From Steroidobacteraceae bacterium (GTDB lineage Bacteria > Pseudomonadota > Gammaproteobacteria > Steroidobacterales > Steroidobacteraceae), in contig DATHZW010000293.1 of the NCBI GenBank assembly GCA_035458405.1, positions 1 through 25,289 of the forward strand: DNA of 25,289 nt, in the 5' to 3' direction. The notes below the pieces were generated by a model that was not told the origin of the DNA, did no database searches, and worked only from the letters and a program-made list of their open reading frames with translations. The position numbers and the translations under genes are program-made. Below, one piece after another: positions 1-25,289 of this stretch. The first letter of the stretch is position 1. Every line of letters starts with the position of its first letter.

Positions 1-581
1 CGCAGGAACTCGGTCCGCGTGCGCGGGTCGCTGCGGAACCTGCCGAGCATCTGGCTGGTGACCATCGACACGCCGCGCTTGTGCACGCCGCGGGTGGTCA
101 TGCACTCGTGCTTGGCGTCGATGACCACCGCCACGCCACGGGGCTTGAGCACCTTGTTGATGCACTGGGCGATCTGCGCCGTCAGCTTCTCCTGCACCTG
201 GAAGCGGCGCGCATAGCCGTCCACCACCCGCGCCAGCTTGCTGATGCCGACCACCTTGTTGGTCGGCAGGTAGCCGACATGTGCCCGGCCAATGATGGGC
301 GCCATGTGGTGCTCGCAGTGGGATTCGAACTCGATGTCGCGCAGCACGACCATCTCGTCGTAGCCGGCCACCTCCTCGAAGGTCCGGGCCAGGTACTCGG
401 CGGGATCGGTCTTGTAGCCGGAAAACCAGTCCAGGTAGCCCTCCGCCACCCGCCGCGGCGTATCCAGCAGGCCTTCTCGCGCCGGATCCTCGCCGGCCCA
501 GCGCAGCAGGGTCCGGACAGCCTCCTCGGCCTCCTCCTGGCTCACCGTCACCATGAACTTCGCTTTCTTCCTGGCTGCCAT
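1..581 (-). CDS. folE: GTP cyclohydrolase I FolE (3' end runs off the window)
   Basis: Not in the ORF track; translated by hand from ATG at 581: [45 protein letters not shown]...[22 protein letters not shown]...GISKLARVV...QVQEKLT...HECMTTRGV. Contains the CEHH and HxCM Zn-ligand motifs. GGAGG Shine-Dalgarno lies 7 nt upstream. Confidence 0.97.
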
Positions 582-614
582 GTCGGTTCCTCCAGCCCAG
601 CGGACCCTGTTCAG

Positions 615-620
615 ACTATA
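615..620 (-). promoter_or_regulatory. possible sigma70 -10 element (TATAGT) for folE
   Basis: TATAGT on the minus strand about 35 nt upstream of the folE ATG, in GC-rich intergenic DNA. No convincing -35 element. Confidence 0.3.
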
Positions 621-784
621 CCCCAAGGCGTCCGGCAGACCCGCCTGCCGGGCCTGTTCGCGGGCCGGCGGCCGCCGGATGCGGCCACGCCGCCGCATCG
701 GTCACCCGGAGCACTAGCGGTCTGCGCGGATGCCCGGCCCACCGGCGGCCGCTACCCTTCGCTTGCCCGCAGGGAGTCACGGCC

Positions 785-1447
785 ATGCTCACGGATCGCT
801 ACAAACAGGCGCTGCAATTCACCGCGGAAGTGCACGAGGGACACATGAAGAAGGGTGGCGGGGTCGCCTACCTGTCGCACCTGTTGTCGGTCTCCGCCCT
901 GGTCATGGAAAACGACGGCGACGAGGACGAGGCGATCGCCGGGCTGCTGCACGACTCGGTCGAGGACCGGGGCGACACCTACCAGACCCGCTGCAATGCC
1001 AGGCCGCCTGTCGGCCGCGCCGCGCTGAAACATGACATCGAGAGGCTCTTCGGGGCCCGTGTCTGCGCGCTGGTCCTGCATTGCACCGACGACGAATACC
1101 TCCCCGAGGGGAAGCCCGCCCACAAGGGCAGCGCCGAGGAGTGGAAGATCCGCAAGAAAGCCTACCTGGAGAAGCTGGCGAAACAGGCGGATACCGGCGC
1201 CCTGCGCGTGAGCTGCGCGGACAAGCTGCACAACGCGCGCGCCATCCTGGTGGACTACGAGACGCTCGGCGAGGAAGTCTGGCAACGCTTCCGCACCCAG
1301 AGCAAGGCCGACCAGCTGTGGTACTACAAGGGCCTCGCAGGGATCCTCGGCCAGCGTGCCACCGAAGCGGGCGACGTGGGCCTCAAGCGCCTGGCCGGCC
1401 AACTGAGCGCCGTCGTGCAGGCGATCGAGCGTCACCGGCCGATCTGA
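785..1447 (+). CDS. stand-alone HD-domain phosphohydrolase of the RelA/SpoT hydrolase type (small alarmone hydrolase / Mesh1-like)
   Basis: 220 aa with H..H.KK..G.AYLSHL, LLHDSVED, FG..V..LV..CTD and ADKLHNAR, the motif order of RSH hydrolase domains. No synthetase domain. GGAG SD upstream. Confidence 0.88.
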   Translation: MLTDRYKQALQFTAEVHEGHMKKGGGVAYLSHLLSVSALVMENDGDEDEAIAGLLHDSVEDRGDTYQTRCNARPPVGRAALKHDIERLFGARVCALVLHCTDDEYLPEGKPAHKGSAEEWKIRKKAYLEKLAKQADTGALRVSCADKLHNARAILVDYETLGEEVWQRFRTQSKADQLWYYKGLAGILGQRATEAGDVGLKRLAGQLSAVVQAIERHRPI

Positions 1448-1589
1448 GCCACCTCACCGGCAACGTCCACGCAGCGACGGGTGGCAACGAAACCGGGGCC
1501 TGCCGGCGCCGCGCCCCCATGACAGCCTTCTCGCCCGCACGCTGCTGGACGGCCTGCCCCTCATGTGGCGAATCGCAGCTCCACAGGGA

Positions 1590-1616
1590 TCGAAATGGGC
1601 TCGAAATGTTGGAAAT
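1590..1616. promoter_or_regulatory. direct repeat TCGAAATG-N3-TCGAAATG plus a third GAAAT; candidate OmpR-family binding site
   Basis: Identical 8-mers at 1590-1597 and 1601-1608 (11-bp period) and GAAAT at 1612-1616, in an AT-richer patch about 55-80 bp upstream of the response regulator start. Confidence 0.4.
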
Positions 1617-1669
1617 CCGTTGCATCTGTTACTGATTCCCGGGGGTGCCCGATCCAGCAGACTTCGCCC

Positions 1670-2335
1670 ATGCGGGTGCTGGTCGTCGACGACTCGGAAA
1701 GACTCCGCGAGGCCCTGGCCACCGGGCTGCGGACGCAGGGCATGGTTGTCGAGACCGCCGCCGACGGCCAGCTGGCGCTGGAGCGCCTGCAGCTGGCGCC
1801 GTTCGACGTCATCGTGCTGGACATCCTCATGCCGCGGGTCGACGGCCTGCAGGTACTGCGTCATGTGCGAACGGCCGGGCTGCCCACGCGCATCCTGGTG
1901 CTTTCGGCCCGCGACCAGGTGGAAGACCGCGTCGAAGCGCTCAACCTCGGCGCCGACGACTACCTGGTCAAGCCCTTCGCGTTCTCCGAGGTCAAGGCCC
2001 GTATCCTCGCCCTTGGCCGCCGCCATTTCGACGAGCCGTCGCCGGTCATCGACGTCGGTCCGGTGCAGATCGACACCACGGCGCGCGTCGCCACGGCTGG
2101 CGGCCGGCAACTCGCGCTGACGCCGAAGGAGTACGCACTGCTGGAGCTGCTGATGCGCCGGCACGGGCATGTGCTGTCTCGCGGCGCGATCTTCGAGCAA
2201 CTCTACGAAAGCGACAGCGACGCCTCGGACAGCGTGATCGAGGTTCTTATGAGCACGTTGCGCGCCAAGCTCAGCGCGGCCGGCGTGGAGAAGTTCATCG
2301 AGACCCGCCGGGGCTTCGGCTATGTCGTGGCGTGA
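1670..2335 (+). CDS. OmpR/PhoB-family response regulator
   Basis: Start taken at MRVLVVDD (1670). Receiver motifs: LDILMPRVDG, LSARD, GADDYLVKPF. Winged-helix motifs: LTPKEYALLELL, VIEVLMSTLRAKL, IETRRGFGY. Confidence 0.96.
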   Translation: MRVLVVDDSERLREALATGLRTQGMVVETAADGQLALERLQLAPFDVIVLDILMPRVDGLQVLRHVRTAGLPTRILVLSARDQVEDRVEALNLGADDYLVKPFAFSEVKARILALGRRHFDEPSPVIDVGPVQIDTTARVATAGGRQLALTPKEYALLELLMRRHGHVLSRGAIFEQLYESDSDASDSVIEVLMSTLRAKLSAAGVEKFIETRRGFGYVVA

Positions 2336-2339
2336 GCGC

Positions 2340-3713
2340 ATGATGGGGTCGCTGGCCGGCAGGCTGATCCTCAGCCTGTCCGCCGCCATCGTCGTGTCGC
2401 TGGCGATCTGGCTGTTCGTCTTCCACATCCTCGTGCGCAACGAGCTGTACGGCAGCTTCGACGACGCGCTGGTGGCGCGCATGCAGTCGCTGGCGGCCTA
2501 TGCCGTGAACAATCCGGGTGCCGAGGGCATCGCGGAATTCATGCCCGAGTTCCGCACGCAGCAGCACGAGAACTATTTCCAGATCTGGGATGCGGCAGGC
2601 ACGGTGCTGGCGCGTGCGGAGTCGGGTGCGGGCCGCGACCTGCAGCGCCTTGCCGGCGTCATGGCTGGACCCACTTTCCATGACGCGGATCTGCCGGACG
2701 GACACCGCGGGCGCCTCGTCGTGCAGAACTTCCCGGTTCCCGAGGGTGATCCACGACAGGTCGTCACCGTAGTGATGGCCGGCGAGATCACCAAGCTCGA
2801 GGAACTCGAAGAGCGACTTCACCTGTTTGTCTTTCTGTGCTCGCTCGCGACGGTCCTCGTGGCGGTATCCATTGCCGTCCTCTCGGTCAGGCGAAGCCTG
2901 CGGCCCGTCGAGCGCCTGTCGCGGTCGGTTTCCGCCATCGACCTGGACAGCCCGGAGGCGGAACTCGACATCGCCGACCTGCCGAGCGAGCTCAAGCCCG
3001 TCGCCGGCAAGATACAGGTGATGACGCAGCAGCTGATCCAGGCCCTGGCGCGCGAGCGACGCTTCGCGCGCAACGTGGCCCATGAGCTGCGCACGCCGCT
3101 GGCGGAGGCGCGAATGCTGGCCGAGGTCGGCTCCATCGCGACGGACCCGGCGCAGGCCCGGAAATCCCTCGATGAAATCGGCAAGGCGACGCAGGAACTC
3201 GAGCAGATCGTCGAGGCGCTGCTGTCCCTGTCCCGCTATGAGTCGGGCATCCAGAAGCCGGAACCGGAACCGGTGGACCTGGCCTTCGAGATCCGCCGCC
3301 AGGCCACGCAGCTCGCCGGTGCCGCGAAGTCCCGCGGGCTGGCGCTGCACCTGGACATGCCGGCGGAGGCCTGGGTGCATGCCGACCCCGCCCTGGTCGG
3401 CCGGCTCGTCGCCAACCTGCTGGGCAACGCGGTGGCACATGCGCCGAAGGGCTCGACCATCGACGCGCGGCTGGGATCCGACGGCTCGTTCAGCATCGGC
3501 AACCCTGCGCCCCAGCTCAGCGAGGAGGACCTGCCGCGGCTGGGTGAGCGTTTCTTCCGCATTCACAGCGGCGACGGCGGCACCCACGCCGGGCTCGGCC
3601 TGTCGCTGGCCCGCGCCATCGCGATGATCCTGGGGCTGCGCATGCAACTGTCGCTGGCGCCCGACCATGAGCTGGTCGCCAGTGTCGCGGGATTCAGGCC
3701 GCTGCCAGACTAG
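2340..3713 (+). CDS. membrane sensor histidine kinase (HisKA, two TM helices)
   Basis: Two hydrophobic segments, a HAMP-like region, H-box AHELRTPL, N-box NLLGNAVAHA, F-box LGERFFR and G2 GLGLS. The G1 box is degenerate (SIGNPAP). Start is 2340 or 2343, 4 bp after the regulator stop. Confidence 0.93.
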   Translation: MMGSLAGRLILSLSAAIVVSLAIWLFVFHILVRNELYGSFDDALVARMQSLAAYAVNNPGAEGIAEFMPEFRTQQHENYFQIWDAAGTVLARAESGAGRDLQRLAGVMAGPTFHDADLPDGHRGRLVVQNFPVPEGDPRQVVTVVMAGEITKLEELEERLHLFVFLCSLATVLVAVSIAVLSVRRSLRPVERLSRSVSAIDLDSPEAELDIADLPSELKPVAGKIQVMTQQLIQALARERRFARNVAHELRTPLAEARMLAEVGSIATDPAQARKSLDEIGKATQELEQIVEALLSLSRYESGIQKPEPEPVDLAFEIRRQATQLAGAAKSRGLALHLDMPAEAWVHADPALVGRLVANLLGNAVAHAPKGSTIDARLGSDGSFSIGNPAPQLSEEDLPRLGERFFRIHSGDGGTHAGLGLSLARAIAMILGLRMQLSLAPDHELVASVAGFRPLPD

Positions 3714-3716
3714 GCG

Positions 3717-4739
3717 TCACTCGTGCAGCTCGATGATGTCGCCGTCGGCGACCGCGTAGTCGCGGCCAACGTGTTGCCCCTCGTGCGAGGCGTTCCACAG
3801 CCGCGCGTACTTGATCGACTCGACCAGCTCGCGATGCACCAGCCGCGCGACGTCCGCGACCGTCTGGCCGCGCCGCAGGGTGAAGGGCCGCGCATGGTCG
3901 GCGGGCTTGCCCGGCGCCTTCGTGTAGACCCTCACGACACCGAGCCTGTCGAACAGCCACGGGCCCAGGCGGTCGAGCCCGGCACCTGTTTCCGCCGAGA
4001 CGGCGACGGCCGGATAGTCGACGCCCAGCAGTTCCTCCAGCGCGGCGACGTCGGCGCGGCTGTCCGGGTCCAGGTCCGCCTTGCTGGCGACCAGCAGCAC
4101 CGGCAGCGTCAAGGCGAACGGGTCCTCGGCCTCCTCGCCCGGCTCGCCTGACGGGGCCGGATCTGCGGGCCAGCGTCTCGTCAGCCCGACGCGGCGTTCC
4201 GCCAGCATCGCCTGCAGGTCCTCGACCTGCTGCACGGCCTCCGGGTCGCTGATGTCCACCACCAGCAGGCCCGCGTCAGCCGACTGCAGCGCACTGCCGA
4301 TCCAGTTGACCGGGTGTTGCGGGCTGAGGGGCGGCAGGTCGACCAGCTGCAGGTGGATGTCCCCGATCGGCATCATCCCCGGCTCGGGGTACTGGGTCGT
4401 AAACGGGTACGGTGCGACGCGCGCGCTCGAGCCCGTCAATTTCGCGTGCAAGGCGGACTTGCCGCTGTTCGGCGGGCCGAGGATCGCGACCTGCGCGGCG
4501 CCTTCCGGACGGACGACCAGCGCCGGCCCGCTGCGCGTGCCGCCCTTCCTGGGCCCGGCCAGTTCCTCGTCGAGTTCCTTGATCCGGCGCTTGAGGTCCG
4601 CCTGCAGGTGGTCCGTCCCCTTGTGCTTCGGGATCACCCGCAACATTTCGCGCAGGTGCTCGAGCCGCTCGGCCGGGTCGCGCGCGCGGCGCAGCGCGTC
4701 CGCCGCGGCCTTGTACTCGGGTGAGAGGTTGGCCGGCAT
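3717..4739 (-). CDS. DRG-like OBG-family GTPase with C-terminal TGS domain
   Basis: 340 aa from MPANLSPEYK at 4739. N-terminal IPKHKGTDHLQADLKRRI helix motif typical of DRG, G1 GPPNSGKS, G2 YPFTT, G3 DLPP, G4 SKAD, G5 VSA. TGS: VYTK.PG...PFTL.RG.TV.DVA..VH...GDIIELH. Confidence 0.9.
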   Translation of the reverse strand: MPANLSPEYKAAADALRRARDPAERLEHLREMLRVIPKHKGTDHLQADLKRRIKELDEELAGPRKGGTRSGPALVVRPEGAAQVAILGPPNSGKSALHAKLTGSSARVAPYPFTTQYPEPGMMPIGDIHLQLVDLPPLSPQHPVNWIGSALQSADAGLLVVDISDPEAVQQVEDLQAMLAERRVGLTRRWPADPAPSGEPGEEAEDPFALTLPVLLVASKADLDPDSRADVAALEELLGVDYPAVAVSAETGAGLDRLGPWLFDRLGVVRVYTKAPGKPADHARPFTLRRGQTVADVARLVHRELVESIKYARLWNASHEGQHVGRDYAVADGDIIELHE

Positions 4740-4756
4740 CTCCGCTGGCCTGCAGG

Positions 4757-5467
4757 TCAGTCGGCGGTCAGCGCGTCGAGCACCAGGCGCGTCATTTCGT
4801 CCACGCCCGTTTCGCGCTGTTCGGGCGTCATGCCGCCTGGATGGGAGATGTGGTCGCTGACGGTCAACACGGCGAGCGCCTCGACGCCGAGCTCCGACGC
4901 GGCGCCGTAGAGCCCGGCCGCCTCCATCTCGATGGCGAGCATCCCAAGCCTGGCCAGTGCCGGCCGCAGCTCGGCATCCGGGTGGTAGAACAGGTCGCTC
5001 GAGAAGACATTGCCGACCCGCAGGGCGCGGCCGCGCTCGCGCGCAGTGCGCGTGACGCGCTCGACCAGCTGCCAGCTCGCAGTGGCCGGCAGGTCGTAGC
5101 CACGGAAGCGGATGCGGTTCACCTGCGAGTCCGTCCCGGCGCCGAGCGCGACGACGATGTCGCCAAGGTCCAGCGACGGATCGACGGCGCCGCAGGTCCC
5201 GACCCGCACGAGACGCTTCACCTCGTAGTAGCGCACCAGTTCCGTGGCGTAGATGAGGGTCGAGGGAATGCCCATTCCGGTTCCCATGACGGACACGCGG
5301 TGGCCGTTCCAGCTGCCGGTGAAACCGAGCATGTTGCGAACGTCGGTCACCTCCACGGCGTTGTCGAGCAGCGTGGTGGCGATGTGCTGCGCCCGGCGCG
5401 GGTCGCCCGGCAGCAGCACGGTGTCGGCGAAGGCGCCCGGATCGGCGTTGATGTGTGGCGAGCTCAT
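4757..5467 (-). CDS. deoD: purine nucleoside phosphorylase (hexameric, DeoD type)
   Basis: MSSPHINADPGAFADTVLLPGDPRRA, RNMLGFTG, GMGIPS, RVGTCGA, SSDLFY, IEMEAAGLY, TVSDH. ATGA overlap with the deoB stop. Confidence 0.96.
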   Translation of the reverse strand: MSSPHINADPGAFADTVLLPGDPRRAQHIATTLLDNAVEVTDVRNMLGFTGSWNGHRVSVMGTGMGIPSTLIYATELVRYYEVKRLVRVGTCGAVDPSLDLGDIVVALGAGTDSQVNRIRFRGYDLPATASWQLVERVTRTARERGRALRVGNVFSSDLFYHPDAELRPALARLGMLAIEMEAAGLYGAASELGVEALAVLTVSDHISHPGGMTPEQRETGVDEMTRLVLDALTAD

Positions 5468-6741
5468 GCGACGCTCCGTTGCGCGCGCGATGGCGCGGCC
5501 GGTTGCAGGAAGGATGTCCCGTTGTCCAGCGCCGGCAGCCCGAACCACGCGGCGAGCGACTGTCCGATGTCGGCAAAAGTGTCGCGACGGCCGATGGTGC
5601 CGGCCGGGACCGCCGGGCCGCAGGCGAGCACCGGTACGTATTCGCGGGTGTGGTTCCAGCCTGCCCAGCTCGGATCGTTGCCGTGGTCGGCCGTGATGAC
5701 CAGCAGGTCGCCGGCCGCCAGCCCTTCCACCATCCGGCCCAGTTCGCCATCCAGCCACTCCAGTGCTCGCGCGTAGCCGGCGATGTCGCGCCGGTGGCCG
5801 TATTCCTGGTCGAAATCGACCAGGTTGGTGAACACCAGCGTCCTGTCCTTCGCCGCCTGCAGCGAGCCTGCCGTCGCCTTCATCAGGGCCTCGAGGCCGC
5901 TGGCCTTGACGCGCTGCGTGATGCCACGGCCCGCGAAGATGTCAGGCACCTTGCCGACCCCGACCACGGCGCCGCCGGCCTCGGCCAGGCGGTCGAGAAG
6001 CGTCTCGCCCGGCGGCGGAACGGAATAATCGCGGCGCTGCCCGGTGCGCTTGAAGTCGGCCGGCGTGCTGCCGACGAACGGGCGGGCGATCACGCGGCCG
6101 ATGCGATATTGATCCACGAGCTCACGCGCGACTTCGCAGAGCGCGTACAGGCGATCGAGCCCGAAGGCCTCCTCGTGCGCGCAGAGCTGCAGTACCGAGT
6201 CCGCCGAGGTATAGGCGATGGGCTTGCCGGTTCGCAGGTGCTCCGCGCCGAGGCGCTCGATGATCTCGGTGCCCGAGGCATGGCAGTTGCCCAGGAAGCC
6301 GGGCACGCCGGCGCGGCGCGCCAGTTCGTCGAGCAGCGCCGCGGGCATCGAATCGGTCAGGTCGCCGAAATAGCCCCAGTCCTCGGCGACCGGCTGCCCC
6401 GCCATTTCCCAGTGACCGGAAATCGTGTCCTTGCCGCGTGACAATTCGGCCGCGTATCCCCAGGCCGCGACCGGCTCCACCAGGCCGTCAAAGCCCGGCG
6501 CGAGCACGCCGCGTGCCGCCGCGGAGGCCCGGACGAGGCCGAGCCGCTCCAGGTTCGGGATTGCCAGGGGCCCCTCGCGGCCGACGTTCGCCCGGCCCTC
6601 CGCACAGGCCTGTGCGATGTGGCCGAAGGTGTCGGCGCCGTCGTCACCGTAGGCGCCCGCGTCGGGCAGCGAACCCACGCCCAGCGAGTCGATCACCAGC
6701 AACACCGCCCGGCGGGGACTCGATCCTTGTTCCATGCTCAT
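5464..6741 (-). CDS. deoB: phosphopentomutase
   Basis: LVIDSLGVG, GADTFGHI, GKDTISGHWE, GNCHASGT, YTSADSVLQ, RVIARPF, FTNLVDFD..YGHRRD, TADHGNDP, HTREYVP. Start is 6741 or 6735. Confidence 0.97.
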   Translation of the reverse strand: MSMEQGSSPRRAVLLVIDSLGVGSLPDAGAYGDDGADTFGHIAQACAEGRANVGREGPLAIPNLERLGLVRASAAARGVLAPGFDGLVEPVAAWGYAAELSRGKDTISGHWEMAGQPVAEDWGYFGDLTDSMPAALLDELARRAGVPGFLGNCHASGTEIIERLGAEHLRTGKPIAYTSADSVLQLCAHEEAFGLDRLYALCEVARELVDQYRIGRVIARPFVGSTPADFKRTGQRRDYSVPPPGETLLDRLAEAGGAVVGVGKVPDIFAGRGITQRVKASGLEALMKATAGSLQAAKDRTLVFTNLVDFDQEYGHRRDIAGYARALEWLDGELGRMVEGLAAGDLLVITADHGNDPSWAGWNHTREYVPVLACGPAVPAGTIGRRDTFADIGQSLAAWFGLPALDNGTSFLQPAAPSRAQRSVA

Positions 6742-6750
6742 GTCCCCTAA

Positions 6751-8097
6751 TTACACCGCCGCGGCCGGGGCGTCCACGCGTTCGATCACGGGATCGTGAA
6801 GGACGGGCGCCTGGCCCGCGATCCCGACGGCCGCCTGCACGAGTTCCGCGGCATGGGCGGCCGCGGACGCGTCCGTGGCGTGGACGCGGGCCAGCGGCTC
6901 CCCTGCGCGAACCGTGGCGCCGAGCGGCCGGATCCGGTCGAGGCCGACGCGAGGGTCGATGGAGGCTCCAGGATGGCTGCGGCCGCCGCCGAGCGCGACC
7001 ACGGCCAGGCCCAGGACGCGGGTGTCGAGGGTCCCGACCCAGCCGGCACGTGGCGCGGCGACATCGACGACGACGGGCGCCGCCGGGAGGTAAGCGGTCG
7101 GCCGTTCCAACAGGTCCGACGGCCCACCGAGCCCGGCGACCATGCTTGCGAATCGCTGCGCCGCCTCGCCGGACGCCAGCGACGCCTCCAGCATCGCCCG
7201 GCCCGCGTCTTCGTCGGCCGCCAGCCCCCCCAGCGCCAGCAACGCGGCGCCCAGCGCCAGGGTCACCTCCATGAGGCGCGGGTCGGCCGGCTCGCCCCTG
7301 AGCATCGCGATCGCCTCCAGCACCTCGAGCGCGTTGCCCGCGGAGCGTGCGAGCGGCTGCGACATGTCCGTGATCAGCGCAACCGTCGGCAGGCCCGCCT
7401 CCGCGGCAACGCCTACCAGGCTCGTCGCCAGTGCGCGTGAGTCGTCGAGATCCGGCATCACCGCGCCGTTGCCGGTCTTCACGTCGAGCACCAGCCCCTG
7501 CAGGCCCGCGGCCAGCTTCTTCGAGAGAATCGATGCGGTGATCAGCGGGATGCAGTCCACCGTCGCGGTCACGTCGCGGATCGCGTACAGCCGCCGGTCG
7601 GCCGGCGCCAGCCGCGCGCCCGCGCCAACGATGACCACGCCCGCGCCGGCCAGCACCGACCGCATCCGCCGGTCTGAGGGGTGCACGTCGTAACCGGGAA
7701 TCGATTCCAGCTTGTCGAGCGTCCCGCCGGTATGCCCCAGGCCGCGGCCCGAGACCATCGGCACGAACGCGCCACAGGCCGCGAGCATCGGCCCGAGAGG
7801 CAGCGAGACAAGATCGCCCACACCACCCGTCGAGTGCTTGTCGAGTACCGGGCCGTCCAGCCCGGCCTCGCGCCAGTCGAACACTTCGCCGCTGTCGCGC
7901 ATCGCCCAGGTGAACTCGGCGCATTCATCCGGCTGCATGCCGCGGAAGGACACGGCCATCGCGAAGGCCGCGGCCTGTGCGTCGCTCAGGCTGCCGTCGG
8001 CAAGCCCCCGCGTGATGGCGACGAGTTCCTCCCTGGACAGGCGCCCGCCATGGCGCTTGCGCCGGATCGACTCCTGCGGCAACCAGCGCCGGGACAT
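6751..8097 (-). CDS. deoA: thymidine (pyrimidine-nucleoside) phosphorylase
   Basis: Start at MSRRWLPQESIRRKR (8097, TGATG overlap with deoC). DKHSTGGVGD, MVSGRGLGHTGGTLDKLESIPG, LYAIRDVTATV, SILSKKLA, LDVKTGNGA. Confidence 0.96.
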   Translation of the reverse strand: MSRRWLPQESIRRKRHGGRLSREELVAITRGLADGSLSDAQAAAFAMAVSFRGMQPDECAEFTWAMRDSGEVFDWREAGLDGPVLDKHSTGGVGDLVSLPLGPMLAACGAFVPMVSGRGLGHTGGTLDKLESIPGYDVHPSDRRMRSVLAGAGVVIVGAGARLAPADRRLYAIRDVTATVDCIPLITASILSKKLAAGLQGLVLDVKTGNGAVMPDLDDSRALATSLVGVAAEAGLPTVALITDMSQPLARSAGNALEVLEAIAMLRGEPADPRLMEVTLALGAALLALGGLAADEDAGRAMLEASLASGEAAQRFASMVAGLGGPSDLLERPTAYLPAAPVVVDVAAPRAGWVGTLDTRVLGLAVVALGGGRSHPGASIDPRVGLDRIRPLGATVRAGEPLARVHATDASAAAHAAELVQAAVGIAGQAPVLHDPVIERVDAPAAAV

Positions 8098-8879
8098 CAG
8101 TAATCCGCGCTCCGGCCGCCGTCGCCGGCCGCGCCGAAAGCCGCGCGTATCCCGGTCAGCAGGCCGCTGGCGCCGATGCGGAAATGCGCCGGCGTGGCCC
8201 AGCCCGCGCCGAGGATGTCGTCCGCCAGGCGCAGGTAGGTCGCCGCGTCGGCGAGGCTGCGCATGCCACCGGCGGCCTTGAAGCCCGCGCGGCCTCCACG
8301 GTCGCGGAGGGTCTCGAGCATGACGCGCGCCGCCTCGGGCGTGGCGCCGATCCTCGCCTTGCCCGTCGAGGTCTTGATGAAGTCCGCACCGGCATCGAGC
8401 GCAAGCTCGCTTGCCGCGCGAATGACGGCAGCGTCGGCCAGGACGCCCGATTCCAGGATGACCTTGAGCACGCGCCCGGCCGCGGCCTCGCGAGCCGCCA
8501 TCACGGCCCGCCGGGCGGACTCGCGGTCGCCGGCCAGCAGCGCCTCCCAGGGGAGGACCATGTCGACTTCGTCCGCGCCCGCCGCGACGGCCCGGCGCGT
8601 CTCGCGCGCCACGCGATCGGCATCGGCGCTGCCATCGGGGAAATTGACCACCGTGGCCACCTTGACGGCCTTCGCTCCCGCGGCGTCCAGCGCGCGTCGC
8701 GCCGTGCCGATGTGCTCGGGATAGACGCAGACGGCCGCCGGCAGGCCTCCGGGCCCGGCGGCGGACGCGCACAGTGCCTCGATTTGCCGCGGCGAATCGT
8801 CCTCGCCGAGGCTGGTGAGGTCGAGCGCCGCCAGTGCGCGCGCGGGGATGTCAGTGGCTTGCCCGGCAGATGGGTTCAT
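8097..8879 (-). CDS. deoC: deoxyribose-phosphate aldolase (DERA)
   Basis: LDLTSL, VATVVNFP.G, GADEVDMV, LKVILESG, DFIKTSTGK (Schiff-base Lys), GFKAAGG, FRIGASGLL. Start at 8879 with AAGGAG SD. Confidence 0.96.
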   Translation of the reverse strand: MNPSAGQATDIPARALAALDLTSLGEDDSPRQIEALCASAAGPGGLPAAVCVYPEHIGTARRALDAAGAKAVKVATVVNFPDGSADADRVARETRRAVAAGADEVDMVLPWEALLAGDRESARRAVMAAREAAAGRVLKVILESGVLADAAVIRAASELALDAGADFIKTSTGKARIGATPEAARVMLETLRDRGGRAGFKAAGGMRSLADAATYLRLADDILGAGWATPAHFRIGASGLLTGIRAAFGAAGDGGRSADY

Positions 8880-8927
8880 TACGGCTCCTTCACGGGTCGC
8901 CACGATACTCGACGCCGGCGCGGGCGG

Positions 8928-10199
8928 CTATTCAGTCGGCTCCGGAAGGCGGCCCGAGCTGTCGGTGGAGCGGACCCAGGCCAGGAACGTCGCCACGCCG
9001 TTGACGGCGTTGACGCAACGGATCGAATGAAAGAGGTCGAAGGCGTGCTGCGCTCCGTAGAGTTCCGCGTAGGCCACCGGCTGGCAGGACACCCGGCGCA
9101 GCGCCGCCACGAACCGGCGTCCTCCCTCCGGCCAGACGAGCGAGTCATGCGACCCGTGCAGGACGAGGAACGGCGGCGCCTCGGCGTGGACACAGCGGAT
9201 CGGCGAGGCGCGCTCCCACTCGTCCCGCTCGTCCCGCGGGCTGGACTTCATGACCAGCCTTTCCACGAAGCTTGGACGCGACGACTGCGCCACGTCTTCG
9301 CCGTTGTGCTCCAGGAAGTCGAAGGCGCCGTAGAAGGGCACCGCCGCGACCACGGAGGTGTCGATGTCCTCGAAGCCGGGCTGGTACTGCGGATCGTTTG
9401 CGGTCAGGGCGACCAGCGAGGCGAGGTGCCCGCCGGCCGAGCCACCGGTCACCGCCAGGAACCCGGGATCGCCGCCGTAGTCGGCGATGTTCTCGCGGAT
9501 CCAGCGGATCGCCAGCTTGCAGTCGATGAGATGCTCCGGAAACGTCGCCTGCGGGCTGCGGCGGTAGTTCGGCGCGACACAGACCCAGCCCTGTCGCGCC
9601 ATCTCGTTCATCAGCGGCACGCCCTGGTCGTCCTTCCGGCCGAGGACCCATGCGCCGCCATGGATCTGCAGCAGCACCGGACAGCCGTGGGCGTGGCCGC
9701 GCGGCCGGTAGACATCCAGCCGGTTGCGCCGTCCAGCCGGACCGTAGACGATGTCCTTGACGCGCTCCACGTGCTCCCGGTCGTTGACGCGAAACGGCCT
9801 GACCCAGCGCGCGAACGGCGCGCCGGCCCTGAGCCCGGTGGCCCACTCCGGGCGGATGCCCTGGAAGAACCGCGCGCCAAGGCCTTCCTGCAGGCCGCGG
9901 TCGATCGCAGGCTGAGATTTCAGCGAGCGCCAGTGGAGCCGCAGCAGCAGCACCCAGGACGCCGCGACGAACGCCAGGCCGGCCCAGCCCTGCCAGTGAT
10001 CCAGGGCGCCCCACCAGGCAAAGACGGCCGTCACCAGCGCCGACAGCGCCATGTGGTGCAGCGGCAGCTCGGCGACCGGCCAGGCGACGAGGAAATACAG
10101 CGGACCCTGGCCCGGCGGCCAGCGGCCACGCGAAACGGCGACTGCCGTGCCGAAGGCACCCCAGGCAGCCAGGACCAGGTAGAGCCACGCCGCGATCAT
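8928..10199 (-). CDS. HSL-family alpha/beta hydrolase (esterase/lipase) with N-terminal membrane segments
   Basis: Oxyanion motif IHGGAW, nucleophile elbow GGSAGG, HG.HD (Asp) and QHAFD (His). The first ~90 aa contain 3-4 hydrophobic helices. ATGA-type overlap with the HMG-CoA reductase stop. Confidence 0.92.
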   Translation of the reverse strand: MIAAWLYLVLAAWGAFGTAVAVSRGRWPPGQGPLYFLVAWPVAELPLHHMALSALVTAVFAWWGALDHWQGWAGLAFVAASWVLLLRLHWRSLKSQPAIDRGLQEGLGARFFQGIRPEWATGLRAGAPFARWVRPFRVNDREHVERVKDIVYGPAGRRNRLDVYRPRGHAHGCPVLLQIHGGAWVLGRKDDQGVPLMNEMARQGWVCVAPNYRRSPQATFPEHLIDCKLAIRWIRENIADYGGDPGFLAVTGGSAGGHLASLVALTANDPQYQPGFEDIDTSVVAAVPFYGAFDFLEHNGEDVAQSSRPSFVERLVMKSSPRDERDEWERASPIRCVHAEAPPFLVLHGSHDSLVWPEGGRRFVAALRRVSCQPVAYAELYGAQHAFDLFHSIRCVNAVNGVATFLAWVRSTDSSGRLPEPTE

Positions 10200-11377
10200 G
10201 GCGCCGGTCGGTTGCGCCCGAGCCGCTCGTGGCTGGTGACCCAGTCGCCCGCGATGACGGAGCAGCCGAGCGAGATGTCACCTGCGAGCACGACTGCGGC
10301 GGCGATCTCTGCGAGCTTGTCGGCGGTGCCGGCGCCGTCGCAACCGAGAATCTTCAGGCATTCCTGCTGCGTGGGCAGGCCGGTGCCGCCGCCGCGCGTG
10401 CCGACGATGACGGACGGAAGCGTCACGGACCAGTAGTAGTCGCCGTTGTCACGGTACTGGGCGTAGGTGATCCCGGCATGGCACTCCGCGACGTTGGCCG
10501 CATCCTGGCCCGTCGCGATGAACAGGGCGGCGAGGCCGTTCGCGGCGTGGGGGCCGTTGTAGGTGGCGCCGGCCTGCATCGCCCCGGCGTTGGCGATGTT
10601 CCGGGCCCGGAACAGGGCCGAGGTCTCGACCCGCATGACGCGCCTGAGCACCTCGGCCGGGATGACGATCTCCGCGATCACGCGGCGCCCGCGCGAACGG
10701 ATGAGATTCATCGCCGAGTGTTTCTTGTCGGTGTCGGTGGCCCCCGACAGCATGTACTCCGGATGCAGCGGGTGGGCCTCGCGCAGCCACTCGCAGGCCG
10801 CATGGGTGGCCTTGCCGGTCATGTTCTGGCCCGCGGCGTCGCCGGTCGTGTAGTTGAAGCGCGTGTGCAGCAGGTTGCCGACGTTGTATTGCTCGATCTC
10901 GACCAGCCGGCCGTAGCCGGTCGTGCCTTCGGCGACCTGCCGGACCTCCTCGAAGCTCGCCGCGAGCCACTGGCCGAAGTCGCGGGCCTGCAATGCGTCG
11001 GCAAAGATGAACACCGGCGCGCGCTGCATCGACGTCTTGACGATTGTCGCCCTGACGCCGCCGCTCTCGGTGATCACGCGCGCGCCGCGGCTGTAGCTGG
11101 CGACGAGCGTGCCCTCGGTCGTGGCAAGCGGGATGTAGAAGTCGCCCCGCGCGTGCTCACCTATGATCCTGAGGGGCCCGGCCAGCCCGACCGGGACCTG
11201 GGCGACGCCGATCAGGTTCTCGACGTTGCCTGCCGTGAGGCCGGGATCGAAGGACAGGCGGGGCAGGTGCTCGAGCGAAGCCCCGGTTTGCTCCTCCAGG
11301 AATTCACGGCGACGCCGCAGCGCGGCGGCCGAGTAGTCATCCTGTGGATTGCGCGGAATCGGGATGCGCTCGCTCAT
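10196..11377 (-). CDS. hmgA: class I hydroxymethylglutaryl-CoA reductase
   Basis: 393 aa from MSERIPIPR (11377). ENLIG, PLATTEGTLVAS (Glu), GDAAGQNM, SGATDTDKK (Lys), TGQD (Asp), GTRGGGT and SHERLGR (His). All four catalytic positions of class I HMGR are recognisable. Confidence 0.92.
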   Translation of the reverse strand: MSERIPIPRNPQDDYSAAALRRRREFLEEQTGASLEHLPRLSFDPGLTAGNVENLIGVAQVPVGLAGPLRIIGEHARGDFYIPLATTEGTLVASYSRGARVITESGGVRATIVKTSMQRAPVFIFADALQARDFGQWLAASFEEVRQVAEGTTGYGRLVEIEQYNVGNLLHTRFNYTTGDAAGQNMTGKATHAACEWLREAHPLHPEYMLSGATDTDKKHSAMNLIRSRGRRVIAEIVIPAEVLRRVMRVETSALFRARNIANAGAMQAGATYNGPHAANGLAALFIATGQDAANVAECHAGITYAQYRDNGDYYWSVTLPSVIVGTRGGGTGLPTQQECLKILGCDGAGTADKLAEIAAAVVLAGDISLGCSVIAGDWVTSHERLGRNRPAP

Positions 11378-11838
11378 GGCGCCCGCCTCCCCGGTGCCGA
11401 GTCCATGCGAAACGCGAACGGCAGCAACTCGCCTATCGGCGCGGCACGCATCGCCGGACCCGGCCACGCGAAATGGACCAGGACGTCTGGCCCCAGCGCG
11501 AGCTCGCTGATGCGCTGGCGACAGCCACCGCAGGGGGAAATGCAGAAGGGCTCGCCGTCGTCGGTCTCGGCCCAGACGCCGACCTCGGCGATCCTGAACC
11601 CGGCGCCCTCCGCCAGGACGCCCGCGGCAATCGCCGCCGGTTCAGCGCAGTTGCCCAGGGGAAAGGCCGCGTTCTCGACGTTGCAGCCCGAGTAGATGCG
11701 CCCCGCCTGTGACAGCACGGCCGCGCCGACGTGGACGCCGGAACGCGACGCATAGGCCTGCCGCGCTGCTGACCGGGCGGCGTCGATCAACGCGTCCCGC
11801 GTGGCATCGTTTCCGGGCAACAGGCGAACGGCTTCCAT
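11374..11838 (-). CDS. cdd: homotetrameric-type cytidine deaminase
   Basis: GCNVENAAF, CAE, PCGGCRQ and LLPFAF motifs. The N-terminal AYAPYS motif is altered to AYASRS. Confidence 0.88.
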   Translation of the reverse strand: MEAVRLLPGNDATRDALIDAARSAARQAYASRSGVHVGAAVLSQAGRIYSGCNVENAAFPLGNCAEPAAIAAGVLAEGAGFRIAEVGVWAETDDGEPFCISPCGGCRQRISELALGPDVLVHFAWPGPAMRAAPIGELLPFAFRMDSAPGRRAP

Positions 11839-11925
11839 GGGTGTCTCCCGCGGGTGGAACCGCCACTTTACGCGGCGGCTCCCGGCTGCGCAGCAGTCAG
11901 GGCCGGCGAACGTGGCCGTGCCGCC

Positions 11926-12378
11926 TCAGTGCGCGGCGGCGAAGTGCAGGTCTTCGGTCAATCGTTCCAGGATTTCCCGCGCGCTCAGGTTCGCGAAGTC
12001 GCTCGCCAGTTCCTTGTCGATCCGCTTGCGCGTCTCCGGGTCCAGCGAAGCCCGCAGGCTGCCCAGGAACCGTGGCGGCGCGACCAGGAGCAGGTGCTCG
12101 AAGTCTCCCCTGGCACGCGCCAGGCAGATTTCGTCTCCCAGCAGCTTCGCGAAGGCCCTGGCCTCGTGCTCTCGCGGACTGTCCTGGCTGGAGTAGGCGT
12201 GGCTGCGACCCTGGCTGTTCGTCGTCCGCCCGGCCCGGTCGCTCACCAGGCGCCGCTCGTTGACCAGCGCCTCCGGGTGGGTGAAGTCCATGAGTTCCTC
12301 GAGCGGCCCGGACGGCGAGTCCGTGCCAAAGACACGCGCCGATCCGCTGTCGGCCACCACGATCCAGGTGTTCGGCAT
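11926..12378 (-). CDS. host-attachment protein family (AtsE/Host_attach, baeRF-type release-factor homologue)
   Basis: 150 aa from MPNTWIVVADSGSARVF, with L..P......L.SDRAGR, EARAFAK.L, LLLVAPPRFLG.LR and KELASDF. GAGGAG SD upstream of 12378. Confidence 0.88.
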   Translation of the reverse strand: MPNTWIVVADSGSARVFGTDSPSGPLEELMDFTHPEALVNERRLVSDRAGRTTNSQGRSHAYSSQDSPREHEARAFAKLLGDEICLARARGDFEHLLLVAPPRFLGSLRASLDPETRKRIDKELASDFANLSAREILERLTEDLHFAAAH

Positions 12379-13100
12379 GTAGGCCTCCTCGGAACCGGGG
12401 CAGGCCCTGACGATCGTCACGGGCGCCCCGCCATTCCCTGCAGTCACCCTGCTGCCAACTTACGCCGGCCCGGGCGGCGCGTCTGCCGGGACTTGCCGAA
12501 TCTCCCGGGGCACACTGCGGCCGCCGGATGCCCGCACTGCCGGCGGGCGACGTGAAGGTCTGCCGCGCAGTCGCCGCGGAGACCGTCGAGCCCGGTTCTT
12601 CAGGCGCCGGGCCGACAGCGCCATCGTCCACGGGCTGTCGGCCGCGCGCTGCGGCTAGGATCGTTTTCGGGGCGGCGAGGTCGTACAGGGCAACTTCGAC
12701 AACTGTCCCGTGCTGCGCGTCAGCGAGCTGCCAAGAGTCGAGTTGCACCTTGTCGGCGGCACCACGAAGGCTACCGGCATCGACGGGGCGGGAGGCGCCG
12801 CCTCGCGGCCCGCCACCGCATCGGGTAACCAGCCCTTCAGGCCCGGGGGAGACGCATGGACTGCTCCCCGCTTGCGGCGTATCCGGGTTCCTCCGCCACC
12901 CAGGTGGTCGAGGCACGCCGGTTCGTGACAGCCCACCTGGCGGGAATACGTACAAACCACGGTCGGGAGTGAGACTCGTTATCCCATCGGACGTCGCAGC
13001 GAGCGCAGAATCTTTTCGGAACGCCAGGTACAAGAACGCTTTTCAAGGCGACGGCGGTAACCGTGACGGTGCCGCCAGGACGACCAGGGAGGGGACGTTC

Positions 13101-13661
13101 ATGGTGGCCGTACTCCATTTCCCGGACGCACCGCAGGCCGCCGCGCTGGCGGCGCTCGTGACGGAGGGCCGGCGCGCCGCAGAGAACACCCTGGCTTCCC
13201 TGTTCTACGACAGCGTGCGATCGTTCCTGTCGTCACACACGCGCGACCCGTACGCCGCCGGCGAACTGGCCGACGACGTCCTCATGGCGGCGCTGCTGGC
13301 GCTGCGCAGGGGCGTGGTCCGTGATCCGGGGAAGATCGGCGCCTTCATCCACGGCATCGCGGTTCACGTGGCCAACAGCCACCGGCGCCGCCAGCATCGG
13401 CAATTGCCCTCGCGCAGCCTCAGCGGCGACATCCCCGATGCGATTGCCGCGGACCAGGTCGCCCAGGCCGACCAGCTGGATGCCGTGCATCGCGTGCTCG
13501 AGGCGCTCGAGGAGACCGACCGCCGCATCCTGGGGATGCTGCTGGACGAGGGCCTGAGCGAGCGCGAGGTCGCCGAGCGCATGTCGCTCAAGGTTGCCAC
13601 CGTGCGCCAGCGCAAGAGACGGATGATCCTCAAGCTGGGCGCACGGCTGCGCGACCACTAG
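13101..13661 (+). CDS. ECF-type sigma-70 factor
   Basis: Region 2-like segment (AGELADDVLMAALLALRRG...AFIHGIAVHVANSHRRR) and region 4.2 HTH (DRRILGMLLDEGLSEREVAERMSLKVATVRQRKRR). GGAGGGG SD before ATG at 13101. Confidence 0.85.
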   Translation: MVAVLHFPDAPQAAALAALVTEGRRAAENTLASLFYDSVRSFLSSHTRDPYAAGELADDVLMAALLALRRGVVRDPGKIGAFIHGIAVHVANSHRRRQHRQLPSRSLSGDIPDAIAADQVAQADQLDAVHRVLEALEETDRRILGMLLDEGLSEREVAERMSLKVATVRQRKRRMILKLGARLRDH

Positions 13662-13750
13662 ACGGCGATTCCTGCCCATGCCAGCGGCCACCCGGACGCA
13701 TCGGGCCGAACGCATTAATATGTCGGCGAGACCGGCTGTGTGGATCCCCG

Positions 13751-14017
13751 ATGCCCCGACTCGACCTGCTGGCGCTGGCGATAGCGTTGATATTCCTGGT
13801 GAACCTGCCTTTCGGCTACTGGCGGGCGGGACTGAAGAAGTTCTCGGCGGGATGGTTCGTGGCGATCCACGCGCCCGTGCCGCTGGTGGTCGCACTGCGC
13901 TGGGGGCTGGGGCTGCCGTTCAGCTGGAGCACCCTGCCCCTGTTCGTGGCCGCCTATTTTGCCGGGCAGTTCCTCGGCAGCCGCCTGAGGAACCGGCGTG
14001 GGGAGGTGGCCGGCTGA
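13751..14017 (+). CDS. small integral membrane protein of unknown function
   Basis: 88 aa with three hydrophobic segments. The NLPFGYWR...KFS..WF.AIH.PVP signature resembles a conserved uncharacterised family (recognition by eye). Codon usage looks native. Confidence 0.75.
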   Translation: MPRLDLLALAIALIFLVNLPFGYWRAGLKKFSAGWFVAIHAPVPLVVALRWGLGLPFSWSTLPLFVAAYFAGQFLGSRLRNRRGEVAG

Positions 14018-14173
14018 GTGGCCGGGCGGCTACGCAGAAGTACCCATGTACCCGCCGCTTGAGACCTCCCTGGACCGTCTCGTACGCCCGGGAACCGGCA
14101 CGGCCGGCCGCCGGCCGCAGGGAGCGGCCGCAGCCATGACGGCGCCCACCGGAACAGTCCGAAAATTCCGGCA

Positions 14174-14202
14174 TTGCGGTAACCGCCGCCTCGGGGTAGA
14201 AG
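14174..14202 (+). promoter_or_regulatory. possible sigma70 promoter TTGCGG-N17-TAGAAG overlapped by the palindrome GCGGTAACCGC
   Basis: -35-like TTGCGG at 14174-14179, exactly 17-nt spacer, -10-like TAGAAG at 14197-14202 (lacks the final T). It lies about 50 nt upstream of the nfnA-like start. Confidence 0.3.
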
Positions 14203-14253
14203 CGTTCCAATTATTCGCCCGTGCCGCGGGCGATCGCCCGACAGGTGACGCCG

Positions 14254-15159
14254 ATGACCACGCCCGGTACTGAGTCTAAATATGAAATCGTCGCGCGCGA
14301 GGACTTTTCCGACGTCACTTACCTGCTGGAAGTGAGTCACCCGCGCATGGCGCGGGCTGCAAAGCCGGGCCAGTTCGTGATCGTCATGTCGCACGCCGAA
14401 GGCGAGCGCATTCCGCTGACCATCGCCGACTTCGACCGCAAGAAGGGCACCATCACGCTGGTCATCCAGGCGGTCGGCAAGACCACCAAGGAAATGCAGC
14501 GCGACTGCAAGCTGGGCACCCGGCTGCACGCGCTGGTCGGGCCCATGGGCATCCCCAGCCACATCGGCGAGGCCAGGAAGGTGCTGTGCGTCGGTGGCGG
14601 CCTCGGCGTGGCGCCGGTCTTCCCGCAGGCGCGCGGCTTCAAGGAAGCCGGCGCCTACGTGATCGGCGTGCTTGGCTTCCGCAACAAGGACCTGGTGTTC
14701 TGGGAGGACAAGTTCCGCGGCGTCTGCGACGAACTGATCCTCTGCACGGATGACGGCTCGGCCGGCATCAAGGGCATGGTGACCGACGGCATGAAGCTGG
14801 CCATCGACAAGCACCCGGACATCGACGAGTGCGTCGCGATCGGCCCGCCGATCATGATGAAGTTCTGCGCCGCGACCACCAGGCCGCACGGCATCAAGAC
14901 CATGGTCAGCCTCAACCCGGTCATGGTCGACGGCACCGGCATGTGCGGCGGCTGCCGCGTCAAGCTCGACAGCGGCATCAAGTTCGCCTGCGTCGACGGG
15001 CCGGACTTCGACGGCCACGAGGTGGATTTCGACGACCTGATGTCGCGCCTCGGCCGCTATCGCGAGACCGAGCAGAAGGCAATGGCCCGATTCGAGGAAA
15101 GTTGCCACATGCGCGAAGACTTCGTGGCAGCCTCCGCCCAGGAAGCCAAGCCGGGCTGA
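14254..15159 (+). CDS. nfnA: NfnA/SudB-like FAD/NAD-binding [2Fe-2S] subunit (sulfide/dihydroorotate dehydrogenase-like)
   Basis: PGQFVIV, ERIPLTIAD, GPMG, GGGLGVAP, DGTGMCGGCRV...FACVDGPDFDGH (Asp/Cys3 [2Fe-2S] motif). Start is probably MTTPG at 14254. Confidence 0.9.
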   Translation: MTTPGTESKYEIVAREDFSDVTYLLEVSHPRMARAAKPGQFVIVMSHAEGERIPLTIADFDRKKGTITLVIQAVGKTTKEMQRDCKLGTRLHALVGPMGIPSHIGEARKVLCVGGGLGVAPVFPQARGFKEAGAYVIGVLGFRNKDLVFWEDKFRGVCDELILCTDDGSAGIKGMVTDGMKLAIDKHPDIDECVAIGPPIMMKFCAATTRPHGIKTMVSLNPVMVDGTGMCGGCRVKLDSGIKFACVDGPDFDGHEVDFDDLMSRLGRYRETEQKAMARFEESCHMREDFVAASAQEAKPG

Positions 15160-15213
15160 GCCGCACGTCGCACCGAGACAACCCGGACCCCACAGACACA
15201 CCACGGCAGGACC

Positions 15214-16746
15214 ATGGCAGCCAAGAAGCGGACCATCAGGACCATCCCCCAGGAACGCACGCCCATGCGCGAGCAGGATCCCGCGGAACGCGCCAGGAAC
15301 TTCCTGGAAGTGGCCTGCGGCTATTCGCTCGAGGACGCGCTGCGCGAATCCGAGCGCTGCCTCATGTGCGCGGACGAGCCCTGCGTGCGCGGCTGCCCGG
15401 TGAGCATCGACATCCCGGCCTTCATCAAGCAGATCGGCGAGAAGAATTTCCACGGCGCCTACGACGTCATCACCAACACCAACCTGCTGCCGGCCGTCTG
15501 CGGCCGCGTCTGCCCGCAGGAGAACCAGTGCGAGGGCGTCTGCACCGTGGCCGATTCGCTCGAACCGGTCGCCATCGGCCGGCTCGAGCGCTTCGTGGGC
15601 GACATGGCCATTGCCGAGGGCTGGAGCAACGTTCCCTACATCGAGCCGAGCGGCTTCAGGATAGGCATCGTCGGTTCCGGGCCCGCAGGCATGGCCTGCG
15701 CCGCGGACATGGCCAAGGCCGGCTGCGACGTGACCGTGTTCGAGGCCTTCCACGAGGCCGGCGGCGTGCTCAAGTACGGCATCCCGGACTTCCGCCTGCC
15801 CAACACCGTCGTGGACGCCGAACTCGGCAAGCTGATCGAGCTCGGCATCAAGTTCGAGTGCGACACCCTCGTCGGCCGGCTGTTCACCATCGAGGAGATG
15901 ATCGAGGAGATGGGCTTCCACGCCGTCTTCATCGGCACCGGCGCCGGCTACCCGAGCTTCATGGGCATTCCCGGCGAGTCGCTCAACGGCGTGCTCTCGG
16001 CCAACGAGCTGCTGACGCGCTGCAACCTGATGCACGGACGCGACCCGGAGCGCTACGACACGCCCCTGCCGCCGAGCAAGAACGTCGCGGTGATCGGCGC
16101 GGGCAACACCGCCATGGACGCGCTGCGCGTCAGCATGAGGCTCGGCGCGGAGAACGTGCATTGCATCTACCGCCGCAGCCGCGCCGAGGCGCCGGCGCGG
16201 GCCGAGGAGATCCACCACGCGGAAGAGGAAGGCGTCCAGTTCCACTGGCTGACCAACCCGCTGGAAATCCTCGACGACGGCAACAACAAGGTCCGCGGCC
16301 TGCGCTGCATCCGCATGGAGCTGGGGGAGCCCGACGAGTCCGGCCGGCGCCGCCCGGTCCCGGTCCCCGGCAGCGAGTTCGACTTCGAGGCGGACCTGGT
16401 CGTGTACGCCATCGGCACCAACGCCAACCCGATCATCGGCCAGACCTCGGGACTCGAGCTCAACAAGTGGGGCTATATCGCCACCGACGAGAACCTCGCG
16501 ACCTCGATCGCCGGCGTGTTCGCGGGCGGCGACATCGTCACCGGCGCGGCCACGGTCATCGAGGCGATGGGCGCAGGCCGCAAGGCGGCCCGCGGCATGA
16601 AGCAATGGCTCGGCCTGCGCGACACCGTCGAGGCCTTCGACGAAACCGGCAACCTGGACCGCGTCTTCGGCCTCGACGCACGCGAGCATGGCTTCGCCCT
16701 GGTGCGAGTCCCGCGTGACACAAGCTCTTCCAAGGCGGCTTCCTGA
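15214..16746 (+). CDS. nfnB: NfnB/SudA/GltD-like NADP(H)-binding flavoprotein with two [4Fe-4S] clusters (usually annotated gltA)
   Basis: RCLMCADEPCVRGCPV, CGRVCPQENQCEGVC, GSGPAG (FAD), YGIPDFRLP, GAGNTAMD plus YRRS (NADP type), GVFAGGDIVTG. No glutamate synthase large subunit in the window. Confidence 0.9.
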   Translation: MAAKKRTIRTIPQERTPMREQDPAERARNFLEVACGYSLEDALRESERCLMCADEPCVRGCPVSIDIPAFIKQIGEKNFHGAYDVITNTNLLPAVCGRVCPQENQCEGVCTVADSLEPVAIGRLERFVGDMAIAEGWSNVPYIEPSGFRIGIVGSGPAGMACAADMAKAGCDVTVFEAFHEAGGVLKYGIPDFRLPNTVVDAELGKLIELGIKFECDTLVGRLFTIEEMIEEMGFHAVFIGTGAGYPSFMGIPGESLNGVLSANELLTRCNLMHGRDPERYDTPLPPSKNVAVIGAGNTAMDALRVSMRLGAENVHCIYRRSRAEAPARAEEIHHAEEEGVQFHWLTNPLEILDDGNNKVRGLRCIRMELGEPDESGRRRPVPVPGSEFDFEADLVVYAIGTNANPIIGQTSGLELNKWGYIATDENLATSIAGVFAGGDIVTGAATVIEAMGAGRKAARGMKQWLGLRDTVEAFDETGNLDRVFGLDAREHGFALVRVPRDTSSSKAAS

Positions 16747-16779
16747 CAGGCCATGGCCCGAGGCAAGTAGCAGCACATC

Positions 16780-18702
16780 ATGAACGCCATCTCAGCAGCA
16801 GAAACCACCCCGAAGGCCGCCCGGCCGCGGTCCAGGGCGCCGAAGAAGGCCGTCAGGATCAGCGAGCACATCGTCGAGATCGTCAGCGACTCCGGCGAGG
16901 GCGCGCAGCGCTGCGGCCAGTCGCTGGGCTCGATCGCCGCCAGGATGGGCAACGGCGTCTGGACGGTCGAGATCATTCCCGCCGAGATCCAGCCGCCGGC
17001 ACGCAGCGTCGCCGGCGCCAGCGGCAACCGCATCCGGCTCGGCTCGAAGGCCATCAACAACGGCGGCGACCAGGCCGATCTGGTGATCGCCTTCAACGAA
17101 CAGGTCCTGCTCGGGCGCGTCCGCGGCGGCGAACTGAAGCGCGGCTGCGTCATCCTGCTCGAGAGCATGTGGAGCGAGCACCGCGACGCTGGCGTCCGCG
17201 CCGCGTATGCGGAGACCCTCGGGCACCTGCAGGAGGACGGGTTCCGCGTCATCGAGGTGCCGCTGGAACGCGAGTGCCTGAAGCTCGTGCCCGACGCCCG
17301 CAAGGGCAAGAACATGTTCGTGCTGGGCATGCTGTGCAGCATCTACAGCCTCGACGTGGAACTCGGGCGCGAGCAGGTGGCCTTCGCCCTGAAGAAGAAG
17401 GACCGCAAGGTCGTCGAGGCCAACCAGGGCCTGCTGGACGCCGGGTTCGCCTGGGCCGAGGAAAACCTCGACATCAAGTTCTCGATCCCGGCGGTCAAGG
17501 CCACCGAACCGCAGATCGTAGTCAACGGCAACACCGCACTCGCACTCGGCGTGCTGGCCTCGGGCATGGAAATCTGCGCCATGTACCCGATCACGCCGGC
17601 CACCTCGGTGTCGCATTACCTGAGCGACGTGTTCGAGCGCGTCGGCGGGCTGGTACACCAGGCCGAGGACGAGATTGCTGCCGCCGCGTTCACGATCGGC
17701 GCGTCCTACGCCGGCAAGTGCGCGCTGACCGTGACCTCCGGCCCCGGCTACTCGCTCAAGCAGGAGGCCATCGGGCTGGCCGTGATGGCCGAGATTCCGA
17801 TGGTCATCATCAACGTGCAGCGCGGCGGCCCCAGCACCGGGCAGCCGACCAAGGTGGAGCAAGGGGACCTGCTGACGGTCATGTACGGCAGCCACGGCGA
17901 CGCGCCCAAGGTGGTGCTGGCGCCGTCGAGCATCGAGGAGTGCTTCTACTCGGTGATTACGGCGCGAAAGATCGCCGAGACATTCAACATGGTCGTGGTG
18001 ATCCTCACGGATTCCAGCCTGGCCGCGTCGCAGACGCCGCTGCCGCGGCCGAAGTTCAACGAGGAGTGGCTGGCGCCGCCGATCGACCAGAGCCCCGTGC
18101 CAGCCGGCGCCAAGCCCTACGACTGGGATGAGTTCACCGGGCTGTTCAGGCGCTTCGCGCCCGGCCAGCCGGGCGGCATGCACACCATCACCGGCCTGGC
18201 GCACGACCGCTCCAGCCGCGTCGCCTACGACCCGTCCTCCAACGAGGAGGGCCTGCGGCATCGCAGCCTGAAGCTCGCGGCATTGCAGAAGACCCTGACC
18301 ACACCCTCGGTCTTCGGCGAGGACGAGGGCGACCTGCTGCTGATCGGCTGGGGCAGTACGCGCGGCGCGATCGAGGAGTCCGTGACCCGGTTGCGCGCGG
18401 AAGGCCACCGCGTCTCGTCGTTGCACCTGACCTTCCTGCAGCCGATGCCCTCCGGTATCGGCGAGATCATCAAGCGCGACAAGCGCGTCATGACCATCGA
18501 GAACAACTGGTCGGACCGCCTGCAGGACGACATCATCGACCATGAAAACCGGCGCTACTCGGCCCTCGCCTGGTTGCTGCGGGCGCGCTACCTGGTCGAC
18601 ATCGACTGCTGGAGCGAGTCGCGCGGCCAACCGATCAAGCCCAGCGACATCTGCAACGAGGTCCGCTCGAGGCTCGAGCGCACCGGGAGTAACAAGGCAT
18701 GA
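16780..18702 (+). CDS. korA: 2-oxoacid:ferredoxin oxidoreductase alpha subunit (gamma-alpha fusion, KorA-like)
   Basis: N-terminal gamma domain (DSGEGAQRCG, NMFVLG), YPITP, QAEDEIAA, TSGPGYSLKQE, QRGGPSTGQPTK, GWGSTRGAI. Substrate specificity cannot be fixed from sequence alone. Confidence 0.92.
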   Translation: MNAISAAETTPKAARPRSRAPKKAVRISEHIVEIVSDSGEGAQRCGQSLGSIAARMGNGVWTVEIIPAEIQPPARSVAGASGNRIRLGSKAINNGGDQADLVIAFNEQVLLGRVRGGELKRGCVILLESMWSEHRDAGVRAAYAETLGHLQEDGFRVIEVPLERECLKLVPDARKGKNMFVLGMLCSIYSLDVELGREQVAFALKKKDRKVVEANQGLLDAGFAWAEENLDIKFSIPAVKATEPQIVVNGNTALALGVLASGMEICAMYPITPATSVSHYLSDVFERVGGLVHQAEDEIAAAAFTIGASYAGKCALTVTSGPGYSLKQEAIGLAVMAEIPMVIINVQRGGPSTGQPTKVEQGDLLTVMYGSHGDAPKVVLAPSSIEECFYSVITARKIAETFNMVVVILTDSSLAASQTPLPRPKFNEEWLAPPIDQSPVPAGAKPYDWDEFTGLFRRFAPGQPGGMHTITGLAHDRSSRVAYDPSSNEEGLRHRSLKLAALQKTLTTPSVFGEDEGDLLLIGWGSTRGAIEESVTRLRAEGHRVSSLHLTFLQPMPSGIGEIIKRDKRVMTIENNWSDRLQDDIIDHENRRYSALAWLLRARYLVDIDCWSESRGQPIKPSDICNEVRSRLERTGSNKA

Positions 18703-19679
18703 CCAGCAACGCGACTCACTGCCTCGAGCGCATGTACGAGGACCGTCACGCCCTGGAGGACTACCAGGCCGGCGTGCCGCGCTGGTGCACCGGCTGCGGC
18801 GACAACGCCATCCTGACCGCCGTCCAGAGGCTGTGCCGGGATGAAGACCTGCGGCCGGAGAAGACCGTGTTCGTGTCGGGCATCGGCTGTTCCAGCCGCT
18901 TCCCGCACTACATGAAGACCTATGGCTTCCACGGCATTCACGGCCGCGCCCTGCCCATTGCGCAGGGCATCAAGATGGCTCGCCCCGACCTGAACGTGTT
19001 AATCAATACCGGCGACGGCGACTGCTGCAGCATCGGCGCCGGCCACTGGATCCACGCGATCCGCTACAACATGAACATGACGCTGCTGCTGCACGACAAC
19101 AACATCTACGGGCTGACCAAGAAGCAGGCGTCTCCGACGTCGCCGCTCGGCACCAGGAGCAACACCACGCCGCGTGGCGCCTACCTCGACGCGCTCAACC
19201 CGCTGACCGTGACGCTGGGCGTGCAGAACGCATCCTTCGTGGCGCAGGCGGTGGACTGGATCCCGGACCTGATGTACGACATCGTCTCGGCGGCCTTCCA
19301 CCACAAGGGCTTCTCCTTCGTGCGCATCCTGCAGCGCTGCCCGGTATTCATGCCGAAGGTCTTCGACACCTGGCTCAACGACACCCAGAAGTCGCTGATC
19401 CTGACCCACGACGACGGAATCCGGCCAGGCGCGGCGATCAGCAAGATCTACCGCAACCAGCTCGAACACGACCCTTCCGACATCGATCGGGCGCGGGAGA
19501 TCGCCTCCTGCCACGACCCGGTCCCGGTCGGAATCCTCTATCGCAACCCCGCGGTCCCCTGCTACGAGGAAATCCGCGGGGCTGGCGCCCAGCGCGCCCC
19601 CGAGATGGTCCGCAACGGCCTCGAGGCGGAGTTCGACAAGTTCACGGTCTGGCCGGAGGGCCAGCAGCCCGCGGCCTGA
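18699..19679 (+). CDS. korB: 2-oxoacid:ferredoxin oxidoreductase beta subunit (TPP-binding, KorB-like)
   Basis: WCTGCGD, SGIGCSSR, HGRALP.A.G, GDGD (TPP/Mg), NNIYGLTKKQASPT, QRCP. ATGA overlap with the alpha subunit. Confidence 0.94.
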   Translation: MTSNATHCLERMYEDRHALEDYQAGVPRWCTGCGDNAILTAVQRLCRDEDLRPEKTVFVSGIGCSSRFPHYMKTYGFHGIHGRALPIAQGIKMARPDLNVLINTGDGDCCSIGAGHWIHAIRYNMNMTLLLHDNNIYGLTKKQASPTSPLGTRSNTTPRGAYLDALNPLTVTLGVQNASFVAQAVDWIPDLMYDIVSAAFHHKGFSFVRILQRCPVFMPKVFDTWLNDTQKSLILTHDDGIRPGAAISKIYRNQLEHDPSDIDRAREIASCHDPVPVGILYRNPAVPCYEEIRGAGAQRAPEMVRNGLEAEFDKFTVWPEGQQPAA

Positions 19680-19727
19680 CGCGGGCCCGGGGAACGACCA
19701 CAAACAGACAGACGCCAGATCCAAACA

Positions 19728-21941
19728 ATGAACGCGAACGCGCAACTGCAGACCGTGTTTCACCTCACCGGCCGGCCGCCTGCCGCGCCGCTACAGGCGA
19801 TCAGCAAGCTCGGGCTGCGCCCGGCGATGCTGGCCCGCTACCGCGACCTGTCGCGCCTGCGTTACGACTTCCCGCTGGTGCTGATCCAGCCGGCGGCCGG
19901 CGGGCGCCTGGCGCGCTCGCTCAGCGACGTCGTCAACGAATTCGTGCGCAACAAGGTGCCTGCCGGGACGCCCGGCGAGGCCATGCGCCGGCAGCTGCTG
20001 CACGTGGAGCATGAAATTCGCCGCGCGGTCAGCAGCGGCGCCACCGGCCGGCTGTCGGACTTGTGGGGAATGGCGGTGGAGCGGGTCACGGCGAGCGCGG
20101 ACGCGCAGCTGGCGGACGCCCTGCGCAACGCCGGCCGCGCGCTGCCGGCGGACGGGGAAGTCATCGACTGCGACGAGGCGATGGCGGGAAAGCTCCTCGC
20201 GCACGCCTGGCGCGTCGTCCAGGGCGAGAAGCTGGGCCAGGTCCGCAAGGACATCAACGGCCTGACCGTCAGGTTGACCGACATCCTGCGGGCGGAATTC
20301 GTCCGCTCGGAGGCGGGGCGCACGCCGGAAAGCCTCAGGGTATCGGTCGGAACCGAGCAGCAGGGCCTCTTCGACTTCAACATGATGGCCCGGATGCTCG
20401 CGCTCGGGTCGCCGGCCAGCTGCCTGTCGAGTGCGCGCCGCAAGCGCATCGAGTGGGCCCTCGGCGTGCTGCGCTCGCAGCAATTCTTCCCCGCAGTGCC
20501 TGCCGTGGAGGACGACAACACCTACGAATTTTCCTTCGGCTCCTGCCGCGAGGTGCAGCAGGCGTTCCGCGAGCGCCTGCCGCGCATGGCCGAGCTGGTC
20601 AAGGCCATGTCGATCGCCGAGCTCGAGGGCGACGGCCGCTACGACGAGTCGCGTCATGACGCCTTCTTCGACGGCTTCGACGCCAACTCGCTGTCGCCGA
20701 AGGACATGGAGATCTGCCCCGCCTATTTCGTCCGCCTGCGCGGCCGGCCGGCCGGCGCCGCGACCGAAGGCAACCTGCTGGAACTGCTCTCGTCGGGCAT
20801 ACCGGTCAAGGTGCTGGTGGAGGCGGACGATCTCCTCGAGGAGTCCTCCCTCGGCCAGGCGCAGTTCGCTTGCGGCGTCCGCAGCGTGCAGCTTGCCAGC
20901 CTGGCGGTCGGGCTGAGCGACACCTTCGTGCTGCAGTCCACGAGCTCCAACCTGCCGGCGCTGCATGACCGGCTGCGAAGGGGCCTGGGCGTGGCCGGTC
21001 CTGCGCTGTTTTCCGTGTACACGCCCTCCGCGGCCCACCTGGGCCACCTTCCGCACTACCTCGTGGGCGCCGCCGCGATGCAGTCGCGCGCCTTTCCCGC
21101 GTTTACCTATGACCCGTCGGCGGGCGCCGACCTGGCGTCCCGGTTCTCGCTGGAAAACAACCCGCAACCCGACCGCGACTGGCCGGCCATGCGGTTCGAT
21201 TACGCGGACGAGAAGCTCCAGCGCATCACCGAGGACCTGGCGTTCACGCTGGCCGACTTCGTCGCCGTCGATCCCCGCTATGCGCGCCACTTCGCGCGCG
21301 TGCCGCATTCGGCCTGGGACGATCACATGGTGCCCATCGCCGAGTGGCTCGCCGGTCCCGCAGGTTCGAACAACAGCCGGGTCCCCTACCTGCTGGCGGT
21401 CGACGCCGGTGACGGGCTGCAGCGGCTGATCGTGGACGACCGGCTGGCCCGGGCCGCCCGCCGCTGCCTGGACGAATGGCACCGGCTGCAGGAGCTGGGC
21501 GGCATCAACAACTCGCATGCCGAGCGCCTGCTCGCCCGCGAGCGGGCCGCCTGGGAGGAGCAGAAACGCGAGGAGATCGAGGCCCTCGCGGGCGCAGCCG
21601 CGGCGGCTGCGGCGCCCGCCGCCGAGGCGGTTCCCGCGGCCGCGGCCCCGGCAGAGGTTCCGGAGGCCGCCGAGGCCGAGCCCGAGCGCTCGCCGGACGA
21701 GGCCTACATCGAGACCATCCGTTGTTCGACCTGCAACGAGTGCACGCAGATCAACGACAAGATGTTCGCCTACAACGACAACAAGCAGGCCTACATCAAG
21801 GACATCAAGGCGGGCACCTACCGGCAGATGATCGAGGCGGCCGAGAGCTGCCAGCTCGGCATCATCCATCCCGGCAAGCCGATCGACCCGAAGGAGCCGG
21901 GCCTCGAGGAACTGCTGGAGCGCGCCAAGCCGTTCATGTAG
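19728..21941 (+). CDS. 737-aa protein: unknown N-terminal region + degenerate PFOR TPP-domain-like region + Ala/Pro/Glu linker + C-terminal monocluster ferredoxin
   Basis: C-terminal C666-x2-C669-x2-C672...C708 (CSTCNEC...AESC). The central segment aligns by eye with the PFOR C-terminal domain (LLELLSSGIPVKVLV; GPALFSVYTPS; FPAFTYDP). Codon usage looks native. Confidence 0.82.
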   Translation: MNANAQLQTVFHLTGRPPAAPLQAISKLGLRPAMLARYRDLSRLRYDFPLVLIQPAAGGRLARSLSDVVNEFVRNKVPAGTPGEAMRRQLLHVEHEIRRAVSSGATGRLSDLWGMAVERVTASADAQLADALRNAGRALPADGEVIDCDEAMAGKLLAHAWRVVQGEKLGQVRKDINGLTVRLTDILRAEFVRSEAGRTPESLRVSVGTEQQGLFDFNMMARMLALGSPASCLSSARRKRIEWALGVLRSQQFFPAVPAVEDDNTYEFSFGSCREVQQAFRERLPRMAELVKAMSIAELEGDGRYDESRHDAFFDGFDANSLSPKDMEICPAYFVRLRGRPAGAATEGNLLELLSSGIPVKVLVEADDLLEESSLGQAQFACGVRSVQLASLAVGLSDTFVLQSTSSNLPALHDRLRRGLGVAGPALFSVYTPSAAHLGHLPHYLVGAAAMQSRAFPAFTYDPSAGADLASRFSLENNPQPDRDWPAMRFDYADEKLQRITEDLAFTLADFVAVDPRYARHFARVPHSAWDDHMVPIAEWLAGPAGSNNSRVPYLLAVDAGDGLQRLIVDDRLARAARRCLDEWHRLQELGGINNSHAERLLARERAAWEEQKREEIEALAGAAAAAAAPAAEAVPAAAAPAEVPEAAEAEPERSPDEAYIETIRCSTCNECTQINDKMFAYNDNKQAYIKDIKAGTYRQMIEAAESCQLGIIHPGKPIDPKEPGLEELLERAKPFM

Positions 21942-21947
21942 GTCGTG

Positions 21948-21975
21948 GCGGTGCCAGGCACGTGCTTGACACCTC
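21948..21975. repeat. 28-bp REP-like imperfect palindrome, copy 1
   Basis: GCGGTGCCAGGCA-CG-TGCTTGACACCTC. Matches copy 2 at 23 of 28 positions (hand count). Begins 6 nt after the upstream stop codon. Confidence 0.75.
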
Positions 21976-22019
21976 CCGCTTGTTTAGACTCCCGGTACCA
22001 CGCAGAACGGGAGCCGACC

Positions 22020-23174
22020 ATGACGAGCAATCCTGCCGCCTCGCCGCGGACTCGCCCATCTCTCTTCGCGGCCGCCGCACTGCTGCTGGCCGCCACGCTG
22101 GCATTGCCGGCGAACTCAGCCGACTGGGTGACCGACGCCGAGACCGCGGCCATCATCCAGCGTCTCGGGCTCATCGAGTCGCCGGCGCCGGTTCGCGAGC
22201 GCGCCGGATGGCGGAAGCCAGAGCGAATCCTGGTCGTGCAATACGATCCCGCGCGGATCGAATGGCTGCAGCAGGCCGTGCCGGACGTGAAACTCGTCGC
22301 CGTCGACAGCGTCGCGGCAGCCGTGGCGGCCGCCCCGGAAGCCGACGCAATCATCGGCATCTGCAACCAGGACGTCTTTGCGGCCGGTCCCCGCATTGCA
22401 TGGGTCCAGATCCTGTCGGCCGGCGCCGAGCGCTGCGTATCCGTGCCGGCCATCGGCGAACGCGACATCCTGCTGACCAACATGCAGCGCATCTCCGGCC
22501 CGGTGATGTCCGAGCACGTGCTGGCCATGATGCTGGCGCTGGGCCGCGGCCTTCCGGCATACCTCGACGCGCAGCGCGATGGCCGCTGGGACCGGGAACT
22601 CGTGCCTGACGGCCGCATGTGGGCCATGGAGGGCAAGACGGTGCTGGTCGTCGGCCTCGGCGGCATCGGCGTCGAGGTGGCAAGGCGCGCCCACGCCCTG
22701 GGCATGAAGGTCACGGCGATCCGCGCCAGCGGGCGGACGGGACCCGGGTTTGTGTCGAAGGTCGGGCTGCCCGCGGAAATGCCGCAGTTCGCCGCGACCG
22801 CCGATTTCGTCGTGAATACCACCCCGCTGACCGACGCCACGCGCGGCATGTTCGACGCGGATTTCTTCGACTCGATGCATCGCGGCGCTTACTTCATCAA
22901 CGTCGGACGCGGCCAGAGCGTCGTCACCGACGCCCTGGTCGCGGCGCTGCGCTCGGGGCAGGTCGGAGGCGCCGGGCTCGATGTCACGGACCCCGAACCG
23001 CTGCCATCCGATCATCCCCTGTGGCGGCTGCCCAACGTGATCGTCACGCCGCACGTCTCCGGGCAGTCCGACCTGGGCAACGAGGACCACTGGCGAATCA
23101 CGCGCGAGAACCTGGGCCGCTACGTGGCCGGCGGCAGGATGCTGTCGGTCGTGGATCCGGCCAGGGGCTACTGA
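22020..23174 (+). CDS. D-2-hydroxyacid dehydrogenase family protein with apparent N-terminal signal peptide
   Basis: Rossmann motif VGLGGIG, catalytic Arg (INVGRG), Glu (DVTDPEP) and His (TPHVSG). N-terminus MTSNPAASPRTRPSLFAAAALLLAATLALPANS/A. GGGAG SD before 22020. Confidence 0.92.
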   Translation: MTSNPAASPRTRPSLFAAAALLLAATLALPANSADWVTDAETAAIIQRLGLIESPAPVRERAGWRKPERILVVQYDPARIEWLQQAVPDVKLVAVDSVAAAVAAAPEADAIIGICNQDVFAAGPRIAWVQILSAGAERCVSVPAIGERDILLTNMQRISGPVMSEHVLAMMLALGRGLPAYLDAQRDGRWDRELVPDGRMWAMEGKTVLVVGLGGIGVEVARRAHALGMKVTAIRASGRTGPGFVSKVGLPAEMPQFAATADFVVNTTPLTDATRGMFDADFFDSMHRGAYFINVGRGQSVVTDALVAALRSGQVGGAGLDVTDPEPLPSDHPLWRLPNVIVTPHVSGQSDLGNEDHWRITRENLGRYVAGGRMLSVVDPARGY

Positions 23175-23180
23175 CCGGCG

Positions 23181-23208
23181 GAGGCGCCAGGCAGGTGCCT
23201 GGCACCTC
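23181..23208. repeat. 28-bp REP-like palindrome, copy 2
   Basis: GAGGCGCCAGGCA-GG-TGCCTGGCACCTC: 13-bp arms with one mismatch. Begins 6 nt after the dehydrogenase stop codon. Confidence 0.75.
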
Positions 23209-23231
23209 TCAACGCAACAAGGAGGCAACAC

Positions 23232-23546
23232 ATGCTCGTCACCACTACCGCGACGCTGCAGGATCGCAAGATCGGCCAGTATCTCGGCCTCGTCACCGGG
23301 GAATCCATCCTGGGCGCCAACATCTTCCGGGACGTGTTCGCAGGCATCCGCGACATCGTCGGCGGACGGGCCGGCTCCTACGAGAAGGTGCTGCGCGACG
23401 CGCGCAACATGGCCGTGGAGGAAATGGTCGAGCAGGCCCGCAAGCTGGGCGCGAATGCCGTCATCGGCGTCGACGTCGATTACGAGACCGTCGGCGGGAC
23501 CATGCTGATGGTCAGCGTCAGCGGCACGGCCGTGCAGGCGGACTGA
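23232..23546 (+). CDS. ybjQ: YbjQ/UPF0145 family (putative heavy-metal-binding) protein
   Basis: [41 protein letters not shown]...[13 protein letters not shown]...[20 protein letters not shown]. Confidence 0.94.
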
Positions 23547-23554
23547 CGCTCTCG

Positions 23555-24136
23555 ATGAACCTGCCCGACGCCGAGGTCGACTACCTCCCCGGCGTGTTCG
23601 AACCGTCGCTGGCCGATGAGCTCTTCCGGACCCTGCGGCAGGACGTCGCCTGGCAGCAGGAGGAAATCCTCATGTTCGGGCAACGCCGGCGCGTGCCCCG
23701 CCTCGTCGCCTGGTACGGCGACCCGGGCGCGGAATACAGCTACTCCGGCGTCCTTCACCAGCCCAGGCCGTGGATACCGGCCCTGCAGCGCATCCGCGGG
23801 ACCGTGGAGGAACTCGCCGGCCAGCGCTTCAACTCCGTGCTGCTGAACCTGTACCGCGACGGACGCGACGGCATGGGCTGGCATTCCGACGACGAGCCCG
23901 AGCTGGGGCCCGACCCGGTCATCGCTTCCGTGTCGCTGGGCGCCACGCGCCACTTCCGCATGCGCCACAAGAAGCAAAGGGGCGAGACCATGGGCATCGA
24001 CCTGGAGCACGGCAGCGTGCTGCTGATGCGGGGCCCCACGCAGCATCACTGGCTGCACGCCGTGCCCAAGACGACCCGGCCGGCCGGCGAACGCATCAAC
24101 CTGACCTTTCGCCTGGTATCGCCGGCCAGCGGCTGA
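23555..24136 (+). CDS. AlkB-family (ALKBH2/3-like) Fe(II)/2-oxoglutarate dioxygenase
   Basis: 193 aa from MNLPDAEV. PRLVAWYGD, YSYSG, FNSVLLNLYRDGRDGMGWHSDDE (HxD), HAVPK (His), RINLTFR. Confidence 0.93.
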   Translation: MNLPDAEVDYLPGVFEPSLADELFRTLRQDVAWQQEEILMFGQRRRVPRLVAWYGDPGAEYSYSGVLHQPRPWIPALQRIRGTVEELAGQRFNSVLLNLYRDGRDGMGWHSDDEPELGPDPVIASVSLGATRHFRMRHKKQRGETMGIDLEHGSVLLMRGPTQHHWLHAVPKTTRPAGERINLTFRLVSPASG

Positions 24137-24173
24137 TCGCGCCGCGGCCCGGTGAAGGGACCCTCCGCCGCGA

Positions 24174-25121
24174 TCAGCCGGCGCCGCGACGCAGCGCGGT
24201 CATCTCGGCGACGATCGAGACGGCGATTTCCGCGGGCGTCTTCGCGCCGATGTCCAGCCCGACAGGGCCGCGCAGCCGCTCGACCTGCGCGGCGCCCAGG
24301 TCGAAGCCGAGCAGCCGCTCCCGGCGCGCCGCGTTGCTCCGCCTGGAGCCGAGCGCACCGACGTAGAAAGCCGGCGTCTTCAGCGCTTCCAGCAAGGCCA
24401 GGTCGTCGAGCTTGGGATCGTGCGTCAGCGCGACCACCGCGTCGTGCGCCCCGAGGCCCATCTCCATGACCAGGTCGTCGGGCATGCTCGTCGACAAGCT
24501 CACGCCGTCGAGATGCCGCCAGCCCTCGTGGTATTCGGGCCGCGGGTCGCAGACGACGACCTCGTAGTCGAGCATCGCCGCCATGGAGGCGGCGTAGCGG
24601 GGCAGCTGCCCGGCGCCGATGATCAGCAGCCGGTGGCGCGGGCCGTGGACGGTTCGCAGCATGCGGCCGTCGAATTCCACCCGGTCGTCCTCGCCCGACG
24701 GCGCCAGCGTCACTTCGCCCGTCTGCAGGTCGAGCCGTCGCTCGATCCCGCGGCGCGACTCGATGGCCTCCAGCAGTTCCTGTAGCCACGGAGTCCCGGC
24801 CACCGGCTCCAGCACGACGCGGACGGTGCCGCCGCAGGGCAGGCCGAAGCGCTGCGCCTCCTCCGCTTCCGCGCCGTAGGTCGTCAGCGTCGGCCCGCCG
24901 AATGCCGGATCGCCGTGTCGCAGCCGGTAGACGAGATCGTCCTCGATGCAGCCACCGGACACCGAGCCGGCCACCTGCCCGTCGTCGCGCAGGACCATGA
25001 CCGAACCGGGCGGCCGGGGGGACGAGCCCCAGGTCCCGACCACGGTGCCGAGCGTGATGCCGTGGCCCTGCCCAAGCCACCGAAGGGCCGTGCGCAAGAC
25101 GTCCAGATCCAGGCTGTTCAT
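24174..25121 (-). CDS. xdhC: XdhC/CoxI-family molybdoenzyme maturation factor
   Basis: TWGSSPRPPG, GSVSGGCIE, FGLPCGG, IIGAGQL, VCDPR, LTHDPKLDD, YVGALGSRR, LRGPVGLDIGAKTPAEIAVSIVAE. Confidence 0.94.
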   Translation of the reverse strand: MNSLDLDVLRTALRWLGQGHGITLGTVVGTWGSSPRPPGSVMVLRDDGQVAGSVSGGCIEDDLVYRLRHGDPAFGGPTLTTYGAEAEEAQRFGLPCGGTVRVVLEPVAGTPWLQELLEAIESRRGIERRLDLQTGEVTLAPSGEDDRVEFDGRMLRTVHGPRHRLLIIGAGQLPRYAASMAAMLDYEVVVCDPRPEYHEGWRHLDGVSLSTSMPDDLVMEMGLGAHDAVVALTHDPKLDDLALLEALKTPAFYVGALGSRRSNAARRERLLGFDLGAAQVERLRGPVGLDIGAKTPAEIAVSIVAEMTALRRGAG

Positions 25122-25173
25122 GCGTGTCGTGCCTCCCTCAGGGGCGGCAAGCTAGCACCCGGTGGCAGCGATG

Positions 25174-25289
25174 TCACATCAGGAGACGCGCCGTGGGATC
25201 CCCGTGCAGTTTCACTTCGCCGCGGACGCGACGTTTCCACTCCTCGAGTTGCCGTTCCATCGCGTCGAAGGAATCGCGAATGGCGACGT
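25174..25289 (-). CDS. 3' end of an HPF/RaiA-family ribosome-associated protein (partial; 5' part outside the window)
   Basis: Not in the ORF track. Hand translation: VAIRDSFDAMERQLEEWKRRVRGEVKLHGDPTARLLM*. This matches the AIRD.FD...RQL......RG.VK.H C-terminal helix of the family. Confidence 0.7.
   Translation of the reverse strand, partial: VAIRDSFDAMERQLEEWKRRVRGEVKLHGDPTARLLM

Follow-up and report, generated by a model that had tools for sequence, protein, structure and literature searches.

A five-gene operon of a Steroidobacteraceae bacterium joins an NfnI-type transhydrogenase, a two-subunit 2-oxoacid:ferredoxin oxidoreductase and a ferredoxin borne on a degenerate PFOR core

Five genes in the genome of a Steroidobacteraceae bacterium encode an NfnI-type transhydrogenase, a two-subunit 2-oxoacid:ferredoxin oxidoreductase (OFOR) and a fifth protein, here called X, in which a ferredoxin is tethered to the remains of a giant PFOR. 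The reading that we favor, with somewhat better than even confidence, is that their products make up a wired 2-oxoglutarate:NAD(P) oxidoreductase, serving life at low oxygen, that bifurcates electrons by way of this captive ferredoxin. Electron bifurcation is commonly ascribed to strict anaerobes, and OFORs are usually taken to feed a free ferredoxin pool.

Results

A conserved operon of five genes

In the window, which is the whole stretch of 25,289 nucleotides that was analyzed, five open reading frames were found on the + strand at exactly the coordinates given in the preliminary description (14254-21941): nfnA (NfnS; 14254..15159, 301 aa counted from the ATG), nfnB (NfnL; 15214..16746, 510 aa), korA (16780..18702, 640 aa), korB (18699..19679, 326 aa) and the gene for X (19728..21941, 737 aa). 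The recomputed intergenic gaps of 54, 33, -4 and 48 agree exactly with the codirectional run described before. Family calls for nfnA, nfnB and korA were judged against curated profile cut-offs, and the scores were 383 for nfnA with NF004862 (cut-off 220), 569 for nfnB with TIGR01316 (cut-off 472) and 496 for korA with TIGR03710 (cut-off 483). KorB scored 246 with TIGR02177, below the cut-off of 262, and matches TPP_enzyme_C and PFO_beta_C; the sole profile match of X is Fer4_13, at residues 663-714. As originally described, the operon has neither a glutamate synthase large subunit gene nor a small ferredoxin gene, and both are present elsewhere in the genome: gltB lies beside a GltD-like gene on contig C5, and a 7Fe-type FdxA gene lies on contig C303. 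The nearby AlkB-family gene is also real, with a 2OG-FeII_Oxy_2 domain in a frame ending at 24136. A downstream 2-hydroxyacid dehydrogenase was rejected as a module member, as it is found 3' of X only in same-genus loci.

The order nfnA-nfnB-korA-korB-X was present in 38 of 58 genome loci when the search began from X; 12 others were mostly cut by contig ends, and the order was permuted in one. A reverse search from KorA, covering 80 metagenome loci, found X in 50/50, nfnB in 62/62 and nfnA in 47/47, the denominators being the loci whose contig was long enough to show the gene. Because the order recurs in the genome loci and in every testable KorA-first locus, the arrangement is not due to chance, and the expected co-occurrence of the five genes in relatives was borne out. 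Within the Gammaproteobacteria, X lies 3' of all 10 other KorA genes that share about 55-72% identity and of one frameshifted copy as well, and after none of the three KorA at 36-39% identity. Full-length X was never seen without the matching KorAB clade in the loci examined. In other taxa, KorAB and X are joined to Rnf, in the form of RnfB, a degenerate giant PFOR and RnfCDG. These two-way co-occurrence patterns indicate that KorAB is the constant partner of X and that the electron sink, Nfn or Rnf, varies. A phylum-wide sample of 400 genomes contained giant PFORs and beta' subunits and no further X, and the module is therefore patchy; a plasmid search returned giant-PFOR-like matches only.

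The preliminary description had cited a GltD-like third subunit of KorAB as precedent, and this seems to be a different system: the look-alike operons of GltD-like and korAB genes belong to another clade (26-35% identical), lie separately elsewhere in the host genome, and adjoin the module in about ten relatives. The GltD-like plus KorAB enzyme of denitrifying aromatic degraders (Azoarcus/Thauera type) has a single GltD-like flavoprotein with extra C-terminal Fe-S clusters and is not known to include NfnA or X. It also makes an OFOR NADP-linked, whereas the operon described here has NfnA and X, and its nfnB carries no extra Fer4 domain.

A search of the literature found no description of this Nfn-linked operon. 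The 'rTCA cluster 2' of tubeworm symbionts (korA, korB, por-like, rnfB, por) has the gene order of the Rnf-linked loci (PMC6315080 supplement); its 'por-like' gene is most likely an orthologue of X, and its 'por' matches the degenerate giant PFOR. This cluster is linked to Rnf and not to Nfn, and 'por-like' is named in that study but not treated as a dead adaptor (PMC6315080).

KorAB retains its catalytic residues

KorA has domains III-I-II and is the alpha subunit of a two-subunit 2-oxoacid:ferredoxin oxidoreductase; its best PDB match is 6n2n_A. Thr272 of the YPITP motif, Arg348 and Glu69-Ile70, the last aligned with alpha-Glu45/Ile46 of M. marinus, are invariant in 145 sequences. KorB, the beta subunit (domain VI), carries the TPP/Mg motif GDG..N, four cluster Cys and Arg67, the equivalent of Arg63 in the M. 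marinus OGOR, all of them invariant in 112 clade members. The oxidoreductase recognized earlier is intact, with the catalytic residues of KorAB retained, the substrate Arg of KorA among them. Its substrate had been given as 2-oxoglutarate or pyruvate; Arg67 and Glu69-Ile70 suggest that it is probably 2-oxoglutarate rather than pyruvate. In 2019, Chen et al. reportedly tied Arg63 and Ile46 of the M. marinus enzyme to the choice of 2-oxoglutarate. The M. marinus-type two-subunit OGOR has the same domains (III-I-II plus VI), single cluster and catalytic residues; KorAB forms a clade apart from it, always accompanied by X, which would take the place of a free ferredoxin.

NfnAB is of the NfnI type

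NfnA is a FAD/NAD-binding small subunit with a [2Fe-2S] site formed by Asp226, Cys231, Cys234 and Cys246, and these ligands and the FAD/NAD residues are invariant among 85 clade members. Its closest solved chains are the small subunit of P. furiosus NfnI (313 bits) and T. maritima NfnA (267 bits), compared with only 160 bits for the second P. furiosus pair (5vj7). NfnB, the large subunit with bifurcating FAD, NADP(H) binding and two [4Fe-4S] clusters, scored 540 bits against T. maritima NfnB, 476 against P. furiosus NfnI and 290-300 against GltD. Arg194 (Arg187 in T. maritima), Glu125, which we take to be a [4Fe-4S] cluster ligand, eight Cys and the YRR..RxEE NADP motif are kept in 95-96 of 96 sequences. 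In T. maritima, Arg187 has a role at N5 of the b-FAD (PMC6405883). By its bit scores, gene order and retained bifurcation residues, the NfnAB-type transhydrogenase is genuinely of the NfnI type, and NfnAB would be expected to perform electron bifurcation. However, Nfn activity is not readable from sequence alone, because P. furiosus NfnII has no NAD-dependent activity (PMC6405883). Identification of nfnB as a glutamate synthase small subunit was rejected, given that it is nearer to NfnB than to GltD and that gltB has its own GltD-like neighbor on C5.

The NfnI enzymes of T. maritima (4YLF/4YRY) and P. furiosus (5JCA) share with the operon's NfnAB the nfnA-nfnB order, the cofactor ligands, the b-FAD Arg and the NADP motif; unlike them, this NfnAB is cotranscribed with its own OFOR and captive ferredoxin. 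Published surveys place Nfn almost solely in anaerobes (PMC6085437, PMC6405883), whereas the hosts of the operon are oxygen-respiring soil and freshwater bacteria.

X carries a ferredoxin on a dead PFOR core

A sequence search of X against the PDB matched the ferredoxin tail only, and the core (residues 1-600; 19728..21527) was placed by way of giant PFORs and by fold comparison. X aligns with a 1646-aa PFOR at 32% identity over 489 residues (E 4e-64) and is collinear with that giant from residue ~750 to residue 1646, arm, tether and ferredoxin included, with each TPP/Fe-S motif deleted or replaced in X. The core has a domain IV-like start, both domain V clusters deleted and a domain VI fold that lacks both TPP and proximal-cluster ligands; PFOR domains I-III are absent. 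The best folds for the core model (pLDDT 84) were PFOR, 6cin (VIA Z 16.9, rmsd 5.8, 278 aligned). The TPP/Mg motif or the core Fe-S (proximal-cluster) Cys motifs are retained in none of 223 X homologues and are present in giant PFORs and beta' subunits, of which intact examples occur among the compared loci at no fewer than five and six loci, respectively. X descends from the back half of a giant PFOR. The earlier identification of the fifth protein as a tethered ferredoxin holds for its tether and ferredoxin, but X is more than a carrier.

The domain VI fold of X is shared with the beta' subunit of the M. marinus alpha'beta' PFOR (Mmc1_1742) and with NifJ-type PFOR (6CIN, 1B0P), and X is collinear with uncharacterized PFORs of ~1650 aa that have a C-terminal ferredoxin and are encoded between rnfB and rnfC; X differs in having no alpha half and in lacking the domain V clusters, the proximal-cluster ligands and the TPP motif. 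The composition section of a 2026 PFOR review contains no X-like subunit (PMC13768988).

The helical arm of X (residues 182-228; 20271..20411), a predicted KorA binder, is an insertion that alignments show to be missing from the M. marinus-type beta' subunit, and its FDF at 215-217 (F215, D216, F217) is invariant or nearly so. A flexible Ala/Pro/Glu tether (21585..21695; pLDDT below 50 at 627-652), which in 58 homologues spans 16-52 residues with 38% Ala and 19% Pro, leads to the single-cluster ferredoxin domain (21696..21941; Fer4_13). This domain has a CxxCxxC plus a distal Cys (Cys666, 669, 672 and 708) in a ferredoxin fold, resembles D. africanus ferredoxin I both in sequence and in fold (Z 8.9), and is the best-conserved portion of X, at 69% mean identity versus 34-51% for other parts. 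One homologue has three tandem ferredoxins on Ala/Pro linkers. By analogy only, the arrangement resembles the lipoyl-domain swinging arm of 2-oxoacid dehydrogenase E2, also a small, scaffold-held carrier on an Ala/Pro linker in one to three copies; the two are not homologous, and the ferredoxin would carry single electrons, not acyl groups.

A predicted contact between X and KorA

A complex of KorA(240-635) and X(1-600) was modeled, with KorA domain III, KorB and the second KorA absent. The pair scored 0.80, compared with 0.00 for the best control; in calibration, 58 of 80 solved complexes reached the 0.80 mark, as did 2 of 110 mismatched pairs. Repeat runs shared 89% or more of their contacts, and the partner pLDDT was at least 81. 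The predicted docking site covers KorA residues 386-557 (17935-18450, + strand). The contact lies on the insertion arm of X and not on the alpha/beta face of PFOR, so the model is unlikely to have arisen by recall of a solved PFOR structure. Complex prediction, suggested in the preliminary description as a check, supports docking of the X arm on the outside of KorA; of the single supercomplex proposed there, it covers this contact only. Parts of the tetramer were omitted from the model, and in the complete assembly the site may be hidden. Clade specificity was no higher at the predicted KorA contact residues than at KorA residues drawn at random (p 0.36). Inter-protein covariation (99 paired loci, effective number 77) was uninformative: the mean Z of the predicted pairs was 0.0, and the interface sets contained 3 of the 200 strongest pairs, versus 1 expected.

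Host metabolism and upstream region

The genome encodes OGDH E1, PDH E1, two heme-copper oxidases and NarG; the host is facultative, as had been suspected, respiring oxygen and nitrate, and has an ordinary 2-oxoglutarate dehydrogenase. Because OGDH, two PntB, three further OFOR loci and a free FdxA offer the host alternative ways to the module's products, it is not obvious why the module is needed. Reductive carboxylation for carbon fixation, one of the uses considered before, is disfavored: a Calvin-cycle RuBisCO is present, and no second citrate-synthase domain of the ACL/citryl-CoA-lyase type was found in the genome, which is 85% complete.

A putative sigma70-type promoter (14174..14202, + strand; TTGCGG, 17 nt, TAGAAG) was read by eye upstream of nfnA; a strict consensus scan missed it and gave no promoter or terminator. 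A short AT-rich element common to about a dozen relatives without an FNR box precedes it, and the spacing of the promoter and look-alike hexamers recur upstream of nfnA at 12 loci. FNR-type boxes occur upstream of nfnA in 58 of 80 relatives, versus 4.5 in shuffles and 8 of 80 downstream controls, whereas CRP and Rex boxes are not enriched. In the window, no FNR, CRP or Rex box was above chance, and the FNR box is absent from this copy and its closest kin. The module may serve low-oxygen life.

Discussion

In the proposed mechanism, KorAB would convert 2-oxoglutarate and CoA to succinyl-CoA and CO2, and it must pass each electron to a ferredoxin because it has only one Fe-S cluster. X would be a pseudo-enzyme adaptor, its dead PFOR core seated on the outside of KorA through the helical arm, and its mono-cluster ferredoxin would swing on the tether in much the way that lipoyl domains do in 2-oxoacid dehydrogenases. 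The tethered ferredoxin would deliver low-potential electrons to NfnAB, which would join them with NADH to reduce two NADP+ (net: 2-oxoglutarate + CoA + NADH + 2 NADP+ -> succinyl-CoA + CO2 + NAD+ + 2 NADPH). The potentials are about -0.49 V for 2-oxoglutarate, -0.28 for NADH and -0.37 for NADPH. Computed from such textbook values, the coupled reaction yields only about -6 kJ/mol, compared with about -23 kJ/mol for the simple 2-oxoglutarate:NADP+ reaction; close to equilibrium, the net reaction would therefore be reversible. A broader proposal, which we advance only tentatively, is that X, KorAB and NfnAB assemble stably into a single bifurcating 2-oxoglutarate:NAD(P) oxidoreductase with a captive ferredoxin and a swinging Fe-S arm, that X is a general plug to Nfn (for NADPH) or Rnf (for an ion gradient), and that the module bypasses 2-oxoglutarate dehydrogenase in oxygen-respiring bacteria.

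The small energy yield would also suit the reverse direction, in which NfnAB would use NADPH to make NADH and reduced ferredoxin, and KorAB would carboxylate succinyl-CoA to 2-oxoglutarate, as an anoxic electron sink or glutamate supply; the closest solved KorA does belong to the CO2-fixing M. marinus OGOR. We consider this direction unlikely, since the host has RuBisCO for CO2 fixation and an ACL/citryl-CoA lyase domain was not found in it, and since the Rnf-linked version in tubeworm symbionts adjoins citrate synthase and has been argued to run oxidatively as well (PMC6315080 Text S1). Moreover, mono-cluster ferredoxins are usually less reducing than 2x[4Fe-4S] ferredoxins, which are reported to be best for CO2 reduction (PMC12337175). 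The non-bifurcating 2-oxoglutarate:NADP+ reaction is the more favorable of the two computed, and P. furiosus NfnII sets a precedent for NfnAB as a plain ferredoxin:NADP+ reductase or a user of another high-potential acceptor; however, NfnA is kept at every testable locus, scores nearer to NfnI than to the second P. furiosus pair and has invariant cofactor residues, which makes this reading highly improbable.

In a further reading, X is just an oversized soluble ferredoxin with a relic core, through which the three enzymes come together transiently. The core does diverge faster than KorAB and NfnAB (about 45-50% versus 70-75% identity), the predicted KorA contact is not enriched in conservation, and one locus has a 165-aa tether and ferredoxin remnant and no korAB; yet the 600-residue core keeps its full length and dozens of invariant residues in several phyla, is confined, among the loci seen, to those with its KorAB clade and scores well with KorA in the complex model set against controls, and we find the absence of a stable complex improbable. 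There is a very slight probability that KorAB takes other or several 2-oxoacids (pyruvate, 2-oxoadipate, branched or aromatic), so that amino-acid or aromatic breakdown would supply NADPH. Identity to the characterized M. marinus OGOR is only about 30-39%, and archaeal two-subunit enzymes are broad in substrate (PMC13768988); against this, 112/112 KorB sequences have Arg at the M. marinus Arg63 position, where Sulfolobus enzymes have Lys, and the Rnf-linked relatives cluster with gltA and sucCD (PMC6315080 supplement).

The wired 2-oxoglutarate:NAD(P) oxidoreductase that we favor would be a testable case of electron channeling through a swinging Fe-S domain, and a self-contained part of five genes that could help engineered cells to make NADPH or fix CO2. 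The reading of X accounts for an unnamed family with more than 3,000 members that carry the annotation 'ferredoxin' or 'hypothetical', and reinterprets the 'por-like' gene of tubeworm symbionts. An NfnI-type enzyme is placed in common soil and wetland bacteria that respire oxygen and nitrate, in which a captive carrier on a pseudo-enzyme scaffold has seemingly replaced the free ferredoxin pool. Altogether, the five genes probably constitute a widespread, uncharacterized low-oxygen redox module, with X as a probable clip-on ferredoxin adaptor of KorAB.

Gene content of the operon

All five reading frames of the operon (window 14254-21941, + strand) were found where the preliminary description had placed them, and the gaps of 54, 33, -4 and 48 bases were confirmed. 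Family libraries assigned genes 1 and 2 to an NfnA-type FAD/NAD protein and an NfnB-type flavoprotein, and genes 3 and 4 to the alpha and beta subunits (KorA, KorB) of a 2-oxoacid:acceptor oxidoreductase; the 737-aa product of the fifth gene, here called X, matched a single-cluster ferredoxin only, over its last 75 residues. An ECF-type sigma factor gene (13100-13661, +), followed by a short hydrophobic ORF without a Pfam match, lies 5' of the operon, and an HMG-CoA reductase gene (10196-11467, -) lies amid cdd, deoC, deoA, deoB, deoD and an esterase gene. Directly after X is a D-2-hydroxyacid dehydrogenase gene (21945-23174, +), its product having a hydrophobic, signal-like N-terminus, which was seen 3' of the operon in same-genus genomes only. 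The AlkB-family 2-oxoglutarate/Fe(II) oxygenase reported nearby was present at about 23580-24136 (+).

The best solved match of KorA was the 2-oxoglutarate enzyme of Magnetococcus marinus (6N2N), whose genes were recovered at L114 (G046:C1:2144000-2163999; beta subunit identical to 6n2n_B), a locus encoding a two-subunit PFOR (677 + 558 aa) and an OGOR (573 + 292 aa), both characterised. Residue mapping gave identical partners for the YPITP threonine, the substrate arginine, Glu45-Ile46, the four cluster cysteines, the GDG..N motif and beta-Arg63, and all mapped residues are invariant in the KorAB clade. Arg63 and Ile46 of the M. marinus enzyme are presumably what selects 2-oxoglutarate.

NfnB matched T. 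maritima NfnB with 540 bits and P. furiosus NfnI with 476, well above its 290-300 with glutamate synthase small subunits; for NfnA the scores were 313 bits with NfnI and 160 with the second P. furiosus pair. The host's glutamate synthase lies on another contig. In T. maritima, Arg187 binds N5 of the bifurcating FAD (PMC6405883). Of 96 clade members, 95-96 retain the residue aligned with it, NfnB Arg194, along with Glu125, the NADP motif and eight cysteines, and 85 of 85 retain the Asp+3Cys [2Fe-2S] site of NfnA. Published surveys place Nfn in anaerobes, with few exceptions (PMC6085437, PMC6405883).

Linkage across genomes

A search for X in species-representative genomes returned 58 loci, which are related rather than independent, as are those of the other linkage counts; all five genes stood in the window's order in 38 and permuted in one, four had korB-X followed by Rnf genes, three were intact PFOR relatives, and the other 12 were mostly truncated at contig ends. 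Among the hosts are Alpha-, Beta- and Gammaproteobacteria, Acidobacteriota, Verrucomicrobiota, Myxococcota and Actinomycetota. Because this search is blind to KorAB standing alone, a reverse search was run from KorA. Among metagenome loci long enough to hold the gene concerned, X was present in 50/50, nfnB in 62/62 and nfnA in 47/47. Across 400 genomes from the class of the host, korB and X followed all 10 other KorA at about 55-72% identity, and also one frameshifted copy (one locus Nfn-type, the rest Rnf-type or cut), and no X was found near three KorA at 36-39% identity. The linkage holds from both directions; the operon is real and conserved.

A second, distant GltD-like-korA-korB operon often adjoins, downstream of X (L002, L007, L012, L013, L031, L038, L043, L047, L049, L054) or on the opposite strand (L174, L198), and this type also occurs in the host (contigs C357/C152).

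Ancestry of X

Homologues of X number more than 3,000 and are named 'ferredoxin' or 'hypothetical'. A 1646-aa PFOR, which also has a C-terminal ferredoxin, aligned with X through its back half (32% over 489 residues, E 4e-64). Both domain V cluster motifs, the TPP motif and the cysteines of the proximal cluster have been deleted or replaced in X, as this alignment showed; they occur in none of 223 X sequences, whereas intact giants (~1650-aa PFORs) and M. marinus-type beta' subunits retain them. The M. marinus PFOR beta' (L114) is the nearest characterised relative of the X core. An AlphaFold model (pLDDT 84) comprised a rigid 600-residue core, a disordered tether and a ferredoxin, the core resembling PFOR domain VI (Foldseek E 3.5e-5; VIA Z 16.9, rmsd 5.8, 278 aligned) and the ferredoxin, the best-conserved part of X, D. 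africanus ferredoxin I. The tether is Ala- and Pro-rich and spans 16-52 residues among homologues. One homologue (L217:11137-14070, +) has three near-identical tandem ferredoxin domains with Ala/Pro linkers, likened to the one to three lipoyl domains of E2 subunits, and a 165-aa Gemmatimonadetes remnant (L053:10016-10513, +) retains only the end of X, tether and ferredoxin, with no korAB nearby.

Four architectures were distinguished: rnfB, an intact giant with ferredoxin tail, rnfCDG (type A); korA, korB, X, rnfB, a second giant, rnfCDG (type B); the window's operon (type C); and an intact giant followed by fused nfnB-nfnA (type D). The second giant of type B (1300-1570 aa; L046:13186-17847, L050, L070, L218-L224, L227) has lost the tail and, in 11 of 11 checked, the catalytic YPITP, TPP and proximal-cluster motifs but kept two Fe-S clusters, and is likely mis-annotated as active PFOR. 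Type D, with a ~1685-aa PFOR bearing a different Cys motif in its tail and a PRK12779-family fusion (L116:5380-13342, L119, L074), shows this PFOR family paired with Nfn a second time, independently. The type B order matches korA, korB, 'por-like', rnfB, por of tubeworm symbionts (PMC6315080 supplement), X occupying the 'por-like' position. In a quick tree, all X proteins formed one well-supported group, with the Nfn-linked X (99) nested among Rnf-linked ones. Most simply, this history would start with duplication of a giant PFOR and its decay into scaffolds as KorAB assumed the catalytic role; a later swap would have brought in NfnAB for Rnf and the second giant, X being retained. The X core outlived this exchange, which points to KorAB as its binding partner.

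Predicted KorA-X contact and proposed mechanism

KorA domains I-II and the X core were modelled together (56-58-row alignment each), leaving out KorB, KorA domain III and the second protomer. The pair scored 0.80, against 0.00 for the best of three controls; the score mark was passed by 58/80 solved complexes and 2/110 mismatched pairs, counts that are only rough with the alignments used here. Between runs, 89% or more of the contacts agreed, and partner pLDDT was 81 or higher. Residues 182-228 and 301-304 of X, in an insertion arm that ordinary PFORs lack, would meet KorA residues 386-401, 424-464, 501-507 and 551-557, away from the TPP-binding face; these KorA residues were not unusually clade-specific in a conservation test. 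The model supports, short of proof, binding of X to KorA, the one pair of the earlier proposed supercomplex that it covers.

Most likely, KorAB would oxidise 2-oxoglutarate, the captive ferredoxin of X would carry the electrons, and NfnAB would couple them with NADH to yield two NADPH. Textbook potentials give about -6 kJ/mol, so the coupled reaction can run in reverse. X is very probably a dead-PFOR ferredoxin adaptor serving KorAB, and there is a good chance that it binds KorAB stably; the whole statement, adaptor and wiring with oxidative, bifurcating use, is modestly favoured, and a single five-subunit complex of KorAB, X and NfnAB is doubtful. All enzymes of the operon are from known families; no description of the adaptor or of the Nfn-KorAB-X wiring was found in the open literature.

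Regulation and host

Allowing no more than one mismatch to TTGA-N6-TCAA, FNR-type boxes occurred 5' of nfnA in 58/80 relatives, versus 4.5 in dinucleotide shuffles and 8/80 downstream control stretches. None was found upstream of nfnA in the window or near kin, which have another upstream element in common with promoter-like spacing. The facultative lifestyle suggested for the host was borne out: its genome (85% complete) is that of a respirer with two heme-copper oxidases, NarG, OGDH E1 and PDH E1, and also encodes two PntB, RuBisCO, one citrate synthase, three other OFOR loci and a free FdxA. The RuBisCO large subunit (G000:C182; L235:1802-3289) has an intact catalytic motif, so the host may be a facultative Calvin-cycle autotroph. 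Judged from this gene set, the operon is an added route in its host, not the sole one.

Follow-up and report, generated by a model that had tools for sequence, protein, structure and literature searches.

What does the gene directly behind korAB in this Steroidobacteraceae contig encode, and what could it contribute to the 2-oxoacid oxidoreductase beside it? Two-subunit 2-oxoacid oxidoreductases carry one cluster and need an external ferredoxin. The window, i.e., the whole analyzed stretch of 25,289 nucleotides, contains directly 3' of korAB a 737-residue open reading frame, hereafter gene X. An earlier note, made from the letters alone, had described a part of it as a TPP-binding domain of PFOR with erased cofactor motifs. 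The features discussed below are as follows (window coordinates, strand).

14221–15159, +: nfnA-like subunit (DHODB_Fe-S_bind)
15214–16746, +: nfnB/gltD-like subunit (Fer4_20, Pyr_redox_2)
16780–18702, +: korA, fused gamma-alpha subunit (POR, POR_N, PFOR_II; TIGR03710 above cut-off)
18699–19679, +: korB, beta subunit of a two-subunit 2-oxoacid oxidoreductase (TPP_enzyme_C, PFO_beta_C)
19728–21941, +: gene X, cofactor-less PFOR relic with tethered ferredoxin (P0001; open reading frame, homologues, AF2)
19728–20144, +: residues 1–139, PFOR domain V remnant, both CxxCxxCxxxC cluster motifs gone (hhalign against the active clade)
20145–20699, +: residues 140–324, front of the domain VI remnant, V145/C148 for CxxC, no third cysteine, long helices (multiple alignment, hhalign)
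20700–21179, +: residues 325–484, TPP-binding core without GDG or YSNTGGQ, S434, conserved ESRAFPxFxYDP (alignments)
21180–21512, +: residues 485–595, beta-rich C-terminal part of domain VI, ending in W..LQELGG (BLASTP to P0271, tails of 14 split PFORs)
21513–21605, +: residues 596–626, long charged helix, the arm (AF2 helix, aligned to the equivalent P0271 helix)
21606–21692, +: residues 627–655, flexible Ala/Pro/Glu-rich tether (pLDDT <50 at residues 627–649)
21693–21938, +: residues 656–737, single-cluster ferredoxin (C666, C669, C672, C708) and C-terminal helix (Fer4_13, 1dax/1fxr)

Gene X thus consists of degenerate PFOR domains V and VI (residues 1–626), a 29-residue tether, and a four-cysteine ferredoxin, and homologues at 96–35% identity match it over its full length (residues 1–737). 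The AlphaFold (AF2) model is confident (pLDDT 91.7, pTM 0.82), and the top 18 matches in a Foldseek search with it were all PFORs (best E 1.8e-5). VIA-align placed model residues 46–592 on residues 691–1170 of the Moorella PFOR (6cio_D) with Z 19.0 over 270 residues and an rmsd of 5.5. In domain V, the alignment begins with model residue 46 on PFOR residue 691, and at the end of domain VI the VIA alignment range extends to model residues 589–594. BLASTP connected gene X to P0271, a 1679-residue PFOR-ferredoxin fusion with every motif kept (E 2e-29, residues 286–618), and to P0272 (E 6e-20), both described below. In hhalign, the family matched the active clade with a probability of 100% (E 9e-50) over 638 columns from domain V through the ferredoxin, and 12 canonical PFORs with 82% (E 1e-5) over local, trimmed regions. 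Searches of the PDB with the protein (phmmer) and the family profile (hmmsearch) found ferredoxin I only and no PFOR, and Pfam and NCBIfam scans gave no model matching residues 1–650. The two hhalign comparisons, BLASTP, and the structural matches from Foldseek and VIA reproduce the PFOR alignment that the earlier note had made by eye; as modeled, residues 1–626 are still folded like PFOR domains V and VI.

The relic is larger than, and of a different kind from, the approximately 160-residue mimic of a KorB-type beta subunit pictured at the outset, as it comprises residues 1–626 and resembles PFOR with Z 19, compared with Z 11–12 for KorB-type OGOR beta subunits. The homodimeric PFORs of D. 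africanus (1B0P/2C3Y) and M. thermoacetica (6CIN-6CIQ) share the domain VI fold with gene X at Z 17–19, followed by oxalate oxidoreductase beta (5EXE) and PorB (9BT4) at Z 16, the former with Z 16.3 over residues 3–307 of 5exe_C, its whole length, and by OGOR (6N2N) and H. pylori Oor beta at Z 11–12. Sequence identity is 13–17% to the PFOR and oxalate oxidoreductase beta structures and 6–9% to the PorB and KorB-type beta subunits.

The segments from which the loss of cofactor motifs had been read are real and all lie inside 20700–21180 of the frame 19728–21941 (+): YFVRLRGRPAGAATEGNLLELL is residues 333–354 (nt 20724–20789), GPALFSVYTPS residues 424–434 (nt 20997–21029), and RAFPAFTYDP residues 454–463 (nt 21087–21116). 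The PFOR strings used for comparison in the earlier note match real PFORs, and one of them (L092) carries both YSNTGGQ and GPSLIIAYSPC. The GDG position is occupied by R-G-R or G-R-P, the two alignments differing by one residue; the reported loss of GDG stands. The YSNTGGQ motif, described as absent, is indeed lost, but it is overwritten as LLEESSLGQ rather than deleted, with a deletion of 16–18 residues after it. Three of the four proximal-cluster cysteines of domain VI are gone. Beyond what the earlier note had listed, the first cysteine of CxxC is V145 and the second is kept as C148, which leaves gene X with one proximal-cluster ligand; the third aligns to a non-cysteine residue near 209 in both the multiple alignment and hhalign. 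The fourth aligns to S434, in agreement with the proposed exchange of cysteine for serine, at a position where family members have A, T, or S. In the hhalign comparison with the active clade, the first cluster motif of domain V is deleted, its preceding strand aligning to RYDFPLVL of gene X, and the second is overwritten. Domains I–III, including the PYR domain and the CoA site, are absent from the 737-residue form, which starts at the domain V remnant. Among the features of catalytic PFORs and OFORs that we looked for, the domain VI fold and the descent are present, and the TPP motif, the cluster cysteines, and domains I–III are absent; unlike homodimeric PFOR, gene X lacks the TPP site and all three cluster sites. 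With the TPP-Mg loop and most cluster ligands missing, gene X is predicted to be devoid of catalysis.

The same site losses recur in the 229 members of the family alignment, in which C148 is present in 217 (95%) and the GDG columns are variable without a conserved GDG. The loss of GDG and the cluster cysteine is thus a property of the family, and intact GDG is confined to its sister clade. GDG strings do occur in three of the 229 members; we dismissed these as chance occurrences, because CxxC, the third and fourth cysteines, and YSNTGGQ are all missing there. Within the body, conservation is lowest in the former cofactor loop (residues 325–378), where 3 of 54 columns reach ≥90%, versus 16 of 61 in residues 424–484. 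D367/D368 and K361 are conserved near the old Mg site, where a ligand other than TPP might bind, and R240, R454, K361, and W584 are conserved also in active relatives, which suggests structural roles. Apart from C148, the cysteines outside the ferredoxin form no fixed set. We rejected a rebuilt metal site of C148, C273, C336, C514, and C580 as a family feature, given 27 presence patterns, even though C148 together with the variable cysteines 273, 336, 514, and 580 could bind metal in some members.

The dN/dS ratio of gene X is 0.24 overall, 0.18–0.22 in residues 325–484, and 0.04–0.13 in the ferredoxin (KorA, 0.08; KorB, 0.11). Gene X is under purifying selection, and this includes the whole body. 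Family-wide loss of the catalytic motifs combined with purifying selection identifies gene X as a pseudo-enzyme with a preserved fold but without the cofactor motifs, much as the earlier note had it: the confident model matches PFOR domain VI, and the losses extend over all 229 members.

The only redox center left in gene X is the C-terminal four-cysteine ferredoxin, presumably [4Fe-4S]. By dN/dS and conservation it is the most constrained part of the protein, and C666, C669, C672, and C708 are present in 226–229 of 229 members. Pfam Fer4_13 matches with E 4.1e-5, at 24.6 bits against a cut-off of 24.5, and D. africanus ferredoxin I (1dax/1fxr) with E 5.5e-4 and a VIA Z of 9.3 (1fxr). This ferredoxin (1DAX/1FXR, Fer4_13) has the same fold and four cysteines as the C-terminal 60 residues of gene X, whose ferredoxin differs in being tethered to a 650-residue body and in having Gln instead of Pro after the fourth cysteine. 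The tether is composed of 36% A, 18% P, and 13% E across the family, and the interval from reference residue 626 to 660 varies from 15 to 56 residues (median 36).

A close, active-looking relative is P0271 (L102:1709-6745), an Nfn-associated member of the sister clade. From domain V on it has the same order of parts as gene X, including the HD..FF helix insert, and both share ESR..P..(Y/H)(D/N)P, W..LQ.L.G, the arm, the Ala-rich tether, and the CxxCxxC...C ferredoxin; the W..LQELGG motif is common to gene X and active relatives. P0271 keeps domains I–III, both domain V clusters, CxxC, the third and fourth cysteines, GDG, and YSNTGGQ, whereas gene X has lost all of those. Unlike P0271, which adjoins an NfnB-NfnA fusion, gene X sits behind korAB. 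In a quick tree search, with the active sister clade sampled from one genus, all 39 dead forms made up one clade (SH-aLRT 100, stem length 2.02) that includes gene X and has the active PFOR-ferredoxin fusions as its sister group (support 99). Long forms of the family additionally carry degenerate domains I–III (hhalign against PFOR, probability 99%, E 3e-18) without the domain I motifs. A KorA origin of this N-terminus was rejected at a probability of only 9.6%; since it matches PFOR domains I–III and not KorA, the family stems from a single-chain PFOR and not from KorAB. Judging from these alignments, residues 1–626 go back to domains V and VI of a single-chain PFOR in which the arm, tether, and C-terminal ferredoxin were already present.

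Two-gene (alpha' beta') PFORs of the Magnetococcus marinus type have been characterized (Bonitatibus et al., 2025; PMC12337175). Our example at locus L101, which is of this type by architecture only, consists of a 677-residue gene and the 558-residue P0272. GPAL..VYT, ESRAFPxFTYDP, and NW..LQ.LAG occur both in its beta' part (domains V and VI) and in gene X, and the family profile matches approximately 50 such beta' genes at E about 1e-22. In contrast to gene X, the two-gene PFORs are active, with all cofactor motifs intact, and have no tethered ferredoxin.

Gene X belongs to a widespread, unnamed protein family of at least 2266 clusters at 50% identity, the records of which are labeled as Pseudomonadota, Acidobacteria, Gemmatimonadota, Myxococcota, Chloroflexia, and actinobacterial families. 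The order nfnA-nfnB-korA-korB-X was found in all related loci with enough upstream sequence, save one without nfnB. Counting only loci with enough flank to show each gene, KorB lies upstream on the same strand in 51 of 51, KorA in 45 of 45, NfnB in 39 of 40, and NfnA in 38 of 38. The position directly after korB is fixed across several phyla, and in some loci the start of X overlaps the korB stop. Middle and long forms likewise follow korAB, but they associate with Rnf-type genes instead of Nfn, indicating that the downstream partner is not universal. A paralogous Kor set adjoins X in many loci, and there the NfnB-like subunit carries a fused ferredoxin domain with two clusters. The metatranscriptomes of two studies contain contigs over gene X, two of which bridge korB and X; these RNA-library contigs are strandless, may contain DNA, and carry no transcript ends or expression level.

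In the window, korB encodes an intact beta subunit with the TPP and cluster motifs, has no ferredoxin domain, and scores 246.1 bits against TIGR02177, just below the 261.9-bit cut-off. Docking on KorAB or NfnB, or a scaffold function there, as proposed in the earlier note, would fit the fixed gene order, which by itself does not establish a complex. Gene X probably serves as an integral electron carrier and scaffold that links KorAB to an NfnAB-type flavoenzyme. The reading that we favor, and hold to be rather likely, is that this non-catalytic PFOR descendant acts as a docking scaffold and, with its tethered ferredoxin, as a swinging carrier between KorAB and NfnAB. The relic body would be the docking platform of a complex that also contains NfnAB and KorAB, the latter with one cluster and lacking a ferredoxin domain. 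On its tether, the ferredoxin would swing between the KorB cluster and the NfnB clusters, so that oxidation or synthesis of 2-oxoacids could be coupled to NAD(P)H with no free ferredoxin involved. In the course of evolution, the catalytic role may have passed to KorAB, with the electron-output module of the ancestral PFOR being retained.

The long forms, which always follow korAB and retain degenerate domains I–III, resemble a complete dead protomer. This raises the alternative that gene X is a pseudo-protomer pairing with one KorAB unit through the conserved OFOR dimer interface in place of the second catalytic unit; the enzyme would then be asymmetric, with a single active site and a single tethered ferredoxin. 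The overlap of the X start with the korB stop in some loci and the dimerization of all OFORs through a similar core, as described in a review (PMC13768988), point in the same direction. However, the short form lacks domains I–III and thereby much of the dimer interface, and because gene X derives from a single-chain PFOR and not from the KorAB lineage, its interfaces with KorAB may not match. We consider such pairing unlikely. Ligand binding in the relic pocket (CoA, a nucleotide, a 2-oxoacid, or a metal), which would make gene X a regulatory or sensing subunit gating electron flow rather than a passive scaffold, is decidedly unlikely. The high conservation of K361, D367/D368, R240, and R454, the near-constant C148, and the selection on the whole body would suit a pocket, but residues 325–378 are the least conserved of the body, R240, R454, K361, and W584 are equally kept in active relatives, and the cysteine patterns are heterogeneous.

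Database records name these proteins only "ferredoxin", and the ferredoxin domain is the most constrained. One might therefore regard gene X as a free-standing, dedicated ferredoxin serving several enzymes outside any Kor-Nfn complex, its body stabilizing or protecting the cluster, e.g., against oxygen. A 650-residue body under purifying selection and fixed after korB across several phyla is hard to explain in this way, and in the active sister proteins the same arm and ferredoxin serve as an output in cis. We regard the proposal as very improbable. We give hardly any credence to retained catalysis through unconventional TPP binding or other chemistry. Although the fold is intact and GDG appears in three members, these have lost the remaining motifs, no PYR domain (domain I) is available in the short form to activate TPP, and the long forms lack the domain I motifs. 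The review describes the TPP site as formed jointly by PFOR domains I and VI and states that every PFOR requires domains I, II, and III (PMC13768988).

A functional analogue of the unit exists. KorABC of Azoarcus evansii, reportedly described by Ebenau-Jehle and co-workers in 2003, is said to be a three-subunit 2-oxoglutarate:NADP+ oxidoreductase in which KorAB is wired to an NfnB/GltD-like flavoprotein. The paralogous Kor set beside X in many loci is of this kind. In such a set the flavoprotein itself carries the ferredoxin domain, whereas here this domain sits on a dead PFOR body, and the unit of gene X additionally includes an NfnA-like subunit. Our literature search (pseudoenzyme PFOR; korA/korB with nfnA/nfnB; OGOR with NfnAB) found no description of the family, and the accessible part of the November 2026 review of PFOR diversity (PMC13768988) makes no mention of dead relatives or tethered-ferredoxin forms.

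The findings point to a five-gene unit of constant order whose dead enzyme has been put to new use in holding a tethered carrier. Should the complex exist, it would clearly illustrate how a catalytic module can be displaced and its electron-output module kept, and it would provide a testable route from 2-oxoacids to NAD(P)H, or the other way round, in organisms of oxic habitats. More tentatively, and with some doubt on our side, gene X may be the keystone of a previously undescribed, stoichiometric NfnAB-KorAB-X supercomplex, with the dead PFOR body keeping the components assembled and the swinging ferredoxin providing private low-potential electron transfer between the 2-oxoacid site and a flavin-based bifurcating or confurcating module. 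Such a supercomplex would allow ferredoxin-level chemistry without a free pool, including NAD(P)H-driven reductive carboxylation, in bacteria of oxic soils and waters.

The whole finding (window 20700-21180, residues 325-484) lies within gene X (protein P0001), the last of five co-directional genes:

14221-15159, + strand, nfnA-like gene (DHODB_Fe-S_bind)
15214-16746, + strand, nfnB/gltD-like gene (Fer4_20 and Pyr_redox_2)
16780-18702, + strand, korA, apparently intact, without a ferredoxin domain
18699-19679, + strand, korB, apparently intact, without a ferredoxin domain
19728-21941, + strand, gene X, an open reading frame of 737 residues

The sole Pfam match in X is a C-terminal Fer4_13 ferredoxin (residues 663-714); X had no match in NCBIfam, and simple sequence searches of the PDB with X did not recover PFOR. 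Databases name the family "ferredoxin" or "hypothetical protein", and our literature searches found no description of it. The minus-strand gene run upstream includes a complete HMG-CoA reductase gene (10196-11467, Pfam E 6.5e-120). Both the window and locus L122 have 2-hydroxyacid dehydrogenase and YbjQ genes downstream of X (21945-23546 in the window); these two genes are missing in the close relatives L123 (5226-5822) and L124 (2762-3370), where an AlkB-like 2OG-Fe(II) oxygenase directly follows X. This is an insertion/deletion polymorphism, consistent with the REP-like palindromes that the earlier note described as bracketing the dehydrogenase gene. The X of L122 is 96% identical to that of the window, and its korB is split into two called ORFs (190 and 135 aa; L122:1973-2952), owing either to a frameshift or to faulty assembly of the record.

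We modeled X with AlphaFold2 on 98 family members. The model (pLDDT 91.7, pTM 0.82) shows disorder only at residues 627-649. The resemblance to PFOR, previously proposed by eye, was borne out by structure: 18 PFOR chains rank first in a Foldseek search of the PDB (best E 1.8e-5), followed among later matches by oxalate oxidoreductase beta, PorB, and Sulfolobus OFOR beta. With VIA-align, residues 46-592 superimpose on residues 691-1170 of the Moorella PFOR chain with a Z of 19.0, compared with 16.3 for the whole oxalate oxidoreductase beta subunit, 11-12 for KorB-type beta subunits, and about 9 for generic ThDP enzymes. Residues 656-718 match D. africanus ferredoxin I with a Z of 9.3. A trimmed local profile-profile comparison of the family with 12 canonical PFORs (probability 82%, E 1e-5) reproduced the by-eye alignment, whose three quoted segments correspond to residues 333-354, 424-434, and 454-463, all within 20700-21180.

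Searching genomes with the family profile revealed two kinds of closer, intact relatives. P0271, a single-chain PFOR of 1679 aa, retains the CxxC, the third cysteine, GGDG, YSNTGGQ, and the fourth cysteine, and ends in a helical arm, an Ala-rich tether, and a CxxCxxC...C ferredoxin. Its gene is directly followed by that of a 967-aa NfnB-NfnA fusion (L102:1709-9667, genome G038); the pair may represent an uncharacterised pyruvate:NAD(P)+ system, and this arrangement is likely the ancestral state of gene X. P0272 (L101, 558 aa) is encoded by the gene for domains V+VI in a split PFOR and likewise has all motifs. In architecture, it matches the Magnetococcus marinus PFOR, the only alpha' beta' PFOR to have been characterised (PMC13768988; PMC12337175). 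BLASTP matches P0001 to P0271 at E 2e-29 and to P0272 at E 6e-20, and the alignment of the family profile with the active clade spans 638 columns, beginning where domain V starts and reaching the ferredoxin (E 9e-50).

In these alignments, the CxxC corresponds to V145...C148 in X, the third cluster cysteine to a non-cysteine, GGDG to RGRP, and the fourth cysteine to S434, as the supposed losses of GDG and of the cluster cysteine to serine had implied. The YSNTGGQ motif is indeed lost, but the segment is not simply absent: DTGTYSNTGGQ aligns to DDLLEESSLGQ, followed by a deletion of 16-18 residues. Of the domain-V cluster motifs, the first is deleted and the second overwritten. A domain keeping the fold without cofactor motifs was thus correctly recognised, but its extent of residues 330-490 was too narrow; based on the alignments with active relatives, the whole of residues 1-626 is a PFOR relic, predicted to carry neither TPP nor any of the three clusters.

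The losses extend across the 229 family members, with variable GDG columns and A, T, or S at position 434. GDG strings occur in three members by chance, every other motif being missing there. C148 is present in 217 of 229, and the cysteine columns 273, 336, 514, and 580 show 27 mixed patterns; the family therefore has no fixed substitute for the lost cluster site. Within the body, conservation is lowest in the former cofactor loop (residues 325-378); outside the ferredoxin, it is highest in region 424-484, which contains ESRAFPxFxYDP. The active relatives have the key residues of this region as well, which points to structural or interface roles. Longer forms (1236-1460 aa) carry an extra N-terminal region that matches domains I-III of PFOR (probability 99%, E 3e-18) without having the motifs of those domains; a KorA origin of this region was discarded for want of any match to KorA. 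All variants keep the C-terminal ferredoxin. A quick-search tree, rooted on canonical PFORs and comprising 62 sequences of domain VI, groups all 39 dead forms in one clade (SH-aLRT 100) with a long stem (2.02 substitutions per site). The sister group of this clade (support 99) consists of the active PFOR-ferredoxin fusions, sampled from one genus, and the clade is nested in a grade of split PFORs.

We examined 80 loci from named genomes, labeled as Gamma-, Beta-, and Alphaproteobacteria, Gaiellaceae, Gemmatimonadota, Acidobacteria, Myxococcota, and Chloroflexia, among others. Among those with enough flank, same-strand genes upstream of X include korB in 51/51, korA in 45/45, nfnB in 39/40, and nfnA in 38/38; the downstream dehydrogenase is not conserved. 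Long and middle forms directly follow korAB and precede RnfB-like, PFOR-like, and RnfC-like genes, with Nfn genes absent, so the same relic is also combined with Rnf-type partners. At L105:10615-16657 (NCBI CP070677.1) and in L008, such korA-korB-X operons extend downstream into genes for an RnfB-like Fe-S protein, a PFOR-like protein of 1528 aa, and an RnfC-like protein. A second, paralogous Kor set occurs in many loci; its NfnB-like subunit has a two-cluster ferredoxin domain of its own. In L035:10475-15498 and about 20 related loci, a 632-aa NfnB-like/ferredoxin fusion, KorA2, and KorB2 adjoin X; the set is frequent in Burkholderiales-type loci and shares about 30% identity with the first. 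It resembles the three-subunit KorABC type and is an alternative way of making the same Kor-Nfn connection.

Against three close relatives, the whole-gene dN/dS of X is 0.22-0.29. For the three comparisons that were divergent enough, the finding region has values of 0.18-0.22 and the ferredoxin 0.04-0.13; the neighbors KorA and KorB show 0.08 and 0.11. By these values, selection maintains X, with looser constraint than on the enzymes. In two studies, metatranscriptome contigs, which prove neither strand nor transcription, cover gene X with about 98% identity and no indels; two of these contigs bridge korB and X. DNA nearly identical to 18699-21941 (80-85% of sampled words) is present in metagenomes from rivers, freshwater, soil, sediment, and estuaries, drawn from 11 studies with the RNA libraries counted; the organism is therefore widespread.

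Gene X encodes a PFOR-derived body without cofactor sites to which one four-Cys ferredoxin is flexibly tethered, and it stands at a fixed place after the single-cluster KorAB. Such a protein could alternatively be a pseudo-protomer pairing with KorAB or a ligand-sensing subunit; it could also act as a free ferredoxin or retain residual catalysis. We favor a docking role, in which the relic body would sit in a Kor(-Nfn) complex and the tethered ferredoxin would carry electrons back and forth between the cluster of KorB and those of NfnB. On this view, an ancestral PFOR-ferredoxin/Nfn system would have had its catalytic part replaced by KorAB.
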